In this document: one piece after another, positions 1 through 64,000 of the stretch
How the letters are laid out: the number at the start of each line of letters is the position of its first letter
How positions within the stretch are numbered: position 1 is the stretch's first letter
Assembly: GCA_041651155.1 (NCBI GenBank)
Contig: JBAZJU010000002.1
Coordinates: 89,852-153,851, forward strand
Direction of reading: 5' to 3'
Origin: Patescibacteria group bacterium
Lineage (GTDB): Bacteria; Patescibacteriota; Patescibacteriia; CAIXNZ01
Length of the DNA: 64,000 nt
Position numbers and translations under genes: made by a program
Notes under the pieces: generated by a model
Told to the model about the DNA's origin: nothing
The model's database searches: none
What the model saw: only the letters and a program-made list of their open reading frames with translations

Positions 1-217
1 TGAAAAAATTGCTAAATATAATTCCTGGGATTTACGCGCAACACGTGAAGTTTTCCTTCGCTGGAACCAATTTATTAACATAAAGTGAAAATTTTTAATT
101 TATAATTATAAATTTTTAATCAATGACTAAATTTAAAAATTTTAAATAGTTGGATTTTAAGCATTTAAGAATTTAAAATTGATTTAGCCCTAAAAATTTA
201 GAATCTAGCCTTAAAAT

Positions 218-1117
218 ATGTTGTGGCTTTACATTACAATTGCAGCTTATTTGCTTTTTGCCCTGGCTAATATCGGAGATAAATTAGTTGTCAGCAAATT
301 TAAAACAGCGCCAATTGCTTATGCTTTTTATGTCGGAATTTTGGGCGTCGTTGCTGTTATATTATTACCCTTTGGAGTAAAATGGATTAATTTTAATTTG
401 CTGGTGATTTCTTTTTTCGCAGGCGTAGCCTTTATTATGGCTGCTTTTTTTATGTATAAGGCCTTGGCCCAGGGCGAAGCCAGCAGAGCCATTACTTTAC
501 TGGGCAGTTCCAGCCCTATTTTTACTTTTTTGCTCTCAGCTGGAATTTTGCAGGAAAAATTGAATGATGAAGAATTAATATCATTTGGCATTTTAGTTTT
601 GGCAATTATTTTGCTTTCCCAGCATAAGCCAGATGGCAAAAAAACCAAGATTCACTGGGAATTAATTATCTGGGCTTTATTAGCAGGATTGTTTTTTTCC
701 ATTAATTATGTTTTGACCAAATTCTTATTTTACCAAGAAACTTTCGTGACTGTTTTTTTCTGGACCAGAATTGGCGGGGTTTTAACGGCTCTCTTTATTT
801 TCGGCTTAGCTAAAACCAGGAAAATAATTAAAAAAGATTGGCAGAGGCCAAAAAAGCAAAAAGGACTTTTAGTTTTTGGCATTCAGCTGGTCGGTGGCTT
901 GGGCGTAATTTTTCAAAGCTATGCCTTGAATTTAGCCAGCGCAACGTTGGTTAATGCCTTGCAGGCTATTCAGTATGCCTTGGTTTTTATCATGGCAATT
1001 TTTTTAGGCAAAAAAATTCCCGAGCTAAAAGAAAATTTAGCCAAGCGGGAAATTATTATAAAAATTATCGCGATTATATTGGTGGCTATCGGCTTATATA
1101 TATTAACCTCACAATAA
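218..1117 (+). CDS. Polytopic membrane protein, EamA/DMT-superfamily-like transporter
   Basis: 299 aa with about 10 predicted TM helices in a two-halves layout; no diagnostic catalytic motif recognised. Confidence 0.4.
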   Translation: MLWLYITIAAYLLFALANIGDKLVVSKFKTAPIAYAFYVGILGVVAVILLPFGVKWINFNLLVISFFAGVAFIMAAFFMYKALAQGEASRAITLLGSSSPIFTFLLSAGILQEKLNDEELISFGILVLAIILLSQHKPDGKKTKIHWELIIWALLAGLFFSINYVLTKFLFYQETFVTVFFWTRIGGVLTALFIFGLAKTRKIIKKDWQRPKKQKGLLVFGIQLVGGLGVIFQSYALNLASATLVNALQAIQYALVFIMAIFLGKKIPELKENLAKREIIIKIIAIILVAIGLYILTSQ

Positions 1118-1120
1118 TAT

Positions 1121-2119
1121 ATGAAATCTAAAAAGCCAATTTTATTTATGATTATTTTTATTTTCGCCATTCTGATTGTAGGGCTTATCTTTTGGGCCAA
1201 AGAAAGCTATAACCCCAATAAAAAAATTATTTATGGCGTAACTTTTACCAAAAGCTTTGCCAAATATCTGGATTTGGATTGGCGTGAGGTGTATAAAGAG
1301 ACCTTAGATGACTTGCAGGTCAGATATTTGAGGATCCCTGTTTTTTGGGATGAAATTGAGCCTGAAAGAAATCTTTATAATTTTACTGATATTGATTGGC
1401 AGGTTGCTGAAGCTGAAAAACGCGATGCTCATTTAATTTTAGTTTTAGGCCGCAGGCAGCCACGCTGGCCAGAATGCCATGATCCAGCCTGGGTGGAAGG
1501 GCTGCCTTACGCTGAAGTCAGGGCAAAGATTTTAAATAATATTAAATTAGTGGTAACCCGCTATAAAAACAGCCATGCTGTAGAAATTTGGCAGGTTGAG
1601 AATGAACCTTTTTTAGATTTTTTTGGCCAATGTTCAAAGATGTCCAAAAAGGAACTGCAAGAAGAAATTGATTTAGTAAAATCTTTAGATAAACGCAAGG
1701 TTTTAATTACTGATTCAGGAGAGCTCAGCACTTGGTATCCCAGCATAAAAATGGGTGATATGTTCGGCACTAGTATATATCGAGTAACCTATAATAAATA
1801 CATTGGCTATTGGCGTTATTGGTTTGTGCCAGCATCTTTTTATCGCTTGAAGGCTTTAATTTACTCCAAACCTTTAGATGCGGTAATTATTTCTGAATTA
1901 CAAGCTGAACCATGGTTTTCTTCTGGACCCAAAGGAAGTCCATTGTCTGAGCAATATAAAACCATGAACGCAGACCAATTAATAAAAAACGCGGATTATG
2001 CCAATCAGACAAATTTTTACCGCGCATACTTTTGGGGAGTGGAGTGGTGGTATTGGTTGAAAACAGTTGAAAAAGACAATTCTGTTTGGGAAGCGGCAAG
2101 CAAATATTTTAAAAGTTAA
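1121..2119 (+). CDS. Membrane-anchored putative glycoside hydrolase (clan GH-A-like TIM barrel)
   Basis: N-terminal TM anchor; WQVENEPF contains the NEP acid/base motif typical of GH5/GH-A families; strong RBS and ATG. Confidence 0.35.
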   Translation: MKSKKPILFMIIFIFAILIVGLIFWAKESYNPNKKIIYGVTFTKSFAKYLDLDWREVYKETLDDLQVRYLRIPVFWDEIEPERNLYNFTDIDWQVAEAEKRDAHLILVLGRRQPRWPECHDPAWVEGLPYAEVRAKILNNIKLVVTRYKNSHAVEIWQVENEPFLDFFGQCSKMSKKELQEEIDLVKSLDKRKVLITDSGELSTWYPSIKMGDMFGTSIYRVTYNKYIGYWRYWFVPASFYRLKALIYSKPLDAVIISELQAEPWFSSGPKGSPLSEQYKTMNADQLIKNADYANQTNFYRAYFWGVEWWYWLKTVEKDNSVWEAASKYFKS

Positions 2120-2121
2120 CC

Positions 2122-3273
2122 ATGAAAAAATCTTTAAAAATCGGATTTTTTACTGACACTTATTTGCCTCAGGTGAATGGCGTTGTTACCTCAATTGAAA
2201 GTTTTCGCCAGGAGCTAGAAAAACAAGGCCATCAGGTCTATATTTTTTGTCCCAGGGCTGACCATAAAAAAGATGACAAAAGTATAATCCGTTTCCCTTC
2301 TATAAAATTCGTTTTCCAGCCAGAATACCATGTTTCCTTGCCCTTTACCAGGCACTTATTGCGGGATTTTTGGGAAAAAGAATTAGATATTGTCCATGCT
2401 CACACGCCATTTAGCCTGGGTCTTTTAGGCTATTATTACTCATATATTAAGAAAGTTCCCTTTGTCTATACCTATCACACTCTTTATCCTGAATATGTAA
2501 AATCGTATGTGTGGAACGGCAGATTAATAACTCCTAAGATGGTTGCAAAAATTACGGCCATGTTTTCTAACAGATGCGATTTAAATATTGCCCCTTCGGG
2601 AAAGATAAAAAAACTTTTAAAAAGTTATGGCGTAAAAAAACCAATTACAGTATTGCCCACGGGAATTAAGGTTGAAAAATTCAGTAAAAGAGCCAGGCCA
2701 AATAATTTTAGAAGCAAATATAAAATTAAGCCTGAGGAAAAAGTTTTGCTTTATGTCGGACGGCTAGGGCAAGAAAAAAATATTGAATTTTTGCTTAAAG
2801 CATTTTTTGTATTAAAGCAAAGCCAGCAGAAAATTAAATTAATACTTGTCGGCGACGGCCCTGCTAAAAAGAATTTACAAAAGTTAGTTAAAGATCATGG
2901 CTTGGGTAAAGACGTTATCTTTACGAGTTATTTATCTCAAACAGAAGTAATTAGAGCGAATCAGTCAGCAGATTTATTTATTTTTGCTTCTAAAACTGAT
3001 ACTCAGGGTTTAGTTCTATTAGAAGCAGCTGCCAGCGGCTTGCCTATAGTCGCAGTGAAAGACGATGCCTTTGTTAAAATCTTAGAAGACAAGGTAAATG
3101 GATATATAGTAAAACAAAATGTGGCGGAATTTAATAAAAGAATATTGCAAATTTTAGATAACAAAAAATTATATCAGAGGTTATCCAAAAAATCAGCAGA
3201 GATTGCCGAGAATTTCAGTATTGAAAAGCAGACAGCTGAATTAATCCAAGCTTATCGTAAATTATTACACTAA
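2122..3273 (+). CDS. Glycosyltransferase family 4 (GT-B fold)
   Basis: EAAASGLPIVA motif and GT4-like N-terminal sugar-acceptor domain. Confidence 0.7.
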   Translation: MKKSLKIGFFTDTYLPQVNGVVTSIESFRQELEKQGHQVYIFCPRADHKKDDKSIIRFPSIKFVFQPEYHVSLPFTRHLLRDFWEKELDIVHAHTPFSLGLLGYYYSYIKKVPFVYTYHTLYPEYVKSYVWNGRLITPKMVAKITAMFSNRCDLNIAPSGKIKKLLKSYGVKKPITVLPTGIKVEKFSKRARPNNFRSKYKIKPEEKVLLYVGRLGQEKNIEFLLKAFFVLKQSQQKIKLILVGDGPAKKNLQKLVKDHGLGKDVIFTSYLSQTEVIRANQSADLFIFASKTDTQGLVLLEAAASGLPIVAVKDDAFVKILEDKVNGYIVKQNVAEFNKRILQILDNKKLYQRLSKKSAEIAENFSIEKQTAELIQAYRKLLH

Positions 3274-3283
3274 GAAAATAAAA

Positions 3284-3318
3284 AAGCGCCCTGCCCAAAA
3301 GCCGGGAGCTTTTTTATT
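3284..3318. terminator. Bidirectional intrinsic terminator between convergent GT4 and PBP1A genes
   Basis: agcgccctgcccaaaagccgggagct stem-loop flanked by A-run on one side and T-run on the other. Confidence 0.45.
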
Positions 3319-3323
3319 TTAAT

Positions 3324-6221
3324 CTAATCTAAGATATTTAATTTTAAGCTGCTAGAATTGGCATTAGCGCCGCTCTTTGTTGAGATTTGCGCATAAATCT
3401 CGTAAGAACCCGTGGCTGGCGTATTTGTCCAGGTGAAGTTCATCTGCTCAGAGGAAACTTGCATGATGGTAGAGATTTTTTGTTCCGGCGCATTAAAGCT
3501 GCGGGCAAAGAAAGTCAGACCGGAGACCTCTGTTGATTTAGTAAGGATAAAATTAAAATTTAAAGGAAAGTTTGATTTGTAAAAATTGGAATTGTCCCTG
3601 GGGTTTAGCCAGTTGATTTGCGGCATAGCAGGCGGCAGTTTCAGGTTAACTGTGATCTGGACAGAAGTTGAATTATCAATATCATCATAAGCTGTGACTT
3701 TCAGCTGGTGATAGCCATTTTCAGCTTCAAGGGAATTAACATCTATATTATACGGGGAAGAAGTGGCTGTGCCAACTATATTATCATCAATTGCATAAAC
3801 AACTCGGCTAATGCCTCGCAACGCGCTAGCCTGGACTTGAAATTTAACCGGATAAGATTCTAAAGTTTGTTTATCCTGAGGATTAATAAGCGTCAAGGTT
3901 GGTTGGTTTTGAGGCACATGCAGATCATCAAATTCAGTCGGAGCTTGTTCATTGCTTATTTCAATGCCAGAATCCTTAGCTGTTTTTTCTACCCATTTAT
4001 TAACGCCATCTTCCCAGGCCTGGAACATTGGGTCAGCAGCTGGATTTTCTGGAGGAGGGCCAGTCGGATTATCTTTATTTATGTAATATAAAATATCATG
4101 ATTTTGATTAAACTTCTTTTTTATCCTGAAAGATTCAGGTGTTAAAGGTGTGGCTAATTTGCCTGAGGCTTTGTCTATTTCAACTTCCATATCAGAAGGA
4201 GATTGGCCGCGCAAAATCGGAGGCAAGGTCTCAGCAAGTGGCTCAGGAGCTTTAAACCCTTCAACAGGCGTGCCGTTTAAGGTTTTTTGCATATATTCAT
4301 GCCAAATTGGCGCGGCGACATTAACCCCATCTGCGTTGCCTTTCATGTCCGTACCATCGCTATTGCCAGCCCAGACTCCAGTCACAATAGAAGGAGTAAA
4401 GCCAATTGTCCAGCCATCATTATTATCATTGGTAGTGCCTGTTTTAGCTGCGACAGGCCTGTCAGATAAAGTTAAATTTGGCGCTGCGCCAAAAATAAAA
4501 GCGCGAGCGCTTGGGTCAGTTAAAATATTGTTAACCTGGCGCACTGCATTTTCTGACAAAACTTTGTGCTTTTTTTCTTTAAATTCATCCAGCACATTGC
4601 CGTTTTTATCTTCAACTTTCAAGATCGCTTGGACTTCAGCTCTTTCGCCATCGCGAGCAAGGGCTGTATAAGCGCCGACATGGTCAATTAATTTAACTTC
4701 ACAGCCGCCCAAGACTAAGGCCAGGCCGCATTGACTTTTGTCGGTAATTGTGGAATAACCCAGATTTTGCAAAAGCTTTTTGACATTATCATAGCCGGCC
4801 AAATAAAGAGTTTTAACAGCAGGAATATTTAAAGAGCCGGCCAGAGCTGATTTCATCGTAATCGGCCCTCTTTCTTTGAAGTCATAATCATGCGGCTCAT
4901 AAACTATTGGCGAGGTGGCGAAGATCGTGCTTACATCATACAAAATTGTTTCAGGGGTAAAGCCTTTTTCAAAAGCAGCGGCATAAACTATAGGTTTGAT
5001 TGAAGAGCCGGGCTGACGCGGTGAAATGGCGACATTAACTTGTCCTGAGATTTTGTCATCAGTAAAATCCTGAGAACCAACCATGGCTAGAATTTCGCCT
5101 GTTTTAGCATCAACTGAAACTAAAGCAGCATTGGAAGCATTATATTTTTTTAAATTATTATCTTTGGCATTATGGACTGCGTCTTCGGCAATTTTTTGCT
5201 TATCCATATCTAAGGTAGTAATGACTTTTAAACCGCCTTGTTCAATGGCCTTATCGCCTAATTTTTCCGCTAATAATTCTTTGACATAAAAAACAAAATG
5301 CGGTGCAGTAATGCCAGCCACAGCCTCTTTTTTAAATTCTAATTTTTCTGCTTTGGCATCTCCAGCTTCATCTTTGGTGATGTAACCGTTTTTTGCCATT
5401 TCATCCAAAATCCAATGCTGGCGCCAATATAAATCATCAGTATGCGAGCCATAAGGGGAGAGCCTGGTCGGCGCTTGGGGAATAGCGGCTAAAATAGCAG
5501 CCTCGCCCAAAGTTACGTCTTTGGCTTTTTTGCCGAAGAAATAATTGGCAGCTGACTCAACCCCATAATTAACAGACCCATAAGGGATTTCATTGAAATA
5601 CATTTTTAAAATTTGATCCTTGGTATATTTTTTTTCAATCTGGTAGGACAAAATCCATTCTTTTATTTTTCTGGGAATCGTTCTTTCGTTTGTTAAAATT
5701 GCGTTTTTTACCAATTGCTGAGTTAAGGTGGAGCCGCCACGAATCCCTTTCCCTCTTAAAGGATCAATAATAACTGATTCAATAATTGAAAAGAAATTTA
5801 TGCCATGATGTTCATAAAAGTACTTGTCTTCAGCGGAAATAGTCGCCCATTTAACATAATTAGAAATCTGATCCAGCTCTACAATTGTCCTTTTTTCATC
5901 ACCATGAATATCAAAAAGCAAGGTTTCACCTTTGCGGTCATAGATTTTGGTTGATTCAGAGACAACCCGGTCAATTAATTTATCTGGATTTGGCAAGTCA
6001 TGTGAAAACCAGGCGATGGCAGCCACAGAAAAGATCCCAAAAAGCAAAACCAAAATAATGCCTAAAATAATAAGTTTGCCAATTAGTTTTTTGGCTGAAA
6101 CTTTGTGTTTTTTAGGCTGATTATTATTGGCAGCTGCAAATTCATGGCTGCGATGGACCAGTCGGCGTTTTTTATGTCTTTGCCATTCTTTCGGTGATCT
6201 TGTTAATTGAGGGATGGGCAT
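3324..6221 (-). CDS. Class A penicillin-binding protein 1A (GT51 transglycosylase plus transpeptidase) with long C-terminal Ig-like extension
   Basis: GGSTLTQQ transglycosylase motif; SIKP (SxxK) and KTGTT (KTG) transpeptidase motifs; N-terminal TM anchor. ORF track extends to 6305 from a TTG; ATG at 6221 (MPIPQL) is the likely start. Confidence 0.85.
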   Translation of the reverse strand: MPIPQLTRSPKEWQRHKKRRLVHRSHEFAAANNNQPKKHKVSAKKLIGKLIILGIILVLLFGIFSVAAIAWFSHDLPNPDKLIDRVVSESTKIYDRKGETLLFDIHGDEKRTIVELDQISNYVKWATISAEDKYFYEHHGINFFSIIESVIIDPLRGKGIRGGSTLTQQLVKNAILTNERTIPRKIKEWILSYQIEKKYTKDQILKMYFNEIPYGSVNYGVESAANYFFGKKAKDVTLGEAAILAAIPQAPTRLSPYGSHTDDLYWRQHWILDEMAKNGYITKDEAGDAKAEKLEFKKEAVAGITAPHFVFYVKELLAEKLGDKAIEQGGLKVITTLDMDKQKIAEDAVHNAKDNNLKKYNASNAALVSVDAKTGEILAMVGSQDFTDDKISGQVNVAISPRQPGSSIKPIVYAAAFEKGFTPETILYDVSTIFATSPIVYEPHDYDFKERGPITMKSALAGSLNIPAVKTLYLAGYDNVKKLLQNLGYSTITDKSQCGLALVLGGCEVKLIDHVGAYTALARDGERAEVQAILKVEDKNGNVLDEFKEKKHKVLSENAVRQVNNILTDPSARAFIFGAAPNLTLSDRPVAAKTGTTNDNNDGWTIGFTPSIVTGVWAGNSDGTDMKGNADGVNVAAPIWHEYMQKTLNGTPVEGFKAPEPLAETLPPILRGQSPSDMEVEIDKASGKLATPLTPESFRIKKKFNQNHDILYYINKDNPTGPPPENPAADPMFQAWEDGVNKWVEKTAKDSGIEISNEQAPTEFDDLHVPQNQPTLTLINPQDKQTLESYPVKFQVQASALRGISRVVYAIDDNIVGTATSSPYNIDVNSLEAENGYHQLKVTAYDDIDNSTSVQITVNLKLPPAMPQINWLNPRDNSNFYKSNFPLNFNFILTKSTEVSGLTFFARSFNAPEQKISTIMQVSSEQMNFTWTNTPATGSYEIYAQISTKSGANANSSSLKLNILD

Positions 6222-6476
6222 ATGGATTAAATTACAAATATCAAATTCCAAATAACAAACCTGCGTTTGCCGTAGCAAACTACGGTTTGCGAAGGCAAAA
6301 AACAAAAAAATTGGAAATTATTTAATTAAAAATGCTCGTCTCGGCTTTGTATTAATCTATTGAGTTTTTATTTTTTTAATCCGAGCCGAAGTCTGTCTTG
6401 GCCAAGGCCAGGCCGGACAAAATTCAAAATTATTTAATATATAGAGTATAGCTGATTTTTTTAGTTTTTTCAAGGA

Positions 6477-6980
6477 TTAGAGGTCTATTTGGCTGAGAAG
6501 TTTTTTTGACTGCAAATAGGTCAGGGCAATAGCCAGAGCATCAGCCGCATCATCTGGCTTAGGTATTTGCTTTAAGTTTAGCAAAATTTTAACCATGGCC
6601 TGAACTTGGCGTTTGTCTGCTTTGCCATAACCGCAAACTGACTGTTTAACCTGCAAGGGCGTAAATTCATAGAGGGGGAGTTTGTTTAATATCGCTGTGA
6701 GCAGGATTACTCCACGCGCTTGGCCAACTTGCAAGGCAGTCTTTACATTTTTACAAAAAAATAATTGCTCAACAGCAATTACATCTGGCCTGTACTTTTT
6801 GATCAATTTATTTAAGGATTGATGAATATATTTTAATCTTTCTGGGAATTTTTGTCTGGGCGAGGTTGAAATAATGCCAAAATCAAGAATTTGATTATTT
6901 TTGCCTGTTTCCTTAATAAAAGCAAACCCAGTAGTTGCTACCCCTGGATCAACACCTAGAATTATTATTTCATTGGGCAT
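6477..6980 (-). CDS. ruvC: Holliday junction resolvase RuvC
   Basis: N-terminus IILGVDPGVATTGFAFI is typical RuvC; length 167 aa. Confidence 0.85.
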   Translation of the reverse strand: MPNEIIILGVDPGVATTGFAFIKETGKNNQILDFGIISTSPRQKFPERLKYIHQSLNKLIKKYRPDVIAVEQLFFCKNVKTALQVGQARGVILLTAILNKLPLYEFTPLQVKQSVCGYGKADKRQVQAMVKILLNLKQIPKPDDAADALAIALTYLQSKKLLSQIDL

Positions 6981-6981
6981 T

Positions 6982-7710
6982 TTATTCTTTTAAATTTGTG
7001 TAATAATTATCAACATCATCATTGTCATCAAAAGCTTCAAATAATTTTTGATTTTTTTCCTGCAGTTCGGCTGAAACAGTAATTTTTTCCCTGGGCACAA
7101 ATTCAATTTCAGCATAATCACTACTTAAGCCCAGATCTTTTAATTTACCAAAGACTTTCTGCAAATCTTCAACTTTGGTAAAAATAGTCAGGCCGTCTTC
7201 ACTGGTCGCAATATCTTGCGCGCCAGCATCAATGATTTGCAATTCTAATTCATCTAGATTTTTATTGCTTAATTGCGCTTGCTCTATTCTAATTACGCCT
7301 TTTTGCTCAAATTGCCACATGACTGAATTAGGGTTGCCTAAAGTGCCGCCATTGGCTGAAAATAAATGCTTCATATCAGAAGCAGTGCGGTTTTTATTAT
7401 CTGACAAGCATTTGATTATCAGAGCAGTGCCTCCTGGACCAAAGCCTTCATAAGTTAATTCTTCTATTTTTTCTCCTTTGATTTCGCCAGTGCCTTTTTT
7501 AATCGCGCGTTCAATATTTTCTTTGGGCACATTGGCTGCTCTGGCTTTTTCAATAGCCAGACGCAAAGAAAAATTGGAGTCTGGATCACCACCTTTTTCT
7601 CGGGCAGTCACTGTGACAGCCTTGGTTAGTTTGGTAAACAAATTAGCACGTTTAGCATCTTGCGCGCCTTTTGTTCTTTTGATATTTGCCCATTTAGAAT
7701 GCCCGCTCAT
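6982..7710 (-). CDS. yebC: YebC/PmpR family DNA-binding transcriptional regulator
   Basis: MSGHSKWANIKRTKGAQDAKR N-terminus diagnostic of YebC family; classic adjacency to ruvC. Confidence 0.85.
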   Translation of the reverse strand: MSGHSKWANIKRTKGAQDAKRANLFTKLTKAVTVTAREKGGDPDSNFSLRLAIEKARAANVPKENIERAIKKGTGEIKGEKIEELTYEGFGPGGTALIIKCLSDNKNRTASDMKHLFSANGGTLGNPNSVMWQFEQKGVIRIEQAQLSNKNLDELELQIIDAGAQDIATSEDGLTIFTKVEDLQKVFGKLKDLGLSSDYAEIEFVPREKITVSAELQEKNQKLFEAFDDNDDVDNYYTNLKE

Positions 7711-8013
7711 ATGTTAGATTTTTAGATTATAGATTTATAGATAATTATACTAATAAGTATTTAAATTTTAGCAAATTTAGGCAGGAATTTCAAGTTTAGG
7801 AAATTTTTATCATAATTCTGATTTGGAAAAATTGATATCCACAGATTGCCCCAAAAGCACTTGCTAAAAATAAAATAGCTGTTATACTAAAAGTAATAAA
7901 GGAGCAAAGGAGGCGTTTTCTAACTTTATAAAATTATTGCTATATGTTTAAAATACCCTGTTTGATTATTTTGCAGCCATGCTTAGTAAAATAATCAGCA
8001 GGGTTTTTATATT

Positions 8014-8640
8014 ATGATAATTTTCATATTTCTATTTATTTTTTTAATTGCGGCCGCCATTATCTTGTTGTTTTTGGGCTATAATTATGTTGCGCTGGCG
8101 CTTAGTATTATTATAATCTGCCTGTTATACTTAGGCCTAATTTTTGTAATGATAGAATGCTATAGAGTCTTATTCGTGGGCAATGCGCCTTATGTGCCGA
8201 CCCGCAAAAAATTAATAAATAAAATTTTAGAAGCCGTTGATTTTAAGGAAAAAGCTTTGGTCTATGAATTAGGTTGCGGCAGCGCCAAGTTTTTACGCAG
8301 CTTGGCTAAAACTAAAGATATTCAGGCTATTGGTTATGAATATTTTATCATGCCCTACATTTTTGCCCGTTTATACTGTTTATTAGCAAATAGGAATGTA
8401 AAAATATATTATCAGGATTTTTTTAAGGCTGATTTGTCTCAGGCGGATTACATTTTTTGTTTTTTAATTGATAAGGAAATGGCTCGTTTAGAGGGGAAGC
8501 TGATCGCAGAATTAAAGCCGGGCGCTTTAGTTATTTCCAATACTTTTAAATTCACGAATTGGGAGCCGATTAAAATAGTTGCCCTGAACGAAAATAAAAA
8601 ATTAAGCTTAAATAACAGAGTTTTTATCTACCGGAAATAG
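8014..8640 (+). CDS. Membrane-anchored class I SAM-dependent methyltransferase
   Basis: Two N-terminal TM helices followed by VYELGCGSAKF (methyltransferase motif I, GxGxG). Confidence 0.45.
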   Translation: MIIFIFLFIFLIAAAIILLFLGYNYVALALSIIIICLLYLGLIFVMIECYRVLFVGNAPYVPTRKKLINKILEAVDFKEKALVYELGCGSAKFLRSLAKTKDIQAIGYEYFIMPYIFARLYCLLANRNVKIYYQDFFKADLSQADYIFCFLIDKEMARLEGKLIAELKPGALVISNTFKFTNWEPIKIVALNENKKLSLNNRVFIYRK

Positions 8641-8675
8641 TTTAAAAAAATGAGGGGATTTGTTATAATTCAAGC

Positions 8676-10310
8676 ATGAAGAATCTCCTGCATTTAGGCG
8701 TAAAGTTAAAAGAACTGATAATAAAAAATCAGTTTATTTTGTATCTAATGATTTTTTTTACGGCTTTTTTGGCCTATTTGTGGATTCAGTCTTCACCGAC
8801 TTTTTTAGACCCCGATTCATTTTACCATCTAAAAATGGCCAAGCTTATTGCCGAGCGTGGAGTGATTTTAGATTTTCCCTGGCTGCAGTTTACAGTGCTA
8901 AAGGATTATTACATTGACCATCATTTTCTCTATCATGTTGCAGCCATACCTTTTATTAAGGTTTTTGGAGATTTTGCCGGATTTAAATTGTATACTGTAA
9001 TTTTGGCTACACTGTTTATCTTTTTGTCTTACTGTTTCTTTAAAAAGGAAAAGCTTAAATATGCAGAGATTTATGCGCTGATAATGATTTTTACAGCTGA
9101 CTTTATGTTTAGGATTTCTTTGGCCAAAGCCAGCGCGTTTTCTTTAATCATCTTATTTGCAGGCATATATTTTATTTTTTATAAGAAATACTGGCTTTTA
9201 TTTTTGGGCGCTTATTTGTATGTTTTGTCATATGGAGGGTTTCCGCTTCTGGCGGTAATCACCCTAATTTACGTTTTTGCGCGTGCTTTTGATTTAACTT
9301 TTATTAATAAAATAAAATTCATAGAGCCGGCGCATGTTTCATTAATAAAAAAAGTATTTAAGAATTTCGCGGTTTTTTTAAAGAATATTCTCTCGTGGGA
9401 GAGTGCAAGAATTATAGCCGCCACCTTGAGCGGAATTTTTGTCGGTCTGATTTTAAATCCATATTTTCCCAAAAATCTGAATTTTTATTGGCAGCAGCTG
9501 GTGCAGATCGGGATTATTAATTTTCAAGGCGTGGTTAATGTGGGCGGAGAGTGGTATCCATATGAATTTTTAAAATTAATTTCTGATACAGGAGTTTTAT
9601 TCATCTTTGGGGTAGTAGCTTTTGTCCTATTTTTTATTTTTATTAAAAAGCAAAACGCCAAAAGCATTTTCTTTTTATTGGCAGCCTTATTTTTTTTATT
9701 TTTAACCCTGAAATCAAAGCGTTATATAGAATATTTTGTGCCATTTTTAGATTTTTTCGTGGCTTTTACCCTAGGGAATATTCTTGCCGAGGTTAAAGTC
9801 AAAGAATTTTTGCAGATTTTTAAAAAAGAAAATTATATAATCGGCTTGCTCTTACATTTTTGTTTGATTTATGCGGCTATTATTTTTCCCTTAATAATGA
9901 TGCGGGATGCATATCTGACCAGGCAGAGCTTTAAGGGCGGGATAGAATTCAGCCGATTCTCCGGCATTAGCAAGTATTTGCTGGCAAATTCTCAGCCAGG
10001 ACAAATTGTAATGCAGACTGACTGGGATGATTGGCCGATGTTATTTTATTATAATGATAAGGATTATTATATTGTTGGTCTGGATCCGACTTTTATGTAT
10101 AATTATGATCCGGTGTTATATAATTTATTCGCAGATATAACTACAACAAAAAAAGCAGATGATTTGTATCAGATAGTTAAAAATACTTTTAAAGCCAGCT
10201 ATTTTATAGTGGATAAAGATCGCTTTTGGCTAGTTCAAAATTTGCAAAATGATGGTAATTTTACCAAAGTCTATGAAGATAATGACGGTTCAATATATAA
10301 ATTGAAGTAA
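8676..10310 (+). CDS. GT-C-fold-like polytopic membrane protein, candidate polyprenol-phosphate-sugar dependent glycosyltransferase
   Basis: 544 aa, more than 10 TM helices, acidic first extracytoplasmic loop (LDPDSFYH), large C-terminal soluble domain; immediately upstream of a GT2 Dpm1-like gene. Confidence 0.4.
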   Translation: MKNLLHLGVKLKELIIKNQFILYLMIFFTAFLAYLWIQSSPTFLDPDSFYHLKMAKLIAERGVILDFPWLQFTVLKDYYIDHHFLYHVAAIPFIKVFGDFAGFKLYTVILATLFIFLSYCFFKKEKLKYAEIYALIMIFTADFMFRISLAKASAFSLIILFAGIYFIFYKKYWLLFLGAYLYVLSYGGFPLLAVITLIYVFARAFDLTFINKIKFIEPAHVSLIKKVFKNFAVFLKNILSWESARIIAATLSGIFVGLILNPYFPKNLNFYWQQLVQIGIINFQGVVNVGGEWYPYEFLKLISDTGVLFIFGVVAFVLFFIFIKKQNAKSIFFLLAALFFLFLTLKSKRYIEYFVPFLDFFVAFTLGNILAEVKVKEFLQIFKKENYIIGLLLHFCLIYAAIIFPLIMMRDAYLTRQSFKGGIEFSRFSGISKYLLANSQPGQIVMQTDWDDWPMLFYYNDKDYYIVGLDPTFMYNYDPVLYNLFADITTTKKADDLYQIVKNTFKASYFIVDKDRFWLVQNLQNDGNFTKVYEDNDGSIYKLK

Positions 10311-10315
10311 AGTTT

Positions 10316-11947
10316 ATGTTTAAGGGTTATACTAAGCGAGAAAATTTAATTGTGCTAGTAATAATTGGCACTGCGCTTTTGCTCTCCAGCCTGCCTTATG
10401 CGGTGGGTTTTTTTTGGGGCGGGCAAAATCATTTTCTCGGCGGCAGCCATATGAATTTAGGTGATGTGAGCGTTTACCGCTCATATATTGAGCAGGCAAA
10501 AGAAGGCAAAATATTGGTCTTGAATTTATTTACTTCAGAAACACAAACTGCCATGTATTTTACTCCGCTGTGGCTGGTGCTGGGGCTCTTGGCCAGACTT
10601 TTTAGCCTAAATAGCCTTTTAATTTTTCATTTAGCCAGGTTTTTAGCCGGATTTTTATTTTTATACTTTATTTTTTATTATTTTCTGGATTTATTTTTTA
10701 AAAAATATTGGGATAAAATCATTGCCTTACTTTTAATTTGTTTCTCCTCGGGCTTGGGTTTGTTTTTTAAGCCTCAGACAAAAAGTATAATTTTTGACGC
10801 CAAATATATCTGGCAAAATTTTTCAGTTGACTTGATTATGCCAGAATCAAACACTTTCTTAACTCTGGCCCATTCAGCTCTCTTTGTGATTTCTCAACTT
10901 TTAATTCTTCTCACATTTTATTGGCTTATAAAAGCCAATACGCAAAAGAAAACTTTATTTTTTCTTTTTGGTGTCAGTTTTATTCTGGGACTTATTCATA
11001 CTTATGATATTTTAATTGTTTTGGGGGTCTCTCTTGCTTATTTGATTACTGGATTTATTTTTAGAAAACAAAGCTTAATTTTTAATTTTAAAAATTATAT
11101 CCTAAAAATTTTTATAATTGGTTTGGGCTATGCCCCGGCCTTTTATTATTTTTATTTTATAGTAAGAAGAGAGCCGGCTTTGTGGGGCTGGATAAGCCAA
11201 AACATTACAGACTCGCCTTCTTTTAAGATGTATTTAATTGCCTATGGCTTTTTAATTTTTTTTAGTATTTTCAGCCTGCGCTTATTAAAAAAGCAAAACA
11301 ACAAAAATGTCTATTTTTTAATAGTCTGGGTTTTGACCTTGTTTGTTTTAGCATATTTGCCGCTTTCTTTTCAGAGGAGATTGATTAGCACCGAACACAT
11401 TGCCCTGGCGATTCTGGCAACTTATAGTTTAAGCTGGCTGGTTGCTGAAATTTTAAAAATATATAAAAAAAGATGGCAAAATATATTAACTGTAATTTTA
11501 TTGTTTGTGTTTATGAGCCTGGCAAATCTGTCTTTTGTTGTTACGGTTATATATGATTATATTAAACTGCCGCAGATTTTTTATTTGCCTGATAGTTTTT
11601 ACCAGGCTGCGGTCTGGCTTAAAACAAAGAGCTTAAGCAATGAAGCTGTCTTAGCCAGCGCGCAAAATGGCATGATTTTACCGCCTTTTATCAACAGACC
11701 TGTTTTTTTAGGCAGCGGGCATCAGACCTTGGATTTTCAACATAAAAGAGAACTTTTAGATAAGTGGTTTTTTCAGGATAATAATCAGGCAGACGCCAAA
11801 AAACAATTTTTGCAAAATTATAATATTAAATATATATTTTATACAGCCAGGGAAAAGTTATTGGGTAATTATGATCTTGATAAAGCCGATTATTTGCAGC
11901 AAGTTTACGCTAATAAAGAGGTTAAAATTTACAAATTAATTGATTGA
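10316..11947 (+). CDS. GT-C-fold-like polytopic membrane protein (second paralog-type)
   Basis: 543 aa, many TM helices, C-terminal soluble domain; 4-nt spacing to previous gene and 8-nt overlap with the GT2 gene. Confidence 0.4.
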   Translation: MFKGYTKRENLIVLVIIGTALLLSSLPYAVGFFWGGQNHFLGGSHMNLGDVSVYRSYIEQAKEGKILVLNLFTSETQTAMYFTPLWLVLGLLARLFSLNSLLIFHLARFLAGFLFLYFIFYYFLDLFFKKYWDKIIALLLICFSSGLGLFFKPQTKSIIFDAKYIWQNFSVDLIMPESNTFLTLAHSALFVISQLLILLTFYWLIKANTQKKTLFFLFGVSFILGLIHTYDILIVLGVSLAYLITGFIFRKQSLIFNFKNYILKIFIIGLGYAPAFYYFYFIVRREPALWGWISQNITDSPSFKMYLIAYGFLIFFSIFSLRLLKKQNNKNVYFLIVWVLTLFVLAYLPLSFQRRLISTEHIALAILATYSLSWLVAEILKIYKKRWQNILTVILLFVFMSLANLSFVVTVIYDYIKLPQIFYLPDSFYQAAVWLKTKSLSNEAVLASAQNGMILPPFINRPVFLGSGHQTLDFQHKRELLDKWFFQDNNQADAKKQFLQNYNIKYIFYTAREKLLGNYDLDKADYLQQVYANKEVKIYKLID

Positions 11948-12674
11948 GATGAAAAAATTGTTAATTGTAATCCCGGCTTATAATGAGGCTAAAATAATTA
12001 AAGCAAATTTAGAAAAATTAGCAGATTATGCCCAGGCAAATTTGCAGGCTTATGATTATAAAATAGTTGTCTCTGATAATAATTCAACTGATTTAACAGG
12101 GCGGATTGTGAAAGATTTGCTGCCTTCAATAAATCATTTAGAATATTTGTTTGTGCCGCAAAAAGGCAAGGGCGTGGCAGTTTTAACTGCCTGGCAAAAA
12201 TACCAAAATGATTATGATTTTTTTGCTTTTATGGATGCTGATTTGGCCACTGATTTGAGAGCATTTTTACCGCTTGTCACTGCCCTGGAGCAGGGCTATG
12301 ACCTGGCGATTGGTTCAAGGTATTTAAAAGAATCTGAAGTCAGGCGTTCTTTATTTAGAAAAATTATGTCTTATGCTTATCGCTTATTTATAAAAATATT
12401 TTTAAATACCGAAATAAATGATTTTCCAACTGGCTTTAAAGCAGTGAGCCAGAAAGTCGTAAAACAAATAATTCCTTTGGTAAAAAACACAACTTGGTTT
12501 TTTGATAGTGAAATTATTTATCAGTCAGAAAAAAGAGGCTTGAAAATTAAAGAAATCCCGGTCAAGTGGGTTGAACCAAGAGGCAAGGGCGATAAAAGCA
12601 GGGTTAATCCTCTAAAAGTTTCCTTGCTATATTTAAAGGAAATTATTAAGTTAAGATTTTTTAAAGGCAGGTAG
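11940..12674 (+). CDS. GT2 polyprenol-phosphate glycosyltransferase (Dpm1/GtrB/ArnC-like)
   Basis: LLIVIPAYNEA and FMDADL (DxD) motifs of GT-A fold family 2; size and layout like dolichyl/undecaprenyl-phosphate sugar synthases. Confidence 0.7.
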   Translation: MIEMKKLLIVIPAYNEAKIIKANLEKLADYAQANLQAYDYKIVVSDNNSTDLTGRIVKDLLPSINHLEYLFVPQKGKGVAVLTAWQKYQNDYDFFAFMDADLATDLRAFLPLVTALEQGYDLAIGSRYLKESEVRRSLFRKIMSYAYRLFIKIFLNTEINDFPTGFKAVSQKVVKQIIPLVKNTTWFFDSEIIYQSEKRGLKIKEIPVKWVEPRGKGDKSRVNPLKVSLLYLKEIIKLRFFKGR

Positions 12675-12707
12675 TTTTTTCGGGGATTTACTGGATTTTT
12701 TGCATGG

Positions 12708-14585
12708 TTAATTTAGCTCAAACTGGCCGATAATTTCTTTTTTATCCCAGACAACCTGATTACTGTTGAGGCCGTCTAATTCCAAGCCGCCAGATAAATT
12801 TAAGATCTGGGCGGTTTTTATTTTTGGCAGATTATAAAAGTTCAGCTGGATAATCTGACCTATTTGCCATTCGCTGGTCGGGTAAAGCCCGTAGCCCAGA
12901 GGATAAAGTTCCTTATCAAGCTGGATAAAATAATTTTTATAAATTTTAGTCAGAGGTTTGAAGTACAAAGAAGTTAAATTATCACTTGTGTCAAACCCGA
13001 GGAAATTTATTTGTTCGTTTAAATTCAAATCCGCTGGTTTAGTAATCGCTGGTATTTCTTTGTCATAGATTTTATACAAGGCAATGCCTGTATCTGGCGC
13101 ATTTTTTTCCCAAAGAGCTAAATTTTGTTCAATTTTAATCAGCTGGAAATCTGGAGATAATAATTTTCTCAAGTTATCATCACCTTGATAAAAAATCCCA
13201 GGCAAATTTTTCTCATAAAGAGTTTGATAAGAAGCTAAATCAGTAAAATTAATTAAGACATATTGTAAGTCAGCCGGTGTGGGAAAATCTTTAACCAAGT
13301 ATTGTTGTTTGCCTAAAAATAAATAATTTAAAGAGTAAAGTTTTGGCCTGGAAGAAAGATTAGAAATAAGATCAAAGCTGGTTGCAGCTGAAACATTGGC
13401 AGGAATTTCTTTTAAAAATTTATTTTTTAAAGTTATCTGCTGGTAGTCTGTGGCAAAGATTGCCTGGGAAAAAGCCAAGACTGGACCAAGCACAAAAAAA
13501 AGATAAATTAAACTGATAATAACGATTAAGGCAATGACATCTTTGTATTTTTGCCAGATAAGAATGCTTTTTTGCCTGGCAGATATTTTTTTAAGAGAAA
13601 AAATGGCAGCCAAGGAAAAGACAATTAAAAATATGGCGCCATAGTGCATTTTTAAAATAGCTTCGCCTGAAGCCGGACCCAAAACTAATTGCATAAACAT
13701 GCCCAAAGAAAGTAAAAGATATTTAGGCCGGTAAAGCGGAATAAATAAAAAAACCATAAAGAATCCGAGCACAAATTCAAAATTAGTCAGAGTCAAAAGA
13801 TGGCTTAAAACTAAAGGCAACTTGACAAAGAAATTTATAAAAATTTCTTGCAGGTTTGCGCCCAGCCAATTATAATAAATCAGAAATTTATAATCTTGAG
13901 AGGAAGAAAAATAAGCAGTCGCTTTCAAAGCCAGAAAAAAATACGCAGTTGAGACAAAAAGAGGCGTTAGAATCCATTTTAGTTTTTTTCTATCTAAAAT
14001 CGCTATTATGCCAAACATAAAAATAACAAAAGCCAGATCTTCGCGCACCAAGAGGGTTAAAAGGGCTAAACCTAAAAAAGAAGAAAATTTATTCTGATCA
14101 TAAAAATAAAATGTCCAGGCAATAAAAAAAGGCGCCAAGGCCAGCATGTGGAATTCAAAAGTATTGATGTTAAGAGTTACTGGATTAAAAAGGTATAAAA
14201 TAACAATTAACAATGTTTGCCAGGGATTCAAATATTTTTTAGCAATTAGATATAAGGGGATTACTGTGAAGGCTAAAAATAATGTTTGGATAAAAAGCAG
14301 ATTTAAAGGTGATTTAAATAAAGAATAAAATGGGATTAGAAAAAAAATTAAAATTTCAAAATGATCGCCCAGATAAGAAGTCGGGTGGATTGTAAATTGA
14401 AAAAAATGGCTCTGGCTGGAATTAAAAAAAACCTGGTTAAAAATCGCCAGATCCAGACCATTGTAGCTGAAAGTAAAGTACTTAAATAAGCACAGGCCAA
14501 AAGCCAGGACAATATAAACAGCCAGCATGATTAAAAGTAGCTTATTTAATTTTTGCCAGTTGAGATTTTTAAAATAGGAAAACAT
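12708..14585 (-). CDS. GT-C-fold-like polytopic membrane protein (third, 620-650 aa)
   Basis: More than 12 TM helices then a roughly 250-aa soluble C-terminal domain. ORF track runs to 14654 through a pyrimidine-rich leader; ATG at 14585 (MFSYFKNL) is the more plausible start. Confidence 0.4.
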   Translation of the reverse strand: MFSYFKNLNWQKLNKLLLIMLAVYIVLAFGLCLFKYFTFSYNGLDLAIFNQVFFNSSQSHFFQFTIHPTSYLGDHFEILIFFLIPFYSLFKSPLNLLFIQTLFLAFTVIPLYLIAKKYLNPWQTLLIVILYLFNPVTLNINTFEFHMLALAPFFIAWTFYFYDQNKFSSFLGLALLTLLVREDLAFVIFMFGIIAILDRKKLKWILTPLFVSTAYFFLALKATAYFSSSQDYKFLIYYNWLGANLQEIFINFFVKLPLVLSHLLTLTNFEFVLGFFMVFLFIPLYRPKYLLLSLGMFMQLVLGPASGEAILKMHYGAIFLIVFSLAAIFSLKKISARQKSILIWQKYKDVIALIVIISLIYLFFVLGPVLAFSQAIFATDYQQITLKNKFLKEIPANVSAATSFDLISNLSSRPKLYSLNYLFLGKQQYLVKDFPTPADLQYVLINFTDLASYQTLYEKNLPGIFYQGDDNLRKLLSPDFQLIKIEQNLALWEKNAPDTGIALYKIYDKEIPAITKPADLNLNEQINFLGFDTSDNLTSLYFKPLTKIYKNYFIQLDKELYPLGYGLYPTSEWQIGQIIQLNFYNLPKIKTAQILNLSGGLELDGLNSNQVVWDKKEIIGQFELN

Positions 14586-14755
14586 ATAACTTAATTTTAT
14601 GCTAAATTTAGGGAAAGATAAAGAAGAGAAGGGTAAGATGGGTAAGAGGAGCAAAAAGGGTAAAAGGGGGATTATTTTAGAGTTTAGGAGCTTGTTTTTT
14701 ATCTTATTTTAGCCACAAAAGGGATCTTTTAGAGCTAAAGTTAGCGCATGTTCTA

Positions 14756-14784
14756 TTGACAAATAGATAATCTTGTGATATACT
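14756..14784 (+). promoter_or_regulatory. Sigma70-like promoter for 14872..15480
   Basis: TTGACA (14756-14761), 17-nt spacer, TGaTATACT extended -10 (14776-14784). Confidence 0.5.
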
Positions 14785-14871
14785 GAAAAATCCAAAACTG
14801 TTTGGATTTGTTCATTGAACAAACAAGAAACATTGAAAAATATAGGCACAAAGTGCCAAAGGAGGAGTGAA

Positions 14872-15480
14872 ATGAAAAAGAGTTTTTTGGTAATCGTGGT
14901 AATGGTGATGGCTTTGTCAGGTATGGCCTGCATCCATCCTCAGCCAATTTCTGTAACCCTACATCGCGATGGGCTTAACGTTGAGGTCAATGGCGACAGA
15001 GAAGCGGTTCAATCTTTGGTAGCAGACTCGCCCGCTCTAGATGCAACTCAGGATTTCAGCGGCGGTATTAACCCCGCCATCGCTGCTGCTATTCAGAAAA
15101 ATCCCAATGCCACAGTGATTTATTCGCCGGATCGCGGAGTCACCTATATTCCGGAAGGTGGACAGGAAGCGGCCGCTAAATATCGCGGAATAATTCATAA
15201 TGACAGCAATAAAAACATTTTTGTGGATATTGCGTCAGCGACAAATCCAGGAGTTAAACGTAGTTTTTATCTCAGGGCCAATCAATCGATTTCCGCTGTT
15301 CTTTTTCCGGGCAGATACAACTACACTATAGGGTGGAACAATCCTCAAGGTAAAAGAGTGTTGTTGCTTCCTCCAAGCAGTTTAATAATTGACGCCTTTA
15401 CCCAAAATGCAACTTCTCCCGACAATGGAGAACCACTTCCGTGGACCTTAAGCTATGTGGAAACACCGGTGCCACGCTAA
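14872..15480 (+). CDS. Secreted protein of unknown function
   Basis: GGAGGAG RBS 7 nt upstream of ATG at 14872; signal-peptide-like MKKSFLVIVVMVMALSGMA. ORF track begins at an upstream TTG (14815). Confidence 0.5.
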   Translation: MKKSFLVIVVMVMALSGMACIHPQPISVTLHRDGLNVEVNGDREAVQSLVADSPALDATQDFSGGINPAIAAAIQKNPNATVIYSPDRGVTYIPEGGQEAAAKYRGIIHNDSNKNIFVDIASATNPGVKRSFYLRANQSISAVLFPGRYNYTIGWNNPQGKRVLLLPPSSLIIDAFTQNATSPDNGEPLPWTLSYVETPVPR

Positions 15481-15503
15481 AAAAAGAAAAATCGGCAAAC
15501 TTA

Positions 15504-15527
15504 AAGAGGGACTCTGTCCCTCTTTTT
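15504..15527. terminator. Bidirectional intrinsic terminator between convergent genes
   Basis: aagagggac tct gtccctctt hairpin followed by TTTTT. Confidence 0.55.
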
Positions 15528-15540
15528 AAATTGGAAAATA

Positions 15541-15999
15541 TTAAGGCTGAATAATTACGGTACCAGGCGGGTTTGTACCCGGTGGTTCTGTCCCTGGCGG
15601 ATTTTCGCCGCCAGTTGAAGATCCTGTGCCGATTGAATTAATAATTTGCGAAGTAATAAAACTGGCAATAGCATAGGCGCTCAAAATAATAACTATGCCA
15701 ATAATGGCAGTTGTTAAAATGCCTTTGGCTTTTTTAAGGACTGGTTCCTGGCCTTGGGAAGTTAAATACAAAAAGCCAGCATACAAAATCATGGCAACTG
15801 AGATTATTCCCAAAAGGCCTAGAAGCGTTTGAATAATTAGGGCTGCTAAAATTTGGGGTGATTGCGGAGTTTCTACGCCATAAACTGCTTGACCCAGGTT
15901 TTGCACTCCTCCGCTGATTATGCCGGCGGAAGCTATTTGCGCGGTCAACAAAAATCCGAAGATTATCAGCGGAATTATAGCTATTTTATTTATTTTCAT
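15541..15999 (-). CDS. TrbC/VirB2-like (T4SS pilin-like) membrane hairpin protein, paralog 1
   Basis: Signal peptide, then the conserved module hydrophobic helix-YAGFLYLTSQG-KKAKG-second helix; C-terminal PPGT repeats. Confidence 0.55.
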   Translation of the reverse strand: MKINKIAIIPLIIFGFLLTAQIASAGIISGGVQNLGQAVYGVETPQSPQILAALIIQTLLGLLGIISVAMILYAGFLYLTSQGQEPVLKKAKGILTTAIIGIVIILSAYAIASFITSQIINSIGTGSSTGGENPPGTEPPGTNPPGTVIIQP

Positions 16000-16019
16000 A
16001 TAGCAAAATTATTTATTAA

Positions 16020-16604
16020 CTAAGGGGTTTGCGGACGCAAACAATCATCAACGCTTGCCAGGCCGCAGGCTTGCCAGTGGCCAGTGCAAAAAGGAGTCTG
16101 GCGGCAGCAAATAGCATCAGCAGATTTGTAATAATCATAGCGGGCATTGCAGCAGGCAATGCTGGTGTACATATTAATATCCTGGCTATTATCGCATAAA
16201 GGATTGTAAGCTCCCTGGCTTGCTGGTTGAGCGCCGGGAGATTCTAAGGTCGTAGTTATAAAATAAGTGATTGTATAACCGGAAAAAATAATAATAATAC
16301 CGATTACTGCCGCAGTTAAAGTGTTTTTGCCTTTCTTGATTTTGTCTTCACTGCCGCCAGAGACTAAATAAAGATAGCCGCCATACATCAGGAGCGCGAC
16401 AAAAACAATGCCTAAGAGCGTAAAAAGAGCCATAATTATATTGGCCGCATAAGCTGCCAGAGAAATCTGATCGCCTGGATAAGCTAGCGAGCCTGTTTTA
16501 TTTAAGCCTTGCAAAAAATTAGACTGGGCTAAAACAGGATAAAAATATAAAAATATGCCCAAAGTTATAATTATGATAAAGAGAATAGAAAGATTTTTTT
16601 TCAT
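16020..16604 (-). CDS. TrbC/VirB2-like membrane hairpin protein with Cys-rich C-terminal ectodomain, paralog 2
   Basis: Module ...LLMYGGYLYLVSGGSEDKIKKGKNTL...; C-terminal roughly 70 aa with 9 Cys. Confidence 0.55.
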   Translation of the reverse strand: MKKNLSILFIIIITLGIFLYFYPVLAQSNFLQGLNKTGSLAYPGDQISLAAYAANIIMALFTLLGIVFVALLMYGGYLYLVSGGSEDKIKKGKNTLTAAVIGIIIIFSGYTITYFITTTLESPGAQPASQGAYNPLCDNSQDINMYTSIACCNARYDYYKSADAICCRQTPFCTGHWQACGLASVDDCLRPQTP

Positions 16605-16608
16605 AATG

Positions 16609-17040
16609 CTAGGGGTTAGATTGGGTCGTCTCGGTCGTATTTGACTGTGAACCTTCCAAGACCTGGCTAATAAAGAAAGTAATTGTATAAGCAGCAGTTA
16701 TTATAGCTAAGCCAATTACTGCATTAACTAATAATTTTTTAGCTTTTTCAATTTTGTCAGGAGCACCGCCAGCTGTCATCCATTTAAAGCCGCCATAAAT
16801 AAATAAAATCAAAAATATCATGCCCACCAGGCTCAAAAGAGCTTTGATTATATTGGCAATAATAATGCTTATTTCAGAAGTTTGCACGCCTGCTGATTGG
16901 GCGCTTGTTTCAATGCCCTGATTAGCATTTTGAAAATTTAAGGCAGCCTGCGCAACTATTGGCATCACAAAAATAAAAGCCAGCACAACAAAAATTATCA
17001 GGCTTAAGTATCTTTTTTTAATTTTGCCAAGTCGGATCAT
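16609..17040 (-). CDS. TrbC/VirB2-like membrane hairpin protein, paralog 3
   Basis: ...FIYGGFKWMTAGGAPDKIEKAKKLL... module; 4-nt gap to paralog 2. Confidence 0.55.
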   Translation of the reverse strand: MIRLGKIKKRYLSLIIFVVLAFIFVMPIVAQAALNFQNANQGIETSAQSAGVQTSEISIIIANIIKALLSLVGMIFLILFIYGGFKWMTAGGAPDKIEKAKKLLVNAVIGLAIITAAYTITFFISQVLEGSQSNTTETTQSNP

Positions 17041-17740
17041 ATTCGCAGTAATTATAAGGGATATAGTGAAAATGACAGTGGGTGCCTAGTTTTTCGCATT
17101 CTGACTGGCTGCAGATATTAGTTGCGCCTTGGCCGCATTGATCGCATTTTTCATCAGCATAAAGCGGCAGGCAGCAGATTTGGTTGCCGCAATCAGTAGT
17201 AATGCCAAGAGACTTGCCCTGTAATTGCCTGAGGCAAAAATCAAGGGCGGCACATTGGGCTCCGCCGGGCTGCTCTGTACAGGTGATTCCTATGGCGGTG
17301 CCGCTGCCTGGTTGATTAGTATTTTGGTTGAGGTTGGTAGTATTTGAATTTTGCGTTTCCTGAAAAGAAGGGCCTGACATGATAGAAGATGCGATAAAAG
17401 TGGTAAGGGCATAGGCACCGACTACAATTAATGCGCCAACAGTGGCATAGCTCAAAGTTTTTTTGGCTTTGCCGATTTTGTCTTCACTGCCAGCCGAAGT
17501 CAGCCAAACAAAACCGCCATAAATAAATAAAATAAAAAAAATAGCGCCAACCACGCCTAAAACAGCAGTGATGACGCCAGCTATAATTACAGTATAATCA
17601 GCCTGGGTCACGCCGGCTTCAGTGGCTGTTTTTTGGGAAAAGCCAGAAATATCAGTAAAGCTGTAAGCCCAGGCATTGCTAATTAAAAATAAACAGCCAA
17701 TGATTATAAAAAATAGTAAAAATATTCTTTTAAACTGCAT
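17018..17740 (-). CDS. TrbC/VirB2-like membrane hairpin protein with Cys-rich C-terminal ectodomain, paralog 4
   Basis: ...FIYGGFVWLTSAGSEDKIGKAKKTL... module; C-terminal roughly 100 aa with 14 Cys; 23-nt overlap with paralog 3. Confidence 0.55.
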   Translation of the reverse strand: MQFKRIFLLFFIIIGCLFLISNAWAYSFTDISGFSQKTATEAGVTQADYTVIIAGVITAVLGVVGAIFFILFIYGGFVWLTSAGSEDKIGKAKKTLSYATVGALIVVGAYALTTFIASSIMSGPSFQETQNSNTTNLNQNTNQPGSGTAIGITCTEQPGGAQCAALDFCLRQLQGKSLGITTDCGNQICCLPLYADEKCDQCGQGATNICSQSECEKLGTHCHFHYIPYNYCEYDPTWQN

Positions 17741-17760
17741 GGGGAAAGGTCAATCTTTTT

Positions 17761-18117
17761 TTATTTAAAAATTTGAAAAATTAAAGTGGTTATGGCATAG
17801 GCTGCGCCCAAAACAAGAGCGCCGATAATGGCCCAGGTAATTATTTTTTTGCCTTTGGCCACATTTTCGCCCCCGGCTGAAGTCATCATCATAATTCCGC
17901 CATAAACAATTAAGAATAAAAAAATAGAACCGCTTAAGGCCAAAGCAGCGCCGGCAAAACGCCCTAAAAAAGTCGGAACATCGCCTTGGGGCAGTCCGGC
18001 TACGGTGTTAGCTTCATTCAAACCATATTGGGCAAGAAGCGGGCTAAAAGGCAAAAGCAAGCCAAAAGTAAAAATGTATATATAAATTTTTTTAAACATA
18101 TAATTTTTTAGGAACAT
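17761..18117 (-). CDS. TrbC/VirB2-like membrane hairpin protein, paralog 5 (minimal, 118 aa)
   Basis: ...IVYGGIMMMTSAGGENVAKGKKII... module only. Confidence 0.5.
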   Translation of the reverse strand: MFLKNYMFKKIYIYIFTFGLLLPFSPLLAQYGLNEANTVAGLPQGDVPTFLGRFAGAALALSGSIFLFLIVYGGIMMMTSAGGENVAKGKKIITWAIIGALVLGAAYAITTLIFQIFK

Positions 18118-18142
18118 TTAAGGGGGCGAAGCGCCCCCTTAA
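18118..18142 (-). promoter_or_regulatory. GC-rich perfect hairpin abutting the start codon of paralog 5
   Basis: ttaagggggcg aa gcgcccccttaa: 10-11 bp perfect stem in an AT-rich context, located exactly where an SD would be. Confidence 0.4.
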
Positions 18143-18158
18143 ATGCCTAAATGATAAA

Positions 18159-18518
18159 TTAAGTAGTTGCGTTCAGGATAGATGTAATAACGAAATTGGC
18201 AATCGCATAAGCTGCTAAAATAATGACTAAGCCGATAAGACCGGCCACAATCAATTCTTTAGCTTTTTTAGTCTTGTCAGAATCGCCCATAGAAGTCATC
18301 CATTTAAAGCCGCCTAAAAGAATGATCAACACAGCGACTAAGCCTAAAAGACCCATTGCTACATTTATAATTTGAGCGACTGTCACGCGTACATCTCGTG
18401 TGCCTAGGCCGATATAAGGCTGGATAGTATTCAGGCCTGGCTCAATTGTAGCTGCAGATGCCATGACCGGAACTACCAATAGGCTAAAAAGCGCTAAAAT
18501 TACAGCGAATTTTTTCAT
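18159..18518 (-). CDS. TrbC/VirB2-like membrane hairpin protein, paralog 6 (minimal, 119 aa)
   Basis: ...ILLGGFKWMTSMGDSDKTKKAKELI... module. Confidence 0.55.
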   Translation of the reverse strand: MKKFAVILALFSLLVVPVMASAATIEPGLNTIQPYIGLGTRDVRVTVAQIINVAMGLLGLVAVLIILLGGFKWMTSMGDSDKTKKAKELIVAGLIGLVIILAAYAIANFVITSILNATT

Positions 18519-18674
18519 GTTTTTAAACCCTTTCTTAATGCTTATTAAATCTAAGCATTGAAGAATTAATTATTAATTATATATAAATTGTTAAATTACT
18601 ATACCTTAATTATAATATTTTTTAGGTTTTAAGGCAAATTAAATTAATTTGTTAGTCTTTTAGCTCTTATCAGG

Positions 18675-19451
18675 CTAAATTGATGAGCTGCAACAACAAA
18701 TAGGAACGCCTTCTGGCTTATCAATGCACTCTTTGATATTATCCCAAGTTTCTGACAGGTTGACAGGGTTATTGCAAACAGAAACATTTGAGACGCAAGT
18801 AGCTGTGCAATTTGGGTGGTTTGCGCAAAAATTATTGCAAACAGTTGAACAATTAGTATCTAATAAAGTTTCATTGGTTTCCGGTTTGAGGCGGGCGCAT
18901 TTGTCAGTTGCATTTGGGCAGCTAATATAGGTTTGATTTTGAATATAATATTTGGCAGAATCAGGATTTGCAACACAGCTCCATTCTGCGCCAAAAGTTT
19001 TAGCGCAAAGATCAGGCGGGGTAAAAGTCGTGGCAGGCGTAGTTCCGCCTGTTGAACTTGGGGCTTGTGGAACAATGCCGCGAGTGATGCCTGTTAAAAT
19101 AAAATTAGTTAAGATGTAGCTGCCTAAAATCACAGCAATGCCGATCACTGCCCAGACTAAAACCGTCTTGCCTTTATTGATTGCATCTGATTTTCCTGCA
19201 GAAGTAAGCATTAGAAAACCGCCGTACACAAACATTAGCAAGGCAACTGCGCCAATAATGCCTAAAAAGGCTCGGATAATGCGGCCGATCAAAGTAGCCA
19301 CGCCAGCAGCGCCGGTTAAATTTCCCACAGGACTGACATCAGTTAAACTCACAGGCGCGTTGGCTGCTAAAGCAGCATTACTAATTAATAAGGCGCAGCT
19401 AAAAAAGATCAATAATAGGAGGAGTTTGTGTTTTTTTAGAAATTTCTTCAT
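18675..19451 (-). CDS. TrbC/VirB2-like membrane hairpin protein with Cys-rich C-terminal ectodomain, paralog 7
   Basis: ...FVYGGFLMLTSAGKSDAINKGKTVL... module; C-terminal roughly 130 aa with about 20 Cys, ending CCCSSSI. Confidence 0.55.
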   Translation of the reverse strand: MKKFLKKHKLLLLLIFFSCALLISNAALAANAPVSLTDVSPVGNLTGAAGVATLIGRIIRAFLGIIGAVALLMFVYGGFLMLTSAGKSDAINKGKTVLVWAVIGIAVILGSYILTNFILTGITRGIVPQAPSSTGGTTPATTFTPPDLCAKTFGAEWSCVANPDSAKYYIQNQTYISCPNATDKCARLKPETNETLLDTNCSTVCNNFCANHPNCTATCVSNVSVCNNPVNLSETWDNIKECIDKPEGVPICCCSSSI

Positions 19452-19483
19452 GGGGCTTTTTTAAGAAGTTAGTTTAAAAAGTT

Positions 19484-21238
19484 TTAAGGCAGGCACCATA
19501 CGTCCTCTTTACCACAATGCCCTGTAGAATTTTGGGCGCTGGCTGCTTTGCCTGCTTTGCAGGTTCTATTTTCAGTGCCAGGAGCAATTCCGCAATCACA
19601 ACAGAAATTTGCTGATGTGCCAGGCGTGCAATTGCCAGCGTTATTTGGCAAATAACAACCATTGCTATCTTTTGTCAAAGTTGTAGTTGTTGTAGGCGGA
19701 GCAGGCATCCAAAAACATACTTGATTTGTTCCACAACCTATTGTCCTTGTATCATAATTATAATGTAAATTGTAGGCAGTTGCCTGGGCACAAAGGCCTA
19801 ATTCTGACTGTGATGGCGCTGTAGTATTTGCGGCTGGAGTACACCAAGAATTATCTACTGGATTAACATTTAAACATACACCACCTTGTCCAACACAATC
19901 TCCAGGTCGGTTAACTAGCCAGATGTCGGTACTTGTTCCAGACGGAGTTGAGGGGGCAGTTGTTGTCGTTGTTGTGGCAGAAGTTCCAGTCGTAGATGTA
20001 TTTGTACCGGTACCAATGGCAGTTAAAATAAAACTGACCAAAGCATAACTGCCCAGAATCACACCAATGCCAATGATTGACCAGGTTAATATATCTTTGC
20101 CTTTTTTTACGCCTTCGCCGCCTTTGGAAGTTAAAAGGATTATACCGCCATAAATAACCATTAATAAGGCAATTGCGCCGATAATGCTTAGGATGGTTTG
20201 AATAATTCGGCCAATAAAAACTGCAGCTTTAATATCACCAACACCTTTGATTGGATTAATGTCTATAGTAAGTCCGCCAGTCCCTGAGGGAGCCTGGGGA
20301 ATACGAGGAGTGGTTGTGGAACCAGCGGGTTTTGTTGCCGCCTGTGGATTAACACAACATTTTTGGATAGAAGAAGATGCCGTAGAATAACAATCAATAA
20401 AATCAGAGCCAAGACTGGATTCTCCGGTTGCGCAGTCGCTTTTACATTGGCCAGTGGGTTTGCAAGTGGCAGAAGTTGTAATGCAGCATTTTGGAAGACT
20501 ATCAGTGCAACCGATATCTCCTCCGGAAGAATTGGAAGTATATGCTGTTTCTTGGCTAGTACATGTTTTAGAACAATGAGCGCCGGCAAAATCAGTACAT
20601 TGGCTAGAACCTGGCAATGACGTCCCCGTGCCACTACTGCCAATGGGTTTTACGCAGGCTTTTAATTGGTTAACTTGGGAATCAACAACATAACAATCTC
20701 GTAAATAATCATAACTTTGGCTTGCGGTTGTGAATTGGCTATTCTCAAGATTATATATTGGAATACAGGTGCCTGCACTTAAAGCAAGGTTGCATTCTTC
20801 AGGGGTGCAAGCTCCTCCAGTTGAGACAACACAATCTGGCGGGGTTGGCTGATCAGCTGGGGGATAAATAGGCGTGCAATAGATTGTATAACCTGCGGGA
20901 CTGGTGCAAATATAGGATTTAACTATTAAATCTGTCCAGCCCTGACAAACTCCTCCGTCTGTACTGCATGATTTTACGCAACAGCCTGCATTTTGCAATT
21001 TACAAGCAGTACCTGCAACTACCGTGGGCATATCTTTTGGGCAGGGTACGGTAGAAAGACCAGTGTTTTGATCTTCAAGATAATTTACGCAAATTCCTCC
21101 CAGATCGCCTGAACATGAAACGCTGGAATCTTTTATTGTACCTTCAGGCGTGGCAGTGAAAGCCTTTGCTTCTTTAGCCAATATTAAACCAGAACAGAAA
21201 ATGGCTGTAAAAATTGCAACATAGATAATTTTTTTCAT
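19484..21238 (-). CDS. Large (584 aa) Cys-rich surface protein with an embedded TrbC/VirB2-like hairpin module, paralog 8
   Basis: Signal peptide, roughly 330-aa Cys-rich N-terminal domain, module ...VIYGGIILLTSKGGEGVKKGKDIL..., Thr-rich linker (TSATTTTTTAPSTPS), second Cys-containing C-terminal domain. Confidence 0.5.
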   Translation of the reverse strand: MKKIIYVAIFTAIFCSGLILAKEAKAFTATPEGTIKDSSVSCSGDLGGICVNYLEDQNTGLSTVPCPKDMPTVVAGTACKLQNAGCCVKSCSTDGGVCQGWTDLIVKSYICTSPAGYTIYCTPIYPPADQPTPPDCVVSTGGACTPEECNLALSAGTCIPIYNLENSQFTTASQSYDYLRDCYVVDSQVNQLKACVKPIGSSGTGTSLPGSSQCTDFAGAHCSKTCTSQETAYTSNSSGGDIGCTDSLPKCCITTSATCKPTGQCKSDCATGESSLGSDFIDCYSTASSSIQKCCVNPQAATKPAGSTTTPRIPQAPSGTGGLTIDINPIKGVGDIKAAVFIGRIIQTILSIIGAIALLMVIYGGIILLTSKGGEGVKKGKDILTWSIIGIGVILGSYALVSFILTAIGTGTNTSTTGTSATTTTTTAPSTPSGTSTDIWLVNRPGDCVGQGGVCLNVNPVDNSWCTPAANTTAPSQSELGLCAQATAYNLHYNYDTRTIGCGTNQVCFWMPAPPTTTTTLTKDSNGCYLPNNAGNCTPGTSANFCCDCGIAPGTENRTCKAGKAASAQNSTGHCGKEDVWCLP

Positions 21239-21351
21239 AAAGGTATAAATGCTAATTTACAAATGTAATGCGAATCTATGAATAAGCAAATTATTAAACT
21301 GATAAATTGTTGAATGGCTAAATGGTTGATTGATAACAAGTGTTATTCTTT

Positions 21352-22281
21352 TTATTGGCAAACACCGTTTGAATTGCAAGTGCCTTTACAGATCTCATAA
21401 GCGTTTCCAATAGCATGCGGCAAGGCACGCGCCGCACACTTAGCTCCTGGATCTAGCTTCGTTTGGCAATTACCAAAGTAAGTTTTTTGGGCAGCGACAG
21501 CGTCAGTTGTATCAGTTATACAGACTAAGCCAGTTTGGCATTCATTAAGATCAGTACAAAACTGACCTTCTGGCTGGCTGCCAGCCGGCGCCACGCAGAA
21601 CATAACATTTGGGTCATAATTGCAGTAACCATTCAGGCATTGTTCATTTTTTGTGCAAGGATAACCGCCAATTGGCCGTTTTTTAACACATTCAGCTCCT
21701 GTGCAAAAACAATCATTTGTACATTCAGCTATGGTTTTACAAGTCGTTCCAGTTCCTGCCTTGTTAGTACATGGTACTGATGGTGCTACTGGGGGGACTG
21801 CAGGAGTTTCTGCTGGCGTGGTGCCACCTTGAGTTTGGCCTCCGCCTGAACCCTGGCCTGCTGGCGGAGCAGTCCAGCCAGTTGGCTCTGGCAAGGGAGC
21901 GCATTTTAAATTGCCAGCCCAGTTCCAGCCGCCTGTGACTGCGCTGATAATAAAATTAACGCCAAAATAGGCCAGAAAAACAATCATCAGCCCGACAACT
22001 GAATTAACTAAAATATCCTTGCCTTTTTTAATTTCATCTGACCGGCCGGCGGAAATCAGCATTCTAAAGCCGCCATAAAAAAAATAAAGCAGGACTAAGG
22101 CGCCTACTATGCCAAAAAGAAAATAGCCGAAATTAATAGCGGTCTGAATTATATCGCAGAGCGAACAACGGCCGGTTGAGGCGCAATCAGGTAAAATCGG
22201 GCTAGCTTGAGCTAGGACTAGATGGGGCAACAAGATTAAAGCTAAAAAAAGAAAACTGCTGAAAAAGATTGTTTTTTTCAT
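21352..22281 (-). CDS. TrbC/VirB2-like membrane hairpin protein with Cys-rich C-terminal ectodomain, paralog 9
   Basis: ...FFYGGFRMLISAGRSDEIKKGKDIL... module near the N-terminus; roughly 190-aa C-terminal Gly/Thr/Cys-rich domain. Confidence 0.55.
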   Translation of the reverse strand: MKKTIFFSSFLFLALILLPHLVLAQASPILPDCASTGRCSLCDIIQTAINFGYFLFGIVGALVLLYFFYGGFRMLISAGRSDEIKKGKDILVNSVVGLMIVFLAYFGVNFIISAVTGGWNWAGNLKCAPLPEPTGWTAPPAGQGSGGGQTQGGTTPAETPAVPPVAPSVPCTNKAGTGTTCKTIAECTNDCFCTGAECVKKRPIGGYPCTKNEQCLNGYCNYDPNVMFCVAPAGSQPEGQFCTDLNECQTGLVCITDTTDAVAAQKTYFGNCQTKLDPGAKCAARALPHAIGNAYEICKGTCNSNGVCQ

Positions 22282-22453
22282 AATAATATTTGAGCTAGGT
22301 TATACTATAATAATACTATATAAATGGTTAAATGGCTAAATGTTTAAATTCAAAAGACAAAACACAAACCTTCGTTTGCCGTAGCAAACTACGGTTTGCG
22401 AAGGCAAAAGACAAAATAAATTAAAAATCAAAATGATTAATATCAAAACCAAT

Positions 22454-22800
22454 TTAATTCTTTTTCTTAATCGGGCTCATGCTGGCAAAAATTCTGGCTA
22501 ATTGCAGAGCTTCATCAGCCAAAAGCTCTATTTCATTCCTAAAAGTCTGATTTGAGTGCGAAACTAATTCTAACCAATATTTACTTTCCTTAGCCTCTCT
22601 TCTGCAAATGCCAATTTTATGAATAAAATCTTTTTTTGTGATAGTGTCATTTGCTTCTCGATAATTTGCACCGACTGAACAAGCAGCTCTAATCAACTGT
22701 TTAATCAGCTCGTTATTAATTATATTTTTTCAACTTTTTTGCATAGATCAATGCAATTTTTAGCAAATTTTAAAGTCCTTTCCTCTAGATCGTACTTCAT
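22454..22800 (-). pseudogene. Four-helix-bundle protein (PF05635/TIGR02436, Avd-like, 23S rRNA IVS protein family) interrupted by a frameshift
   Basis: ATG at 22800 encodes MKYDLEERTLKFAKNCIDLCKKVEKI then TAA (22720). The remaining 80 aa of the family (IRAACSVGANYREAND...EAKESKYWLEL) continue in another frame from the T6/A6 run at 22725-22730. Fused length of about 117 aa is typical of the family. Confidence 0.55.
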
Positions 22801-22895
22801 AGCTTTTGTTTTTATTTTTTAGATTTTATATTTTTAGATTTTTTTGTTTTTTTAATTTGGTCTTTTGTCATTGCTAATTTAGCCTTTGGCTTTCA

Positions 22896-24272
22896 TTAAA
22901 GGGTCTGATTTACTCGTTGCGCGCCGAGATTAATAATTTCAACTGATTTTTGCAAGCCAGCCAGATTGTCGTTGATCATTGTTTTAAAAATATCTTCCAT
23001 CGCATTTTCATCCCTGCCTTTGTACCAGCTTTTTGCAGTAAGAAGTTGATTAACAAAAGCTGATAATTCCTGGTCATCAGTCTGGCTGGAGATTAAACTG
23101 CGCAAGGCTGCTGGCTGGCGGGATTTTTCCAGGAATTTTTTGTTGCTATCAGCATTGGTAGTTATAAAATTGATAAAGCTCCAAGCTTCATTCGGATGCA
23201 GGCTTTTTTTGGCTACAGTTTCAACCCAGTAATTGGCAAAATTTATAGATGGTTCACTGATTTGCGGCATTGTTGACGTTTCAAAATTTAGCTTAGGCGC
23301 CTGCGCTTTGATTAGCGGTATCTGATAGGCATAGCCAAAGAAAAAAGCGGTTTTACCTGCCATAAATGCGGCCAAAGAATTAGGGAGCGTGTCATTCCAG
23401 GTATAGATTTGGTTTGTAGGCGAGGCAAAACTCGTGTAAAAATCCAAAGCTTCAGCTGCTGGCGGTGTTTCACGAGTATAATTGGGCGGTGAGCCGGCAA
23501 AGGTTGCCACGCCCTGGTCATTGGTCATTATTGCGCCAGCCTGCATCATTAGCAGGCTCAAAATGTCTGTAGAACGCTCAACATTGTTAGCTGTACCAAG
23601 CGCGGCGCCTGATTGGATAATATTGCCTCGGCTATCCAATTTTGTAAGTTTTATCACTTGATCGCGAAATTCATCCCAAGTTTTGGGCGGGCTGGCAATA
23701 TTAGCATTATTTAAAAGGTCGCGATTAAAAAATAAAGCCAAGGTATCAATGCTCAAAGGCAGGCCATAGATTTGGTTATTAATGACCTGATTATTATAAA
23801 CTACATCAGGAAAAAGATTATTAATATCACGCAAAGTTAAGGTTTTTTGCGGGCGCATTTCAGTAAAAGTTTCTTTTTGGAAAGTGCCTTTTTGGTAAGT
23901 ATAGGGCATGGTGATTTCAGCCGGCATAGGCAAATTTAAACTCTGATATTTTTTCATCCAGGTCGTGTGGATAGAAAAAATATCAGGGCCGCGGTCTTCA
24001 GCAAAAGCTTTAAGCAGCTCATTCTCATATTCTTCTGGCGTGAAATTTTTAAAGTTTATTGTCACATAAGGATATTGCTTTTGATAATTAGAAATTAAGT
24101 CAGAGATATTGAAGCTTTCCTCATAGACTTTCCAATATTCTAAGGTCACAGGCTTTGGGCTGCCGGCAATTGTGTTAGCAGGCAAGCTTTGGCATTTGGC
24201 GCCAGTGGTTATTAAAACTATGAGGATAACCATAACGATAACTAGTTTTTTGTTTTGGAGAAATTTGAGCAT
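22896..24272 (-). CDS. Extracellular solute-binding protein (ABC transporter SBP family 1-like, sugar-type), apparently orphan
   Basis: Signal peptide plus Cys (possible lipoprotein), 458 aa, family-1 SBP-like composition; no permease or ATPase genes adjacent. Confidence 0.5.
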   Translation of the reverse strand: MLKFLQNKKLVIVMVILIVLITTGAKCQSLPANTIAGSPKPVTLEYWKVYEESFNISDLISNYQKQYPYVTINFKNFTPEEYENELLKAFAEDRGPDIFSIHTTWMKKYQSLNLPMPAEITMPYTYQKGTFQKETFTEMRPQKTLTLRDINNLFPDVVYNNQVINNQIYGLPLSIDTLALFFNRDLLNNANIASPPKTWDEFRDQVIKLTKLDSRGNIIQSGAALGTANNVERSTDILSLLMMQAGAIMTNDQGVATFAGSPPNYTRETPPAAEALDFYTSFASPTNQIYTWNDTLPNSLAAFMAGKTAFFFGYAYQIPLIKAQAPKLNFETSTMPQISEPSINFANYWVETVAKKSLHPNEAWSFINFITTNADSNKKFLEKSRQPAALRSLISSQTDDQELSAFVNQLLTAKSWYKGRDENAMEDIFKTMINDNLAGLQKSVEIINLGAQRVNQTL

Positions 24273-24441
24273 AATATTTAAATTATGAATTATGAGATAT
24301 GAATTATGAAATGAGTAATGTTTTGGGTTAGTTTAATGAAGCCATTTTAGGTTAAGGTTATAGCAAAGTGATTTAAGTGTAAGACTTAAAATTTTACCTT
24401 CTGACAAAACTGGCCATCTAACTATAACCTTGTGAATGGAC

Positions 24442-25311
24442 CTAAATTTTTAGAGTCCTTAAATATTTTATAAAATTTTTATTTAAATCTGCGCGCTCTA
24501 GAGCAAAATCAACATTGGCCTGCAGCCAGCCGAGCTTAGAGCCAGTGTCATAATAAGTTCCCTCAACAAGTGAAGCATAGATCGGACGTATTTTTGAAAG
24601 ATTAAAAATAGCATCAACCAGCCAAAGCTCATTGCCCTGGCCAATTTTAGTTTTTTCCAAAATTTCAAAAATATCCGGAGTTAAAATATAGGCGCCAAGA
24701 GTGCCAATTCGGCTGGGCGCTTTGTCTGGACCTGGCTTTTCAATAATTTTTTTGAGCTGGTAAATATTTTTTTCAATTTCTACCCCGTCAATTACTCCAT
24801 ATTTTTTTGTGCCCTCATCGTCAATTTTTATAGCAGTTAAAACAGGATCGTGATATTTTTGAAAAACTTCAATCAGCTGTTTTAACCTGGGCTTTTTTTT
24901 ATTTATAAAAAGATCATCGCCAAAGATTACGGCAAATGGTTCATTGCCGATTATTTTCTTAGAATTTAAAATCGGCGTGCCATTGCCATAAGGGCCTTTT
25001 TGCCTGATATAAATAAAATTTGCCAGATCAGCAATCCTTTTAATTTCTTCCCGCTGTTCTTCTTTGCCCTGTTTTTTTAACCAATTCTGCAATTCATAAT
25101 TATAATCAAAGTGGTCTTCAATCGCTCGTTTAGAAGCGCCCGTGACTAAAATGATGTCTTCTATGCCGGAAGCAACCGCTTCTTCCACTATGTATTGGAT
25201 AACAGGCTTATCAATAATCGGCAGCATTTCCTTGGGCATGGCTTTGGTGGCTGGCAAAAAGCGCGTGCCAAAACCAGCGACCGGGATAATGGCTTTCTTG
25301 ATTTTGTCCAT
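24442..25311 (-). CDS. galU: UTP--glucose-1-phosphate uridylyltransferase
   Basis: KAIIPVAGFGTRFLPATKAMPKEMLPIIDKPVIQYIVEEA is diagnostic of GalU. Confidence 0.85.
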   Translation of the reverse strand: MDKIKKAIIPVAGFGTRFLPATKAMPKEMLPIIDKPVIQYIVEEAVASGIEDIILVTGASKRAIEDHFDYNYELQNWLKKQGKEEQREEIKRIADLANFIYIRQKGPYGNGTPILNSKKIIGNEPFAVIFGDDLFINKKKPRLKQLIEVFQKYHDPVLTAIKIDDEGTKKYGVIDGVEIEKNIYQLKKIIEKPGPDKAPSRIGTLGAYILTPDIFEILEKTKIGQGNELWLVDAIFNLSKIRPIYASLVEGTYYDTGSKLGWLQANVDFALERADLNKNFIKYLRTLKI

Positions 25312-25531
25312 AAAGATTAAATTCCGAACTCTGAATTATGAATTCTGAAATACAGTTGTCTATAATCCAGAATTTGTTTATATAATACCATAAAACAAGG
25401 TAAAAATAAATAAAAATTGTCCCGCGCGCGGGACAATTTTTATTTGGTCATCAGTGGTTATTTTAGGAGCTCTTTTTTGTTGTATAGATGAATTTGTTTT
25501 TTTGCCATCAAATAACCCAAAGACTTGTACT

Positions 25532-25867
25532 TTAGAAGTCTCTATAAAATAAAAATTCCTCTTTTGCTATGTCGTGTATTTTATCAATTAAACTGGAAAT
25601 TTTATGTGCAAAGGCCGGGTCTTTATCAGCTTTCCAGCATTCAAAAGCATGATAACCAACTGAATCGGGTGATTCACCAACCTGATGAAAAGGTTTTAGA
25701 TGAGCGTCTTCTAATACTTTATTTACAGCATATCTGTAAGCCTGGCATTGAAGTTTTGTCTTACAGTCATAAGCAATCATGTAATTTTTATCAAGCTGCG
25801 GCGGAATTATTTTTAAGTCCAGTTTTTCAAATTGTTCTTTTCGCTCTGGCAGATTTGGTTTTTCCAT
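25532..25867 (-). CDS. Hypothetical protein (111 aa)
   Basis: ORF with ATG start; no recognisable motifs. Confidence 0.3.
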   Translation of the reverse strand: MEKPNLPERKEQFEKLDLKIIPPQLDKNYMIAYDCKTKLQCQAYRYAVNKVLEDAHLKPFHQVGESPDSVGYHAFECWKADKDPAFAHKISSLIDKIHDIAKEEFLFYRDF

Positions 25868-25873
25868 AAATTT

Positions 25874-28213
25874 TTATTTGGCTACTTTGGTATAGGCAAT
25901 TAATTCTTTCTTGCCGTCTAAGTAGATTTCATTTTTGCCATCCATGAGCTTAAATAATTGCGGATAGGTATTTTGTTTCCAGTAGGCCAAAAGACGAAAG
26001 GAAAAGGTAATATCTTCTCCGGGGCTTACTGTTGTTTTAATTTTTTTAACTGTTTTGCTATCAAGCCATGACCAATCTTTAAACCAGGAATTTGTGTAAT
26101 CAAGATCATAGCTTTTTAAAGCCAGATTAGTCCAAGTTTTAGTGCCGGTATTTTTAAAAGTTATTGTAACTTTTGGCCGGGAATTTGGCTTGGCTGTCTG
26201 GGGCAGGGTATTAACTGTAATTTGGGCTGCATAGGGAGAAGTGACCTCAATAATCTGGTCTAATTGGTAAATTTGGTTGTCATCGTAATTTAAAGTTAGA
26301 GTATGGGGGAATGTAGCTAGGACATTCGGCGCTTTTAATTTAAACTCAAAATTCGCGCTGGAATTAGGGTAAATTATTGTTTCTTGAGGTGGAATATCTG
26401 CCCATTCAGTATGCCACGAATCATTTCTAAAAGGAGAGATATTAGTTTTTTCATAAACAATCTTTAGCTTTAATTTGCTCTTATTCCAGGCGACATTGCC
26501 TGTATTTTTAAATTGGAGATTAACCGTGGCCATGCTGCCGGATGCCATTTGTTGGGCTAAGTTTGATTGGCTTAAAGTTGCATTGTAAGTTTCTGCCACG
26601 GGATTAGTATTTTGATTACAAGTTTGGCAGGCGATTTTATTTAGGGCAATTGAAAAATCTGTATTGGGGAAATAGCCTTTATTTTGCCAGGCTAATGTAA
26701 AATTTTTGGTTTCAGTCTTTTTATCTTGTGGAGGATTTAAGACTAATTTGAATTTGCCAATTTCTCCGGGATATACATTCCCGCCAAGCAATTTAAAAAC
26801 TGTCTGGCTGGAAGTTTGGTTAGCAAGCTCCCCATCTTTATCAGAAGTTAAAGCTATTTTAACAGAATCAATTTTAGTTAATTTATTTTTTAAACTGGCA
26901 TCAGAAATATAAACATAATTATCCTCGTATCCGCGCCAGACTGCCTGGCCGATATTTTTAAATTCTACATAAACATCAGCGGTTTTTGTTTCCTCAATGT
27001 TTAGATCTTTGGCGCTCAGGCTGACAAATTCAGCTGCGCTGGGCAATGGTTTTTGATAACCGCCATAATCTTGCAGTAAGTTATAAGCTAACTGCCTGGT
27101 TTGCGGCAACTGATCATAAATTAAATTTCCCGGACAGGTCGTACTACCAACATCACGGTGGCCAAGTACATTGGGCAAAATTTGGCCATGAAATTCACTG
27201 GTGGCTAAAGGGTCTATATTAAATTCTTGAGATTTTTTAGCGATTAATTTATCCAGGGCAATTTTAGTTGCTTCAGTTAAATTATCAGGAGTATTGCAGT
27301 CTGGTTTATTCTTGCTATTTAGGGCCGTGTCATAACAGCCTAAAATTGCAATGCCAATCGTATTCCTGTTTCTCAAATAAGCATGGCCGCCCACAGTGCC
27401 TTCACCGCCAGCTCGGCCTTCATAAATATTGCCCTTGGAATCAATTAAGTAGTTATAGCCAATATCGCCCCAGCCCCTGACTTTAGCATGATAATATTGA
27501 ATAGCGCGAATCGTTGATTTGGGATCAACATTAGCTTTTTCTCCGGCTGTGTGGTGGATGACAAATTTTTGTGGCGTGTAATATTCTTCTGGCCATAAAT
27601 CCTGGCCATTTGCGTCGTAGCGGTAACTTTCATTAGCTCCCCATTCAGCCCGAGAAATAATATGTAAATCATCATTGTTATTTTGAGTACTGATACGGAA
27701 ATTACCGCTTGGTCCTTTGGTCGTGTCTAAATAGATAAATTGTAAATTTTTTAATGAGTCTTTAGCAGTTTTATTATTAAAAATAAGTTTGTACTGAAAT
27801 GAATCAGTGAGCTTAGTAGGTATCATCTGGCTCATCAAAACTGGCAGGCTGGAATCTTTGCCTTGGCTATCATCGTCTAAGGCCGTTTGAAACCATTCAG
27901 TCCAATTTTCATTTAAAAATCGCATATAAAGTTGGAAATCTTGGGTATTTTGAGACAAGCTTGGGTCTTCCATTTTTACGTATAAGGCATTAAATGGAAA
28001 ATCAGCCTTTAAAATAGGGGAAATGACCTCATTTGTGTCTGTTTTGTTATTACTAGAAATAAAAAAAGAACCATTTTTTCCAGGTTCATTTACTAAAAGA
28101 TTGCCTTCTTTTACTTCAGAAGTAGTTTTTGCGCTAACTAAAGCGAAAATAAAGGCTATTGACCAGCATAAAACAATAAAAATAACCAATTTTGTTCTAA
28201 TTTTAGGTTTCAT
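25874..28213 (-). CDS. Large secreted protein with N-acetylmuramoyl-L-alanine amidase (Amidase_2/PGRP) domain and C-terminal beta-rich repeats
   Basis: Signal/TM anchor; AEWGANESYR...VIHHTAGEKANVD...WGDIGYNYLIDSKGNIYEGRAGG matches the Amidase_2 fold. Confidence 0.6.
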   Translation of the reverse strand: MKPKIRTKLVIFIVLCWSIAFIFALVSAKTTSEVKEGNLLVNEPGKNGSFFISSNNKTDTNEVISPILKADFPFNALYVKMEDPSLSQNTQDFQLYMRFLNENWTEWFQTALDDDSQGKDSSLPVLMSQMIPTKLTDSFQYKLIFNNKTAKDSLKNLQFIYLDTTKGPSGNFRISTQNNNDDLHIISRAEWGANESYRYDANGQDLWPEEYYTPQKFVIHHTAGEKANVDPKSTIRAIQYYHAKVRGWGDIGYNYLIDSKGNIYEGRAGGEGTVGGHAYLRNRNTIGIAILGCYDTALNSKNKPDCNTPDNLTEATKIALDKLIAKKSQEFNIDPLATSEFHGQILPNVLGHRDVGSTTCPGNLIYDQLPQTRQLAYNLLQDYGGYQKPLPSAAEFVSLSAKDLNIEETKTADVYVEFKNIGQAVWRGYEDNYVYISDASLKNKLTKIDSVKIALTSDKDGELANQTSSQTVFKLLGGNVYPGEIGKFKLVLNPPQDKKTETKNFTLAWQNKGYFPNTDFSIALNKIACQTCNQNTNPVAETYNATLSQSNLAQQMASGSMATVNLQFKNTGNVAWNKSKLKLKIVYEKTNISPFRNDSWHTEWADIPPQETIIYPNSSANFEFKLKAPNVLATFPHTLTLNYDDNQIYQLDQIIEVTSPYAAQITVNTLPQTAKPNSRPKVTITFKNTGTKTWTNLALKSYDLDYTNSWFKDWSWLDSKTVKKIKTTVSPGEDITFSFRLLAYWKQNTYPQLFKLMDGKNEIYLDGKKELIAYTKVAK

Positions 28214-28489
28214 TTTGTTTTTATTTTAATCCTACAAAATTACGAATTTATTTACAAATTATACAAAAAACAAGAGAATTAATGATTTGAGAGGGATAAA
28301 TGGAGAAAATTTTAGGGTTTTAATAATTTCAACTCTCAAATCGGAATAATATGGAAAATTTTGTAGTTTTTGTGAAGAATTTGTATTTTTGTAGGTATTA
28401 TAATTATAGCATATTTTTTTTAAGTTGTAAAGAGCAGGAAGATTTATTTTTGCTAATTTTAGCTTCAAAGTAGCTAAAATATGTAATTA

Positions 28490-29944
28490 TTAAATAGAAC
28501 CGTCAATTTTTTCAGTTTCTGGCTGACTTTTAAGGCTAAGTATTTCTGCCGCTAATTCTTTAGAAAAACCCTTCATAAAATATAAAGTTATCAAATATAT
28601 TAAAGTCGCCAAAATTAGCTGTAAAATGACGTTTTGACCAGCTAATAAGTATAAAAAAATTGACATTACAATTGAAGCCAAGGTCGCCTTAAACAAAATT
28701 TTAATTGAGGGCAAAAACTTAATCGTTCGGTAAGTAACCAGGAAATTGAAAATAAAAATTAGAGCTTCAGAAACAATGGTAAAGGCAGCAGCGCCATAAT
28801 AGCCATAAATTGGAATCGTTATCAGATAGCCGGCTAAAGACACTATAGCCACGAAAATATAGGCCCCTACCATTTTTCTTTGTTTATCAATCGCGACCAC
28901 GGTAAAACCAAACAGAGAATTAATAAAAATAATAGCAGTAGCAAAAATAATTATTTTTAAGATAATACCGGAATCAGTAAAATCAGGGCCGGCAATTAAA
29001 ACCATTAAATCTTTGGCAATAAATAAAGTGCCAAAAACCATGGGTACGGCAATTATTATCAGAGCATCAAAGGTGCTTTGGAAAATTTCTTTAAATTTCG
29101 CATAATTTTTTTGCGCCCAGTGCAGTGTTAAGATTGGGAAAATTAAGCCAATGAATAAATAGATAAAATTTGTCAGGATTTCCAGGACTCGATAAGGCGC
29201 GTTATATATTCCTACTTCTGCCTGCGAGCGAAATAATGAAAGAATAATAGTGTCAGCTTTGAAATAAACTAAGTTTAGGGCAATGGTAATGGCAATGGGC
29301 CAGGTGGTCTTTATAATTTTTTTCCAGATAGTCCAGTTGAAGGCAAAAGAAATTTTGATATACTTTAAAACAAAAATATAATTTAATAAAAAATTTATAA
29401 AGCTGCCGAGTACTACGGCCAGCATTATAAAAAGAAGTCCTTTGTTTAAAAGGGCGAATATAAAAACCAAGGCTAAAAGCACAATGCGTCCCGCCACTTC
29501 AGCAAAAGTTACGCCCAGCATCTTTAATTTTTTTTGGAACAGGCCAATAATAATTATATTCAGGGCAGAGAAAAAATATGAGATAGTGGTAACAGCCACC
29601 CCGAGTTTAATCAGATTATCATAAGGAAAAAATAGAACCACTAAAGGCGCCAGGCCCAAAAAAATAAAGGCGCTGATAAAACGCAGGGAAAAAACATTAT
29701 TAATTATTTTTTGCTGGTCATAATGCGGATCGGAAATTAGCCGGACTACTGTTACTGAGAGGCCGAAATCTACGAGGATAGCAAAAAATTGTAAAAAGGC
29801 GGTAATGGTTGAATACTGGCCAAAACCAATTTGCCCCAGATAGCGAGTCATAATAGCAATAGTCAGCACGCCTAAAATAGTGCCAATTATTTTACCGCTG
29901 AATTGGATAAGTGTATTGTGGGCAATTTTTTGGGTTAAACTCAT
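28490..29944 (-). CDS. Wzx-like oligosaccharide flippase (MOP superfamily polysaccharide biosynthesis protein)
   Basis: About 14 TM helices, roughly 480 aa. ORF track start 29986 reads through a pyrimidine-rich leader; ATG at 29944 (MSLTQKIAHN) is the likely start. Confidence 0.55.
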   Translation of the reverse strand: MSLTQKIAHNTLIQFSGKIIGTILGVLTIAIMTRYLGQIGFGQYSTITAFLQFFAILVDFGLSVTVVRLISDPHYDQQKIINNVFSLRFISAFIFLGLAPLVVLFFPYDNLIKLGVAVTTISYFFSALNIIIIGLFQKKLKMLGVTFAEVAGRIVLLALVFIFALLNKGLLFIMLAVVLGSFINFLLNYIFVLKYIKISFAFNWTIWKKIIKTTWPIAITIALNLVYFKADTIILSLFRSQAEVGIYNAPYRVLEILTNFIYLFIGLIFPILTLHWAQKNYAKFKEIFQSTFDALIIIAVPMVFGTLFIAKDLMVLIAGPDFTDSGIILKIIIFATAIIFINSLFGFTVVAIDKQRKMVGAYIFVAIVSLAGYLITIPIYGYYGAAAFTIVSEALIFIFNFLVTYRTIKFLPSIKILFKATLASIVMSIFLYLLAGQNVILQLILATLIYLITLYFMKGFSKELAAEILSLKSQPETEKIDGSI

Positions 29945-30467
29945 ATGTATAAGGGTAAGATGAGGAAAAAGAGTAAGAAGGGTCATCCTACGCTCCTGCC
30001 TTCGTTGAAACTTCGGCAGGCAGGAAAACTTCGGATGACAAGTAAAAGGGGGTAAGATGGGATTTCCTTTAGGTAATCATAACAAAAAGAACGATTTTAA
30101 TAAATGTTCGGAAATTAATTAGGTACTAAATAAACTGATAAATTGAACTCATATTTTTAGATACAGACTTAAATCCTTATATAAAATTAGCCTAAAATTA
30201 GTGAACAAAATTTTTATACAAAAGAGGGTTTTTCATTGAATGGGCTTGACATAAATGGTATAATTATAATATAAAAATGCGAATAATATTTTAATGCAAA
30301 TGCCACCTACCTTCGCTCCTTTGGAGCTACGGCAGGCAGGCGAATATTTAAAATCCGAATACAACTCTGCCCCAATTTATAACGTAAAGTCCTCAGTCTT
30401 TCGAAATTCGCAGATTCGCATTATTCGTAGATTAGCATTCAAAAAAAACAAAAATAAAAAAATACCT

Positions 30468-32648
30468 ATGAAAAATCAAACTGCCTATTTATTTGGCTGG
30501 AAATATAACCAACTGCAAAACAAAGCTGTGATAAAAAAAAGGTCGCAGATTGACTTTTTGATAAGCATTATCATAGCTTTTTTAATTATCATTGTTATTT
30601 CCCAGCTCTTGTCCCGCTTAGATCAAGCAATCAGAGTGCCATTAGGCAATACTGATTTTTCTTTAATTAATCCTTTGGCTATTAATCGAGTTTTAGCAGC
30701 TGAAAATGAAGCCATTAAAATGATTCAGTCGCAGAATGATTTTGAAATGACAAAAAGCGAAAAGATTGATTTTTCGGTCGGGTTTAAAAATAATGGTTCA
30801 AGCGTTTGGCAAAAAACAGGTTCAGGCAAAGTTGAATTGCGCAGAGTGGATTCCAGCGGGTTGACTTTTAAAGCTTCTTTAGCCAGTGCAGAAAATAAGC
30901 CGGGTCAGATCGGTTATTTTTACACTACATTACTTGCGCCCAGCAGTGTAGGCACATATAAATTTAATTATGTTTTAGTGCGTGATGGCAAAACAAAAAT
31001 TTCCGGCAGCGAACTTCAAATTGTTATCAAGGTAGTTGCTAGTAAATCAGTAGCAAGTTCAACAATTGCCAGTCAAGCCATTGCCACTGCGTCAAGCCAG
31101 TCCGTGGCAAGTTTGGCAGTCGTAAATTCCAGCGCTGAAGCCATTAAAATGATTCAGTCGCAGAATGATTTTGAAATGACAAAAAGCGAAAAGATGGATT
31201 TTTCAGTCGGGTTCAAAAATAATGGTTCAAGCGTTTGGCAAAAAACAGGTTCAGGCAAAGTTGAATTGCGCAGAGTGGATTCCAGCGGTTTGGCTTTTAA
31301 AGCCTCGTTAGCAGCTTTAGAAAATAAGCCTGGCCAAATAGGTTATTTTTACACCGCATTAACAGCGCCCAGCAGCTTGGGCACATATAAATTTAATTAT
31401 GTTTTAGCGCGTGATGGCAAAACAAAAATTTCCGGCAGTGAATTTCAAATTGTTATCAAGGTAGTTGCCGCAAAAACTAAGACAAATACTAGTCCATCAA
31501 CTAACAATGCTACTATTGCAGCGGGTAATCAAAACAAGCCGGTTGGCTTGGCTGAAATTTGTTTAAGCATTAAGCCTGCTGATTTTAAAGCTGCCATGGT
31601 TGACCAGCGTTTGATTGATGAATGCTTGAAAATTGGGATTAGCGTGACAAATGAAGGTACTTCATATATTAATCTGCAGCCAAGTCCAGTACCTGTGCCC
31701 GCGCCTACACCAACGCCAGCTCCTGTGCCAATTCCTACACCAACACCTAATCCAACTCCTGTGGTTGATTCAAGTTACGGGCCTTTAGTTAGAATTGGCT
31801 TATATTCTACTAGTAACCCAATTACAATAACTGCCAATTATTCATATAAAGTAAAAGACCAAACTCAAACTGTTTTGGCTACAGTTCCAGCCAACATTCA
31901 AAGCCAAATTACTTTTAATTTTTCATCTAGAACTTATAGCTTAGTAGCTAATGGTACAAATTTAGCCACAAGTTCATATTTACGCTTTGAATCTGATTCA
32001 GCAAATACAGTTTTTGAAATAGTCTCCTTAAATTGGCGACCAGCCTGGAACACTAGTTTAAATGATAATAAGTTTTTAGGTGCGATAGAAGTCAGATATA
32101 GTCCTAATACTAACAAGTTATGGGTGATTAATGAATTGGCTGTGGAAAATTATTTGAAAGGTTTAGCTGAAACAAGCAATGATTCGCCTTTAGAATATCA
32201 GAAAGCTTTAGTCACTGCGGCGCGCACCTATGCCATGTATCATTATAATCGCGGCACAAAACATGCGGCTGAATATTATACTTTAGATGCAACTTATGAC
32301 CAGGTGTATAAAGGTTATAATTCCCAGATACGTTTGCCAAAAGTTTCACAAGCGGTAGAAGAAACTAAAGGTCAGGTTGTAACATATAATGGCCAGGTAG
32401 TTGTCACTCCATATTTTTCATATAGTGATGGCCATACCAGAAATTGGGAAGATGTTTGGGGCGGCAGCTCAGTCGCTTGGTGCCGTTCAGTAGCTGAACC
32501 AGCTGGTTATGACAAAACTACAATGTATGGACATGGAGTTGGCCTTTCAGCTCATGGCGCCTTGCACTTAGCAGTTTATTATAATTACACCTTTGACCAG
32601 ATTTTGAAATATTATTACACTGGAATTGAGCTGAAAAAGATTTATTAA
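30468..32648 (+). CDS. Membrane-anchored SpoIID/LytB-domain protein with an internally duplicated roughly 145-aa domain and a Pro-rich linker
   Basis: C-terminal SpoIID/LytB signature (ALVTAARTYAMYH...YFSYSDGHTRNWEDVWGG...HGVGLSAHGA). Likely start is ATG at 30468 (MKNQTAYLF, TM helix follows); the ORF track TTG/ATG at 30294 lies in a repeat element. Confidence 0.6.
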   Translation: MKNQTAYLFGWKYNQLQNKAVIKKRSQIDFLISIIIAFLIIIVISQLLSRLDQAIRVPLGNTDFSLINPLAINRVLAAENEAIKMIQSQNDFEMTKSEKIDFSVGFKNNGSSVWQKTGSGKVELRRVDSSGLTFKASLASAENKPGQIGYFYTTLLAPSSVGTYKFNYVLVRDGKTKISGSELQIVIKVVASKSVASSTIASQAIATASSQSVASLAVVNSSAEAIKMIQSQNDFEMTKSEKMDFSVGFKNNGSSVWQKTGSGKVELRRVDSSGLAFKASLAALENKPGQIGYFYTALTAPSSLGTYKFNYVLARDGKTKISGSEFQIVIKVVAAKTKTNTSPSTNNATIAAGNQNKPVGLAEICLSIKPADFKAAMVDQRLIDECLKIGISVTNEGTSYINLQPSPVPVPAPTPTPAPVPIPTPTPNPTPVVDSSYGPLVRIGLYSTSNPITITANYSYKVKDQTQTVLATVPANIQSQITFNFSSRTYSLVANGTNLATSSYLRFESDSANTVFEIVSLNWRPAWNTSLNDNKFLGAIEVRYSPNTNKLWVINELAVENYLKGLAETSNDSPLEYQKALVTAARTYAMYHYNRGTKHAAEYYTLDATYDQVYKGYNSQIRLPKVSQAVEETKGQVVTYNGQVVVTPYFSYSDGHTRNWEDVWGGSSVAWCRSVAEPAGYDKTTMYGHGVGLSAHGALHLAVYYNYTFDQILKYYYTGIELKKIY
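30707..31465 (+). repeat. Near-identical in-frame tandem duplication (2 x about 430 bp) inside the SpoIID-domain gene
   Basis: gaagccattaaaatgattcagtcgcagaatgattttgaaatgacaaaaagcgaaaag occurs at 30709 and 31138; the copies are roughly 90% identical over about 430 bp. Confidence 0.7.
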
Positions 32649-32665
32649 TATTAATATATAAAAGT

Positions 32666-33274
32666 ATGCCAAAATTTACACCAGAAATGCCTCAAGGCGA
32701 AAAAGAAAATAATTTAGAGGCTTATGGTGCATACAGACTCGATCTAAATGATAATTTAGAAGAAGTTCCTGTCCAAGTTCTTGAAAAGTATAAGAATTAC
32801 GCGGAAGAACAATTAAAATGGATTAAAGAGGAGTCTCTAAAAGTTTCCGAGGAATCTAAAGAAGGCTTGGAAGCTTTAAAATATATTTTTTTAATGCTGG
32901 AAAATTTTAGGAAATCAATGTATGAAAAAGGCACTGAAAAATTTCAAGAAGAGATGCTAGAAACATTAGCCAAAGAAGATCTGAATGAAGTATTTTTAGT
33001 TGCGGAGCTTTACAATTTAGTTGATGTTAATGCGTCCGAGTTTGTGCCAGAATCAAAAGATTATGATAAAGAGGTCGTTCTTGATAATGTTAATAGGGCA
33101 ATTGCCAATTTAAAACAGACAGTTTTAAATTTAGCTAAAGCTAAATTTCCCGGAGAATATCAGGAACAATTAAAAGCACATGGTGAGGATTGGAAAAGGC
33201 TTGATCAAGGCAGGTCATTTGAGGCCATGTCTAAAAGCATTGGGCAGGAGCTAATAGATGCTCTTAAAAAATAA
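32666..33274 (+). CDS. Hypothetical acidic coiled-coil protein
   Basis: 202 aa, Glu/Lys-rich, ATG start. Confidence 0.3.
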   Translation: MPKFTPEMPQGEKENNLEAYGAYRLDLNDNLEEVPVQVLEKYKNYAEEQLKWIKEESLKVSEESKEGLEALKYIFLMLENFRKSMYEKGTEKFQEEMLETLAKEDLNEVFLVAELYNLVDVNASEFVPESKDYDKEVVLDNVNRAIANLKQTVLNLAKAKFPGEYQEQLKAHGEDWKRLDQGRSFEAMSKSIGQELIDALKK

Positions 33275-33337
33275 GTGCATATAAATAAAAAAGAAGGCGA
33301 TTGAGTTCGTCTTCTTTTTGTTTTCTTAAATTAAAAT

Positions 33338-33907
33338 TTATTCCTGAGGCTTAATCTTTTCTGCCAGCTGATGCTCAAATTTTTTGTCCTGTTTTTCTAA
33401 AAAGGTATTTATAATTCTGACTATTTCAAAGGGCTTAGGCACTTGGCGGAAAATGAATTTTTGCACTTCGCCTGCTGTCTGAATATGCACGTCGCCAAAT
33501 TTGAAAAATGTTTGCAAAACGCCTTTTTGGGAGCCAGACACATCCTGAATGCGGTCCAGATCCTGTTCAGCTATTTCCCTGTTGAAAAGTCCCCGCTGTT
33601 CTATATTGATTATCCTCTGATCAGTGACAATCCAGACATCAAGGTAATAATCAATAAAAGAACTGAATAAAAACATGGCAGTATAAAGGTAATAGACGCT
33701 GGTTAGCAGAAATAAAAAGGGATAAATGTTTTTGTTATTTAAAATCCAGGGCTGAAAATTTTGCAGGAAAAAATAAATCGCTACCGGCACCAAAGCCAAA
33801 AACAAATACATCAGCCATTTGCCAAGCAGGACAATGATGTGCCTGCGTAAAAACAAGATCAGCTTTTCATCTTTTTGGCGGTTAGGGATTTGATTTTCTA
33901 TAAACAT
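33338..33907 (-). CDS. Membrane protein with bacterial PH (bPH_2, YdbS/YdbT-like) domain
   Basis: Two TM helices then WIVTDQRIINIEQRGLFNREIAEQDL...GDVHIQTAGE, typical bPH_2. Confidence 0.45.
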   Translation of the reverse strand: MFIENQIPNRQKDEKLILFLRRHIIVLLGKWLMYLFLALVPVAIYFFLQNFQPWILNNKNIYPFLFLLTSVYYLYTAMFLFSSFIDYYLDVWIVTDQRIINIEQRGLFNREIAEQDLDRIQDVSGSQKGVLQTFFKFGDVHIQTAGEVQKFIFRQVPKPFEIVRIINTFLEKQDKKFEHQLAEKIKPQE

Positions 33908-34509
33908 ATTTTACTGTTAAATGGGGAATTGACTTATGGATAATTATTGCGATTTGTACTATTGGCTGTCATTATCTCCAGCGAATTTACAAATCTTGAT
34001 ACAAATTTACAAAAAGTTTTGGTAGGAACGGTGCTTAAGTCAAAAATTCAAAATAACTCACTAAAGTGCCTTTAACAAATGAATTTCGTAACATTTGTAA
34101 CTAAATTTGTAGTTTCGTTGGGTTTTAAATTATGAATGTTTGAGACCAGTCAATTAGCAGGCCGTATTTATAAGTAATGAATAAAATTAAAGTTACTGCA
34201 GCTAGAAATAAAAAAGTCATTAAAAAACTTAAATAGCTGAGAAACCCAAAAACAAATAAATGGTAGAGATTAATCAGGGCAAAAATAATAAAAATTCCTA
34301 TAAGGATGCCATAGAGGATAAGATAGACTGATATGGAAATCTCTATCATAGATTTTTGGTCAGTGCGTTACAAGATGGTTTTTAGGATACGAATCTACGA
34401 ATTAGCTACTAATAATACTAATAGGTAATTTGGCGAAATTATTAGTAGATTAGTAGTAAATATGTAGATTAGTAGCCAATCTTATTTTAGCAGTTTACAA
34501 ATTTAAATT

Positions 34510-35547
34510 CTATATTAGGGGATTTTGGGAATTTTCAAGCCTTGGTTTTAAGCCCAGATGTTCATAGGCTAATTTAGTCGCGGTTCGTCCTTTAGGTGTG
34601 CGATTTAAAAAACCCAGTTGCATTAAAAATGGCTCATAAATGTCTTCAAGCGTCTCCATTTCCTCGCTTGAGGCCGCGGCCAGTGTATTTAAGCCAACAG
34701 GACCGCCTGAGAATTTTTCAATAATAATTTCTAAAATTTTGCGATCTATTCCATCCAGGCCGAGTTCATCTATTTCCAATAAAGCTAAGGCTTCTTTGGC
34801 CATTGGTTCTGAAATTTTGCCATCTGCTTTAACCTGGGCATAGTCACGAACGCGTTTGAGTAAACGGTTGGCCACGCGCGGTGTTTTTCTGGCGCGCTGG
34901 GCAATGAGCTGGCAGGCAATTGGTTCAATTTCTGTATCTAAAATTTTGGCATTGCGTTCAATAATTTTTTTAATATCTTCATCCTGATAAAAATCCAATC
35001 TGAAAGTGGCGCCAAAGCGGTCGCGCAAGGGAGAAGAAATTAAACTTACGCGCGTGGTGGCGCCGATTAAGGTAAATTTGGGCAGATCTAATCTTAAAGT
35101 TCTGGCACTTGGTCCTTTGCCAATTACAATATCCAGGGCATAATCTTCCATAGCTGGATAAAGCACTTCTTCAATCACTTTATTTAAACGGTGGATTTCA
35201 TCAATAAATAAAATATCACCATTGGCCAAGTTAGTTAATATCGCTGCCAGATCACCAGTCCGTTCAATAGCTGGACCAGAGGTGACTTTAATATTTGCGC
35301 CCATTTCATTGGCAATCACATGGGCCAAAGTTGTTTTGCCCAAGCCAGGACAGCCATGCAGTAAAACATGCTCAATTGGCTCGCCTCGCTTTTTAGCGGC
35401 AGCCATAAAAATTTCCAAATTATCTTTGACTTTATTTTGGCCAATATATTCATTTAATTTTTTCGGCCGCAAAGATTTCTCAAACGCTACTTCTTCAGCT
35501 GACTCTTTGGTGGAAACTATGCGGTTTTGGTCTTGTTTTTTAGGCAT
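34510..35547 (-). CDS. ruvB: Holliday junction branch migration helicase RuvB
   Basis: [22 protein letters not shown] (Walker A), IDEIHRL (sensor), C-terminal winged helix. Confidence 0.9.
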
Positions 35548-35631
35548 AATTTAATTTTATCTTATCTGTTTTTGAGTAAAAAAACAAGGCAATTTAAAAA
35601 GGAATTACTCTAAGTAATCCCTTTTGTTTTT

Positions 35632-36165
35632 TTATTCTGCACAAAGCGCCTTTACTGCTTCTATAAAATCGCGTTGATAATCATTCTCGTTTTCCAGTAT
35701 CCTTTCTTCATTTCCCCCAATGAATAAATATTTTCTTATCACTTTTTTTGCTTCTTTAGTGAAAAGTATTATTTTTTTAGGGTCCCTCCTTATTATTTTA
35801 AAAATATTGCGCGCTGTTTTTTCTCCGCCTATTTTTAAGGCTTTTTCAATAATTTTGTCGTCTGGCGGAGGAAAAGAATATTTCAGGTGCAGGCACGCAA
35901 AAAATGCCCTTTGATTTTCTTCCTTGCAATCTGCCCGAGCCTCCCAGGTAAAATTGTTTTCTCCATTGCATGCCCTGTCTGTATAGTCAAAAAGACTCGG
36001 CTTATTGCTAAAAAATTTGTCCATCAATATACTCCGCGCTTTTAAACTAAGGACGTTGAAATTACTGCCCCAAAGTAAAATTATATCGCGAAGAATATTC
36101 CCATCGCTTTCTTCAATAATAGTTTCAATAACCTTTTTTCCTGTTAGCTTATTTAGGTGCTTCAT
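35632..36165 (-). CDS. Hypothetical protein (about 177 aa from ATG 36165)
   Basis: GGAGGAA RBS before ATG (MKHLNKL); upstream shares the leader motif with the next two genes. Confidence 0.35.
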   Translation of the reverse strand: MKHLNKLTGKKVIETIIEESDGNILRDIILLWGSNFNVLSLKARSILMDKFFSNKPSLFDYTDRACNGENNFTWEARADCKEENQRAFFACLHLKYSFPPPDDKIIEKALKIGGEKTARNIFKIIRRDPKKIILFTKEAKKVIRKYLFIGGNEERILENENDYQRDFIEAVKALCAE

Positions 36166-36523
36166 TTTTTCCTCCTTCGGCCGCTTCGCAGCTGGCTTTG
36201 CCACTGTCTTTAGTCGATATGACTGGCCAGATAGTTAAACAATCAGCTTTGCCTTTATCATCCATTTTCCGAAACCAAAAACGAAAGTCTCTAACCTTGG
36301 TTTTACCAGTTATCATGGGCAGTATAATTTGGGCAGTATCATACCAGTTTAGGTAAACATTTCTTAGTTGTAATGCACTTTTAATATCTTCGTAGCAAAC
36401 AGAAGTATCTGCTGGTAAATTAACCAAATATTCCTTGAGAGCAATTTTTGCTAGTTTAATAATTGTGGGGTGAATTTTTTCTTCGCGCACATTTTTGTCA
36501 GGTTTTTGTTCTTGATTTGTCAT
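36149..36523 (-). CDS. Hypothetical small protein (about 124 aa from ATG 36523)
   Basis: AAGGAGAAAAAA then ATG (MTNQEQK); preceded by a conserved roughly 115-nt cassette. Confidence 0.35.
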   Translation of the reverse strand: MTNQEQKPDKNVREEKIHPTIIKLAKIALKEYLVNLPADTSVCYEDIKSALQLRNVYLNWYDTAQIILPMITGKTKVRDFRFWFRKMDDKGKADCLTIWPVISTKDSGKASCEAAEGGKNEAPK

Positions 36524-36650
36524 TTTTTTCTCCTTCGGCGCCTTGCGCATTTTTAAGTTGTCAAAGTTACAAACCAATTTTCAGCCCGCGACAACTTGTC
36601 TCGGCCTGGAAAAAGGGGGCGACTCGGAGTCGCCCGGAATGATGTGTGAT
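36524..36650 (-). repeat. Terminator-promoter-leader cassette copy A
   Basis: ccgggcgactccgagtcgccccctttt hairpin, then ttgacaacttaaaaatgcgcaaggcgccgaaggagaaaaaaATG; about 90% identical to 37037..37165. Confidence 0.6.
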
Positions 36651-36664
36651 TGTCCGATAATATT

Positions 36665-37036
36665 TTACTCGTAGTCTATTCTTGGACAGTGATTACGCAG
36701 CCGTTTTTGGATTGGTTTCCAAATAAAATCAATGATCAAATTATAGACTATCCAAGCTAGGACAGCTAAAACGCAGAATGTTGGCAATGTTATAAGAGTA
36801 AGCTTGGCTTCTTGGGGGTGAGTCAAAATAGCCGTTATCACGATAGCCAAAGACCCAACAGTTAAAAACATAGTCACGAAGATTGAACAAAATATAGCCA
36901 AGATGCTATAAAGATACGAGCATAGCGTTTGAGGCATCTTGCCGTCAAGCTCTTCGCAGGTGGGCGGGAAACGAAAATCCCTCCCCTCGCTCCAATAGAT
37001 TAAACGATAATGCCAGGACTTTTTATTGATCTTCAT
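36665..37036 (-). CDS. Hypothetical small membrane protein (about 123 aa from ATG 37036)
   Basis: AAGGAGAAAAAA then ATG (MKINKK); two TM helices. Confidence 0.35.
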   Translation of the reverse strand: MKINKKSWHYRLIYWSEGRDFRFPPTCEELDGKMPQTLCSYLYSILAIFCSIFVTMFLTVGSLAIVITAILTHPQEAKLTLITLPTFCVLAVLAWIVYNLIIDFIWKPIQKRLRNHCPRIDYE

Positions 37037-37165
37037 TTTTTTCTCCTTCGGCGCTTTGCGCCTTTTTAAGTTGTCAAAGTTACAAACCAATTTTCAGCCC
37101 GCGATACTTTATCGTGGCCTGGAAAAAGGGGGCGGGTTGCATAACGGCTTCGCCCATGAGTTGTC
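37037..37165 (-). repeat. Terminator-promoter-leader cassette copy B
   Basis: Same roughly 115-nt element as 36524..36650, including the inverted repeat aagttgtc...gacaactt and the TTGACA box. Confidence 0.6.
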
Positions 37166-37185
37166 TATTTTTTTGAAAATACTTG

Positions 37186-37368
37186 TTATCCTTCGCCTGC
37201 TTTTTTTACTGCGTAAAATAGGACAGCCCACCATGCTCCAAAGAATATTGTCATTAGAAATAGGGTTTTTATAGCAGGTAGGGCTTCGGCCCCAAATGAT
37301 TCCCATTGTAGTAGACTGATTGCGCCTACAAAAAGTAAAGCTTGCGAAAATATTTTAATTCCCCACAT
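37186..37368 (-). CDS. Small (60 aa) two-TM membrane protein
   Basis: GGAGGAG RBS 7 nt before ATG; two hydrophobic helices. Confidence 0.4.
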   Translation of the reverse strand: MWGIKIFSQALLFVGAISLLQWESFGAEALPAIKTLFLMTIFFGAWWAVLFYAVKKAGEG

Positions 37369-37626
37369 TACTGCTCCTCCTTTGGTTGATTTGTGAAGAT
37401 CTCACCTTGCCCATTTTGCAAGATATTAAATTATATCTGGGAATTTAATTTTAGTCAATGATTACCGCCTATTATAGATAAATTAAAACATTAAATATGG
37501 CTAAAATGGCTAATTATATTGACAAATTTGCCAAATATGCTATACTTCAATTAGTAGTCGGAATTTTACGAATATTATCAACAGAGGTTCGGCCTCCAAA
37601 TTGGAGGCCGAACCTCGGAAATCCAC

Positions 37627-38370
37627 ATGAATACCAAAGAAGCTTTAGAACAAATTGATATTATTGGCAAAAAAGCAGATATCTATCTGGCTTGTTTGGA
37701 AATGGGCGGGGCAACTGCTTATTCCATTGCCAAAAAAGTGGGACTAAAAAGGCCCACTGTTTATGATATTTTAAGCCAGCTCTTAAATGAGGGGCTGGTT
37801 TATAAATCTTTAAAAGCCAAGAAAAAATATTATTTTCCTGCTGATCCAGGAAGATTATTAAAGAAAGCCAAAGAAAAAGAAGAGAATATCAAGGCGATTT
37901 TGCCTGAACTGGAAAATTTATATAATGCGCCGAAAATTAAGCCAACCATTAAATATTTTGAAGGCAAAGAAGGTATTAAAGAAATGTACAATGACAGTTT
38001 AAAAAGTTTGAAAAAAGGGGATGAGATTTTGGGTTATGTGGGTGAAGGAATATTGCAGTATTTGCCTAAATATTCAGATGAGTATATCGCCGAAAGAGTA
38101 GCTAAGGGAATCAGATTCAGGGGGATATATAAAAAAGAAAAGGGCATTATGGAATATATGGCGAAAAATCAGGAGCAATTACGCACTGTCAGACTTTTAG
38201 ATCATAAGGATTTTCCGGTCAATAATGAAACCAATATTTACGCCAATAAAATTGCGATTGCCAGTTATGGCAAGGAAATGTTTGCCATGATCATTGAATC
38301 AGAAGAAATTGCCAGGGCGCAAAGGGCAATTTTTGAGCTGGCTTGGAGAGGCGCAGAGGGCTTGGAATAA
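37627..38370 (+). CDS. TrmB-family transcriptional regulator
   Basis: N-terminal wHTH AYSIAKKVGLKRPTVYDILSQLLNEGLV is typical of TrmB sugar-responsive regulators. Confidence 0.55.
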   Translation: MNTKEALEQIDIIGKKADIYLACLEMGGATAYSIAKKVGLKRPTVYDILSQLLNEGLVYKSLKAKKKYYFPADPGRLLKKAKEKEENIKAILPELENLYNAPKIKPTIKYFEGKEGIKEMYNDSLKSLKKGDEILGYVGEGILQYLPKYSDEYIAERVAKGIRFRGIYKKEKGIMEYMAKNQEQLRTVRLLDHKDFPVNNETNIYANKIAIASYGKEMFAMIIESEEIARAQRAIFELAWRGAEGLE

Positions 38371-38465
38371 ACCCTTGATTTTTTTAAATAAATAGTATAA
38401 AATAATTTTATCTATAAATATCCCAATTTTTGTTATTTGGGTTTTGTCATTTGGAATTTAATCAA

Positions 38466-38538
38466 GCGGGTGTAGTTCAGTGGCTAGAACGTTTCCTTGC
38501 CAAGGAAAAGGTCGCCGGTTCAAATCCGGTCACCCGCT
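38466..38538 (+). tRNA. tRNA-Gly (anticodon GCC)
   Basis: Cloverleaf GCGGGTG/CACCCGC acceptor, anticodon loop TTGCCAA, T-loop GGTTCAAATCC; no encoded CCA. Confidence 0.8.
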
Positions 38539-38591
38539 CAAGAAGTTTCAAAAATAAACAAAAAGTTATCAGAAAAGACAGGAGATAATAT

Positions 38592-39089
38592 ATGATTGAT
38601 CGAAACAGCGTTTACGAGGAACTAATCAATTTGCTTGATAGAAATCAAGTTGAATATAAATTGTTTTCCCATAGAGAAGCTTTAACCTACGAAGAATTAG
38701 CTGAAGTACAAAAAGAGACAGGATTTTTTGGAACAGAGATGAAATGCTTGGTACTAAAGGCAGGCGAAAAACTAATTATTTATGTCACGCTGCAAGGAGA
38801 AAGAGTTAATTTTGATGCAATTAAAGAAAAACTTGGGGTGAATAAAGTTAGATTGTCTACTCCAGAAGAATTAAGCGAGTATTTCGGTGCTAAACCAGGG
38901 TGTGCTTATCCTTTTGGATTTGATGCCCAATACGATATTTATGTAGACCCTAAGATTTACGATCAGGAATGGATGCTGTTTAGTCCAGTCGTTCCAACAA
39001 AAACAGTGCAAGCAAAAGGATCAGATTTAAAGAAAGTATTTAACTCTCTTGGTAATAATGTGCAAGAGATCACAGGCTTTAATCAATAG
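38592..39089 (+). CDS. YbaK/ProX-like aminoacyl-tRNA deacylase domain protein
   Basis: 165 aa; GAKPGCAYPFGF and overall YbaK-like pattern; GGAG RBS. Confidence 0.45.
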   Translation: MIDRNSVYEELINLLDRNQVEYKLFSHREALTYEELAEVQKETGFFGTEMKCLVLKAGEKLIIYVTLQGERVNFDAIKEKLGVNKVRLSTPEELSEYFGAKPGCAYPFGFDAQYDIYVDPKIYDQEWMLFSPVVPTKTVQAKGSDLKKVFNSLGNNVQEITGFNQ

Positions 39090-39132
39090 ATTGAAAAAGC
39101 TTTTTAAGGCGAATAGCCGTTGCTACTAACTG

Positions 39133-39218
39133 GCCGAGGTGGTGAAACTGGTATACACGAAGGACTTAAAATCCTTTGGAGTTAAACCTCCGTGCGGGTT
39201 CGAGTCCCGCCCTCGGCA
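39133..39218 (+). tRNA. tRNA-Leu (anticodon TAA), class II with long variable arm
   Basis: GCCGAGG/CCTCGGC acceptor, anticodon loop CTTAAAA, variable arm GGAGTTAAACCTCC, T-loop GGGTTCGAGTCCC. Confidence 0.8.
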
Positions 39219-39326
39219 CTATTCTTCTAAATTGAAGAAGTGTTCTTTTACTACTTTTATAAACAGATTGACTCTCTTTTTGAGGGTCTTTTTGTTTTTT
39301 TAGCAAAATTAGCTATAATAAACTAT

Positions 39327-40073
39327 ATGACAGCCTTATTCTATGCCATAATTTCCGGACTGATAGTCAGCCTAATCGGCTTGGCGGTTTTTTTTCTTTT
39401 GCTGTGGCAGGAAAATTTTTCCAGAAAAATTATTTTTTATTTAGTCAGCTTTTCAGCCGGCGCTATGATCGGCGGCGCTTTTTTTCATTTGTTGCCAGAG
39501 GCTTTAGCTGAACAGGAAAATTCATTACAAGTTTTTGCTTATCTGCTGGTAGGGTTTTGCTTCTTTTTCATTTTAGAAAAATTTTTGCGCTGGCATCATT
39601 GCCATGATAAAGATTGTCATGATAATAGCCATTTGGGCTATATGAATTTAATCGGTGATGGCATCCACAATTTTATTGATGGCCTGATTATTGTTTCAGC
39701 TTTTATGGTCAATACTGCCTTGGGAATTGTAACTACTATTTCTATCATTTCCCATGAAATCCCGCAAGAAATGGGCGACTTTGGCGTCTTGCTTTATTCT
39801 GGCATGAAAAAATCAAAAATGCTTGGCTATAATTTTTTAGTGGCATTAATTGCAATTTTAGGCGTAATAATAGGCTATTTGTTAATTAATTCTGTTGCAG
39901 GTTTAAACAATCTTTTATTGCCTGCTGCAGCCGGCGGATTCATTTACATTGCAGCCACTGATTTAATACCTGAATTACAGAAAGAAATTAAAGCAAAGAG
40001 TTCATTTTACCATTTTTTTGTTTTTTTACTGGCTTTGATCTTTATGCTCCTAATAAAAATTATCGGCGGTTAA
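39327..40073 (+). CDS. ZIP-family divalent metal transporter (ZupT-like)
   Basis: HEIPQEMGDFGVLL signature and His-rich loop HHCHDKDCHDNSH. ATG at 39327; ORF track begins at 39240. Confidence 0.7.
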   Translation: MTALFYAIISGLIVSLIGLAVFFLLLWQENFSRKIIFYLVSFSAGAMIGGAFFHLLPEALAEQENSLQVFAYLLVGFCFFFILEKFLRWHHCHDKDCHDNSHLGYMNLIGDGIHNFIDGLIIVSAFMVNTALGIVTTISIISHEIPQEMGDFGVLLYSGMKKSKMLGYNFLVALIAILGVIIGYLLINSVAGLNNLLLPAAAGGFIYIAATDLIPELQKEIKAKSSFYHFFVFLLALIFMLLIKIIGG

Positions 40074-40126
40074 TTTGACTTTTTGTGGACTTATTTATAA
40101 CATCAAGACATAAAAAATTTTTAACT

Positions 40127-40759
40127 ATGAAATTTAAGCTTTTTTTCACTTTTGTCTTGATTTTTTTAATCTCAATTTTTTTTAGTTCCAAGGCTTTTGC
40201 CAAAACTAGAATTGAAGAAAAAGCAGATTGCCAGTACGAAATAAAAGTAAAGATGGTCTTTGATTTTAAGACGCCAAAAGCACAGGATTTGGCGGATTCA
40301 TTACTGGCAGAGTGGCAAAATGGCATGAACCAGGTTTGGCACGCTTATAAAAATGAAAAATGCCAGGCAAAATTTATTTTTACTTTAGATAAAATACCAG
40401 GAGGCAAAACCTGCAATGATTTTCCCAGCGCGCATTGTTATCAGGTTGTGGAGACAGATAGAAATCAGCGCGGTAATATCTCTGACTCCACTTTATCAGT
40501 GCCTAACAGTAATCAAAACAGCCAGGGTGAATGGACAATTTATACTACGGGATTAAACGCGGCTCATGAGGCAGGGCACATGATGGGTTTGGGTGATGAA
40601 TATCATTATAAAAAAATAAATAAACAATTGTTTTGGGTTGCCAATTACATATCTAAAAATGGCTGGCAAAGCATTATGGCGCAAACCTGGGACAAAGCGA
40701 CTTCATCACAAGAGCAGGTGTTAAATGTACTAAAGCAAGCTGGCTATACCAAATTTTAA
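40127..40759 (+). CDS. Secreted putative zinc metallopeptidase (HExxH)
   Basis: Signal peptide MKFKLFFTFVLIFLISIFFSSKAFA; HEAGHMMGLGDEYHY zincin-like motif. Confidence 0.4.
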   Translation: MKFKLFFTFVLIFLISIFFSSKAFAKTRIEEKADCQYEIKVKMVFDFKTPKAQDLADSLLAEWQNGMNQVWHAYKNEKCQAKFIFTLDKIPGGKTCNDFPSAHCYQVVETDRNQRGNISDSTLSVPNSNQNSQGEWTIYTTGLNAAHEAGHMMGLGDEYHYKKINKQLFWVANYISKNGWQSIMAQTWDKATSSQEQVLNVLKQAGYTKF

Positions 40760-40848
40760 ATTCATTTAAATATAAGTAATTAACTCGCTAAAAGGCGAGT
40801 TTTTTTGCTAAAATTAGTCAAAATAATAGTTTAATTTGGGTTTTGGCC

Positions 40849-40877
40849 TTGACAAAGTGGTATGTTTGTGCTAATAT
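40849..40877 (+). promoter_or_regulatory. Sigma70-like promoter for 40934..41191
   Basis: TTGACA (40849-40854), 17-nt spacer, TAATAT (40872-40877); the downstream gene has a GGAGGAG RBS. Confidence 0.45.
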
Positions 40878-40933
40878 AATGGATTGTAAAGTGATTTACT
40901 TTCCTTTTAACAACTTGACAAGGAGGAGACAAC

Positions 40934-41191
40934 ATGACTATAGATGATATTGTTGAGAGGTATGATAAAAAAGCTTTGAAAATGGCTATTGGAAAACTCG
41001 AAGAAAGACTTCGAGTTGGCGACTTGGGCAATGAGGAATCAGCCAGGATATGGCTGCAGCTCAGCCATCTTTATGAACAAGCTAAAGATCTGTCCAGTTC
41101 ACGTTTTGCAAAAAAGCAAGTTGCCTGGTTCCGAGAGCAATGTTTGAAAGACAAAAAATTGCCTTTTAACCCAGAATTAGTAGCAGCCTAG
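40934..41191 (+). CDS. Hypothetical small protein (85 aa)
   Basis: Strong RBS caaGGAGGAGacaacATG. Confidence 0.4.
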   Translation: MTIDDIVERYDKKALKMAIGKLEERLRVGDLGNEESARIWLQLSHLYEQAKDLSSSRFAKKQVAWFREQCLKDKKLPFNPELVAA

Positions 41192-41329
41192 CCTAACCAG
41201 GGGTTATTCTACCCCTTTAAATCCCACCAAAATCTCCATTTGGAGCCCTTCACCAAGAAGGGTTCTTTTTTTACATAAAAAAAGCGGTCCGATGTTTTTT
41301 CGGTCCGCTTTTAAATTTAAAATGTTTTT

Positions 41330-41710
41330 TTATTTCGCCTCCTTTGCAGGCGCATTGACTGCCTTTAACCAGCCGCCCAGCATTTGGCCGACAGAATTTA
41401 AAGCTTCTTGGATTTCACTATATTTTGCCTCGCTAAGATTTTTTAAATCCTTGGCCATATTGGCAAAAACTTTCAGCGTGTCTAGCTTTCTCAGAGCCTG
41501 GATTAAAGTGTGTTTCTTTTCCTCCTTGCCTTGCCTGGTGGCAATGACAATGAGTTCCAAAATTTCTAAGATTGTAATTTCAGAACTTTTTCTTAAAGTG
41601 TTTTCTTCATTTTTTGAGATTTCGCCAGCCTCTTTATAGAGGTCATAGGTTTTATCTAAAATGGGGAATTTCTCAGAAAAATTCTCCAAAATGTCTTTGT
41701 ATTTTTGCAT
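41330..41710 (-). CDS. Hypothetical helical protein (126 aa)
   Basis: ATG-initiated ORF, predicted all-alpha; no family recognised. Confidence 0.3.
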   Translation of the reverse strand: MQKYKDILENFSEKFPILDKTYDLYKEAGEISKNEENTLRKSSEITILEILELIVIATRQGKEEKKHTLIQALRKLDTLKVFANMAKDLKNLSEAKYSEIQEALNSVGQMLGGWLKAVNAPAKEAK

Positions 41711-41806
41711 AGGTTTTGTTTTTAATTTTTAGGATTTGGTTTGATTAATTAGTTCGACCTTTAATTATTTAATTATGAACTAAGAGATATGAAATATGAG
41801 ATGTTG

Positions 41807-42154
41807 CTAATAATACTTTTTTTGTAATGTTTTAACACTTTTGACTAGTATTTTGATTATTTCTTCGATTTCATCTAATAATTTAGATGCTCTTTCTTTC
41901 TTTATTAAATCAGCATCAATTGACATTAGTAGCCAACTTTTGGTCTCCTTAGCCTCCTTTCTTGAAATATTTAAGTAATAAGTAAATTCTTTTTTACTTA
42001 AAGAATTTTTTGCGTGAATTATGTTTGAATTTATAGACGTTCCAGATCGGATTAATTGTTTGCCTATAATAAAGGCGGCCGTAGTCTTTGGGAATTGATT
42101 CACTAATTTAATTGTGTTGATCGCAAAATTGTAGGTTCTTATTTCGGTATCCAT
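41807..42154 (-). CDS. Four-helix-bundle protein (PF05635/TIGR02436, Avd-like family), intact
   Basis: ...FIIGKQLIRSGTSINSNIIHAKNSLSKKEFTYYLNISRKEAKETKSWLLMS... matches the family core; flanked by imperfect inverted repeats. Confidence 0.6.
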   Translation of the reverse strand: MDTEIRTYNFAINTIKLVNQFPKTTAAFIIGKQLIRSGTSINSNIIHAKNSLSKKEFTYYLNISRKEAKETKSWLLMSIDADLIKKERASKLLDEIEEIIKILVKSVKTLQKKYY

Positions 42155-42204
42155 ATTGAATTAATTAATAATAAATCTCATATCTCATAGTTCATAATTC
42201 ATAG

Positions 42205-44847
42205 TTAAGTTTTTGGCTTTCGGAATTTATATATGACCGCAGCCAAACTTAGTGCCAAAAACACAGCAGATGCAATTAAGTATTTCAAAACCGAATTTCC
42301 TAATTTATTGGGTGGAATTTGCGTGGAGGCTTCAGGGGCAGGGATTATTTGTTTTTCAATATCTGCTTCAGACCGAGGTAGTATTCTGTATTCTTCATTA
42401 TTTTTACTCAAGATGCCGGTAATTTTCAAATTATCTCCTTCAGCAAAATTAGCTTTGTTGATTTTGGTATTAGTTTTAAAATAAATTTCCGCTTCCCCGC
42501 TTTCATCTTTGATCATAAATTTTGAGCCATTTTTATCTAAAAGCAGTCCGGTAATTTGTACTAAATAACCGACTAGATCATTGTTAATTTCTTGAGAGGT
42601 TATAATTTTTGGTTGTGGCGGATCTTGATTTGAAATAACTTTAATATCTTGGGCAGACGCCAGTTTAATTCGTTTTTCACCCAAGGCTTCACTCAAGGTG
42701 CCGTTTAAATCCACTAAATCCCCGATTTTCAGATCAGGCCAGTTAGCTTTTGACATATAAACCTGAATGCCAGAACCAGCTACATACATCATGGTTTTAC
42801 CAAAAATATTTGGCAGGACTGAAACAACGCCCTGGGTTTTGACTAATGTGCCAACAGCCAAATTTTTAATATCTTTTAAATCAACTGAGACGACTTTTTT
42901 TGCGCTTGATTTTTTAGCAGTACTTTTTACAGCAGTGCTTTTGGCTGTTTGGGCGCTAACTTCACTCCCGCTTGATTCTGTAGTTGCAGTAATTTTAATC
43001 TTTTGGGCTTCTTTAGTTTCCAGCTGTCCATCACTCACTATTAAAGTAATTGAATAGGTGCCTTTTTGTTTGAATTGGTGCTGGGCAATCACAGAAGCAT
43101 AAGATTGGTCTTCTATTTGCCAGGTAAAATTTAATTCATCATCTTCCAGATCAAATGAATCTGAAGCATCACAGGTGATTATTTCATTAATATTGGCTGT
43201 CTTAGGACAATCAAGATTAATTTCCGGCGCATGGTTTAACTTGGTCAAAACATTTTCTTTGCCCGGGGTTGGCGTAATTGTCCAAAACCAGTAGCCATTT
43301 TCATCTTGGATATAAGAAGTATTTTCTGGCACATTCTCATCCTCGCTATATTTTACTGTTTGAATGGTTTTATCATCAGGGGAAATTAATTTTAGAGTTT
43401 CTTTGTCATTGTTTAAAGCCAGGCCGCTGATTTTTCTTTCAATAGCTAAGAATTCATTGGGTTTGAGAATGGTTGTTGTAAAATCATTTATAGAAATTCT
43501 ATATTTTTTCTTACTTGCATCCTGAATTTGCCAACCCTTTAGGTCTGCTTCTTGGTCGCCTGTATTTTTTAATTCAATGAACTCAAATTCCAGGTCAGAA
43601 CCGGGCGGATTAGGAAAAAGTTCATTTATAACAATTTTATCTTTAATTTTTTGCTTGCTTTCTTTGTCTGTTGTTTCAGTCGCTGTTTTACTTTTTTCTT
43701 CCTCTGTTAAAGAAATTATATTTGCTTCACCTTTAGTCGGTGTTTGGGTAACTGCGAAGTCATTTTTATTATTGAAAGTTTCAGCACCGTCAAAAATCCT
43801 GGCTGTGGAATCTGGGTCTTTGGCGACAGGCGCGTTATTCTCGGGGAAGCCATTATCCCAGTTGCCGTAAAAGACAGCATCAATAATATTATTTTTATCA
43901 TCTTTTAAAATTATGGCATCGCCGCTATTATTTAATTTGCCCTTAGGATTCTCAATGACCAGAAATTTATTATCAAAATTTGAGCCGATTGTACCAGTCA
44001 GATTGGTTTGCGCGCCTGAGCCGTCAGTGATTGTATAGCCGGCCAAATCAATATCAAAAATATTTTTATTGTAAAGTTCTAGCCATTCCACTTCTCCATC
44101 AGCCGGATCTGAGACAAACTCATTAATTACTAAGGTTCCGGAGGAAACAATTTTTCTGTTGCTTGAGGTTGAAGCAAGGGGATTGTCTTCCGGTTGAGGA
44201 TCATCGGCCGGCGGTTGATCAGGCGGCGGGTCGTCTGTGGGAGGCTCATCTGCCGGAGGATCGTCATCGGGCGGCGGGTCATCAGCCGGCGGCGGGTCAA
44301 TCGGAGGCTGATTTGGAAATTCATTGGCCTTGCCAGCGGAATTGGCAGCGGCATGAACTTGCCAGTTAGCCGTTGTATAATCATTTAAATTTAAATCAAC
44401 TCTTTGCAAAGAAGTGTCAGGGCAAGGCAAATAAGTAAAAATTTCAATGGTTTCGCCGGCAGAATTTTTTAAGCCAATTTCTTCGCCATCTTCGCGCAAA
44501 CTGGACCAGGAGCTATCAATAATTGTGCCAGTAAAGTCAGAATATTTTTGTTTGAACAAATCAGCTTTGTTGGCGATGATGGCATATTCACCTGGATCAA
44601 TGATTAAATCGTTTTGGAATGCGCTTAAGCGGTGATTAGTCTGGTCTTCGTAAAATTTCCAGTTAGTTAAATCAACCGGTTCTGCGCCTTTATTATAAAT
44701 TTCCACCCATTCATTGTCGCTTGTTTCATATGCGCCGATTTCTGAGATGACAATATCAGAATCAGCAGCGTAAGCATAAATCGGGAAATTAAAAAATCCC
44801 AACAATAATAAAGTTAGGACCGCAAATCTTTGTTTTTTGTTTTTCAT
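42205..44847 (-). CDS. Cell-surface protein with three lamin-tail domains (LTD), PKD-like domain, Pro/Asp-rich linker, OB-like domain and C-terminal TM anchor
   Basis: LTD signatures IVISEIGAYETSDNEWVEIYNKGAEPVDLTNWKF, LVINEFVSDPADGEVEWLELYNKN...DLAGYTI and IVINELFPNPPGSDLEFEFIELKNTGDQEADLKGWQI; PPxDDPPP linker; C-terminal hydrophobic helix then KFRKPKT. Confidence 0.55.
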   Translation of the reverse strand: MKNKKQRFAVLTLLLLGFFNFPIYAYAADSDIVISEIGAYETSDNEWVEIYNKGAEPVDLTNWKFYEDQTNHRLSAFQNDLIIDPGEYAIIANKADLFKQKYSDFTGTIIDSSWSSLREDGEEIGLKNSAGETIEIFTYLPCPDTSLQRVDLNLNDYTTANWQVHAAANSAGKANEFPNQPPIDPPPADDPPPDDDPPADEPPTDDPPPDQPPADDPQPEDNPLASTSSNRKIVSSGTLVINEFVSDPADGEVEWLELYNKNIFDIDLAGYTITDGSGAQTNLTGTIGSNFDNKFLVIENPKGKLNNSGDAIILKDDKNNIIDAVFYGNWDNGFPENNAPVAKDPDSTARIFDGAETFNNKNDFAVTQTPTKGEANIISLTEEEKSKTATETTDKESKQKIKDKIVINELFPNPPGSDLEFEFIELKNTGDQEADLKGWQIQDASKKKYRISINDFTTTILKPNEFLAIERKISGLALNNDKETLKLISPDDKTIQTVKYSEDENVPENTSYIQDENGYWFWTITPTPGKENVLTKLNHAPEINLDCPKTANINEIITCDASDSFDLEDDELNFTWQIEDQSYASVIAQHQFKQKGTYSITLIVSDGQLETKEAQKIKITATTESSGSEVSAQTAKSTAVKSTAKKSSAKKVVSVDLKDIKNLAVGTLVKTQGVVSVLPNIFGKTMMYVAGSGIQVYMSKANWPDLKIGDLVDLNGTLSEALGEKRIKLASAQDIKVISNQDPPQPKIITSQEINNDLVGYLVQITGLLLDKNGSKFMIKDESGEAEIYFKTNTKINKANFAEGDNLKITGILSKNNEEYRILPRSEADIEKQIIPAPEASTQIPPNKLGNSVLKYLIASAVFLALSLAAVIYKFRKPKT

Positions 44848-45158
44848 AGATTTTATTTTTATTTTATTTATACTTTTAGCATAGCAAACAAAATTTTAGG
44901 GTCAATATTAATTTGGGCTGAGATTTTGTTAGAAATGATTAGATGATTTATACACACAGGAAAACAAAAACCTCCCTTGTTCTTTAGAGCAAGGCGAAGA
45001 ATCATCTATTCATCATTATATGCGGAATGATAAAAGAGGCGGATTTTTGTTAAAAATTTTTAACAGCTAATTTTTATTTTTGGGGATAAATTTTAATTTG
45101 CAATTTTAGAAATTTTGCATTAAGATATAATTCTGGACTTTAACAAAGGAGGAGTAGA

Positions 45159-45722
45159 ATGCTTTACAAGCAAAACTTGCAGGAATTTTTTGAGACAGAG
45201 CTATTTGATGTTTTTGCCAAAAGACAGAATCTTTTGCCAAAAAATGAATCAATTTTTCAGCTTAATTTGCCCTATGTTGTCGGTATTTTGGTTAGGTTTT
45301 TCAAAACAGAAGAATTTACCAGGGATTTTACGGCTACCCCACTCTATGATTTGAGATTGAATGGAAACGCGGGCATTCCTAAAATTCAAGGCCTAGCAGA
45401 CTTTTGTCTGTTTAGGACGGGTATCTTCCCTTTAGATTTTAATACCAAAAGGGTGCCGCCTCGTAGAAATTTTGTAATGGCTGGCAAAAGCGCCTATTTT
45501 GATTTAAGCCTGAGGCTGAAAGAAAGATCTCTTCTCTTCCATTCCTTAGCGCTAAATTTTGTAATCTTGGCCAACATGATCAGTGAGGTCAGATTGAAAA
45601 ATCTGCCTGAACAAGAAATCCTTAAACTTTTTGAATTTTGGCAGGAGAGCGGGAATCCTTTGGCTGGAGAGCTGTTGACTAAGATGGGAGTATCGCTCAC
45701 TAGCTTAAAAACCTCACAATAA
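45159..45722 (+). CDS. Hypothetical protein (187 aa)
   Basis: AAGGAGGAG RBS before ATG. Confidence 0.35.
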   Translation: MLYKQNLQEFFETELFDVFAKRQNLLPKNESIFQLNLPYVVGILVRFFKTEEFTRDFTATPLYDLRLNGNAGIPKIQGLADFCLFRTGIFPLDFNTKRVPPRRNFVMAGKSAYFDLSLRLKERSLLFHSLALNFVILANMISEVRLKNLPEQEILKLFEFWQESGNPLAGELLTKMGVSLTSLKTSQ

Positions 45723-45727
45723 AAAAT

Positions 45728-45763
45728 CCCCCTGTACCAGATGGTACAGGGGGCGTTTTTTTT
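45728..45763. terminator. Bidirectional intrinsic terminator between convergent genes
   Basis: ccccctgtacc agat ggtacaggggg with A6 upstream and T8 downstream. Confidence 0.6.
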
Positions 45764-45770
45764 AGTTTTT

Positions 45771-46052
45771 TTACAAAACAGCTTCTTTGGCAGCTTTGGC
45801 CACACGGAACTTGACCACTGTTTTCGCCGGAATCTTGATAGAAGCGCCAGTTGCTGGATTTCGGCCCATTCTTTCTTTGCGGTGTACTTTAACAAACTTG
45901 CCTAAGCCTGGGATTGCAAAGACCCCATTTTTCTTAACTTCCTTGTAAGCCAATTCAATCATTGCCATCATCACAGCTTCCACTTCTTTTTTCTTCATGT
46001 TGGTGCTTTCAGCTAAAGCTGCAAGCGCCTGAGATTTGGTCATTTTTGCCAT
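45771..46052 (-). CDS. hup: HU-family nucleoid DNA-binding protein
   Basis: ...GVFAIPGLGKFVKVHRKERMGRNPATGASIKIPAKTVVKFRVAKAAKE is the HU/IHF fold signature. Confidence 0.85.
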   Translation of the reverse strand: MAKMTKSQALAALAESTNMKKKEVEAVMMAMIELAYKEVKKNGVFAIPGLGKFVKVHRKERMGRNPATGASIKIPAKTVVKFRVAKAAKEAVL

Positions 46053-46278
46053 AATCTTTTATAATTATTTAATTATTAGTCCACTTACATTATATAACAT
46101 AAGAGTAAAAATGTGAAGAAAATAAAGGGTTTTTCCACAATCAGGGTTTTTTAGTTAATTCGGGCATGTTTTGCTTTTTGTTGACACAATTTAAAAATTT
46201 TGCTAATTTGAGGTATAATAAAAGTGTCAGATTTAGCTACTATTACTTAAATAATCTAATTAATTAAGTAATTGCTTT

Positions 46279-46539
46279 ATGGAAAAAGACCAGAAATTTT
46301 TAGAAACTTTGTTAGACATGCTTGTTTCCAAGCCCAAGAAAGTAAAGGTTGCGCGCATGGTAAATGAAAGAGGAGTTTTGCTGACAATTGATGTTGATCC
46401 CGAGGATTTAGGCACTTTGATTGGCAAGCAGGGCAGAAATATTGATGCGATCCGAGGCTTGGTCAGAATAATCGGCATGAAAGAAAAGGCTTTTGTTAGC
46501 GTCAAATTAAATCAGCCTGATCGGGAAGAAGCTAAATAA
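46279..46539 (+). CDS. khpA: KH-domain RNA-binding protein (KhpA/YlqC-like)
   Basis: ...LLTIDVDPEDLGTLIGKQGRNIDAIRGLVRIIG with GxxG KH loop; 86 aa. Confidence 0.65.
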   Translation: MEKDQKFLETLLDMLVSKPKKVKVARMVNERGVLLTIDVDPEDLGTLIGKQGRNIDAIRGLVRIIGMKEKAFVSVKLNQPDREEAK

Positions 46540-46663
46540 TTTTTAAAAAATAAAATTTTATATAAATAACCCAGTCTCATGGACTTGGGTTATTTTTGTC
46601 CGGGCTTTGACCCGGATTAAATTAAAACTTAAATTTAAGGATAAATACCAGTCGAGACGAATT

Positions 46664-48025
46664 TTAAAGTTCCACGATTTGTCCATATTTAGGCGCTTCA
46701 GCATTAATGCCTAATTTACCAGCAAGCAGGTTTTTTAAAACTTCAGCTGGCTCTTTTTCACCCTGAACCGTAAAGACTTTTTTAAGCGGACTTTTTATAT
46801 TTTGAATAAAATTTAAAATTCCTTTTTTGTCAGCATGGGCAGAATACCCGCCGATTGCCCGGCCTTCAGCCATATTTTTTATATCCACGCCCATTATGCG
46901 TACAAGAGGCAGGCCTTCTAGTATTTTTCTGCCCAAGGTGCCTTCAACCTGAAAACCAATAACTAGAAAGATATTGTTTGGATTGGGCAGATAATCTTTT
47001 TCATGGAACAAAATTCGACCGCCAGTTGACATGCCGCCGCCGGCAATAATTACTTTGGGCGCGTTTACTTTTATTATTCTTTTAGATTCTTGAGATGAAG
47101 CAGTGAATTTTAAACCAGGGAAATTAAAAATATCATCACCCGAAGCAATTATATAGCGAGTTTTTTGATTAAAATATGATTGGTGTTTTTTATAAACCTC
47201 AGTAATTTTTATGGCCAAAGGGCTGTCAATGAAAATCGGCACCTGAGGAATAATTTTATTTTCCACAAAAGCATTTAATTCGTATAAAAGTTCCTGGGTG
47301 CGTTCAAGCGCAAAAGAAGGAATCATTAAAACCGCTTTTCTTTTGATGGTATCTAAAAAAGTTTGCAAAAGCAGGGCTTTGCTTTCTTTTTTAGATTCAT
47401 GATTCCTGTCACCATATGCTGAATCAACGAGCAGGTAGTCAGTGTCAGTAATTTGGTAAGTGGGATTTAAAAGCGGAGTAGGCGGGTTGCCCAAATCACC
47501 GGTAAAAACAATTTTAACTTTTTTAGTGTCTTCAGTTAATTGCAGTTCAATCATGCTGGAGCCGAGAATGTGGCCGGCATCTCTTAGAGTAAATTCCAAG
47601 TTATCGTTTAATTTGTTCGGCTGGTCATATTCATGAATTTTAATTTGATTCAACATGTTTTGTAAATCTTGCTGGCCATATAATGGCTCAAGCCCATTGT
47701 TTTTAAATTCCTCTGACATTAAATGAACCGCATCTTCCAAGGCTACGGCCATGAGGTCTTTGGTGGGAGGAGTGCAAAAGATTTGCCCTTTAAAACCGTT
47801 TTTGACCAGCTGGCCCAGCCGGCCGCAATGGTCTAAATGCGAATGAGTGACAAAAACATAATCAATTGTTTTTGGATCATAAGGAAAGGGCTGGTGGTTT
47901 AATTCATTGACCTCAGACGGACCCTGAAACAAGCCACAGTCAACCAGGAGCCTGGTTTTGCCAACTTCTATTAAGTAATTTGAGCCTGTGACAACCCCGG
48001 CACCCCCGTAGAAATGTAATTTCAT
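46664..48025 (-). CDS. Beta-CASP MBL-fold ribonuclease (RNase J-like)
   Basis: HSHLDHCG (HxHxDH) metallo-beta-lactamase motif plus beta-CASP region; 453 aa, shorter than canonical RNase J, so exact family is uncertain. Confidence 0.6.
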   Translation of the reverse strand: MKLHFYGGAGVVTGSNYLIEVGKTRLLVDCGLFQGPSEVNELNHQPFPYDPKTIDYVFVTHSHLDHCGRLGQLVKNGFKGQIFCTPPTKDLMAVALEDAVHLMSEEFKNNGLEPLYGQQDLQNMLNQIKIHEYDQPNKLNDNLEFTLRDAGHILGSSMIELQLTEDTKKVKIVFTGDLGNPPTPLLNPTYQITDTDYLLVDSAYGDRNHESKKESKALLLQTFLDTIKRKAVLMIPSFALERTQELLYELNAFVENKIIPQVPIFIDSPLAIKITEVYKKHQSYFNQKTRYIIASGDDIFNFPGLKFTASSQESKRIIKVNAPKVIIAGGGMSTGGRILFHEKDYLPNPNNIFLVIGFQVEGTLGRKILEGLPLVRIMGVDIKNMAEGRAIGGYSAHADKKGILNFIQNIKSPLKKVFTVQGEKEPAEVLKNLLAGKLGINAEAPKYGQIVEL

Positions 48026-48029
48026 TGGT

Positions 48030-50900
48030 TAATTGGGTTATTAATAAATTCGTCTTCGCCAACCGAAATTTAGTTTCGGCCAACGAAGGTTGGTTTATTT
48101 ATTTATTTGGTTGTAAATTTGAGTTAATTATAGCATAATTGATTTTTCTCTCATAAGAAAAGTGGCGACAGTGCCGCCACTTTAATTTGTACCCTTTTTG
48201 TGTTGCCTTGAGGTTTTGCCCATTTAGGACACTTGACAGCCGCTCTCTATATAGGCTCCTCCTTTCTCCAAATGTGCTCTTTGGTCTTAGCAGGGTTTAG
48301 GTCTACCTGCATGGAATCTTGAGATCACTTACTAGCACTATGTGTTTTCTGCATGGAATATAGGGCTTTTCCAAGCGCGCGCTTAGAAGCACTGCTTTCC
48401 CCACTCTTTTTATTATGGATATTTTGGACCGGGGAACCAATCGTATACCTTTAAATAGTTTAGTACTGTTTCTTGGCATTATCTGTCTCCTTTTTGTGAG
48501 ATTACAAAGCCTTATTCTTTAAATTTAATATAACAAAAAGAATATAATTAAACAATATATTTCGGGAAATTAAAAAGCCGGGATGGCTTTTAATTAAGTA
48601 ATAACATTTGTTGAATTTGCCAATCCCGGCGCTGGAGTTTTGTTTTAGGCTGTTACTGCTTTTTTAGGCAGTGTAATCCTAGCCTTTGGATCAGCCCGCT
48701 GCGCTTTCCTTCTCCCCTTGTGAGGCCTGAGTTTTCATTCCGAAAACAATCATAATTTTTACCTTTCATTGCGGGTTGAAAATAGAGCCTGGCGTAACTT
48801 TGACTTAGTAAGAAGGTAATTCGGGACAATAATAAGTGTCCCTGAGGATAGCCAGTGGCCGGAGAAGGCCGTTATAACCGGTTTTCCTCTTTTTTGAATG
48901 CGGTTTGCCTTTTTTCCTGCCGAACTTCTCTTGGTCCTGCCCTTGCTCTTACTTCTGACATGATTGTCCTCCTCGGTTTTGGGGCACTTTGTGCCTTGAC
49001 AATATTATGGGCTACTGCAGCAACCTTTGATTTAATTGTAGCAAAAAATACAGTTTGAGCAAATTAAAATTTGTGGATAAATTTGGCAAATTAAAAAGCC
49101 GGGATGGGCTTTTAATTAAGTATAAACATTTGTTGAATTTGCCAATCCCGGCTCGTGTGACAGGCTTTTGCCTTGTGGCGATGGCTTAGTCTGCCGCTAT
49201 GCTCTTGGGTCTTGCAGCGCACTTTGTGTGCAACGACTGCTTAGTTGTCCTCAACGTTACAATCATATAATGGACTCCTTTTTGATCCGTATTGAAATGT
49301 TTACGGATAAGTCCGCATTTAAATCGCGGGGGATTTTGCCGCTTTTTATATCGCCCTCAAGAGTTTCCTCTAGGGGCTTTATATTACACAGCGTAGTTCC
49401 ACCATGTCCTCCCTTTTCCGGTTCGCCGTTTACAGTGCCGTTTTCTTCGTGGCCACTCGGGCCGGTAAGCTTTTGCTGACTTCCAATTTCGGACCTGCTC
49501 TTGCCATAAGGCACCTCCTGGATTGTTTTTGGACATTGTCTGCCCGGTTCAATAGTCTTTGGTCGTGATGACCTCGTGACGTGAGCTAGCCTCGAAGACG
49601 GCTTAGCCTGCCACTACACTCGTGGTTTCTTTGCAGCGTACTATGTCCTTTCCCGGGGCGTTGTACGCGAAAATCTTAGAAGTGTTCGTTTTTAACGTTA
49701 CAATCATAAGATGATCTCCTGTTTGTTCGTGGTATTGTGAAACGATCTCGGGCACAACATGGCCTTTTTGGCGCTCATGCCCGCAGTTCGGTGGCAGGCA
49801 ATACTGCCATTGAGTGGAATCCCGTTGTCTGTAAATTGGTGACAATCATATCTGGGTCTCCTTTTAGATCCCGATGATTTATTGTCAGAACAAAAGAATG
49901 TCTCCGCATTTGTTACGCCCATGAAGTCCCTACCCCATGGGCCTTAGACATTGAAATTATTTTCCACAATTTGCTCCTTCCTTTGCCTGGTTCGCCGTTT
50001 ACGCTTTTTTGTCCTGCTTGCTTGCGGCCGATTTCTGCGTCGTGGCCTGCGACATTTTTCCAGCGACTACTTTCGGACCTGCTCTTGCCATAAGTCACCT
50101 CCTGGATTGTTTTGGGCAGGGTTTGTCCGTGTCAATGTTTTTGGCCGAAATGACCTCTGTCTTTAATTTACCAAAGAAAAAAAGATCAGGCAAGAAATTT
50201 GTGGATAAATTTGGCAAATTAAAAAGCCGGGATGGGCTTTTAATTAAGTATAAACATTTGTTGAATTTGCCAATCCCGGCTCGTGTGACAGGCTTTTGCC
50301 CTGAAGATGTGTTAGCCTATCGCTATGTTCGCGGTTTCTTTGTCAGCGTGCACGCCGTTTTCCAAGGCGCCGTACGCGGAAAACAGATCGCTTTTGTTGA
50401 ACGTTACAATCATAAGGGCCTCCTTTTTTGACCCAGATTGAGATGTTCGTGGATAAGCCCGCCTTTAAATCGCGGGGATTTTGCCGCTTTTTATATCGCC
50501 CTCAAGAGTTTCCTCTAGGGGCTTTATATTACACAGCGCAGTTCCACTATGTCCTCCCTTTTCTGGTTCGCCGTTTACAGTGCCGTTTTCTTCGTGGCCG
50601 CTCGGGCCGGTAAGCTTTTGCTGACTTCCAATTTCGGACCTGCTCTTGCTCTCTTTTTCGACATACTTACCTCCTCTGTTCGGGTTTACGGGCAACTTTC
50701 GTGCCAGGGAATATATTATGGTCACCCGCGGCAACCTCTGCTTTAAATTTAACAAAGAAAAATATTATTGGCAAGGAATTTGTGGATAAATGTTTTCAGA
50801 TTGCGGATTACGATTACAGATTTCAGATTAAATCCAGATTTTTAAGAGAACTAAAAAGAGACAGTCAAGCTGTCCCTTTTTATAATCATTAGGTTGTTTA
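48030..50900 (-). repeat. Protein-poor repeat block: imperfect tandem units with long terminator-like hairpins and RBS-preceded micro-ORFs (minus strand)
   Basis: Terminator-like hairpins aaaaagccgggatgg..caatcccggc followed by T-run (on minus strand) at 48572-48630, 49094-49152 and 50221-50280. Unit repeats: tttgtggataaatttggcaaatt at 49069 and 50198 (1127-bp period); blocks 49411-49530, 49975-50110 and 50550-50660 are homologous. Each unit carries AGGAGGTG then (GTG/ATG) small ORFs. Confidence 0.6.
50855..50880 (-). terminator. Intrinsic terminator downstream of rpsA
   Basis: Minus strand GGGACAG cuuga CUGUCUC UUUUU. Confidence 0.55.
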
Positions 50901-50902
50901 AT

Positions 50903-52168
50903 CTATTTTTTTGCTTTAACTTTTTTTTCTTTAACAGCTTTGGCTTTCTTTTCCTTAGTTTCTGGCTTTGCCTCTTTTTTTTCTGCCTTATCTTCTTTTT
51001 CTTTTGCTTTTGGTTCTTTAACTTCGGGAGTTTCAGTCTCGGCTGTTTGCTTTTTGACCTCTTTGAGAGCTTTAAGGCTTAAGCCTAAGCGGTGATCTTT
51101 TGGTTCAATAGAAATTATTCTGAATTTTATAGTATCTCCTGCTTTGGCAATTTCATTTAAATCAGTAATAGGTTTATCAGAAAGTTCAGAAATATGAGCC
51201 AAACCGTGAATGTCTGGATCTAATTCTACAAATAAGCCAAACGGGTTAGCCTTTAAAACTTTGCCCTCAACCAAATCATTGACTTTATACTTATCATAAA
51301 CATGAACCCAGGGATCTTCTTTTAGTTTTTTCATTGACAGAAATATCTTTGTGCCTTCAATATTAATTATTTCCGCTTCTACGACATCTCCAACCTTGAT
51401 AAAGTCGCGCGGGTCATCAATTCTTTGCCAGGCAAGTTCAGAAATATGAACCAGGCCTTCCATTTTGTTGTCAAATTCCACAAAGACGCCAAAATCTGTG
51501 ACTGCAGTGACCTTCCCTTTGATTCTATCGCCAACTTTATATTTGGAAACAACCTTTTCTTGTGATTCTTCCCAGGCTGCTTTTTCAGATACAATCAGCT
51601 TTTCCTCTTTTTCATCAACATCAAGCACTTTAACCTGCAAAGGCTGATTAATAAATTTTCTTAAGAATTCTAAAATTTTATTTTTGTCTCCGCCTTCAAC
51701 GCGTGGATAATGTTCGGGTATTAATTGGGAAACAGGCAAAAAGCCGGCAATATGGCCGATTTTAGTCATCAGGCCGCCTTTGTTTGCATCACTAATTTTA
51801 ACCGTCAGAACTTCGCCTGATTTCATCAGATCTTTTAAACTGTCCCAGGCTCTTTGCTGGCCGGCATAACGAAAAGAAAGTTCCATTTCGCCATTTTCAT
51901 TTTCCATGTCTATGACAGTTGCTTCAACGCTATCTCCGATTTTAAGATGGCCGAATTCCTCTGATTCATTATAAAGTTCGCGTCCGCGCACAATACCGGT
52001 TTTAATGCCGTCAATATCAAGGCGCACCTCGGCTTTGGAAGCAGAGATTACCTTGCCTTTAATGACTTCGCTGATTTTTGGTAATTTTAAATATGGTGAA
52101 TCGCCACTCAGTAATTTGGCGAATTCGGAATTTGTGTTTTCTGGTTTTTTAGGATCTTTTTTTGACAT
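50903..52168 (-). CDS. rpsA: 30S ribosomal protein S1 (four S1 domains) with Lys-rich C-terminal tail
   Basis: Repeated S1 OB-fold motifs (GxV.G.V..I...GhFV.l); 421 aa; C-terminal KEKEDKAEKKEAKPETKEKKAK tail. Confidence 0.8.
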   Translation of the reverse strand: MSKKDPKKPENTNSEFAKLLSGDSPYLKLPKISEVIKGKVISASKAEVRLDIDGIKTGIVRGRELYNESEEFGHLKIGDSVEATVIDMENENGEMELSFRYAGQQRAWDSLKDLMKSGEVLTVKISDANKGGLMTKIGHIAGFLPVSQLIPEHYPRVEGGDKNKILEFLRKFINQPLQVKVLDVDEKEEKLIVSEKAAWEESQEKVVSKYKVGDRIKGKVTAVTDFGVFVEFDNKMEGLVHISELAWQRIDDPRDFIKVGDVVEAEIINIEGTKIFLSMKKLKEDPWVHVYDKYKVNDLVEGKVLKANPFGLFVELDPDIHGLAHISELSDKPITDLNEIAKAGDTIKFRIISIEPKDHRLGLSLKALKEVKKQTAETETPEVKEPKAKEKEDKAEKKEAKPETKEKKAKAVKEKKVKAKK

Positions 52169-52447
52169 AGGATTATATGGAAATAGGTAATATGTAATAG
52201 GTAATAAGGATTGGGATTATATTTTTATAAAATTATCCTTTCCGTATTACGTATTACTTATTTCAGTTTCTATTTTTAAATAAAACAATCTCCCTTAAAT
52301 TGAGAGACTTTATTTAAGGTTAACCTGCGCAAAGCTTTTAAAATTGCCTTGACAAGTCCCATCCTTTTGAAATGTTTAGGAGGGGTGAATTAGCAAATTT
52401 TATAGATCTAACTTATATTTAGAGTTTAGCTTAAAATAAAAAATAAG

Positions 52448-53491
52448 TCAAGGCTTGAATTCCTGGAGCAGGTTGGTCAGGAGTTTTTTATTTTCCATGC
52501 TAAGATTTGAATTTGTTAATTGGTTGCGGAGAAATGAAATTATCGGGTCTTTAAGGACTGGGGGTAATTGTTGATTAAGCAGTTTTTGCAAACCGAGTAA
52601 TATTTCTTTGATTTTTTGCTGGTCACTGGTTTCCAATGCCTGGGCAAAATCCTTTTTATAAATATCCAGCTTATTTTTTATTTCTTGCGCCTGCGAAGGG
52701 TATAAGCCTGCTTCTTTTATTTGTTTATTTTCATTAATCTTGGCAATGATTAACAAAAGAAAAAAGATAATAGCAATAATAATAATTTTCTTTTTGTGTT
52801 TTTGCCAGAAGGTCTTTCGGAGCTGTTTTGGCAACAATGAAATAGGCTCTTTCTCTCCCAAATTTTTTTCTATTGGCGTCTGGTTCTCAACAGGGATATT
52901 TATTTCTTCTTTTGATAAATTGGCATGAGCCTCGGCCATCTGCTGGCGTTTTAATTTAGCGCGGATCAAATTGGTTTGTTCAGTCACAACTTTATAAGCT
53001 TTAATTTCTTCCGGGATGCCCTTTAATTTGCGGTAGCCGACTTCAGCAGTCGGAATTTCATTTTTATTCATAGTCAGATAAACAGCTTCTGTAAAATAAA
53101 CTTCATTTGGTTCGGCAATGGCTTCAATGCGTGAAGCAATATTGACTGGCTCGCCGAAAACATCTCCGTCCTTAAGATTGACTTCTCCGGAATTAATGGC
53201 AATTCTGACTTCTATCTGGTCGCTGGAAGTTGCGCGGGCATTATGGTTTAAAATGTTTTCCTGAATTTTCATGCCGCAAAGGACAGCGTCAGTCGGGCTT
53301 TCAAAAGTCACCAAAAAAGCATCACCAATAGTTTTGACTATAGTACCGTCAAATTGCTTGATTGCCGGCTTAATCAATTCGTCCTGCAATTCTAAAAGAT
53401 GATGCAATTGCTGGCGCGATTGGGTGGATGCGCGGGCGGTAAAGCCCTTCATATCCGTGAACATGATGGATAAATGTTTGGTTGAGAGCAT
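52448..53491 (-). CDS. Class III adenylate/guanylate cyclase domain protein with TM segment and C-terminal helical domain
   Basis: MFTDMKGFTARAS...TIGDAFLVTF...IAINSGEV...FGEPVNIASRIE is the CYCc catalytic core; a TM helix follows (IIIIAIIFFLLLIIA). Confidence 0.6.
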   Translation of the reverse strand: MLSTKHLSIMFTDMKGFTARASTQSRQQLHHLLELQDELIKPAIKQFDGTIVKTIGDAFLVTFESPTDAVLCGMKIQENILNHNARATSSDQIEVRIAINSGEVNLKDGDVFGEPVNIASRIEAIAEPNEVYFTEAVYLTMNKNEIPTAEVGYRKLKGIPEEIKAYKVVTEQTNLIRAKLKRQQMAEAHANLSKEEINIPVENQTPIEKNLGEKEPISLLPKQLRKTFWQKHKKKIIIIAIIFFLLLIIAKINENKQIKEAGLYPSQAQEIKNKLDIYKKDFAQALETSDQQKIKEILLGLQKLLNQQLPPVLKDPIISFLRNQLTNSNLSMENKKLLTNLLQEFKP

Positions 53492-53667
53492 ATTTTTCAG
53501 GAGTATATTTTAGTCCCCGTGCTATTAATATACTGTAAAATTTGGAAAATTAAAAGAGGTAAGCACCCCTTTTTTTATTTTCAACTTTATGATAAAATTA
53601 AATTAAATTGATTATCTTTCCGCCAAAGGCGGAAATTCTTAATTTACTTAATTAGCTTAATTTAATT

Positions 53668-54306
53668 ATGACTATTTTTTGGTTAGGCCAGGCAGCTTTC
53701 AAAATCGTGGATAAGGAAGTGACTGTGGCGATTGATCCTTATGATAAAATTGGCCTAAAAATGCCGAAATTTCAGGCTGAAATACTGCTTATTACTCACG
53801 ATCATTCTGACCATAATTATCTTGACGCCATTAAAGGCGAGCCTTTTGTAATTGACAGCCAGGGCGAATATGAAGTAAAAAATGTTTTTGTCTATGGCTT
53901 GCCAGCTTACCATGACAATAAACAGGGGGCAGAAAGCGGGCAGATAACTGTTTATGTTATTGAAATGGAAGGCATGAAGATTGCCCATTTGGGCGATATT
54001 GGGCAAGACAGCTTGACTGATGAGCAATTAGAAGAATTGGAAGGTGTTGACATTTTGTTAATTCCGGTTGGTGGTGAAGAAACTATTAATGCTACAGGCG
54101 CTGTCAAAATAATCAGCCAGATTCAACCGCGCATTGTCATCCCTATGCATTATAAAATTCCGGGAGTAAATATAAAGCTGGATCCGCTTGATAAATTCTT
54201 GAAAGAATTTGGGGTTGCTAGCCCTGAGAAAATGGATAAGTTGAAGATTAATAAAAAAGATCTGCCACAGGAAGAAACCAAGGTAATTGTTTTAGAAAAG
54301 AGCTAA
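53668..54306 (+). CDS. MBL-fold metallo-hydrolase
   Basis: LITHDHSDH motif; 212 aa. Confidence 0.55.
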   Translation: MTIFWLGQAAFKIVDKEVTVAIDPYDKIGLKMPKFQAEILLITHDHSDHNYLDAIKGEPFVIDSQGEYEVKNVFVYGLPAYHDNKQGAESGQITVYVIEMEGMKIAHLGDIGQDSLTDEQLEELEGVDILLIPVGGEETINATGAVKIISQIQPRIVIPMHYKIPGVNIKLDPLDKFLKEFGVASPEKMDKLKINKKDLPQEETKVIVLEKS

Positions 54307-54393
54307 TAAGAATGATAAGCCACAGATTAATAATCACTGACTGCACTGATACAATCAGGGTAATCTGTGAATAAAATTAGTGTTTAAAAAACT

Positions 54394-55128
54394 ATGGCGA
54401 GAAAAAAGGCAAAACAAAAAACCAAGAAAAAGTTAGTTAAAAAAATAGGGCGGAAAAAAGTTCGTTCTAATTTAGGCACCAGGATAAAAGTAAAAGAAGA
54501 AAAAGAAGCTGCAGTTGAAACAATTGTGGGCGCAAGTTTATCGCCATTTGAAGCGACAAAAGATGAATCGTTTGAATTTGAGAGTAATGATTTTGAGGAC
54601 AAAACTGAACGTCAAAGTTTTAACGCTTATGATAATCCTATCTTGATTCAAGAAGCGGATCCAAATGAGGAAATAAATAATGAGATTTCGCAGGCAGATG
54701 AAGCAATGGCTCCACAGGAGCAAATTAACCCCGCTGATTCCAAGAACCCAGAACCCTGGCAAAATTTAACTCCCAGACAAAAAAATTTGATAATGTATAT
54801 TTCCCTGACTTGTGTCATGGTTATAATAGTAGGTTTTTGGTTTGTGGGCCTGAAAGCAAGCTTTGGCCAGAATTTAAAAGGCCTCAATTTCAATATCAAT
54901 GAAGTCCAGGGAGTGAAACAGGGCTTAAATTCAGCCAACCAGCAGATCTCGGAGATAAAAACCCAGCTTGATAATCAGGCGAGTTCAATTACCGATATTA
55001 AAAATAAGGCCGAGGAATTAATTATTGAAGAGCAGATAAAAAATGATGTTGCCCAAAAATTAAAAGATAAATTGCAAAATCAGAATATAAATTCCGAGGC
55101 AGAATTAAATGCTAACACCGCAGAATAA
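54394..55128 (+). CDS. Hypothetical protein: Lys-rich N-terminus, single TM, Gln/Asn-rich coiled-coil C-terminus
   Basis: ORF with ATG; compositional features only. Confidence 0.35.
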
Positions 55129-55136
55129 AATATTTT

Positions 55137-57728
55137 ATGTCAGCGAAGAAAGTTAATAAAAAATTAAAGAAAATCACAAAACCAAAAGCCCCGAAAGAGG
55201 CTAAGGTTTTAAAATCCAGCCAAGCCGAGCTTGAAATTAAACCAAAAGACGAGGATGTTAAGCAGGATACGACAGCCATGGTTGTGACAAATTTAGGGAA
55301 ATTAGAAGAAAGATCCTTGGTTGATGAAATGCAGGAGTCATATTTGGATTATGCCATGTCTGTGATTGTGGCCCGCGCTTTGCCAGATGTACGTGATGGC
55401 TTAAAGCCAGTTCACCGCAGGATTTTATATGCCATGTGGGATATTGGCTTGAAATCCAGTGCCAAATTTAGAAAATCTGCCACGATCGTCGGTGAAGTTT
55501 TGGGCAAATACCATCCGCATGGCGATGTGGCTGTTTATGATTCCATGGTTAGAATGGCTCAGGATTTTTCTTTGCGCTATCCTTTGGTTTGGGGCCAGGG
55601 CAATTTTGGTTCCATGGATGGCGATCGTGCGGCTGCCTATCGTTATACTGAAGCCAAATTAAAAGCAATCGCTGAGGAAATGTTAATGGATATTGATAAG
55701 GATACTGTTAATTTCATTCCTAATTATGATGGTTCGCATAATGAACCATTGGTTTTGCCGGCTAAATTGCCAAATCTTTTATTAAACGGCACCATGGGCA
55801 TTGCCGTGGGTATGGCAACTAATATTCCACCCCATAATTTGACCGAACTATGCGACGGGATTACTCATCTAATTGATAATCCCAAAGCCACGGTTGAGGA
55901 CTTAATGAAATTCATTAAAGGTCCTGATTTCCCGACTGGCGGCATTATATATGATATTAAAGAAATCCAAAGAGCATATGCCACAGGCAAAGGCGCGATT
56001 GTGATGAGAGCCAAAGCTGAAATAGTGGAAGCACAAGGCAAATTTAAAATTATTGTGACAGAAATTCCTTATCAGGTTAATAAGGCGACTTTAGTGGAAA
56101 AAATTGCCACCTTGGTTCAGGAAAAGAAAATCAAAGACATTAAGGATTTGCGCGATGAATCAAATAAAGACGGGGTGCGCATCGTGATTGAACTGAAAAA
56201 AGAATCATATCCAAAAAAGATTTTAAATCAGCTTTATAAACTAACCCAGTTGCAGGAAACTTTCCATGTTAATGCCCTGGCTTTGATTGATGGCTTACAG
56301 CCCAGAGTTTTGACTTTAAAAATGATTTTAGAAGAATATGTCAAACACCGCGAAATTGTGATCAGGCGCAGGACTGAATTTGATTTGAACAAAGCCAAAG
56401 AAAGAGCCCATATTTTGGAGGGCTTAGTTAAGGCGCTAAAAGATATTGATCGGGTAATTGAAACAATCAAGAAGTCAAAAGATAAAGATGAAGCCAAAAA
56501 TAATTTAATGAAAAAATTTAAGTTTACAGAAATTCAGGCTATTGCCATTTTGGAAATGCGCTTACAACAATTGGCTAATCTGGAAAGGCAGAGATTAATT
56601 GATGAATTAAAAGAGAAGAGGAAATTGATTGAAGAGCTGGAATCAATTTTGAAATCAAGAACAAAAATTTTAAACATCATTAAAAAAGATTTAATTGAGA
56701 TTAAAGATAAATACGGAGATGACAGAAGAACAGACATAGTTAAATCTCCAGTCGGTGAATTTTCAGTTAAAGATTTAATACCAAATGAACCGACAATGGT
56801 GATGGTTACTCAAGACGGCTATATTAAACGCTTGCCGACAGATACTTTTAAAACCCAATCGCGCGGCGGCAAGGGAGTAATTGGCTTGACCACGAAAGAA
56901 GAAGATATTGTGGAACATTTTTTTGCGACAACTACTCATTCAGATTTATTATTCTTTACCACGAGCGGCCGAGTTTTCCAGCTCAAAGCTTATGAAGTGC
57001 CGCAAACAACCAGAACTTCAAAAGGCCAGGCTTTGGTAAACTTTTTACAGCTGGCGCCGCATGAAAAAGTCACTTCAGTTTTAGATCTGGCCGATTTGAG
57101 CGGTTATAAATATTTAGTTTTGGTCACGAAAAAAGGCTTGATTAAAAAAGTTGATATTCAGGAAATAACTAAAGTCAGAAAAAGCGGCTTGATTGCCATT
57201 AAATTAAAATCAGGCGGCGATATTTTGCTCTGGGCTAAACCAGCGACAGGTGATGATGAAATTATTTTAGTCACTTCTGGCGGCATGTCAGTCAGGTTTA
57301 AGGAAAAAGGCATAAGAGCTATGGGGCGGGCAGCTTCTGGTGTCAGAGGCATTAGATTAAAAGGTGATGATGTGGTTGTGCGCATGGATATCAGTGAAAA
57401 AGCTGTTAAAGATGAAAATTTGGATTTACTGGTTGTCATGGAAAATGGTTTTGGCAAACGAACCAGTATAAAAGAATATAGGTTGCAGGGCCGTGGCGGT
57501 ACTGGCATTAAGGCTGCTAAAATAACTTCCAAGACAGGTAAGATTGTTGGCGCGCGTTTGATTAATAATAAAGATTTGGATCGCGACATGATTATAATTT
57601 CAGAAAAAGGCCAGGTCATTCGTCTGCCTTTGAAATCTGTCAGCCATTTAGGCCGCGCTACTCAGGGTGTTAGATTAATGAGATTTAAGGAGGTGAAGGA
57701 TAAGGTGGCAAGTATTACGCTAATTTGA
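55137..57728 (+). CDS. gyrA: DNA gyrase subunit A
   Basis: [44 protein letters not shown] (active-site Tyr region), GyrA-box QSRGGKG, C-terminal beta-pinwheel repeats. Confidence 0.9.
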
Positions 57729-57866
57729 TGGCTTAACCACCCGCCTTCGTTAAAACTTCGGCAGGCAGGCAGATTAATATTCACTGATAACACTGATTGA
57801 AATAAAAAAATCCCGTACGATGTGCGGGATTTTTGGTTCTCTATATGTTTAAAATTATTTTGTCTT

Positions 57867-58166
57867 TTAATCTACACGTGGGGGACGGCTGTTGGCCAAA
57901 AATTGGTTAATCATGATGCTCCCTTTCGATGGCCGTGATGGCCTTTTTATTACTTTGCCTTTTACCTTTAGCGCGCCAACCCGAAAGCCCTCTTTTAATA
58001 GATGGCTACGAATCCTGCTTAATTCAGCCAAGGAGCCGGAAATTGTGGAGCAAATTTTATCTTTTCTGCGTCTGCGTTTGATTTGTTCCCAATTTTTAAA
58101 ACAACCGAGGTGATTATACATTATGCTATTAGTCATCTCTCCAGCTATAAGATTTAGTTCTGCCAT
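57867..58166 (-). CDS. Hypothetical small protein (99 aa), paralog of 58178..58393
   Basis: AAGGAGGTAAAA RBS; shares the ..SG(S/T)L..(I/L)..HL(L/K)(K/R)EG motif with the neighbouring gene. Confidence 0.35.
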   Translation of the reverse strand: MAELNLIAGEMTNSIMYNHLGCFKNWEQIKRRRRKDKICSTISGSLAELSRIRSHLLKEGFRVGALKVKGKVIKRPSRPSKGSIMINQFLANSRPPRVD

Positions 58167-58177
58167 TTTTACCTCCT

Positions 58178-58393
58178 TTAGTTCTCTATGAGTTCGCCGG
58201 TTGGCAATCCTTCTCTTTTCAAATGCTGTTGGACTGCCTCTATGTCTGGTAATGTCCCAGAAACAGTAAAGCAGGCTTTATCTTCTTTAAACTCTACCTT
58301 GCTAACAGAAAGACATTCTTTATAGAAGCTTCGAAGAGGATTGATGATCATATGGAAGGTTGCACGATAAACATCAAATTTCAGTTTTGCCAT
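58178..58393 (-). CDS. Hypothetical small protein (71 aa), paralog of 57867..58166
   Basis: AAGGAGGACAAA RBS; tandem with its paralog. Confidence 0.35.
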   Translation of the reverse strand: MAKLKFDVYRATFHMIINPLRSFYKECLSVSKVEFKEDKACFTVSGTLPDIEAVQQHLKREGLPTGELIEN

Positions 58394-58716
58394 TTTGTCC
58401 TCCTTTTAGGATATTTCACCAGTCAACAAATTAGCCTGGAGCAGTTTGGGAATTGGTCTTGTTTCTTCTTTATTAAATTTTAAAGTACTCATTTTCTCCT
58501 CCTTTCCAGTTAAAAATAACTTAACAATTTAAAGTAGCATTGTCAACACTTGCCAAAAATTGAAATTTAGTGTAAGATGGGATATAATTGTAGGGAAATC
58601 TACAATTTTAATTATTAATTGATAACCGAACCACGGATTTTTGTTCACTGATAACACTGATTTATATCCGTGTAAATCTGTGATTATTAATCTGTGTTTC
58701 AGTCTTCCCAAGTTCT

Positions 58717-58959
58717 ATGTCAGTCCCAGCTAAACGCAGACCAAGAAGTGAAAAAAGGCGCAGGGCAGCCCATTTTGCTTTAAAAAAAGTTCAATATAAT
58801 TTGTGCCCAAAATGCAAAAAGCCCAAAATGCCCCATGCTGTTTGTACTTCATGCGGTACTTATAAAAATCGCGAAATCTTAAAATCAAAACTGGATAAGA
58901 AGGAATTGAAAAAAATGAACAAACAGAAAGCCAAAAGTGCCGAGAAACAGACTCACTAA
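58717..58959 (+). CDS. rpmF: 50S ribosomal protein L32 with Lys-rich C-terminal extension
   Basis: MSVPAKRRPRSEKRRRAAHFAL...CPKCKKPKMPHAVCTSCGTY matches bL32 (zinc ribbon CxxC...CxxC). Confidence 0.8.
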   Translation: MSVPAKRRPRSEKRRRAAHFALKKVQYNLCPKCKKPKMPHAVCTSCGTYKNREILKSKLDKKELKKMNKQKAKSAEKQTH

Positions 58960-59060
58960 GGAATGCCTGAACCACAGATTTAATTCACTGATTGCACAGA
59001 TGTTTATTTTCGTCAGTGTTAGCTGTGAGTAAAATCAGTGGTTAAGTTAACAATATCATT

Positions 59061-59495
59061 ATGTCCAACAGACATTTATCCCGCACCATTGCCATGCAGA
59101 CTCTTTACCAATGGGATTTTAATGACCAAAAAGAAAACAATTTGGAGCAGCTTTTGGATTATAATATCAAGGAGTTTGCGCCGGGTTTCAATGACGATGG
59201 TTTTGCCAAACATTTGGTTGAAGGCGTAATTAAAAATATTGCGGACATTGATGAATCTATTAGAAAGTACGCAACTGAATGGCCGCTTGAGCAAATTACG
59301 GTTATTGATCGCAATATTTTGCGCCTGGGCATTTATGAATTAAAATTTGATCCGGACATTCCTTCCAAGGTGGCAATTAACGAAGCGATTGAAGTCGCCA
59401 AAACTTATGGCGGAGATTCATCGGGTAAATTTGTCAATGGTGTTTTAGGCGCGATTTATAAAGAAATGGAAGCCAAGGGACAGATTAAAGAATAA
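59061..59495 (+). CDS. nusB: Transcription antitermination factor NusB
   Basis: [20 protein letters not shown]... and overall NusB helical pattern; 144 aa. Confidence 0.85.
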
Positions 59496-59563
59496 AATTT
59501 AAGAAGTATTTTTAGGTTGGTCAAAATAAATTCAAGGGCATTTTTGTGCAAAAGGAGGTAAAA

Positions 59564-59713
59564 ATGACCAAGGTGAATGAAGGAGCGAAAAAGAAAATGT
59601 CGGCCAGAAAATTGGCCAGAATGGTGATTGAGGAGGCAATCAATATTTTGGTCGGTCCGTATCTCGGCCAGTTTAGGGCCATGCAAGTAAAAGATTTTCT
59701 TTTCCGCGAATAA
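59564..59713 (+). CDS. Possible unannotated 49-aa basic protein (below the ORF-track cutoff)
   Basis: AAAGGAGGTAAAA then ATG: MTKVNEGAKKKMSARKLARMVIEEAINILVGPYLGQFRAMQVKDFLFRE; the only support is the very strong RBS. Confidence 0.3.
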   Translation: MTKVNEGAKKKMSARKLARMVIEEAINILVGPYLGQFRAMQVKDFLFRE

Positions 59714-59840
59714 ATTTTGAGGGAGAATCCTCCCTCATCAACCCAAAAGTATTTTTTATGAATAATTTATGGAATGACAGACTTTAGTTTGCTACCTAAA
59801 GAGGTAGCACATTTAAGTTTGTCGCTCCGTTGCTAAATCT

Positions 59841-60533
59841 ATGAAAGATTTTTCCAAACTTGAAAAAAAATTAGGCGTAAAATTTAAAAACAAAGATTTA
59901 ATCAGGCAGGCCGTAGTTCATCGTTCATATATCAATGAGCACCCGGAATTTGAGCTGGACCACAATGAACGCCTGGAATTTTTAGGCGATGCGGTCTTGG
60001 AACTCATTGTTACGGAATTTCTTTACCTTAATTATCCAAATCCAGAAGGTGAATTAACAAATTGGCGCGCTTCGTTGGTCAATGCCGTAATCCTTTCTGA
60101 AATTGCCCGCGATTTAGAGATTGAAGAATTTTTATATTTAAGCAAGGGCGAAGCTCAGGATATAAATTCCAAGGCGCGGCAATTTATTTTGGCCAATGCC
60201 ATGGAAGCAGTAATCGGCGCGATTTATTTGGATAAAGATTATAAAGTCGCCAAGAAATTTATTGAAGAAAAAGTTATTGTAAAATTGCCATATATTTTAG
60301 AACATAAATTATATCAGGATCCCAAAAGCAGATTTCAGGAAATAAGCCAGGAAAAAGTCGGGGTCACCCCGAGTTATAAGGTTTTAGAAGAATCAGGGCC
60401 AGACCACGCCAAGCATTTTGTGGTCGGCGTGTTTTTAAAAAAGGATTTAGTAGCCAAAGGCGAGGGCACGAGTAAACAAGAAGCCCAGGTTAGTGCCGCA
60501 CACGAGGCTTTACATGTGAAAAATTGGGAATAG
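59841..60533 (+). CDS. rnc: Ribonuclease III
   Basis: ERLEFLGDAVLELIV RNase III signature plus C-terminal dsRBD (KHFVVGV...GEGTSKQEAQVSAAHEAL). Confidence 0.9.
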   Translation: MKDFSKLEKKLGVKFKNKDLIRQAVVHRSYINEHPEFELDHNERLEFLGDAVLELIVTEFLYLNYPNPEGELTNWRASLVNAVILSEIARDLEIEEFLYLSKGEAQDINSKARQFILANAMEAVIGAIYLDKDYKVAKKFIEEKVIVKLPYILEHKLYQDPKSRFQEISQEKVGVTPSYKVLEESGPDHAKHFVVGVFLKKDLVAKGEGTSKQEAQVSAAHEALHVKNWE

Positions 60534-60747
60534 TTTGAAATAAAAAAAAGACAAACCTTTAACCTTACAGATGACTTTAGCCCGCATTGGCGAGGCCATG
60601 TCATCGTACGACCACTAAAGTGGTCTGTAAAATTATGACGGTTTGTCTTTTTTGTTTTGTATTAGCTGAATTTGGGTATTTTTATATTGACAAAAATTAC
60701 AATAATTGTTAGTCTTGTTATAACAAAATTTGAAAGGAGGAATAGCC

Positions 60748-61029
60748 ATGATTGTTAAGGTAGTTATTGAATCCTGCCGGCCGAACGTGGGAGAGGAAAT
60801 TTTTATACACTGTGATGAGAAGCGTACGGATTTGGAAAAGATTCAACAAGGACTAGAAGATTATTTAAAAAATAAATATCCCGGTAAATTGATCAAGGTC
60901 GCAACAAAAGGTTCGTCTTTTAGCGCTATCAGAGATAGCGATATTAGAAAAAAATTATCGGGATTCCCGGGCGTTACCCTTATACCCGAAATACACGCCC
61001 ACATTAGAGACCCCGAAGCAATAAAATAG
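60748..61029 (+). CDS. Hypothetical small protein (93 aa from ATG 60748)
   Basis: AAAGGAGGAATAGCC then ATG (MIVKVVIES). Confidence 0.35.
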   Translation: MIVKVVIESCRPNVGEEIFIHCDEKRTDLEKIQQGLEDYLKNKYPGKLIKVATKGSSFSAIRDSDIRKKLSGFPGVTLIPEIHAHIRDPEAIK

Positions 61030-61060
61030 ATTATAAATAAGGATTGATGTAATTCAATCC

Positions 61061-61630
61061 TTATTGTTTTTTGGGCGGATTTTTAAAAGTTGCTTCCGGA
61101 GTTTGGTTATTTATCACCTCGCGGGAAATGCCTAATTCCTGCTTGTAAACATAATCAATGGAATCAAAAATTGCCTCTGACCAATCAAATCCCAATTTTC
61201 CAGCCACTGCTTTAACTCCTTGTTCGTTCTTGCCTTCAATTTCTATTATTGGTTTTAAGCCCGGCCAGGTATCAAGAGTAATTTCTACGTCATTAAAATG
61301 CCAGAGTTCTCTCTTGGTTTCTTGATAAGATTTACGCTTGGCGCCGATGGATTCCAAAAAATTACAGCCATTTTCAAAATTATTTATTGTTAACTCAATT
61401 TCTTTTTGGTCAGTAATCTTTTTGCCGTGAACAATTTTTAAGCTCATAGTAATTTTATCCCCCTCATCTCTGACTCTCAACCAGCCATTTTTAATTTTCT
61501 TTGGCGGAACAAAAACCACCCGTTTCATTAAAAATTCTGGTTTAATAAGCTTGGCGCCAATGGATTTGAGTTTTTGGCGCATTTGGTCTTTGTTGATTTT
61601 GGTAAAGGTGGCTTCGTATTCAATATTCAT
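61061..61630 (-). CDS. CYTH-domain protein (class IV adenylyl cyclase / triphosphatase-like)
   Basis: Starts MNIEYEATF (EIE.KF-type CYTH N-terminal motif), about 189 aa. ORF track extension to 61681 runs into a palindromic repeat. Confidence 0.5.
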   Translation of the reverse strand: MNIEYEATFTKINKDQMRQKLKSIGAKLIKPEFLMKRVVFVPPKKIKNGWLRVRDEGDKITMSLKIVHGKKITDQKEIELTINNFENGCNFLESIGAKRKSYQETKRELWHFNDVEITLDTWPGLKPIIEIEGKNEQGVKAVAGKLGFDWSEAIFDSIDYVYKQELGISREVINNQTPEATFKNPPKKQ

Positions 61631-61731
61631 AGGTTGGGAATATGAAATTAGAAATAAGTAATATGGATTGGCCTTCGCCAACCGAAGTTGGCTTCGGCCA
61701 ACGAAGGTTGGAAGATTTTAATTTTTTCGTG

Positions 61732-62211
61732 CTATTTCGTGATTATTTTTTCGTGGTTAAGATACCCATTATCCTCATCAAAGAAAAAACGATATTTGAT
61801 TTCTTGTCCAGCTAAAGCTTCTGGCAGCCAGTAAATATCATCAGGCCACATTTGGGTGTACGGAATTTTATCAATCTCCCACCACAGTGGCAGAGTTTCA
61901 TCTGATTCTTTTAATTCACCTTCAAATTCATAGGCTAAGAAAATATCACAATGCTGATTATTCTCATTTTTAAAATTTGGCCAAATAAATTCAATGAAAC
62001 CTAAATGTTTTGGCTTGATTGGAGTGTACCCAGTTTCTTCCTCAACTTCGCGAATAACCGCCTGTTCAATATTTTCGCCATCTTTAACTTTGCCGCCTGG
62101 GCCATTCCATTTTCCCTGGCCAAGGCCTTTTTTCTTCATAATCAAAAGTACCTGATTTTTGTTATTGAGCAGGTAGCAGAGGTTGGTTGTGTAATTAAAG
62201 GCGTAGTCCAT
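61732..62211 (-). CDS. NUDIX hydrolase
   Basis: Nudix box GPGGKVKDGENIEQAVIREVEEETGY. Confidence 0.7.
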   Translation of the reverse strand: MDYAFNYTTNLCYLLNNKNQVLLIMKKKGLGQGKWNGPGGKVKDGENIEQAVIREVEEETGYTPIKPKHLGFIEFIWPNFKNENNQHCDIFLAYEFEGELKESDETLPLWWEIDKIPYTQMWPDDIYWLPEALAGQEIKYRFFFDEDNGYLNHEKIITK

Positions 62212-62266
62212 TTGACAAGTTAATTAAGTTGATTTAAGATAAGAAAAAATCTACAGGAGGTAAAAA

Positions 62267-62509
62267 ATGCCAAGTCCAGCTGAAATGACAAAAGAACAGT
62301 TAAGCAGACTGACTGATCAGCAACTTATTGATGAGATTGTCCATTATAGGTTAGTCAGGGCTAATTATCATCCCGACGACAAGGCCTATGGATGGGCATC
62401 CAAAGAACTTGAAGTGGTTCAGAGCGAGATAAATCGCAGGGAGCGGGAAAAAAGGCAAAATGAAGACTGGGACAGACGATGGAAGAAGCATTCCTGTGCG
62501 TCACAATAA
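62267..62509 (+). CDS. Hypothetical small protein (80 aa)
   Basis: CAGGAGGTAAAAA then ATG. Confidence 0.35.
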   Translation: MPSPAEMTKEQLSRLTDQQLIDEIVHYRLVRANYHPDDKAYGWASKELEVVQSEINRREREKRQNEDWDRRWKKHSCASQ

Positions 62510-62919
62510 AAAATTCAAAGTTAATTTTTAAAGGGTCCACCTGGGCTCTTTTTTCTATACTTAATTTTTAGCACAAAAATCAATTATAAACAACGAAGAA
62601 GCGATTTATAAATCACTTCTTCGGATAAATGGGCATTATTTTCTCTTTGCTTTTTTTTCTCGCCACTTTAATTTGGGAAGCTTAACGCCGGTTGTGATTT
62701 TTTTACCTTTTGCCATAAATATAGAATTAAGTATTAAATAGTAAGAATTAAGAATAATTATTTATATTGGAAATGCTGCCGTTTAAAATAAATGGTTTCA
62801 TGACTTTTATTTCTAAAGCATAACGTAATTCCTTTTCATCAGGCAATTCATATAATTTTTGAACTTCCAGCATTTCTTTAGCGAAATGCATGGATCCGCA
62901 GATGGTTATTCTCATAAAT

Positions 62920-63525
62920 TTATTTTTTAACAAAACGAGGACTTAATAAAACGATAATTGCTCCAATTGCTGCGCCAATAGTATCTTGAATTAAATTTAC
63001 TACGGTAGTATCTGTTGTATTATCCAAACCCAAAACTTTTAAGTGCGTACCCCAGGTATTGTCGCTATAATTTTCAAATATTTCCCAGAGAATGCTACAT
63101 ATAATCACTAAACAAAAGGCAATGATTGTCGACCTTTGAATTGGGATTTGCCAGCGCAAAGAAATTACAACGGGTAATAAAATAATGCTTATCAAAGGAA
63201 TAATGACATGCAGAATATAAGAATAAGGGATTCCATACTGATATAATTCATAAAGTCCAAGAGAGCCAAGGGCGTTGGCAGCAATAGCAATGGTAAGCAA
63301 TAATTGTAATAGTTCGGCGGCACGATTTTTTTTGGCCGCATCAGGTGAATTTGCCGAGACCCTGATGAATTTAGGCAATAAGTAGATTGTTAATGCGCCT
63401 ATAATCATTGACCAACCTAGATAACGAACATCAATAAAAGACGGAATCCAGGAGATCGGCGCAATAACCAAGAAAATGCCCGCAGTCAATAATATTAAAA
63501 TAGATATTAATGGCAAACGTTTCAT
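62920..63525 (-). CDS. Hypothetical polytopic membrane protein (about 201 aa from ATG 63525)
   Basis: 5-6 TM helices. ORF track extension (MGPGFESL...) is translation of the adjacent tRNA-like element. Confidence 0.4.
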   Translation of the reverse strand: MKRLPLISILILLTAGIFLVIAPISWIPSFIDVRYLGWSMIIGALTIYLLPKFIRVSANSPDAAKKNRAAELLQLLLTIAIAANALGSLGLYELYQYGIPYSYILHVIIPLISIILLPVVISLRWQIPIQRSTIIAFCLVIICSILWEIFENYSDNTWGTHLKVLGLDNTTDTTVVNLIQDTIGAAIGAIIVLLSPRFVKK

Positions 63526-63547
63526 AGGTGACCCGGCCCCAAAGGGG

Positions 63548-63665
63548 GGCCTTCGGCCCAGGGATTCGAACCCTGGACCCACTGCTTAAGAGGCAGTTGC
63601 TCTACCAGCCCCAAAGGGGAGCCTTTGGCTCTGAGCTATTTACCTCAAAATTAATTTTTAATATT
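63548..63665 (-). tRNA. tRNA-Lys(CTT)-like element carrying two copies of a 24-nt palindromic insert (probable pseudo-tRNA)
   Basis: GCTCAGAG..GGTAGAGC D-arm, ACTGC CTCTTAA GCAGT anticodon arm, GGGTCCAGGGTTCGAATCCCTGG T-arm and CCGGGTCAC 3' acceptor. AGCCAAAGGCTCCCCTTTGGGGCT sits in the D-loop and GGCCGAAGGCCCCCCTTTGGGGCC between T-stem and acceptor; no complementary 5' acceptor strand found. Confidence 0.35.
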
Positions 63666-63956
63666 TTTAATAATTATCGGAAGTTTATTTTTTTCAGTAT
63701 TTTTTATTAAATTTATGATAGCCCTTTTCTCGTTAAATCCTTTCGGGTGTTTTAAATAGAATTCTCTTTTAAAGGCTAAATTTTTATCATTATAAATTTC
63801 ATAATAAACTAGTTCAAAAGGGATCCTGGGTTTAGTTGATTTAACCCAACCTTTATTGTGATAATTCTTTAATCTTTCCGCAGGTTTCTCCGAAGTACAA
63901 CCAATGTAAAAGCCGTAATCTTTTAAGCTATGTAAAAAGTAGACAAAATATTCCAT
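63651..63956 (-). CDS. GIY-YIG nuclease-family protein (Slx1/UPF0213-like)
   Basis: YFVYFLHSLKDYGFYIGCTSEKPAERLKNYHNKGWVKSTKPRIPFELVYYEIY matches GIY..YIG..R..E pattern. ATG at 63956 directly abuts the tRNA 3' end; ORF track extension (MGPGFESL) is tRNA sequence. Confidence 0.55.
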   Translation of the reverse strand: MEYFVYFLHSLKDYGFYIGCTSEKPAERLKNYHNKGWVKSTKPRIPFELVYYEIYNDKNLAFKREFYLKHPKGFNEKRAIINLIKNTEKNKLPIIIKNIKN

Positions 63957-63957
63957 G

Positions 63958-64000
63958 TGACCCGGCAGGGATTCGAACCCTGGACCCACTGCTTAAGAGG
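63958..64000 (-). tRNA. tRNA-Lys (anticodon CTT), 3' two-thirds only (truncated by window edge)
   Basis: Reverse strand ...CCTCTTAAGCAGTGGGTCCAGGGTTCGAATCCCTGCCGGGTCAC: anticodon loop CTCTTAA, canonical T-arm, acceptor 3' strand plus discriminator A. Confidence 0.6.

Follow-up and report, generated by a model that had tools for sequence, protein, structure and literature searches.

The DNA analysed here, referred to as the window, comprises 64,000 nt of contig JBAZJU010000002.1 (GCA_041651155.1, positions 89,852-153,851 of the forward strand) from a Patescibacteria group bacterium of CAIXNZ01. It contains an array of small genes, coding mostly for membrane proteins, which extends from the gene of a TrmB-like winged-helix regulator (37627-38370, plus strand) to ruvB. 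The array genes are encoded on the minus strand in the order g1, g2, g3 and g4, followed by ruvB. A sigma-70-type promoter, TTGACT-17-TATAAT (37430-37458, minus strand, 11/12 matches), is located at the array head, divergent from the TrmB-like gene, and is conserved in the related loci L002, L030, L051, L060 and L061. The bona fide promoters of the window and of the related loci are near-consensus (11-12/12 matches). Small inserted palindromes are also found nearby (37584-37616). The array ends with an AT-rich intrinsic terminator (gggattacttagagtaattcc followed by ttttt; 35596-35625, minus strand), which L002, L008 and L060 share at the end of their arrays.

All four array genes lie on the minus strand. 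g1 (37186-37368) encodes a predicted membrane protein of 60 aa with an orthologue in L008, and g2 (36665-37036) a membrane protein of 123 aa with homologues in L002 and L008 (59-61% identity). g3 and g4 encode soluble proteins: g3 (36149-36523) is an ORFan of 124 aa, and g4 (35632-36165) codes for an all-helical protein of 177 aa of unknown function, which has a homologue in L002. No significant match in Pfam, PADLOC or NCBIfam was found for g1-g4, and the only significant family match was that of g2 to phrog_944 of PHROGs (E 8e-14). For g3 no homologue could be identified among 5.8 billion proteins or in viral contigs, and a Foldseek structure search gave no match at E<1; the single-sequence AlphaFold models were too poor for use (pLDDT 55 for g3 and 43 for g4). 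The arrays of the loci compared contain 4-8 genes, many of which encode single-helix peptides of 33-70 aa with charged tails, some of them only 33-45 aa long.

A repeated module, which has the same orientation as the genes, is located in front of g2 (module A) and g3 (module B). Two long copies, 36520-36621 and 37033-37134, can be aligned over 102 nt without a gap at 92% identity, and they are completely identical across a core of 38 nt and across the 21 nt of the SD/ATG context, which exceeds chance (0/100 shuffles). The initial annotation had put the identity at about 90%. This holds for the 102 nt, but over the longer intervals which it compared (36524-36650 and 37037-37165) the gapped identity is only 80.6%, because the terminator hairpins differ. 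It had also listed a partial third copy. That copy C (36163-36192, minus strand) does share the small H3-type hairpin (gctgc-gaa-gcggc), the SD gaaggagg and the ATG of g4, but it covers only about 25-34 nt and lies inside the 3' end of g3, overlapping its last codons. The other elements which had been described, a GC-rich hairpin with a T-run, the TTGACA and the SD-start context cgccgaaggagaaaaaaATG, are all found in the sequence, and the repeated unit does contain a terminator-like hairpin and a structured leader. Its description as a non-coding unit in front of unrelated genes also agrees with our data, as the four array proteins gave no blastp match among each other at E<=10.

From 5' to 3' on the minus strand each module comprises a first hairpin (T1), a second hairpin (H2), an invariant box, a third hairpin (H3) and the translation start of the next gene. 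T1 is positioned about 33-35 nt past the stop codon of the upstream gene. In module A, for which the covariance model matches 37062-37155, T1 is a GC-rich hairpin with a large loop (gggcg..cgccc, 37130-37155, -9.2 kcal/mol), followed by the U-run cccccTTTTTcc (37123-37127), which can alternatively pair with GAAAAU to form the lower part of H2 (H2x). Folding and alignment place H2 (ccaggcc-a-cgata-aag-tatcg-c-gggctg) at 37095-37122. The box TAACTTTGACAACTT (37068-37082) is flanked by gaaaattggtttg (37083-37095) and aaaaa (37063-37067). The predicted H3 (ggcgc-aaa-gcgcc, 37050-37062) lies directly 5' of the SD gaaggag, the A-rich spacer and the ATG of g2 (37034-37049). Module B starts with T1 (gggcgactccgagtcgccc followed by ccTTTTTcc, 36617-36635; 8 pairs, 6 of them GC; -14.7 kcal/mol), which was scored as terminator-like with a GC-rich stem-loop and a run of 5 U within 2 nt. 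It continues with H2 (ccaggccg-a-gaca-agt-tgtc-g-cgggctg, 36582-36609, again from folding and alignment), the same box (36555-36569), a predicted H3 ((t)gcgc-aag-gcgc(c), 36537-36549) and the SD gaaggag, spacer and ATG of g3 (36521-36536). Six of the eight substitutions between A and B fall in H2, where the pairing is retained. The GC content of the modules is 48-50%, compared to 37% for the genome.

In the 64-kb window a covariance model matched exactly these two copies (E 1e-19 and 2e-18) and nothing else. The conservation outside this locus on which the initial annotation had made its proposal depend was found: in arrays syntenic to that of the window, the module is also present at eight loci of this kind on related Patescibacteria metagenome contigs (L002, L008, L024, L030, L037, L051, L060 and L061). 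The alignment comprises 14 distinct copies, which are related to one another. Every copy is on the gene strand, between co-directional genes and inside a small-gene array; scans of about 132 kb (the window plus about 68 kb of related loci) with the covariance model and with fuzzy patterns revealed none elsewhere in the window or in the sequences flanking the arrays. Decayed copies and fragments are L002_2, L060_2, L061_3 and a fossil after the 68-aa gene of L061. A TrmB-like gene adjoins the array in every module-bearing locus in which the contig reaches the array head (the window, L002, L030, L037, L051, L060 and L061). More distant TrmB-linked arrays (L063, L067, L068 and L069; TrmB 67-72% identical) also consist of small genes, and no module was found in them, so that they contributed nothing to the covariation analysis. 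At gathering score Rfam 15 recognised only tRNAs in the window and nothing at E<=1 in the region 35500-37700. The exact pattern GCTGAAAATTGGTTTGTAAC had no match in viral contigs, whereas TAACTTTGACAACTTNAAAA had 12 matches in GTDB species genomes and three in IMG/VR, all of them chance matches, those in GTDB being without flanking module sequence. Neither the locus nor the element was described in the literature searched. The module is a real, conserved and undescribed cis element.

T1 is a GC hairpin followed by 4-6 U in 10 of the 14 copies, and in L051_2 and L060_2 it is replaced by another hairpin at the same position. With its GC-rich stem-loop and U-tract it has the make-up of an intrinsic terminator, termination itself being predicted. 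The U-run is absent in 3-4 copies (those with the type II linker); T1 is therefore not always a terminator.

The core of H2 consists of 12 pairs. In the alignment 85.7% of its cells are paired, compared to 26-49% with slid partners, and 0/500 shuffles reach the observed pairing, although the shuffle controls overstate the significance because the sample of 14 interrelated copies is small. Double compensatory changes are seen at three pairs (12-18, U-A to C-G; 5-25; 8-22), which is the kind of covariation for which the initial annotation had suggested related leaders be searched. RNAalifold recovers T1 and H2 independently. H2 can be extended to about 20 pairs (76% of cells paired), with the U-run pairing with GAAAAU; in the extension U-A in nine copies changes to C-G in three, in step with the linker type. 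On the sense strand G-U cells outnumber A-C cells by 15 to 7 in the core (counted manually in alignment A2), whereas in the extended helix the counts are 20 and 16 and the strand asymmetry is weak. Minimum free energy, centroid and RNAalifold folds all give three separate local hairpins, T1, H2 and H3. An 8-bp inverted repeat (aagttgtc/gacaactt) had been reported for each copy. It exists in copy B only, as copy A has aagtatcg, and aagttgtc is found in just two of the 14 copies (winB, which is copy B of the window, and L002_3). This pairing of the 3' arm of H2 with the box was rejected as a conserved structure, since the box is invariant while the H2 arm varies; the helices which are conserved are T1, H2 and H3.

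The box, which includes TTGACA, is invariant over its 15 nt. H3 is missing from some copies and measures about 11-14 nt or 28-37 nt in the others, in which it invariably forms a closed stem with the A-run on one side and GAAGGAG on the other. Its insertion shifts the distance from box to gene by 0-35 nt, so that only in the RNA do box and SD stay close together. The primary 5' UTRs of L002_1 and L060_1, which follow canonical promoters, likewise contain box-like sequence, H3 and SD. In thermodynamic folds the SD core is just 17-67% unpaired, which does not agree with a simple strong leader. A leader peptide or upstream ORF was rejected, as there is no conserved ATG and the variable length of H3 disrupts any frame. 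Junctions without a module are tight, SD-only couplings, and this fits modules as separators of sub-operons.

The most likely interpretation is that the module acts as RNA-level punctuation rather than as a promoter. More specifically we propose, with a probability of about 0.55 and on the basis of sequence comparison, that it is an intercistronic RNA module in which hairpins for leaky termination or processing are joined to a standard translation leader, and that it serves in addition as a recombination substrate. The single promoter at the array head would drive the whole operon. T1, usually followed by CCUUUUUCC, would be a leaky intrinsic terminator, protect the 3' end of the upstream cistron, or both, and the long irregular hairpin H2 is a candidate processing or stability element; sites cut by RNase III are irregular dsRNA of about 20 bp or more. 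The invariant box, TAACUUUGACAACUU in the transcript, would be single-stranded and A/U-rich and may have a role in translation. H3, a closed GC hairpin of variable length, would abut the SD, and the near-consensus SD GAAGGAG with A-rich spacer and ATG would provide each downstream gene with an equally strong translation-initiation region. In this way the module would attenuate and insulate expression between cassettes, and as a repeat it would supply homology for gene conversion and for the gain and loss of cassettes. The invariance of the box over 15 nt exceeds what an A/U-rich standby or processing site would need and points to a specific protein or RNA partner.

The recombination component of this proposal comes from the comparison of arrays. 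Between the window and L060 the flanking genes are similar (trmB 91%, ruvB 84% nucleotide identity), yet the array content is wholly different, and the same small genes recur with differing neighbours across the arrays. After g2, T1, H2 and the box are common to three genomes, which part exactly between the box and H3 and continue with g3, a g4 homologue or a 38-aa ORF. g3 is bounded by direct repeats of 25 nt and is missing from the syntenic L002 array, where a module directly precedes the g4 homologue. Module winB is 91% identical to modules of L024 and L037 and only 73-79% to its own positional orthologues; likewise the window copies A and B are identical over 41 and 21 nt while their positional orthologues differ. 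The types of T1, linker and H3 reassort as sub-elements. Judged from these patterns, the modules appear to reassort and homogenise independently of the flanking genes, and recombination would be the probable cause of the mosaic.

The same observations could be read as those of a DNA cassette boundary, that is a site of site-specific or preferred homologous exchange which shuffles small genes like an integrase-less integron, with the RNA features being secondary. The different array contents, the re-used genes, the exact divergence at box and H3, the ORFan g3 between its direct repeats and the similarity of winB to modules in unrelated contexts all suit this explanation, as does a promoterless array behind one promoter, comparable to Pc in integrons. 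We nevertheless consider it rather unlikely, as conservation reaches beyond the SD up to the ATG, a feature that belongs to expression, and ordinary homologous recombination between repeats accounts for the mosaics. The identical arrangement was recovered from seven contigs of different samples and thus gives no sign of ongoing rapid shuffling. The gene tables list no tyrosine or conserved recombinase next to the arrays: no Phage_integrase or IntI was found in the Pfam-annotated tables for +/-6-10 kb around them, and only L002 among the loci has a serine recombinase, which lies 2 kb past the TrmB-like gene. The attC core sites R'' (RYYYAAC) and R' (GTTRRRY) had no match on either strand of the five complete intergenic modules, and the folds give three local hairpins instead of one bottom-strand hairpin joining the ends of the element. 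With neither core sites nor integrase, attC was rejected as an identity of the module. A more far-reaching possibility, which we regard as doubtful, is that a Patescibacteria clade carries an integrase-independent gene-cassette system. Here a hypervariable small-protein array would stand under one TrmB-controlled promoter, the module of about 120 nt would be both the junction for exchange between distant lineages and an expression adaptor through which every newly arrived ORF can be translated, and a dedicated protein or RNA would read the box.

Following the initial annotation, each module would be an autonomous unit, in which T1 ends the upstream transcript, TTGACA is an internal -35 box and a shared operator co-regulates the genes; the adjacent TrmB-like protein might be the one to bind this operator. 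If the terminator-like T1 with U-run in 10 of 14 copies were efficient, a downstream promoter would be needed. The box contains TTGACA without a mismatch and is similar to the -35 region in the TrmB-like gene's own promoter (TTATATTGACAAATT), its invariance fits recognition by a protein, and the TrmB-like neighbour is kept at every array head that was reached, even at 41% identity (L037). But in no copy is there a hexamer with at least 4/6 matches to TATAAT (including A2 and T6) 16-18 bp past TTGACA, and the site expected for a -10 is occupied by the GC-rich H3 or by coding sequence, while real promoters in these loci score 11-12/12. The H3 insertions (0-35 nt) alter all DNA distances downstream of the box, box-like sequence is located downstream of the transcription start in the primary leaders of L002 and L060, and the box is non-palindromic, unlike the operator expected for a dimeric winged-helix protein. 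After a scan of every array a promoter in each unit was rejected, and co-regulation by a shared operator is not needed, because one canonical promoter, divergent from the TrmB-like gene, heads the whole array. We consider autonomous units unlikely.

A cis-antisense RNA, as in type I toxin-antitoxin systems of small membrane peptides, appears quite improbable. It would start in the downstream gene, run across the start codon and SD of that gene and end at the reverse complement of H3 with a T-run. The opposite strand of H3 with TTTTT was indeed scored as terminator-like (plus strand, 37050-37062), an A-run lies 5' of H3 in most copies, and many array genes encode the short helical peptides with charged tails mentioned above. 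At 6 of 13 junctions weak antisense promoter-like sites were found in the first 100 nt of the downstream gene (background 0.135 per 100 nt), for example at 36435-36463 on the plus strand in g3 (10/12). The matches are weak (9-10/12), though, in AT-rich DNA and in test windows picked post hoc, and g2 and several other genes after a module have no such site. Furthermore, soluble proteins of 124-184 aa are among the downstream genes, and T1, H2 and the invariant box would be left unexplained. Finally, a repeat of MITE, REP or BOX type, selfish or neutral, which accumulated by chance and has no host function is very improbable: the module is modular, hairpin-rich, about 100-150 nt long and richer in GC than the genome, decayed copies exist and other small palindromes were inserted nearby, but it has no terminal inverted repeats or target duplications, is always intercistronic and uniformly oriented to the genes, has no copies outside arrays in the 64 kb and about 68 kb of related loci, includes the next gene's SD and start codon, and its invariant box and compensatory hairpin changes indicate selection.

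Patescibacteria (CPR) are uncultured episymbionts with reduced genomes, and to our knowledge almost nothing is known of how their gene expression is controlled or how their set of surface and membrane components is renewed. The locus provides a defined conserved cis element that can be divided into the terminator-like T1, the covarying H2, the invariant box and H3 as a clamp beside the SD, within an operon whose genes are entirely different from one close relative to the next. The module is short enough to be tested directly in reporter constructs, and its covariance model can be used to find such arrays in metagenomes. If the proposed intercistronic RNA module indeed adapts and insulates expression, it shows how acquired or newborn small genes, such as the ORFan g3, join an existing transcription unit. 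If the box is instead a recombination or protein-recognition site, the locus represents a new kind of cassette system.

Among known systems, the cassette arrays of integrons (attC, e.g. the Vibrio VCR) are also rows of small ORFs, for the most part uncharacterised and without promoters of their own, which share one orientation and one upstream promoter. Between the ORFs stands a repeat of about 60-140 nt that is imperfectly palindromic. Their content is also wholly different in close relatives, and mRNA hairpins are expected to modulate downstream expression. In contrast to integrons, conservation of the module takes in the SD and ATG of the next gene, and its arrays, with 4-8 genes, are short and remain stable from one sample to the next. 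REP/BIME elements of enterobacteria, BOX elements of pneumococci and Correia elements of Neisseria are hairpin-forming intergenic repeats which stabilise 3' ends, terminate transcription in part or are cut by RNase III, and which thereby change how strongly neighbouring genes are expressed relative to one another. They are present in tens to hundreds of copies genome-wide and in both orientations, some with terminal inverted repeats or a dedicated transposase. The module resembles them in being repeated, modular and hairpin-forming between co-transcribed genes, but it was found only in one locus type and in one orientation, and it carries a translation start region.

The intercistronic regions of phage T7 contain RNase III hairpins and, in the gene-10 leader, the translational enhancer epsilon, a motif upstream of the SD with complementarity to 16S rRNA. 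As in T7, a long irregular intercistronic hairpin is followed by an A/U-rich single-stranded UAACUUU motif shortly upstream of an AAGGAG-type SD (TTTGTTTAACTTTAAGAAGGAG in T7, TTTGTAACTTTGAC...AAAAA(H3)GAAGGAG in the module). The epsilon sequence is TTAACTTTAAGAAGGAG (PMC3053225), and UAACUUU matches the UUAACUUUA-like motif at 7 of 9 positions; the 64-kb window contains no 16S rRNA gene. Unlike in T7, the identity is just 7 nt, an extra H3 stands between box and SD, and the host is a Patescibacterium without viral matches. T1 resembles Rho-independent terminators and attenuators in its GC-rich stem (8 pairs in copy B) with 5 U within 2 nt. It differs from them in that the U-run is short, flanked by C, missing in type II copies and can be sequestered in H2x, and in that it precedes conserved leader elements and not a promoter.

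The array lies on a contig of a Patescibacteria MAG (NCBI tags WC460_02650/55, ENA contig k141_2778245). Behind one canonical promoter, TTGACT-17-TATAAT (37458..37430, minus), four small minus-strand genes encode proteins of 60 aa (g1, 37368..37186, membrane), 123 aa (g2, 37036..36665, membrane), 124 aa (g3, 36523..36149) and 177 aa (g4, 36165..35632), which, as the initial annotation had noticed for the genes behind the repeats, bear no relation to one another. An AT-rich terminator and then ruvB follow 3' of g4, and a TrmB-like regulator gene (37627-38370, plus) is divergent from the array promoter. Two homologues of g2 with about 60% identity could be identified, and none of g3 among 5.8 billion proteins searched. 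Among the PHROGs, g2 (36665-37036) hits phrog_944 (E 8e-14; 'membrane protein' in the moron category), and three IMG/VR contigs (L064-L066) contain its first 13 residues (MKINKKSWHYRLI) with 92% identity.

The repeat reported in front of g2 (copy A) and g3 (copy B) is real, as a repeat search aligned the 102 nt of 36520-36621 with 37033-37134 (92% identical). The identity of about 90% claimed earlier holds for this stretch and drops to 80.6% over the longer extent first assigned to the copies, because their first hairpins differ. The two copies agree at every position of a 38-nt core and of the 21-nt SD/ATG context, and neither stretch was found in any shuffle. The supposed partial third copy, copy C in front of g4, overlaps the g3 end; it has the small GC hairpin, SD and ATG in common with the others and nothing beyond these. 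The 8-bp inverted repeat ascribed to each copy occurs in copy B and is absent from copy A; this particular stem is not supported.

An exact-pattern scan with the 15-nt box of the module (TAACTTTGACAACTTNAAAA) gave only chance matches in 185,579 species genomes and IMG/VR. In JGI metagenomes it revealed true copies in four contigs (L024, L030, L037 and L051), each within an array of small genes of this type, so that the leader is conserved beyond this locus. A covariance model made from 11 module copies has two hits and no more in the 64-kb window (E 1e-19 and 2e-18); its hits in related loci lie solely within arrays, every time on the gene strand, and more distant TrmB-linked arrays give none. 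Rfam contains no match to the module, even at E<=1, and our literature search found no paper on this element.

The terminator and structured leader proposed originally are supported. Read 5' to 3' on the gene strand, the 14 distinct copies analysed follow one plan. The first hairpin, T1 (gggcgac-loop-gtcgccc, loops of 3-16 nt), is exchanged for another hairpin family (ccgcgaacc..ggttcgcgg) in two copies, and one copy carries both in tandem. The linker that follows is of type I (CCTTTTTCC, with a U-run) in 10 of 14 copies and of type II (ATCAACTCGAG) in the other four. Next come H2, a hairpin that always measures 28 nt, and the box region GAAAAT-N7-TAACTTTGACAACTT-(A/C)AAAA, the 15-mer of which shows no change in 10 of 14 copies. 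Some copies lack the closed GC hairpin H3, and in the others it measures about 11-14 nt or 28-37 nt; the start region consists of GAAGGAG(G), an A-rich spacer and ATG.

In H2 (12 pairs) 85.7% of the cells form standard pairs versus 26-49% with slid partners, and 0 of 500 shuffles attain either the pairing or the covariation score observed. Double compensatory changes occur at three pairs (12-18, U-A/C-G; 8-22; 5-25), six of the eight substitutions between copies A and B fall in H2 with pairing kept, and RNAalifold independently recovers T1 and H2. The linker can extend H2 by pairing with sequence 3' of it; in this extension 9 copies with the type I linker have U-A where 3 copies with type II have C-G. 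G-U exceeds A-C on the sense strand, with 15 versus 7 cells in core H2 (manual count, alignment A2) and 20 versus 16 in the extended helix, which points weakly to an RNA transcribed in the sense of the genes. All leaders examined have a predicted H3, though its sequences differ. With few copies, all related to one another, the figures from these tests show a consistent structure and not proof. The linker (C/U) and the box 3' end are complementary to the SD, whose core is therefore 17-67% unpaired in predicted ensembles.

The initial annotation had proposed a promoter with a TTGACA box, which is not supported. A -10-like hexamer 16-18 bp downstream of TTGACA is missing from every copy; the expected position lies inside the GC-rich H3 or past the start codon, and genuine promoters at these loci fit the consensus at 11-12 of 12 positions. 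Insertions of H3 shift all DNA-level spacing 3' of the box, and a closed H3 stem keeps box and SD neighbours in the RNA. In L002 and L060 box-like sequence, H3 and SD lie inside the primary 5' UTR, downstream of a canonical promoter.

On the reverse strand, H3 with its T-run resembles an antisense terminator, and weak antisense promoter-like sites are present in 6 of 13 downstream genes. One of them, inside g3 (36435-36463, plus; TTGAGA-17-AATAAT, 10 of 12 matches), points at the g3 start, SD and H3/T-run. An antisense RNA of about 80 nt might arise from it.

All contigs bearing g2 homologues or reached via the TrmB-like protein have a common layout: a TrmB-like gene lies opposite a divergent promoter of canonical type, behind which come small genes, mostly for membrane proteins; a conserved terminator closes the array, in most cases with ruvB after it. 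Array content is nearly all different between genomes with close flanking genes. The window and L060 are 91% (trmB) and 84% (ruvB) identical in nucleotides, yet have no array gene in common, and the same small genes recur beside other neighbours in other arrays. Array junctions are of four kinds, namely full module, box and SD, H3 and SD, or SD only (tight coupling). The L002-type array is unchanged in seven contigs from different samples, which counts against an active shuffling system.

Copies A and B agree without a mismatch over stretches of 41 and 21 nt, while their positional orthologues differ. With the modules of L024 and L037 (the latter with a TrmB-like protein only 41% identical to that of the window) copy B shares 91% identity, versus 73-79% with the post-g2 modules of L002 and L008. 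Most combinations of T1, linker and H3 types occur. Downstream of g2, three genomes have the g2 3' flank, T1, H2 and box in common and diverge between box and H3, leading to g3, a g4 homologue or a 38-aa ORF. Taken together, these patterns indicate that the modules become homogenised and are exchanged without regard to the ORFs. The g4 homologue of L002 comes immediately after the module; in the window, 25-nt direct repeats flank g3, which with an H3/SD of its own is placed between the box and the H3/SD of g4. In L061, a 68-aa gene has right behind its stop codon the sequence ggcacaaagcgctgaaggatg (6172-6150, minus), a decayed H3 and SD leader that leads to no gene and is apparently what remains of a lost cassette.

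Several other features were seen in the neighbourhood. A perfect 16+16-nt palindrome (GAGGTTCGGCCTCCAA T TTGGAGGCCGAACCTC; 37584-37616, plus) lies between the promoter and start codon of the TrmB-like gene. The same insert occurs in L051 (1140-1175) and is lacking in L002 and L060, so that it appears to be either a small palindromic insertion or a hairpin of the leader. L030 (~815-945) and L037 (reverse complement, ~720-830) carry a MITE-like insert of about 110-130 nt, unrelated to the module, in the stretch that separates the TrmB-like gene from the array promoter; its terminal inverted repeats are cctcttgt..tcaccctgagc / gctcagggtgacaagagg. Just past the TrmB-like gene lie tRNA-Gly(GCC) (38466-38539) and tRNA-Leu(TAA) (39133-39219), both plus; on the same side L002 has an inserted serine recombinase, GIY-YIG protein and relaxase fragment, which marks the neighbourhood as a hotspot of insertion in its own right, apart from the array. 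At ~41330-44850 (L001 1677-5194), bAvd-like (PF22296) and 23S_rRNA_IVP four-helix-bundle genes adjoin an 880-aa LTD/PKD protein, a set of the kind that typically serves a diversity-generating retroelement as accessory and target genes; near the L060 and L061 arrays the same gene pair is found. A partial Rfam tRNA match at 63559-63610 (minus; 31.4 bits, model positions 9-63), without ARAGORN call, may be a tRNA fragment or pseudogene.

The module is best explained as an RNA-level intercistronic element within one operon, although the steps from structure to function are ones we infer. T1, with or without U-run, would act as a leaky terminator or 3' stabiliser, H2 with its extension as a hairpin for processing or stability, and box, H3 and SD as one standard translation-initiation region. 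Its repetition could provide a substrate for gene conversion and cassette gain or loss. Interest would rise if the box were a recognition site for recombination or a dedicated factor.

In outline the locus is like an integron array: small ORFs without promoters of their own stand behind a single promoter, their spacer is palindromic and repeated, and the content is hypervariable. However, every test for attC/IntI membership (core-site search, gene tables) was negative. REP/BIME, BOX and Correia repeats are comparable in their presumed effect on operon mRNA, but the module is undispersed, has one orientation and includes the SD. Its layout resembles that of the T7 intercistronic hairpins and gene-10 leader, and the likeness of the 15-nt box to the T7 gene-10 leader sequence TTTGTTTAACTTTAAGAAGGAG (PMC3053225) may serve as a lead only. 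The module is a genuine, conserved and lineage-restricted cis element, a new variant among the known intercistronic regulatory repeats.

What the first reader, a model, noticed from the sequence alone, without database searches (positions are those of the whole stretch)
48030..50900. 2.8-kb gene-desert between rnj and rpsA built from imperfect tandem units with giant terminator-like hairpins and conserved micro-ORFs
No ORF over 150 aa exists here on either strand. The block contains at least three related units on the minus strand. Each unit ends in a long hairpin (agccgggat(t/g)ggc...gcccatcccggct, roughly 13-bp stem, roughly 30-nt loop) followed by UUUUU, seen at 48572-48630, 49094-49152 and 50221-50280. 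Upstream of each lies AGGAGGTG followed by small ORFs. In the unit pair 49411-49530 vs 50550-50660, the long frame reads GTG/ATG...YGKSRSEIGSQQKLTGPSGHEENGTVNGEPEKGGH, 83-96 aa. Of the four nucleotide differences in the shared segment, two are synonymous and two conservative (G/S, T/A) in that frame. The same differences are non-synonymous in the overlapping MARAGPK... frame. This hints at purifying selection on a Gly/Ser-rich small protein. A second ATG micro-ORF (MIVTL..., 26-34 aa) follows each one with conserved 5' and 3' ends but divergent middle. A further unit (48300-48480) encodes a 57-aa basic ORF (MPRNSTKLFKGIRLV...) after AAAGGAGACAGATA and ends in the hairpin agtggcg-acagtgc-cgccact plus T-run (about 48157-48185). 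Whether this is a family of tiny secreted or regulatory proteins, a ncRNA array or decaying paralogs is unclear.
Basis: partly seen in the sequence, partly recalled or inferred. Interest (0 to 1): 0.75.

Follow-up and report, generated by a model that had tools for sequence, protein, structure and literature searches.

The report
DnaA-box-driven micro-ORF transcript array
The "gene desert" between the ribosomal protein S1 gene and a beta-CASP ribonuclease gene of an uncultured Patescibacteria (CPR) bacterium is a tandemly amplified set of short transcription units, each apparently switched by a perfect DnaA-binding site, that carry two or three tiny translated reading frames, one of them with a SecM-like Arg-x-Gly-Pro motif; this is a clade-specific element with no described counterpart and unknown function.

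Summary
Window 48158-50830 (minus strand) contains four promoter-to-terminator units (A, B, C, D), where B is a double unit. They include 109-nt and 176-nt blocks repeated at 98-99% identity and three 12-13-bp hairpins followed by T5.

In 14 copies from 10 related genomes the selected frame is the "MARAGPK" one, here called P1, with motif [R/K]-x-[G/S]-P. Arg is AGA/AGG/CGT, Gly is GGT/GGA/GGC and Pro is CCG/CCA/CCC. The Gly/Ser-rich 83-96-aa frame has no start context and carries 1-6 stops in relatives.

Two further micro-ORFs are also conserved at codon level: a 7-codon ORF (MELRFN[ILV]-UAA) that abuts a covarying hairpin, and the MIV... ORF.

A new finding is that every unit promoter is preceded, 6-9 nt upstream of the -35 hexamer, by a DnaA box. 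Of 24 perfect TTATCCACA sites in 1.02 Mb of related DNA, 13 lie in these 16.6 kb of gaps, all in the same orientation.

The locus is syntenic (rpsA - units - beta-CASP RNase) with 1-4 units per genome. Rfam, tRNA/tmRNA, Pfam, NCBIfam and viral-contig searches found nothing.

Best reading: DnaA-gated polycistronic micro-ORF RNAs whose short conserved peptides act in cis on the ribosome, or are tiny effector peptides. Function is unproven.

The parts
50852..50882 (-). rpsA terminator-like hairpin, upstream boundary of the array
   Evidence: 13-bp stem followed by a T-rich tail
50781..50789 (-). Perfect DnaA box TTATCCACA of unit A, 6 nt upstream of the -35 hexamer
50746..50774 (-). Unit A promoter-like site: TTGCCA, 17-nt spacer, TAAATT, with a TG extension
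50691..50737 (-). Unit A 5'UTR with two hairpins (GGUUGCC..GGUGACC and GGCAC..GUUGCC), followed by an unpaired CA-rich stretch and the SD sequence
   Evidence: the same two-hairpin layout appears with different sequences in winC, L057, L065, L069, L061, L064 and L003
50575..50664 (-). P1-A micro-ORF MSKKRARAGPKLEVSKSLPARAATKKTAL (29 aa), SD GAGGAGG
50524..50547 (-). Pm-A, a 7-codon ORF (GTG) ELRCVI-UAA, SD GGGAGGA
50497..50523 (-). Hairpin immediately after the Pm stop codon
   Evidence: it is the only consensus helix of the inter-ORF region, and its sequence differs between genomes while the pairing is kept
50312..50413 (-). P2-A micro-ORF MIVTFNKSDLFSAYGALENGVHADKETANIAIG (33 aa)
50221..50281 (-). 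Unit A terminator: giant hairpin (agccgggattggc..gcccatcccggct) followed by T5
   Evidence: -20.2 kcal/mol
50200..50208 (-). Perfect DnaA box of unit B
50165..50193 (-). Unit B promoter-like site: TTGCCT, 17-nt spacer, TAAATT
49999..50091 (-). P1-B1 MARAGPKVVAGKMSQATTQKSAASKQDKKA (30 aa), SD AGGAGGTG
49944..49967 (-). Pm-B1 (GTG) ENNFNV-UAA, followed by the hairpin at 49914-49943
49775..49849 (-). P2-B1a MIVTNLQTTGFHSMAVLPATELRA (24 aa)
49603..49707 (-). P2-B1b MIVTLKTNTSKIFAYNAPGKDIVRCKETTSVVAG (34 aa)
49430..49507 (-). P1-B2 MARAGPKLEVSKSLPARVATKKTAL (25 aa). This is the second module of unit B; there is no terminator or promoter between the two modules.
49379..49402 (-). Pm-B2 (GTG, or ATG at 49405) ELRCVI-UAA, followed by the hairpin at 49352-49378
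49186..49266 (-). P2-B2 MIVTLRTTKQSLHTKCAARPKSIAAD (26 aa)
49093..49153 (-). Unit B terminator: giant hairpin followed by T5, identical to that of unit A
49072..49080 (-). Perfect DnaA box of unit C
49035..49063 (-). Unit C promoter-like site: TTTGCT, 17-nt spacer, (TGc)TACAAT
48872..48961 (-). P1-C MSEVRARAGPREVRQEKRQTAFKKEENRL (29 aa). Its motif codons differ from those of units A and B only synonymously (AGG, GGA, CCA).
48691..48753 (-). P2-C MIVFGMKTQASQGEKESAAG (20 aa) with a weak SD. Unit C has no Pm.
48572..48631 (-). Unit C terminator: giant hairpin followed by T5
   Evidence: -19.4 kcal/mol
48527..48555 (-). Unit D promoter-like site: TTGTTT, 17-nt spacer, (TGt)TATATT. There is no DnaA box.
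   Evidence: read directly from the sequence. One search lists an alternative site at 48507-48478.
48303..48479 (-). 58-aa basic ORF of unit D (MPRNSTKLFKG...). It has an SD sequence but no comparative support.
48158..48213 (-). Conserved 3' module of unit D (CCUCAAGGCA..AAAGGGUAC) plus its terminator AGUGGCGGCACUGUCGCCACUUUU. It abuts the -35 region of the RNase promoter.
   Evidence: conserved in L003, L057 and L061, and partly in L064
48127..48154 (-). Own promoter of the beta-CASP RNase gene (ATGAGA, 16-nt spacer, TGcTATAAT), downstream boundary of the array
   Evidence: TGCTATAAT is kept at this place in most relatives.

Best explanation
**What it is (shown).** The region is an array of four independently transcribed short RNAs on the minus strand of a Patescibacteria genome. 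It sits in a syntenic slot between rpsA and an aCPSF-like beta-CASP RNase gene.

The canonical unit has this layout:
1. A single DnaA box (TTATCCACA) 6-9 nt upstream of a sigma-70-type promoter.
2. A 5'UTR of about 75 nt with two stabilising hairpins and an unpaired CA-rich leader.
3. P1, behind a strong SD sequence: a 25-47-codon ORF whose only conserved part is an N-terminal R-x-(R-x)-[G/S/D]-P motif.
4. Pm, behind a second strong SD: a 7-codon ORF (MELRFN[I/L/V]) whose UAA stop touches a GC-rich hairpin.
5. P2, behind a third SD: an ORF that always starts M-I-V, with a 10-34-aa variable tail.
6. A sequence-conserved 12-13-bp hairpin followed by a U run.

Units A, B (double) and C arose by tandem duplication in this genome. 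Relatives carry one or two such units plus one or two further promoter-terminator units of other content, up to four in all. Unit D is a different small transcript whose 3' end is conserved.

**How it most likely works (inferred).** DnaA bound at about -47 gates transcription, so the RNAs report replication-initiator status. The micro-ORFs are translated. What selection preserves is only a handful of residues at or near the peptidyl-transferase centre and the upper exit tunnel. The tails are free to vary, to shift frame and to shrink to 8 codons. I therefore think the peptides act mainly in cis. They would be pause or arrest-type nascent peptides (the RAG/P core is the same as the SecM arrest module) that set ribosome occupancy on the transcript. 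Through that they would set either expression of the downstream micro-ORFs or read-through towards the RNase gene. I do not think they act as folded proteins.
For: **Transcription units**
- Promoter-like sites and terminators bracket every unit.
- A contig from a different sequencing run is identical over unit A's promoter and the start of P1.

**Translation of P1**
- Fourteen copies with an SD sequence plus ATG occur only in this gap.
- Motif codons: R is AGA/AGG/CGT; G/S is GGT/GGA/GGC/AGT; P is CCG/CCA/CCC.
- The short version, MERIRDPT.. (L003) versus MRIRGDPTDI (L005), keeps R-I-R-D-P-T through five synonymous codon changes: CGA/AGG, ATC/ATA, AGA/AGG, CCT/CCG and ACT/ACG.

**Translation of Pm and P2**
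- Pm is 7 codons plus UAA in 8 of 9 copies. Leu is CTG/CTA/CTC and Arg is CGC/AGA/CGA.
- In P2, Val at codon 3 uses GTA, GTC, GTT and GTG.

**Tails are unconstrained**
- P1 is 25-47 aa with unrelated tails.
- It is replaced by ORFs of 1, 4 or 8-11 codons in L006, L004, L036, L003, L005, L061 and L064.

**DnaA box**
- Of 24 perfect 9-mers in 1.02 Mb, 13 lie in the 16.6 kb of gaps. All are co-oriented and 6-9 nt from the -35 hexamer.
- This includes distant lineages (L036, L045, L070) whose flanking sequence is otherwise unrelated.

**Synteny and copy-number variation:**

**Literature**
- RAG/P is the arrest module of SecM (PMC10951299).
- RAGP is depleted from proteomes, and *B. subtilis* YwcI (RAGP) arrests translation (PMC12992588, PMC10987492).
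- DnaA activates the small-protein gene sda, and one DnaA-box cluster lies at ywcI-vpr (PMC3245932).
Against: - There is no expression, ribosome-profiling or DnaA-binding data. Every functional step is inferred.
- The R-x-G-P motif sits 2-6 residues after the start codon. Known RAPP/RAGP arrest needs an upstream nascent-chain 'regulator' region, and most RAPP-like motifs in ordinary proteins do not stall (PMC10987492).
- Relatives carry RASP, RDGP, REGP or KHGP, which are untested as arrest cores.
- I found no conserved alternative (antiterminator) structure. MFE folds differ between units, and only the post-Pm hairpin is a consensus helix.
- The P2 stop codon lies 27-64 nt from the terminator.
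- The RNase gene has its own conserved promoter, so no regulated target has been identified.
- Each promoter has only one DnaA box with no auxiliary boxes. Another protein could recognise the 9-mer.
- Some first ORFs lack proline (MGKT in L004, ATG-TAA in L006).
Confidence: 0.5

Rival explanations
1. The micro-ORFs encode genuine trans-acting small peptides or proteins: P1 is a basic disordered peptide, Pm a heptapeptide and P2 an MIV peptide. They would be produced under DnaA control as effectors, in the way *B. subtilis* DnaA activates the small checkpoint protein Sda. The array would simply raise gene dosage.
For: - The codon-level selection and strong SD sequences are the same evidence as for the best explanation.
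- P1 ORFs stay open for 25-47 codons in 14 copies.
- Some P2 orthologues are similar along their whole length: L065 MIVRILSTAKAKKEEKNTAKEEAQA versus L003 MNVRVLQAKFVAKEEKHATKEVAQA.
- There is a precedent for DnaA-activated small-protein genes (PMC3245932).
Against: - P1 tails share no sequence, and P1 is replaced by ORFs of 1-11 codons in sister lineages.
- P2 length varies from 10 to 34 aa.
- There is no Pfam or NCBIfam family, no signal peptide and no hydrophobic segment.
- A 7-aa or 8-aa peptide is unlikely to be a folded effector.
Confidence: 0.28
2. The long overlapping frame (..YGKSRSEIGSQQKLTGPSGHEENGTVNGEPEKGGH.., 83-96 aa) encodes a Gly/Ser-rich small protein under purifying selection.
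For: - The four A-versus-B2 differences are two synonymous and two conservative changes in that frame.
- The frame is stop-poor in this window (99 and 116 codons) and somewhat stop-poor overall: 19 stops versus 30 and 33 in the other frames, p about 0.03, with non-independent copies.
- Gene callers picked it.
Against: - It has no SD or start context. The 96-aa ORF begins at a TTG inside the promoter. The 83-aa ORF begins at the GTG of the AGGAGGTG SD sequence.
- It carries 1-6 stops between P1 and P2 in L057, L061, L064, L065, L069 and L070 unit 2.
- Its amino-acid sequence is not conserved.
- The synonymous third-position changes of the P1 frame become amino-acid changes in this frame.
- Its openness is explained by the T-poor, purine-rich RNA composition.
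Confidence: 0.03
3. The units are non-coding regulatory RNAs. The array would be sRNAs or a sponge whose repeated exposed GGAGG elements titrate ribosomes, S1 or an RNA-binding protein. The ORFs would be incidental.
For: - The region has higher GC than its flanks (0.43-0.51 versus about 0.36).
- Hairpins are conserved, and the terminator stem is invariant in sequence across lineages without covariation.
- Unit D has a conserved SD-like AAGGAGGAGG with no conserved ORF.
- Tandem sRNA arrays with their own promoters and terminators exist in other bacteria (own knowledge: LhrC1-5).
Against: - Codon-position patterns in three separate ORFs.
- There is no Rfam hit even at E<=10 beyond terminator-like noise.
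- RNAalifold finds only one local helix in the 180-nt core.
- ATG is conserved at a fixed distance from every SD sequence.
Confidence: 0.1
4. The locus is primarily a DNA element: a DnaA-titration or DnaA-reactivation site analogous to datA/DARS or the *B. subtilis* DnaA-box clusters. Its transcription and ORFs would be secondary.
For: - Perfect boxes are more than 30-fold enriched here.
- There are three boxes in this window and three in L070.
- DnaA-box clusters outside oriC modulate initiation in *B. subtilis* (PMC3245932).
Against: - There is only one box per promoter, spaced 370-1130 bp apart, with no auxiliary boxes within 100 nt upstream or 60 nt downstream (2.3 per kb versus 3.7 per kb background). 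Known clusters pack many boxes in a few hundred bp.
- The fixed spacing to the -35 hexamer points to promoter control.
- Several relatives have a single box.
- There is no GC-skew switch, so the locus is not oriC.
Confidence: 0.06
5. The region is junk: fragments of a disrupted larger gene, a mobile or phage remnant, or an assembly artefact of repeats.
For: - Copy number varies between genomes.
- The repeats are near-identical in a k-mer assembly.
- A Logan contig breaks at the repeat.
Against: - The same architecture lies in the same slot in 10+ genomes from different samples and assemblers.
- No peptide matches any protein family.
- Two motif scans of the viral contigs gave only chance hits.
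- An nhmmer profile of the core finds no copy elsewhere in 2.2 Mb of held DNA.
- The repeats are shorter than, or diverged within, the assembly k-mer.
Confidence: 0.03

Closest known systems
RAG/P and RAPP-type ribosome arrest peptides (SecM, ApdA/ApdP, B. subtilis YwcI)
   Same: All four window copies of P1 carry the exact R-A-G-P tetrapeptide that forms the SecM arrest module. Arg and Pro are the invariant residues, as in SecM. The motif is maintained by purifying selection while the rest of the ORF drifts. YwcI, like these units, lies next to DnaA boxes in *B. subtilis* (PMC10951299, PMC12992588, PMC10987492, PMC3245932).
   Different: - The motif sits at residues 3-10 of a 25-47-aa ORF, not near the C-terminus.
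- There is no upstream regulator segment, no signal or TM sequence, and no Sec/YidC gene downstream.
- Relatives use RASP, RDGP, REGP or KHGP.
- Arrest has not been tested.
- Sequence homology to any known arrest peptide is absent.
Leader-peptide control regions with several short ORFs (Salmonella mgtCBR leader with mgtM/mgtP; erm and cat leader peptides)
   Same: Short, strongly initiated ORFs are interleaved with hairpins and end in an intrinsic terminator upstream of a gene. Proline codons recur in the first ORFs. A 7-codon ORF abuts a hairpin, as in drug-sensing leaders (PMC3641672; own knowledge for erm and cat).
   Different: - No conserved terminator/antiterminator alternative was found.
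- The downstream RNase gene has its own promoter.
- The units are repeated in tandem, each with its own promoter, which leaders are not.
DnaA-regulated promoters and DnaA-box clusters of B. subtilis (sda, ywlC, yydA, ywcI-vpr)
   Same: A consensus TTATCCACA lies next to a promoter that drives a very small gene product. The locus is outside oriC (PMC3245932).
   Different: There is a single box per promoter at a fixed distance from the -35 hexamer, rather than a multi-box cluster. The organism is a CPR bacterium in which no DnaA regulon has been described. DnaA binding has not been shown.
Tandem arrays of sRNA genes with individual promoters and terminators (for example Listeria LhrC1-5) and phage lambda bar minigenes (own knowledge)
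   Same: The locus has head-to-tail paralogous short transcription units. It also has strongly SD-driven ORFs of a few codons (ATG-TAA in L006; MGKT and MSWP in L004 and L036).
   Different: Here the ORFs show amino-acid-level selection. There is no evidence for base-pairing targets or for peptidyl-tRNA drop-off toxicity.

Membership tests
RAPP/RAGP-type translation arrest peptides | Core R-A-[P/G]-P with an essential Arg and an essential final Pro | tested here: inconclusive
   All four window copies are RAGP. The other 10 copies are RASP (4), RDGP (4), REGP (1) and KHGP (1). Pro is invariant, and Arg is replaced by Lys once.
RAPP/RAGP-type translation arrest peptides | Motif near the C-terminus, preceded by a nascent-chain segment that fills the tunnel | tested here: not met
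   The motif starts at residue 3-7 of 25-47-aa ORFs, with 18-37 codons following it.
RAPP/RAGP-type translation arrest peptides | N-terminal signal or TM segment, and a downstream gene (sec, yidC or other) whose SD sequence is unmasked by the stalled ribosome | tested here: not met
   The peptides are hydrophilic and basic. What lies downstream is another micro-ORF. No conserved SD-sequestering helix was found.
RAPP/RAGP-type translation arrest peptides | Ribosome stalling demonstrated (toeprint, peptidyl-tRNA accumulation) | not testable with these tools
   Needs in-vitro translation.
Leader-peptide transcription attenuators | Mutually exclusive terminator and antiterminator helices, one overlapped by the leader ORF | tested here: not met
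   MFE folds of 8 units share only local hairpins. The alifold consensus has one helix. The P2 stop codon lies 27-64 nt from the terminator (read from the sequences).
Leader-peptide transcription attenuators | The regulated structural gene depends on read-through | tested here: inconclusive
   The beta-CASP RNase gene follows every array but has its own conserved TGCTATAAT -10 element.
DnaA-controlled promoters | Consensus 9-mer TTATCCACA (TTWTNCACA) positioned at the promoter | tested here: met
   There are 13 perfect and 4 TTTTCCACA boxes, co-oriented and 6-9 nt upstream of the -35 hexamer. Of 24 perfect sites in 1.02 Mb, 13 lie in the 16.6 kb of gaps.
DnaA-controlled promoters | DnaA binding and a DnaA-dependent change in transcription | not testable with these tools
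   No dnaA gene or binding data in the held sequence.
DnaA-box clusters / datA / DARS | Several boxes packed within a few hundred bp | tested here: not met
   There is one box per promoter, and no excess of boxes with two or fewer mismatches nearby.
Known RNA families (Rfam 15), tRNA, tmRNA | Covariance-model score at or above the gathering threshold, or an ARAGORN call | tested here: not met
   There are no gathering-level hits in the region. Hits at E<=10 are only weak terminator-like sRNA matches. ARAGORN finds nothing.
Known protein families (Pfam-A, NCBIfam) | Profile match of any peptide | tested here: not met
   Ten peptides gave 0 families at E<=1 in both libraries.
Intrinsic (Rho-independent) terminators | GC-rich stem immediately followed by a U run | tested here: met
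   A 12-13-bp stem followed by T4-5 at the three unit ends, and a 9-bp stem followed by T4 for unit D. The loop is atypically large (14-32 nt), and the stem sequence is conserved across genomes.
   The best NCBIfam models are the Cas14 beta-CASP model (404 bits, cutoff 800) and aCPSF1 (290 bits, cutoff 580). No RNase J model is listed.

The most novel reading that the evidence does not exclude
The units are DnaA-gated 'ribosome-engaging' RNAs. When DnaA switches them on, abundant transcripts with near-perfect SD sequences load ribosomes onto micro-ORFs whose N-terminal R-x-G-P (SecM-type RAG/P) and MELRFN-stop peptides pause them. This would couple replication-initiator status to translational capacity, or to expression of the adjacent aCPSF-like RNase, in ultra-small CPR cells that have very few transcription factors. 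It would mean that a RAG/P arrest core can work a few residues from the N-terminus. The invariant terminal hairpin could in addition be a recognition site for the neighbouring beta-CASP nuclease.
Probability: 0.12. Interest if true: 0.8.

Novelty: new variant of a known kind. Interest (0 to 1): 0.55.

Why it matters
- Patescibacteria have tiny genomes, almost no characterised regulation and no genetics for most lineages. This locus provides a conserved promoter element that matches the DnaA box at a fixed position, which offers a first handle on a possible DnaA regulon in the group.
- It also defines a set of micro-ORFs with clear amino-acid-level selection that automatic annotation either misses or mis-calls. 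Gene callers chose the wrong overlapping frame.
- If the R-x-G-P and heptapeptide ORFs prove to be cis-acting, they would extend the RAG/P arrest principle to N-terminal mini-ORFs and to a new phylum-level group.
- If they are effectors, they form a rapidly evolving, dosage-amplified peptide family tied to the replication initiator.
- Either outcome can be tested with simple in-vitro assays.

Tried and rejected
- **Rfam**, gathering and E<=10 modes: nothing beyond weak terminator-like matches.
- **ARAGORN**: nothing.
- **TRF**: only trivial short repeats, because the units exceed its maximum period.
- **Pfam and NCBIfam** on 10 peptides: nothing.
- **Viral-contig scans** with the hairpin pattern and the P1 DNA pattern: 129 loci, all chance matches. 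None has the second hairpin arm or an SD-ATG-RARA ORF.
- **JGI metagenome scan** with the RNase protein: only one useful close relative (L057).
- **Look-up of the window's own RNase**: returned only the same ENA contig, so the full array has not been confirmed in a second assembly.
- **oriC idea:** rejected. There is no GC-skew switch in 64 kb, no dnaA signature in the held loci, and the boxes are single and far apart.
- **Attenuator idea:** no conserved alternative pairing.
- **5'UTR-P1 pairing** (CGGAC/GUCCG in unit B): not conserved in the other units (sequence inspection).
- **Integron attC or REP-like element:** the hairpin arms do not contain GTTRRRY, and the hairpin occurs nowhere else in the window. 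No integrase search was made.
- **Homology of the 58-aa ORF to the extra ORF of L057:** BLASTP finds no alignment, and only the last 55 nt or so of unit D align.
- **Protein-database search with P1:** not run. An 8-residue motif cannot reach significance against 5.8 billion sequences.

Full report
**Observation.** I read 47700-51300 on the minus strand. The region has no ORF longer than 140 aa. The repeat search finds a 109-nt block in three copies (49067-49175 and 50195-50303 at 99% identity; 48545-48653 at 70%). It also finds a 176-nt block at 98% (49329-49504 and 50474-50649) and a set of shorter families.

The three giant hairpins fold as a 12-13-bp stem with one bulge and a 31-32-nt loop. 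They lie at 50281-50221, 49153-49093 and 48631-48572 (-19 to -20 kcal/mol), and each is followed by T5. A fourth, ordinary terminator lies at 48181-48158.

GC content is 0.43-0.51 against about 0.36 in the flanks. A contig from an unrelated sequencing run (Logan, SRR8542065) is 100% identical to 52670-50620 and stops 29 nt inside the duplicated block. So the start of the array is not an artefact of one assembly. The whole array could not be confirmed a second time.

**Anatomy.** On the minus strand the region resolves into four promoter-to-terminator units.
- Unit A runs from about 50740 to 50221.
- Unit B runs from about 50160 to 49093. It is a double unit with no internal terminator.
- Unit C runs from about 49030 to 48572.
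- Unit D runs from about 48520 to 48158.

A canonical module contains, in order:
1. The 9-mer TTATCCACA.
2. After 6 nt, a -35/-10 pair (TTGCCA, 17-nt spacer, TAAATT).
3. A 5'UTR with two hairpins and an unpaired CA-rich stretch.
4. AGGAGG plus ATG and P1 (25-30 aa here).
5. GGGAGGA plus a 7-codon ORF (Pm) whose UAA stop touches a GC-rich hairpin.
6. AAGGAG plus ATG and P2 (MIV..., 20-34 aa).
7. The giant hairpin, 27-64 nt after the P2 stop.

Unit C lacks Pm. Unit D has different content: a 58-aa ORF and a 3' module.

**Relatives.** The window is ENA contig ERZ27247363 k141_2778245. The S1 protein finds Patescibacteria genomes, with the closest at 75-79% identity (Parcubacteria and Falkowbacteria bins). 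Only the close relatives have a 0.4-1.4-kb gap between rpsA and the beta-CASP gene. More distant genomes place a gene of about 605 aa directly after rpsA.

Through the RNase protein I obtained further syntenic loci at 66-86% identity. Every one of them carries one to four units of the same design in the same slot. A profile of the 180-nt Pm-to-P2 core finds nine copies in seven genomes and nothing else in 2.2 Mb of held DNA.

**Which frame is read.** A scan for an SD sequence plus ATG, an ORF of 55 aa or less, and an N-terminal [RKH]-x-[GS]-P motif gives 14 convincing copies, all in these gaps. In the motif:
- Arg is AGA, AGG or CGT, with Lys AAA once.
- Gly/Ser is GGT, GGA, GGC or AGT.
- Pro is CCG, CCA or CCC.
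- The upstream Ala and Arg codons vary GCA/GCG and AGA/AGG.

A shorter relative of the same motif opens the units of L003, L061 and L064 (MERIRDPT...) and of L005 (MRIRGDPTDI). Between L003 and L005, five of the six shared codons differ and all five changes are synonymous (sequences).

Pm is 7 codons plus UAA in 8 of 9 copies. Leu is CTG/CTA/CTC, Arg is CGC/AGA/CGA, and the pattern is M-x-[L/N]-x-[F/C]-x-[I/L/V]. In P2, codon 3 uses all four Val codons.

- It starts at a TTG inside the promoter, or at the GTG inside the SD sequence.
- Its sequence is not conserved.
- It contains 1-6 stops between P1 and P2 in six of the seven units from other genomes; within this window it has 0-1.

Its relative openness (19 stops versus 30 and 33, p about 0.03) fits the T-poor composition of the RNA.

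**What is not conserved.**
- P1 tails are unrelated in sequence and range from 18 to 37 codons.
- In sister lineages the first ORF shrinks to 8-11 codons, to 4 codons (MGKT; MSWP, MTWT and MTWP in L036) or to ATG-TAA (L006).
- P2 tails range from 10 to 34 aa.
- The 58-aa ORF of unit D has no counterpart in the nearest relative. Only the last 55 nt or so of unit D are conserved, and they abut the RNase promoter.

**DnaA box.** The only three perfect TTATCCACA sites in the 64-kb window are the three unit promoters. Across 1.02 Mb of held Patescibacteria DNA, 13 of 24 perfect sites fall in the 16.6 kb of gaps. All have the orientation of the unit and lie 6-9 nt upstream of the -35 hexamer.

L003, L061, L064 and L006 have TTTTCCACA at the same place. 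L036, L045 and L070 have perfect boxes although their flanking sequence is unrelated. There are no auxiliary boxes, no GC-skew switch and no dnaA gene nearby. The arrangement therefore looks like single-site promoter control, not an origin or a titration cluster.

**RNA structure.**
- RNAalifold on the nine cores finds only the hairpin after Pm.
- MFE folds of whole 3' halves are not shared between units.
- The two 5'UTR hairpins recur with different sequences.
- The terminator stem GCCGGGAU.GGC/GCCAUCCCGGC is kept letter for letter in L003, L057, L061, L064 and L065, and nearly so in L069. Its loop varies from 14 to 32 nt. Ordinary terminators do not show this, and I cannot explain it.

**Negative searches.** Rfam, ARAGORN, Pfam and NCBIfam on ten peptides and viral contigs all gave nothing.

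**Mechanism.**

*Shown:*
- The units are bounded by promoter-like and terminator sequences.
- Three micro-ORFs are under amino-acid-level selection that is confined to a few residues.
- A DnaA-box consensus is fixed at the promoters.
- The locus is syntenic, with unit number varying between genomes and duplication in this genome.

*Inferred:* DnaA gates transcription. Selection sees only short N-terminal or whole mini-peptides while the tails drift, shift frame or vanish. On that basis the peptides would act on the translating ribosome, by pausing it or setting its occupancy, rather than as folded products.

The R-A-G-P of the window copies is the SecM arrest module (PMC10951299). RAGP is counter-selected in proteomes, and the RAGP protein YwcI of *B. 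subtilis* arrests translation (PMC12992588, PMC10987492). ywcI also happens to flank one of the six DnaA-box clusters, and DnaA activates the small gene sda (PMC3245932).

Several points count against this reading:
- Known arrest needs a nascent chain upstream of the motif, and most RAPP-like motifs do not stall (PMC10987492).
- I found no regulated target or alternative fold.
- The main rival, genuine small effector peptides under DnaA control, explains the same data except for the free tails and the very short versions.

**Comparison and novelty.** The locus fails the membership tests for arrest peptides (position, context), attenuators (no alternative helices), DnaA-box clusters (single boxes) and every curated RNA or protein family. 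It resembles each of them in one respect. I found no description of such units in the searched literature. I rate it a new variant of known kinds (leader or arrest-like micro-ORF RNAs; DnaA-regulated small genes), confined to one Patescibacteria clade. Interest is moderate, because the function is open but easy to test.

Noticed in passing
Its best models are the type VII CRISPR Cas14 beta-CASP model (404 bits, cutoff 800, model positions 1-432 of 612) and archaeal aCPSF1 (290 bits, cutoff 580). It is therefore an aCPSF/CPSF73-like beta-CASP ribonuclease in a bacterium.
   Followed up: partly
window 41330-44847 (minus): An 880-aa LTD/PKD/DUF5689 protein is followed by two Avd-like four-helix proteins (23S_rRNA_IVP and bAvd). 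This resembles the target-plus-accessory part of a diversity-generating retroelement. The next ORFs are a ZIP transporter and a weak metallopeptidase hit, and no reverse transcriptase was seen. The same large gene neighbours the locus in relatives.
   Followed up: partly
window 50797-50830: Five copies of a 7-nt unit (AATCTGA-like on the minus strand) lie between the rpsA terminator and the first DnaA box. They are absent upstream of the other units and from relatives.
   Followed up: no
L036 11260-11740; L006 2590-2950; L004 11400-11840: In more distant relatives the DnaA-box promoter downstream of rpsA drives transcripts with extreme mini-ORFs.
- L036 has three 4-codon ORFs, MSWP, MTWT and MTWP. 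The last two each follow a hairpin plus the same ATGGAGGTGCGA(A/C)ATGACCTGG.
- L004 has MGKT.
- L006 has a start-stop ATG-TAA.
   Followed up: partly
window 48572-48631, 49093-49153, 50221-50281, and L003, L057, L061, L064, L065, L069: The terminator stem sequence (GCCGGGAU.GGC / GCCAUCCCGGC) is conserved without covariation across genomes whose flanking RNase is only 70-86% identical. The loop length, by contrast, varies from 14 to 32 nt. A related CCGG(G)AU element sits just upstream of the P2 SD sequence. Neither is explained.
   Followed up: partly
window 44000-44450: There is a local GC peak (0.51 against about 0.36 background) inside the 5' part of the 880-aa gene.
   Followed up: no
window 63559-63610 (minus): A partial tRNA match just above the Rfam threshold (31.4 bits, model positions 9-63) near the window end.
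   Followed up: no
L065 4194-4520, L061 4029-4214, L001 12655-12906: Public gene calls in these loci annotate the long overlapping (wrong) frame as 61-108-aa hypothetical proteins. The real micro-ORFs are mostly uncalled.
   Followed up: yes

Follow-up and report, generated by a model that had tools for sequence, protein, structure and literature searches.

A probable tRNA-targeting GIY-YIG nuclease cassette and a putatively mobile 22-nt double hairpin at a tRNA-Lys locus of a Patescibacteria genome

The tRNA-Lys(CTT) locus described here is probably one flank of an insertion by a selfish cassette that targets tRNA genes and carries a small GIY-YIG nuclease gene, and the pseudo-tRNA beside it would then have been colonised by a mobile 22-nt double hairpin. 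This reading draws on comparison of sequences, all of which are metagenome assemblies. The window, the whole stretch of 64,000 nt that was analysed, corresponds to positions 89,852-153,851 of contig JBAZJU010000002.1 (the recovered contig is L001) and has a GC content of 37%. The source genome is Patescibacteria (CPR), Buchananbacteria-like. The host is bacterial, with RNase III, NusB and GyrA encoded nearby and homologues in CPR. A 100%-identical protein (P0001) occurs in an NCBI MAG. The original prediction saw here a tRNA-Lys duplicated together with a cargo gene, one copy being hit twice by a palindromic mini-element. Its interpretation is supported by the present results, while several of its details are corrected below.

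Results

All features of the locus lie on the minus strand. The window edge cuts an intact tRNA-Lys(CTT), whose 3' portion (approximately tRNA positions 31-74) occupies 63957..64000 and which continues past the edge to a would-be position 64030. The edge piece had been taken for the 3' part of a normal tRNA-Lys, and the recovered contig bears this out: the whole gene (L001 9960-10033) is called tRNA-Lys(ctt) by ARAGORN and matches the full Rfam model RF00005 with 71.8 bits. Its acceptor stem is GACTCGG/CCGGGTC with a U4.G69 wobble. The cassette cargo follows, a stand-alone GIY-YIG gene of 101 aa with the catalytic domain only (63651..63956), whose ATG (63956) lies 2 nt past the discriminator of the intact tRNA. 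From its stop codon, the spacer TTTTGAGGTAAA (63639..63650) leads to the second tRNA copy; it is a conserved cassette junction standing in place of the 5' acceptor strand, and the junction ttttgaggYaaaTAGCTCAG was also found in L003, L070, L071 and L073. The second copy (copy 2) is a pseudo-tRNA-Lys comprising tRNA positions 8-74 (63528..63638), with two 22-nt elements inside. Element 1, AGCCAAAGGCTCCCCTTTGGGG (63609..63630), sits in the D-loop between positions 15/16, and element 2, GGCCGAAGGCCCCCCTTTGGGG (63537..63558), at the boundary between the 3' strands of the T-stem and the acceptor (65/66), the two places originally named. Copy 2 is fused to the start of a membrane-protein gene of 201 aa (DUF2238, PF09997; 62920..63525), the ancestral downstream neighbour of tRNA-Lys; 22 homologues carry PF09997. 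The DUF2238 ATG (63525) lies 4 nt past the discriminator of copy 2 and 11 nt downstream of element 2. Orphan tRNA-Lys 5' pieces, starting with GACTCGGTAGCTC or GGGTCGGTAGCTC, lie 300-700 nt upstream, and in L001 a defence island (MmeI-type restriction-modification, AbiEii) precedes the tRNA cluster by a few kb. No similar structure exists in the other tRNA cluster of the window (Gly/Leu, 38.4-39.2 kb), whose two tRNAs are separated by an ordinary gene.

The duplication of tRNA-Lys(CTT) is evident from an exact core of 51 nt common to both copies at a spacing of 407 nt, together with the 3' strand CCGGGTCAC. Both inserts in copy 2 are precise, and they measure 22 nt instead of the 24 nt first reported; the copy itself had been placed at 63548-63665 and is shifted by the boundaries given above. 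The reported loss of the 5' acceptor strand was correct, as AGGTAAA stands where that strand is required, but the strand that is missing is GACTCGG and not GACCCGG. Only positions 9-63 of the Rfam tRNA model were matched by copy 2 (31.4 bits), and ARAGORN called neither the edge piece nor copy 2 within the window. Deletion of all elements in silico at 61 loci (approximately 70 cases) yielded no new ARAGORN tRNA spanning a deletion site, and the L003 orthologue of copy 2 has a T.T mismatch in its T-stem. Since the acceptor stem is absent, no tRNA is called after element removal and the T-stem is mismatched in L003, copy 2 is a pseudogene; it is not a working tRNA and is redundant and dispensable. 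Patchy gene conversion would keep such a copy similar to the functional gene.

Both protein genes downstream of the tRNA copies can be extended to a GTG within the T-arm. The resulting MGPGFESL N-termini are, as had been proposed, the T-arm read as protein, and public gene calls adopt these extended forms, with products of 112 aa (GIY-YIG) and 220 aa (DUF2238). An assembly artefact was excluded: three independent assemblies of one relative (L003, L004 and L072) have the same architecture with identical elements.

Comparison of orthologous loci revealed both empty and filled sites. In the ancestral state, the DUF2238 start codon follows tRNA-Lys(CTT) by 0-2 nt, and this empty site is kept in L006, L066, L067 and L069, which have no GIY-YIG gene at the locus. 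The gene is present in the window, L003, L049 and L070-L073, and a remnant of it persists in L005. When an empty and a filled site were aligned, 86 columns of leader and tRNA contained one mismatch, after which L006 ran straight into DUF2238. Across the orthologous loci examined, the DUF2238 ATG always follows the 3' end of tRNA-Lys, or of its remnant, by 0-4 nt; the start codon of L069 overlaps the encoded CCA. L005, L070 and L071 contain remnants of deleted GIY-YIG ORFs as well as nested cassette generations. In L003, the intact tRNA has the acceptor stem GGGTCGG/CCGACCC, whereas the copy next to DUF2238 has retained a 3' strand of the other kind (CCGAGTC), which suggests that the intact copy is the incoming one.

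The same architecture is found at other tRNA genes. Of 80 homologue loci fetched independently by way of the GIY-YIG protein, 30 have a tRNA on the same strand no more than 150 nt away, compared with approximately 2-3% expected, and at least 14 tRNA species are involved. Most of the tRNA-adjoining loci that were examined carry part of the same tRNA again beyond the ORF: its 3' part if the tRNA is upstream, its 5' part if it is downstream. The mirror-image arrangement also occurs at tRNA-Ser in Saccharibacteria. The empty sites, the nested cassette remnants and the recurrence of this architecture at many other tRNAs show that the arrangement in the window arose by insertion of a cassette, and the idea of a tRNA-linked duplication with a cargo gene is thereby upheld.

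The GIY-YIG protein matches Pfam PF01541 over residues 3-74 with 37.2 bits (cut-off 22.6), and the catalytic residues Y6, Y17, G19, R28, H33, N34 and E53 are invariant in 7 homologues. It has no further Pfam or NCBIfam match, and a separate DNA-binding domain of the I-TevI or NUMOD type is absent. The protein groups with the Slx1-like stand-alone proteins, whose eukaryotic relatives are structure-specific nucleases. The nearest solved structure is 1zg2, a UPF0213 protein, with weak similarity (E = 3e-4). Stand-alone Slx1-like/UPF0213 proteins (1zg2; PMC1564403) resemble it in size and domain content; the family is without an established function, and PMC1564403 reports no link between it and tRNA genes.

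The 22-nt element is a GC-rich double hairpin (N4-RAA-N4', N4-TTY-N4') with two 4-bp stems, RAA and TTY triloops and a GC content of 64-77%. In the covariation set 98.8% of cells are paired, a fraction that is partly circular as the set was gathered largely with a finder that requires pairing. Six of the eight pairs have changed on both sides, which 0 of 500 shuffles reached, and compensatory changes are seen in both stems. A fold into a single long hairpin (CCRAAGG/CCTTYGG) was rejected, its covariation being no better than that of shuffles and its loops varying independently. Rfam searches at gathering and permissive thresholds returned nothing but tRNA.

The element scan of this organism covered approximately 74 kb of its genome. 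The rest of the 64-kb window holds no third copy (0 of 100 shuffles gave any match), and none of its other GC-rich islands is a double hairpin. The exact 21-nt core occurs in 58 stretches of species-representative genomes, most of them CPR MAGs, where a handful would be expected, and the element is spread over many CPR phyla. Generalised elements numbered 77 in 526 kb, compared with 3 in shuffled sequence. A phage origin was rejected on finding 0 core matches in a viral collection of 2.9 million contigs. The element occurs in either orientation, in partial tRNA copies, in loops of palindromic repeats, in intergenic DNA and, in frame, in four protein genes (ValRS, ATP synthase gamma, a nucleotidyl transferase and MnmA); an insert-free ATP synthase gamma, 94% identical, exists. 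Inverted repeats flank 31% of elements and 9.5% of random positions. No element was found in a tRNA that its removal would restore. Thus, of the proposal that a palindromic element can hit a tRNA twice, the repeated insertion stands, with a dispersed CPR family present in 1-4 copies per orthologue, but the target is a pseudo-tRNA and not a working tRNA.

Three further ideas on the element found no support. A terminator or promoter role was rejected, as no terminator-like sites were found between the tRNA and DUF2238 and promoter-like sites were not in excess. A Y1_Tnp gene at the edge of L003 prompted the idea of RAYT/IS200-type mobilisation, but neither the window nor the element-bearing loci, 766 kb in all, contained another RAYT/Y1 homologue, and no such transposase lies near any copy of the element. 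Duplication of a 1-nt target site was dismissed because the flanking base often differs from the last base of the element.

Element number and position vary among the orthologous pseudo-tRNAs. The D-loop site is occupied in L003, L070, L071, L072 and L073 as in the window, and the same site is occupied in other tRNA fragments (L013 and L019). L070 has this element only, its empty 65/66 site differing by exactly 22 nt. To the two elements of the window, L071 adds one at 43/44, and L003 and L072 add those at 26/27 and 43/44; L073 has elements in the D-loop and at 26/27, 55/56 and 65/66. The 65/66 site is filled in L003, L049, L071 and L073, and L005 has a compensated variant there. Comparison of filled and empty sites indicates a precise gain of 22 nt, with no target-site duplication and an ambiguity of at most 1 nt. 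In the orthologous tRNA-Ser fragments of L044 and L047, position and orientation of the element differ, and the pseudo-tRNA of L074 contains five inserts belonging to at least four hairpin families. The range of one to four copies among orthologous pseudo-tRNAs indicates that the element was gained over time. From these comparative patterns we infer that the 22-mer is a miniature insertional DNA element with the capacity to move. Its D-loop copy, being common to every sampled cassette of the lineage, was probably present before they diverged and moves along with the cassette.

Discussion

The history that we propose is as follows. A cassette with the 101-aa GIY-YIG gene would have entered between tRNA-Lys and DUF2238, placing an intact tRNA-Lys directly upstream of the nuclease ATG and leaving a 5'-truncated copy (positions 8-74) on DUF2238. 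Its spread would be homing-like, through break repair with the tRNA and DUF2238 as homology arms. The 22-nt element would enter precisely, in either orientation and with no target-site duplication, and survive only where it is tolerated: in partial tRNA copies, loops of palindromic repeats, intergenic DNA and variable protein loops in which the frame is kept. The 65/66 copy and the further copies in relatives would be later gains. The nuclease cassette and the mini-element appear to be distinct from each other, with tRNA fragments as their meeting place.

Free-standing homing genes that carry a replacement gene part are known from fungal mitochondria, where GIY-YIG or LAGLIDADG ORFs lie at gene 3' ends (Allomyces atp6), and segB of phage T4 is a free-standing homing gene in a tRNA gene cluster. 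The cassette resembles them in being a selfish nuclease ORF, with its catalytic domain and residues, that is patchily present at one conserved site, in regenerating an intact host copy with a displaced partial copy beside the ORF, and in its cycles of invasion, decay and re-invasion (here L005, L070 and L071). It differs in that its targets are many different tRNA genes and that its protein is a catalytic domain of 101 aa without a DNA-binding module. The want of such a domain, in contrast to characterised homing endonucleases, counts against the homing model.

The mini-element resembles the double-hairpin elements (DHEs) of fungal mitochondria, which in Allomyces measure 26-79 bp. DHEs have been described from chytrid and fission-yeast mitochondria (Paquin & Lang 1996; Paquin et al. 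2000; Bullerwell et al. 2003, via PMC10085805). As summarised there, they are short and GC-rich in an AT-rich genome, with two adjacent hairpins; they are dispersed in intergenic DNA and sometimes in genes, and identical or near-identical between species, their mobility being inferred and its mechanism not known. The CPR element has the GC-rich two-hairpin fold in an AT-rich genome, many near-identical copies and orthologous sites that are filled or empty. Against the DHEs as that source portrays them, it is bacterial, 22 nt long and strongly enriched in partial tRNA copies. Because the hosts are CPR bacteria and not fungal mitochondria, we regard it as an analogue of the DHEs in its features and not as a member, and relatedness in sequence would not be expected.

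The GC clusters of yeast mitochondria (e.g. GC42; PMC4478555) are likewise GC-rich palindromic mini-elements that are present or absent between close relatives. Their transposition is unsettled, intron-encoded endonucleases having been suggested as helpers, and they merge with or adjoin other clusters (PMC4478555), as the hairpins do in L074. A putative AG target-site duplication is described for them (PMC4478555), whereas none is seen here, and host compartment and size differ. REP/BIME sequences and MITEs (PMC3733652, PMC3184786) are small, dispersed, palindromic repeats of bacteria, often GC-rich stem-loops. Unlike REP/BIME sequences, the CPR element has no GTAG or CGTC tag within it and is not strictly extragenic, sitting within tRNA fragments and coding sequences; unlike MITEs, it consists of two side-by-side hairpins with neither terminal inverted repeats nor target-site duplication. 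From CPR, group I introns have been reported in tRNAs (PMC13011429) and insertions in rRNA genes (PMC11270868); our literature search found nothing on the 22-nt element or the GIY-YIG tRNA cassette of CPR and no prior description of either.

A bolder proposal, which we consider unlikely but worth stating, is that the stand-alone, Slx1-like GIY-YIG proteins of CPR are structure-guided homing enzymes that recognise the cloverleaf or hairpin-forming DNA of any tRNA gene and not a sequence. The 22-nt hairpins would then belong to the same system: the nuclease might mobilise them as substrates, or their insertion might protect the leftover copy from being cut again and from repeat-mediated deletion. 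If true, this would account for the invasion of at least 14 different tRNA genes by a catalytic domain of approximately 100 aa that lacks a DNA-binding module.

In a rather improbable alternative, the tRNA remnant and its hairpins would have a function in cis at the RNA level, as the 5' leader of DUF2238 and, among relatives, also of the GIY-YIG gene. The hairpins would then be under selection, to block processing or charging of the remnant as a tRNA, to stabilise the mRNA 5' end or to create a processing site that, like RNase Z cleavage at the 3' end of the intact tRNA, yields a near-leaderless mRNA. A block made up of the T-stem 3' strand, an element, the acceptor 3' strand and the ATG does precede DUF2238 in the window, L003, L005, L049, L071 and L073 and the GIY-YIG gene in L003, L049, L070 and L071. 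The invariably short distance from tRNA end to start codon, the lack of a promoter excess and of a terminator noted above, the different hairpin that L068 has in the same place and the variant in L005, in which several substitutions relative to the 65/66 elements of relatives are all compensatory, also accord with this view. On the other hand, L070 lacks the 65/66 element before DUF2238, empty-site relatives would express DUF2238 with no element at all, and element number and positions differ among close relatives. Moreover, the 22-mer occurs in both orientations and also in gene-less tRNA 5' fragments, unrelated palindromic repeats and coding sequences. The 65/66 element and the acceptor 3' strand are kept before the DUF2238 ATG down to 60% protein identity (L049). 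This retention and the hairpin of L068 could reflect function rather than neutral colonisation.

We give as little weight to a single system in which the small GIY-YIG nuclease makes the 22-nt inserts, either as their mobilising enzyme or through templated repair of its cuts. Of eight independent GIY-YIG ORFs in element-centred loci, six have an element within approximately 100 nt, and the five closest cassette relatives all have elements. The Slx1-like affiliation of the protein would fit, and in a Kazan genome a GIY-YIG ORF and an element-bearing repeat of approximately 75 nt have similar inverted termini. However, approximately 24 of the 30 GIY-YIG/tRNA cassettes have no such element, more than 50 of 61 elements have no GIY-YIG gene within 4 kb, and the elements sit inside the duplicated tRNA segment and not at its junctions. 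A shared tie to tRNA fragments can account for the adjacency.

Two further readings are very improbable. Copy 2 might be a genuine tRNA interrupted by two mini-introns, or a split tRNA that obtains its 5' strand in trans from the orphan 5' pieces, in that exact removal of 22 nt at each site restores a normal D-loop and T/acceptor sequence; but no valid acceptor stem exists in copy 2, the host is a bacterium and not one with archaeal-type splicing, a bulge-helix-bulge is impossible by junction inspection (in neither insert could the 5' end of the intron base-pair with the 3' exon), the 5' pieces have no complementarity to the leader of copy 2 and no GC-rich complement lies beside them, excision restores no tRNA, the T-stem is broken in L003, orthologues have between one and four elements, and an intact tRNA-Lys(CTT) lies 330 nt away. 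Integrative elements typically leave tRNA 3' duplications, and the partial copy might be an attL/attR-type scar of an integrase-mediated island, in keeping with the defence island upstream, or else an assembly chimera; but only approximately 330 bp with one 101-aa ORF and no integrase separate the repeats, the repeat spans 67 of 74 tRNA positions, the ORF-in-repeat architecture recurs at 14 or more tRNA species with 5' or 3' duplications, and the independent assemblies agree.

On the account of a cassette insertion followed by colonisation of the pseudo-tRNA, CPR, a very large bacterial radiation that is still poorly understood and whose tiny genomes usually pass for streamlined, would harbour two types of selfish DNA not described before. 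The first, a nuclease cassette, would live as a parasite of tRNA genes and at the same time restore them. The second is one of the smallest putative mobile elements; it lies in frame even in essential proteins such as ValRS and ATP synthase gamma and would be a bacterial counterpart to the mitochondrial DHEs and GC clusters, whose movement has been debated for decades. There are also consequences for annotation: tRNA finders miss or mis-score partial tRNA copies, gene callers stretch downstream ORFs into the tRNA so that 'MGPGFESL…' N-termini enter public databases, and proteins gain spurious-looking 'KAEGSPSG' inserts. Finally, the gaps of 0-4 nt between tRNA and start codon, with one overlap of the CCA, suggest a mitochondria-like 'tRNA punctuation' of CPR transcripts.

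Results

All features of the tRNA-Lys locus are on the minus strand. The window ends inside a tRNA-Lys(CTT) whose 3' part fills its final 44 bases (63957-64000), and the rest of the gene was read from L001, a 131.9-kb ENA metagenome contig reached via the public gene call of the adjacent ORF. Because this source contig was recovered, the gene could be recognised as complete and normal (ARAGORN tRNA-Lys(ctt); Rfam 71.8 bits), in line with the original view of its 3' portion. The predicted second copy, carrying two insertions of one motif, was confirmed 407 nt downstream, at 63528-63638 rather than 63548-63665. It begins at tRNA position 8 and has an exact 51-nt core and the 3' strand CCGGGTCAC in common with the intact gene. 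Its 5' acceptor strand is indeed absent, with the spacer TTTTGAGGTAAA in its place, but that strand is GACTCGG and not GACCCGG, the intact acceptor stem being GACTCGG/CCGGGTC. The inserts occupy the predicted sites, the D-loop (63609-63630, AGCCAAAGGCTCCCCTTTGGGG) and the junction of T-stem and acceptor 3' strand (63537-63558, GGCCGAAGGCCCCCCTTTGGGG); each measures 22 nt, not 24. They differ at three places, two of them compensatory within the first hairpin, and the motif has no further occurrence in the 64-kb window. ARAGORN makes no call on this copy, which lacks a valid acceptor stem, and its Rfam alignment is limited to model positions 9-63.

The GIY-YIG nuclease ATG lies 2 nt after the discriminator of the intact tRNA-Lys, and the ATG of the DUF2238 membrane protein 4 nt after that of the second copy. 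The MGPGFESL starts are ORF extensions from a GTG within the T-arm (window 63582-63989). The public records of both genes are these extended forms (112 aa and 220 aa), and NCBI annotates the membrane protein from its ATG, at 201 aa. Since tRNA and ORF abut, the MGPGFESL N-termini are an annotation artefact, a translated T-arm as had been proposed.

Judged by its DUF2238 homologues, the organism belongs to Patescibacteria, near Candidatus Buchananbacteria. The order CarS-like gene, tRNA-Arg, tRNA-Lys, DUF2238 was found in all ten fetched orthologous loci. In loci L006, L066 and L067, 2 nt separate tRNA-Lys from the DUF2238 ATG, and in L069 (~2440-2450) the encoded 3' CCA of tRNA-Lys overlaps it (…CCGACCCACCATG…). 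Because these four are empty sites, the close abutment is the ancestral state. The overlap in L069 and the gaps of 1-4 nt elsewhere suggest that mRNAs in these bacteria are tRNA-punctuated and near-leaderless. In an explicit alignment, the leader and tRNA-Lys are essentially identical among L006, the window and L070; beyond them L006 passes directly into DUF2238, whereas the window and L070 enter a GIY-YIG ORF and then a truncated tRNA copy. A 3'-end remnant is all that is left of the ORF in L005, while in L070 and L071 two or three generations are nested, a dead remnant and the tRNA piece belonging to it preceding a live ORF with its own. In L003, the intact tRNA-Lys is of the GGGTCGG/CCGACCC acceptor type. 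The DUF2238-proximal copy there keeps the other type of 3' strand, CCGAGTC, and its T-stem contains a mismatch, yet its anticodon stem agrees with the intact gene of the same genome; this would fit a displaced original in decay and under patchy conversion. The independent assemblies L003, L004 and L072 agree base for base in this architecture, which excludes an assembly chimera, the artefact for which the prediction had allowed.

The window nuclease consists of the GIY-YIG catalytic domain alone (Pfam domain at residues 3-74 of 101) with conserved catalytic residues, and its nearest solved structure is the UPF0213 protein 1zg2. We surveyed 80 metagenomic loci encoding its relatives, a sample independent of the mini-element because it was begun from the protein. 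An intact same-strand tRNA lay within 150 nt in 30 of the 80, where the window's tRNA density predicts roughly 2-3%; at least 14 tRNA species were represented, always on low-GC, CPR-like contigs. Three junction types were seen: an ATG 1-3 nt after the tRNA, a GIY-YIG stop codon overlapping or nearly touching a downstream tRNA, and a ~100-nt GC-rich hairpin region between tRNA and ORF. In most tRNA-adjacent loci examined, part of that tRNA is repeated on the far side of the ORF: its 3' portion if the intact tRNA lies upstream (Lys-CTT, Lys-TTT, Leu-CAA), its 5' portion if downstream (Ser, Glu, Leu, Trp). Two Saccharibacteria genomes, located via the 22-nt element, also show the mirror-image arrangement at tRNA-Ser. 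The ORF therefore lies within a direct repeat of part of the tRNA gene, as is characteristic of an element that would insert at a tRNA gene and regenerate it.

The 21-nt core of the insert, GCCRAAGGCYCCCCTTYGGGG, has 58 exact matches in the species-representative genome collection, where a handful would be expected by chance, and none among viral contigs. CPR MAGs account for nearly all of the matches (Saccharibacteria, Kazan, Peribacteria, Berkelbacteria, Roizmanbacteria, Gracilibacteria, Parcubacteria and others). When the search was generalised, 526 kb yielded 77 double hairpins, some of them variants with 5-6-bp stems, vs 3 in shuffled sequence. What is conserved is a pair of 4-bp hairpins with triloops RAA and TTY; this architecture reads the same on either strand, and both orientations occur. 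In the alignment 98.8% of cells are paired, six of eight pairs show both-side changes and none of 500 shuffles was as good, although most variants were gathered under a pairing filter; those of L003 and L005, however, were identified by position alone. For a single long hairpin, covariation was no better than in shuffles.

In partial tRNA copies adjoining the intact gene, the element sits at 7/8, 10/11, 12/13, 15/16, 26/27, 43/44, 53-56 and 65/66. It is also found in plain intergenic DNA and in apical loops of larger palindromic repeats (Peribacteria palindromes and a ~75-nt Kazan repeat), and inverted repeats flank 31% of elements vs 9.5% of random positions. In the Kazan repeat, gtcatcctgaaaacactttactg followed by the 22-mer and ccgtaggc…ttcaggatc, the element is central, and one Kazan genome has at least 15 copies of the repeat. 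Its loci come from candidate division Kazan and from a single further Patescibacteria MAG (L009, L014, L021, L024, L034, L050, L056, L058, L059, with three tandem copies, L062 and L063). The 22-mer also lies in frame within four protein genes of different CPR bacteria, encoding ValRS, ATP synthase gamma, nucleotidyl transferase and MnmA (L048 ~3090-3111, L041 ~1433-1454, L045 ~3879-3900, L008 ~466-487), and is translated to KAEGSPSG, KAKGSPSG or APKGSLRL; an ATP synthase gamma of 94% identity is without it. No Rfam RNA other than tRNA overlaps the elements.

Occupancy of the DUF2238-proximal pseudo-tRNA varies from the D-loop alone (L070), through D-loop and 65/66 (window) and D-loop, 43/44 and 65/66 (L071), to D-loop, 26/27, 43/44 and 65/66 (L003, L072) or D-loop, 26/27, 55/56 and 65/66 (L073). 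In the same tRNA-Ser fragment, L044 and L047 differ in element position, with opposite orientations. Further GC-rich hairpin families reside in the same tRNA fragments, the L074 pseudo-tRNA having five inserts of at least four families.

Discussion

The best reading of this locus is two layers of selfish DNA, which supports the original interpretation with the corrections made here. A tRNA-targeting GIY-YIG cassette would have produced the redundant tRNA-Lys copy, and a miniature double-hairpin element would then have piled up in it, landing in many places and being kept only where harmless. The tRNA-linked duplication with a cargo gene is supported by the empty sites and by recurrence at other tRNAs, and a small palindromic element able to hit a tRNA twice by its dispersed CPR copies and its gain and loss at orthologous sites. 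The majority of cassettes have no element and the majority of elements no nearby GIY-YIG gene, so we treat the two as separate, their adjacency being explained by a common tie to tRNA fragments. The cassette may have spread by homing-type break repair; however, characterised homing endonucleases have a DNA-binding domain and the window protein does not. In 766 kb of element-bearing loci, no Y1 transposase lies near any element, and the only homologue is one gene at the edge of L003; within the element there is neither a GTAG nor a CGTC tag of the kind seen in REP elements mobilised by a RAYT.

It is possible that the 65/66 hairpin has a cis-regulatory role, since distant relatives keep the module made up of T-stem strand, hairpin, acceptor strand and ATG, and a different hairpin occupies the place in L068. 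However, L070 lacks a hairpin there, and the presence of the element inside coding sequences and unrelated repeats argues for insertional DNA. The element is not a MITE, as L070 and the window differ by precisely 22 nt and the target is not duplicated, nor a tRNA intron, as its in silico deletion restored a callable tRNA in none of about 70 cases; an integrase att scar was also rejected on its defining test.

Organellar free-standing homing-endonuclease ORFs displace and duplicate part of their host gene, and they are among the nearest analogues. For the 22-nt element, the nearest analogues are the chytrid and fission-yeast mitochondrial double-hairpin elements (PMC10085805) and yeast GC clusters (PMC4478555), likewise GC-rich, hairpin-forming, dispersed, sometimes within genes and identical across species. 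Because the host is bacterial, cassette and element do not belong to these families. In CPR rRNA genes, GIY-YIG ORFs occur in non-intron insertions, and insertions are located at tops or bases of stem-loops (PMC11270868). Neither cassette nor element is mentioned there, in the work on CPR tRNA group I introns (PMC13011429) or in the GIY-YIG superfamily survey (PMC1564403); our literature coverage is incomplete and an earlier description is possible. The findings are relevant to mobile-element and CPR-genome researchers.

Several minor observations concern other hairpins. Upstream of the intact tRNA-Lys, L001 has two ~110-140-nt units (9654-9760 and 9797-9936, corresponding to window ~64054-64336). 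In each, the leader of tRNA-Lys and tRNA positions 1-13 come first (GACTCGGTAGCTC or GGGTCGGTAGCTC), then a GC-rich hairpin, CCCRCC-TTCG…GCTAYGG-YGGGCAGGCAG, and tRNA positions 4-23 in inverted orientation. Both fold well, at z = -2.9 and -4.2, with compensatory changes and no Rfam match. Such units recur in L003, L005, L006, L049 and L067, and their core is also seen in Berkelbacteria (L023, L051), inside the pseudo-tRNA of L074 and, in reverse, in L068. These units probably represent a further hairpin-element family residing in tRNA 5' fragments. They share the motif GGCAGGCAG with CCTGCCTGCCGGCAGGCAGG, a perfect 20-nt palindrome that, itself or as a close variant, interrupts tRNA-Glu 5' fragments upstream of GIY-YIG ORFs (L107 ~1085-1104, L078 ~1444-1462). 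Straight after tRNA-Arg(TCG), its T-arm and the 3' strand of its acceptor are repeated at L001 9585-9650, the T-loop of the repeat being interrupted by a ~31-nt hairpin with a UUCG loop. This is kept in L006, L066 and L069; L067 instead has a tRNA-Arg 5' fragment with a 30-nt double hairpin of 6-bp stems. Larger GC-rich double hairpins of a separate family, e.g. GCCCTGAACC-ATAC-GGTTCAGGGC plus a second hairpin, occupy ~100 nt between intact tRNA and nuclease ORF in Asp, Gln, Asn, Pro and Met cassettes (L080, L084, L094, L095, L098, L126). In L014, a GIY-YIG ORF lies between inverted termini, TGTCATCCTG and CGAGGATGACA, that resemble those of the ~75-nt Kazan repeat.

Past the window edge, L001 1-9365, upstream of the tRNA cluster and on the opposite strand, encodes an MmeI-type restriction-modification fusion, an AbiEii toxin, HATPase/DUF4325, VanW, HSP20 and TrmB, followed by a CDP-alcohol phosphatidyltransferase gene and a CarS-like (CDP-archaeol synthase family) gene. 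This content places a defence island and archaeal-type lipid genes beside a tRNA hotspot in a CPR bacterium. Within the window, a GC-rich stretch of repeated GGCGGCGGGTC units at 44222-44304 has no relation to the double-hairpin element and is probably a coding repeat.
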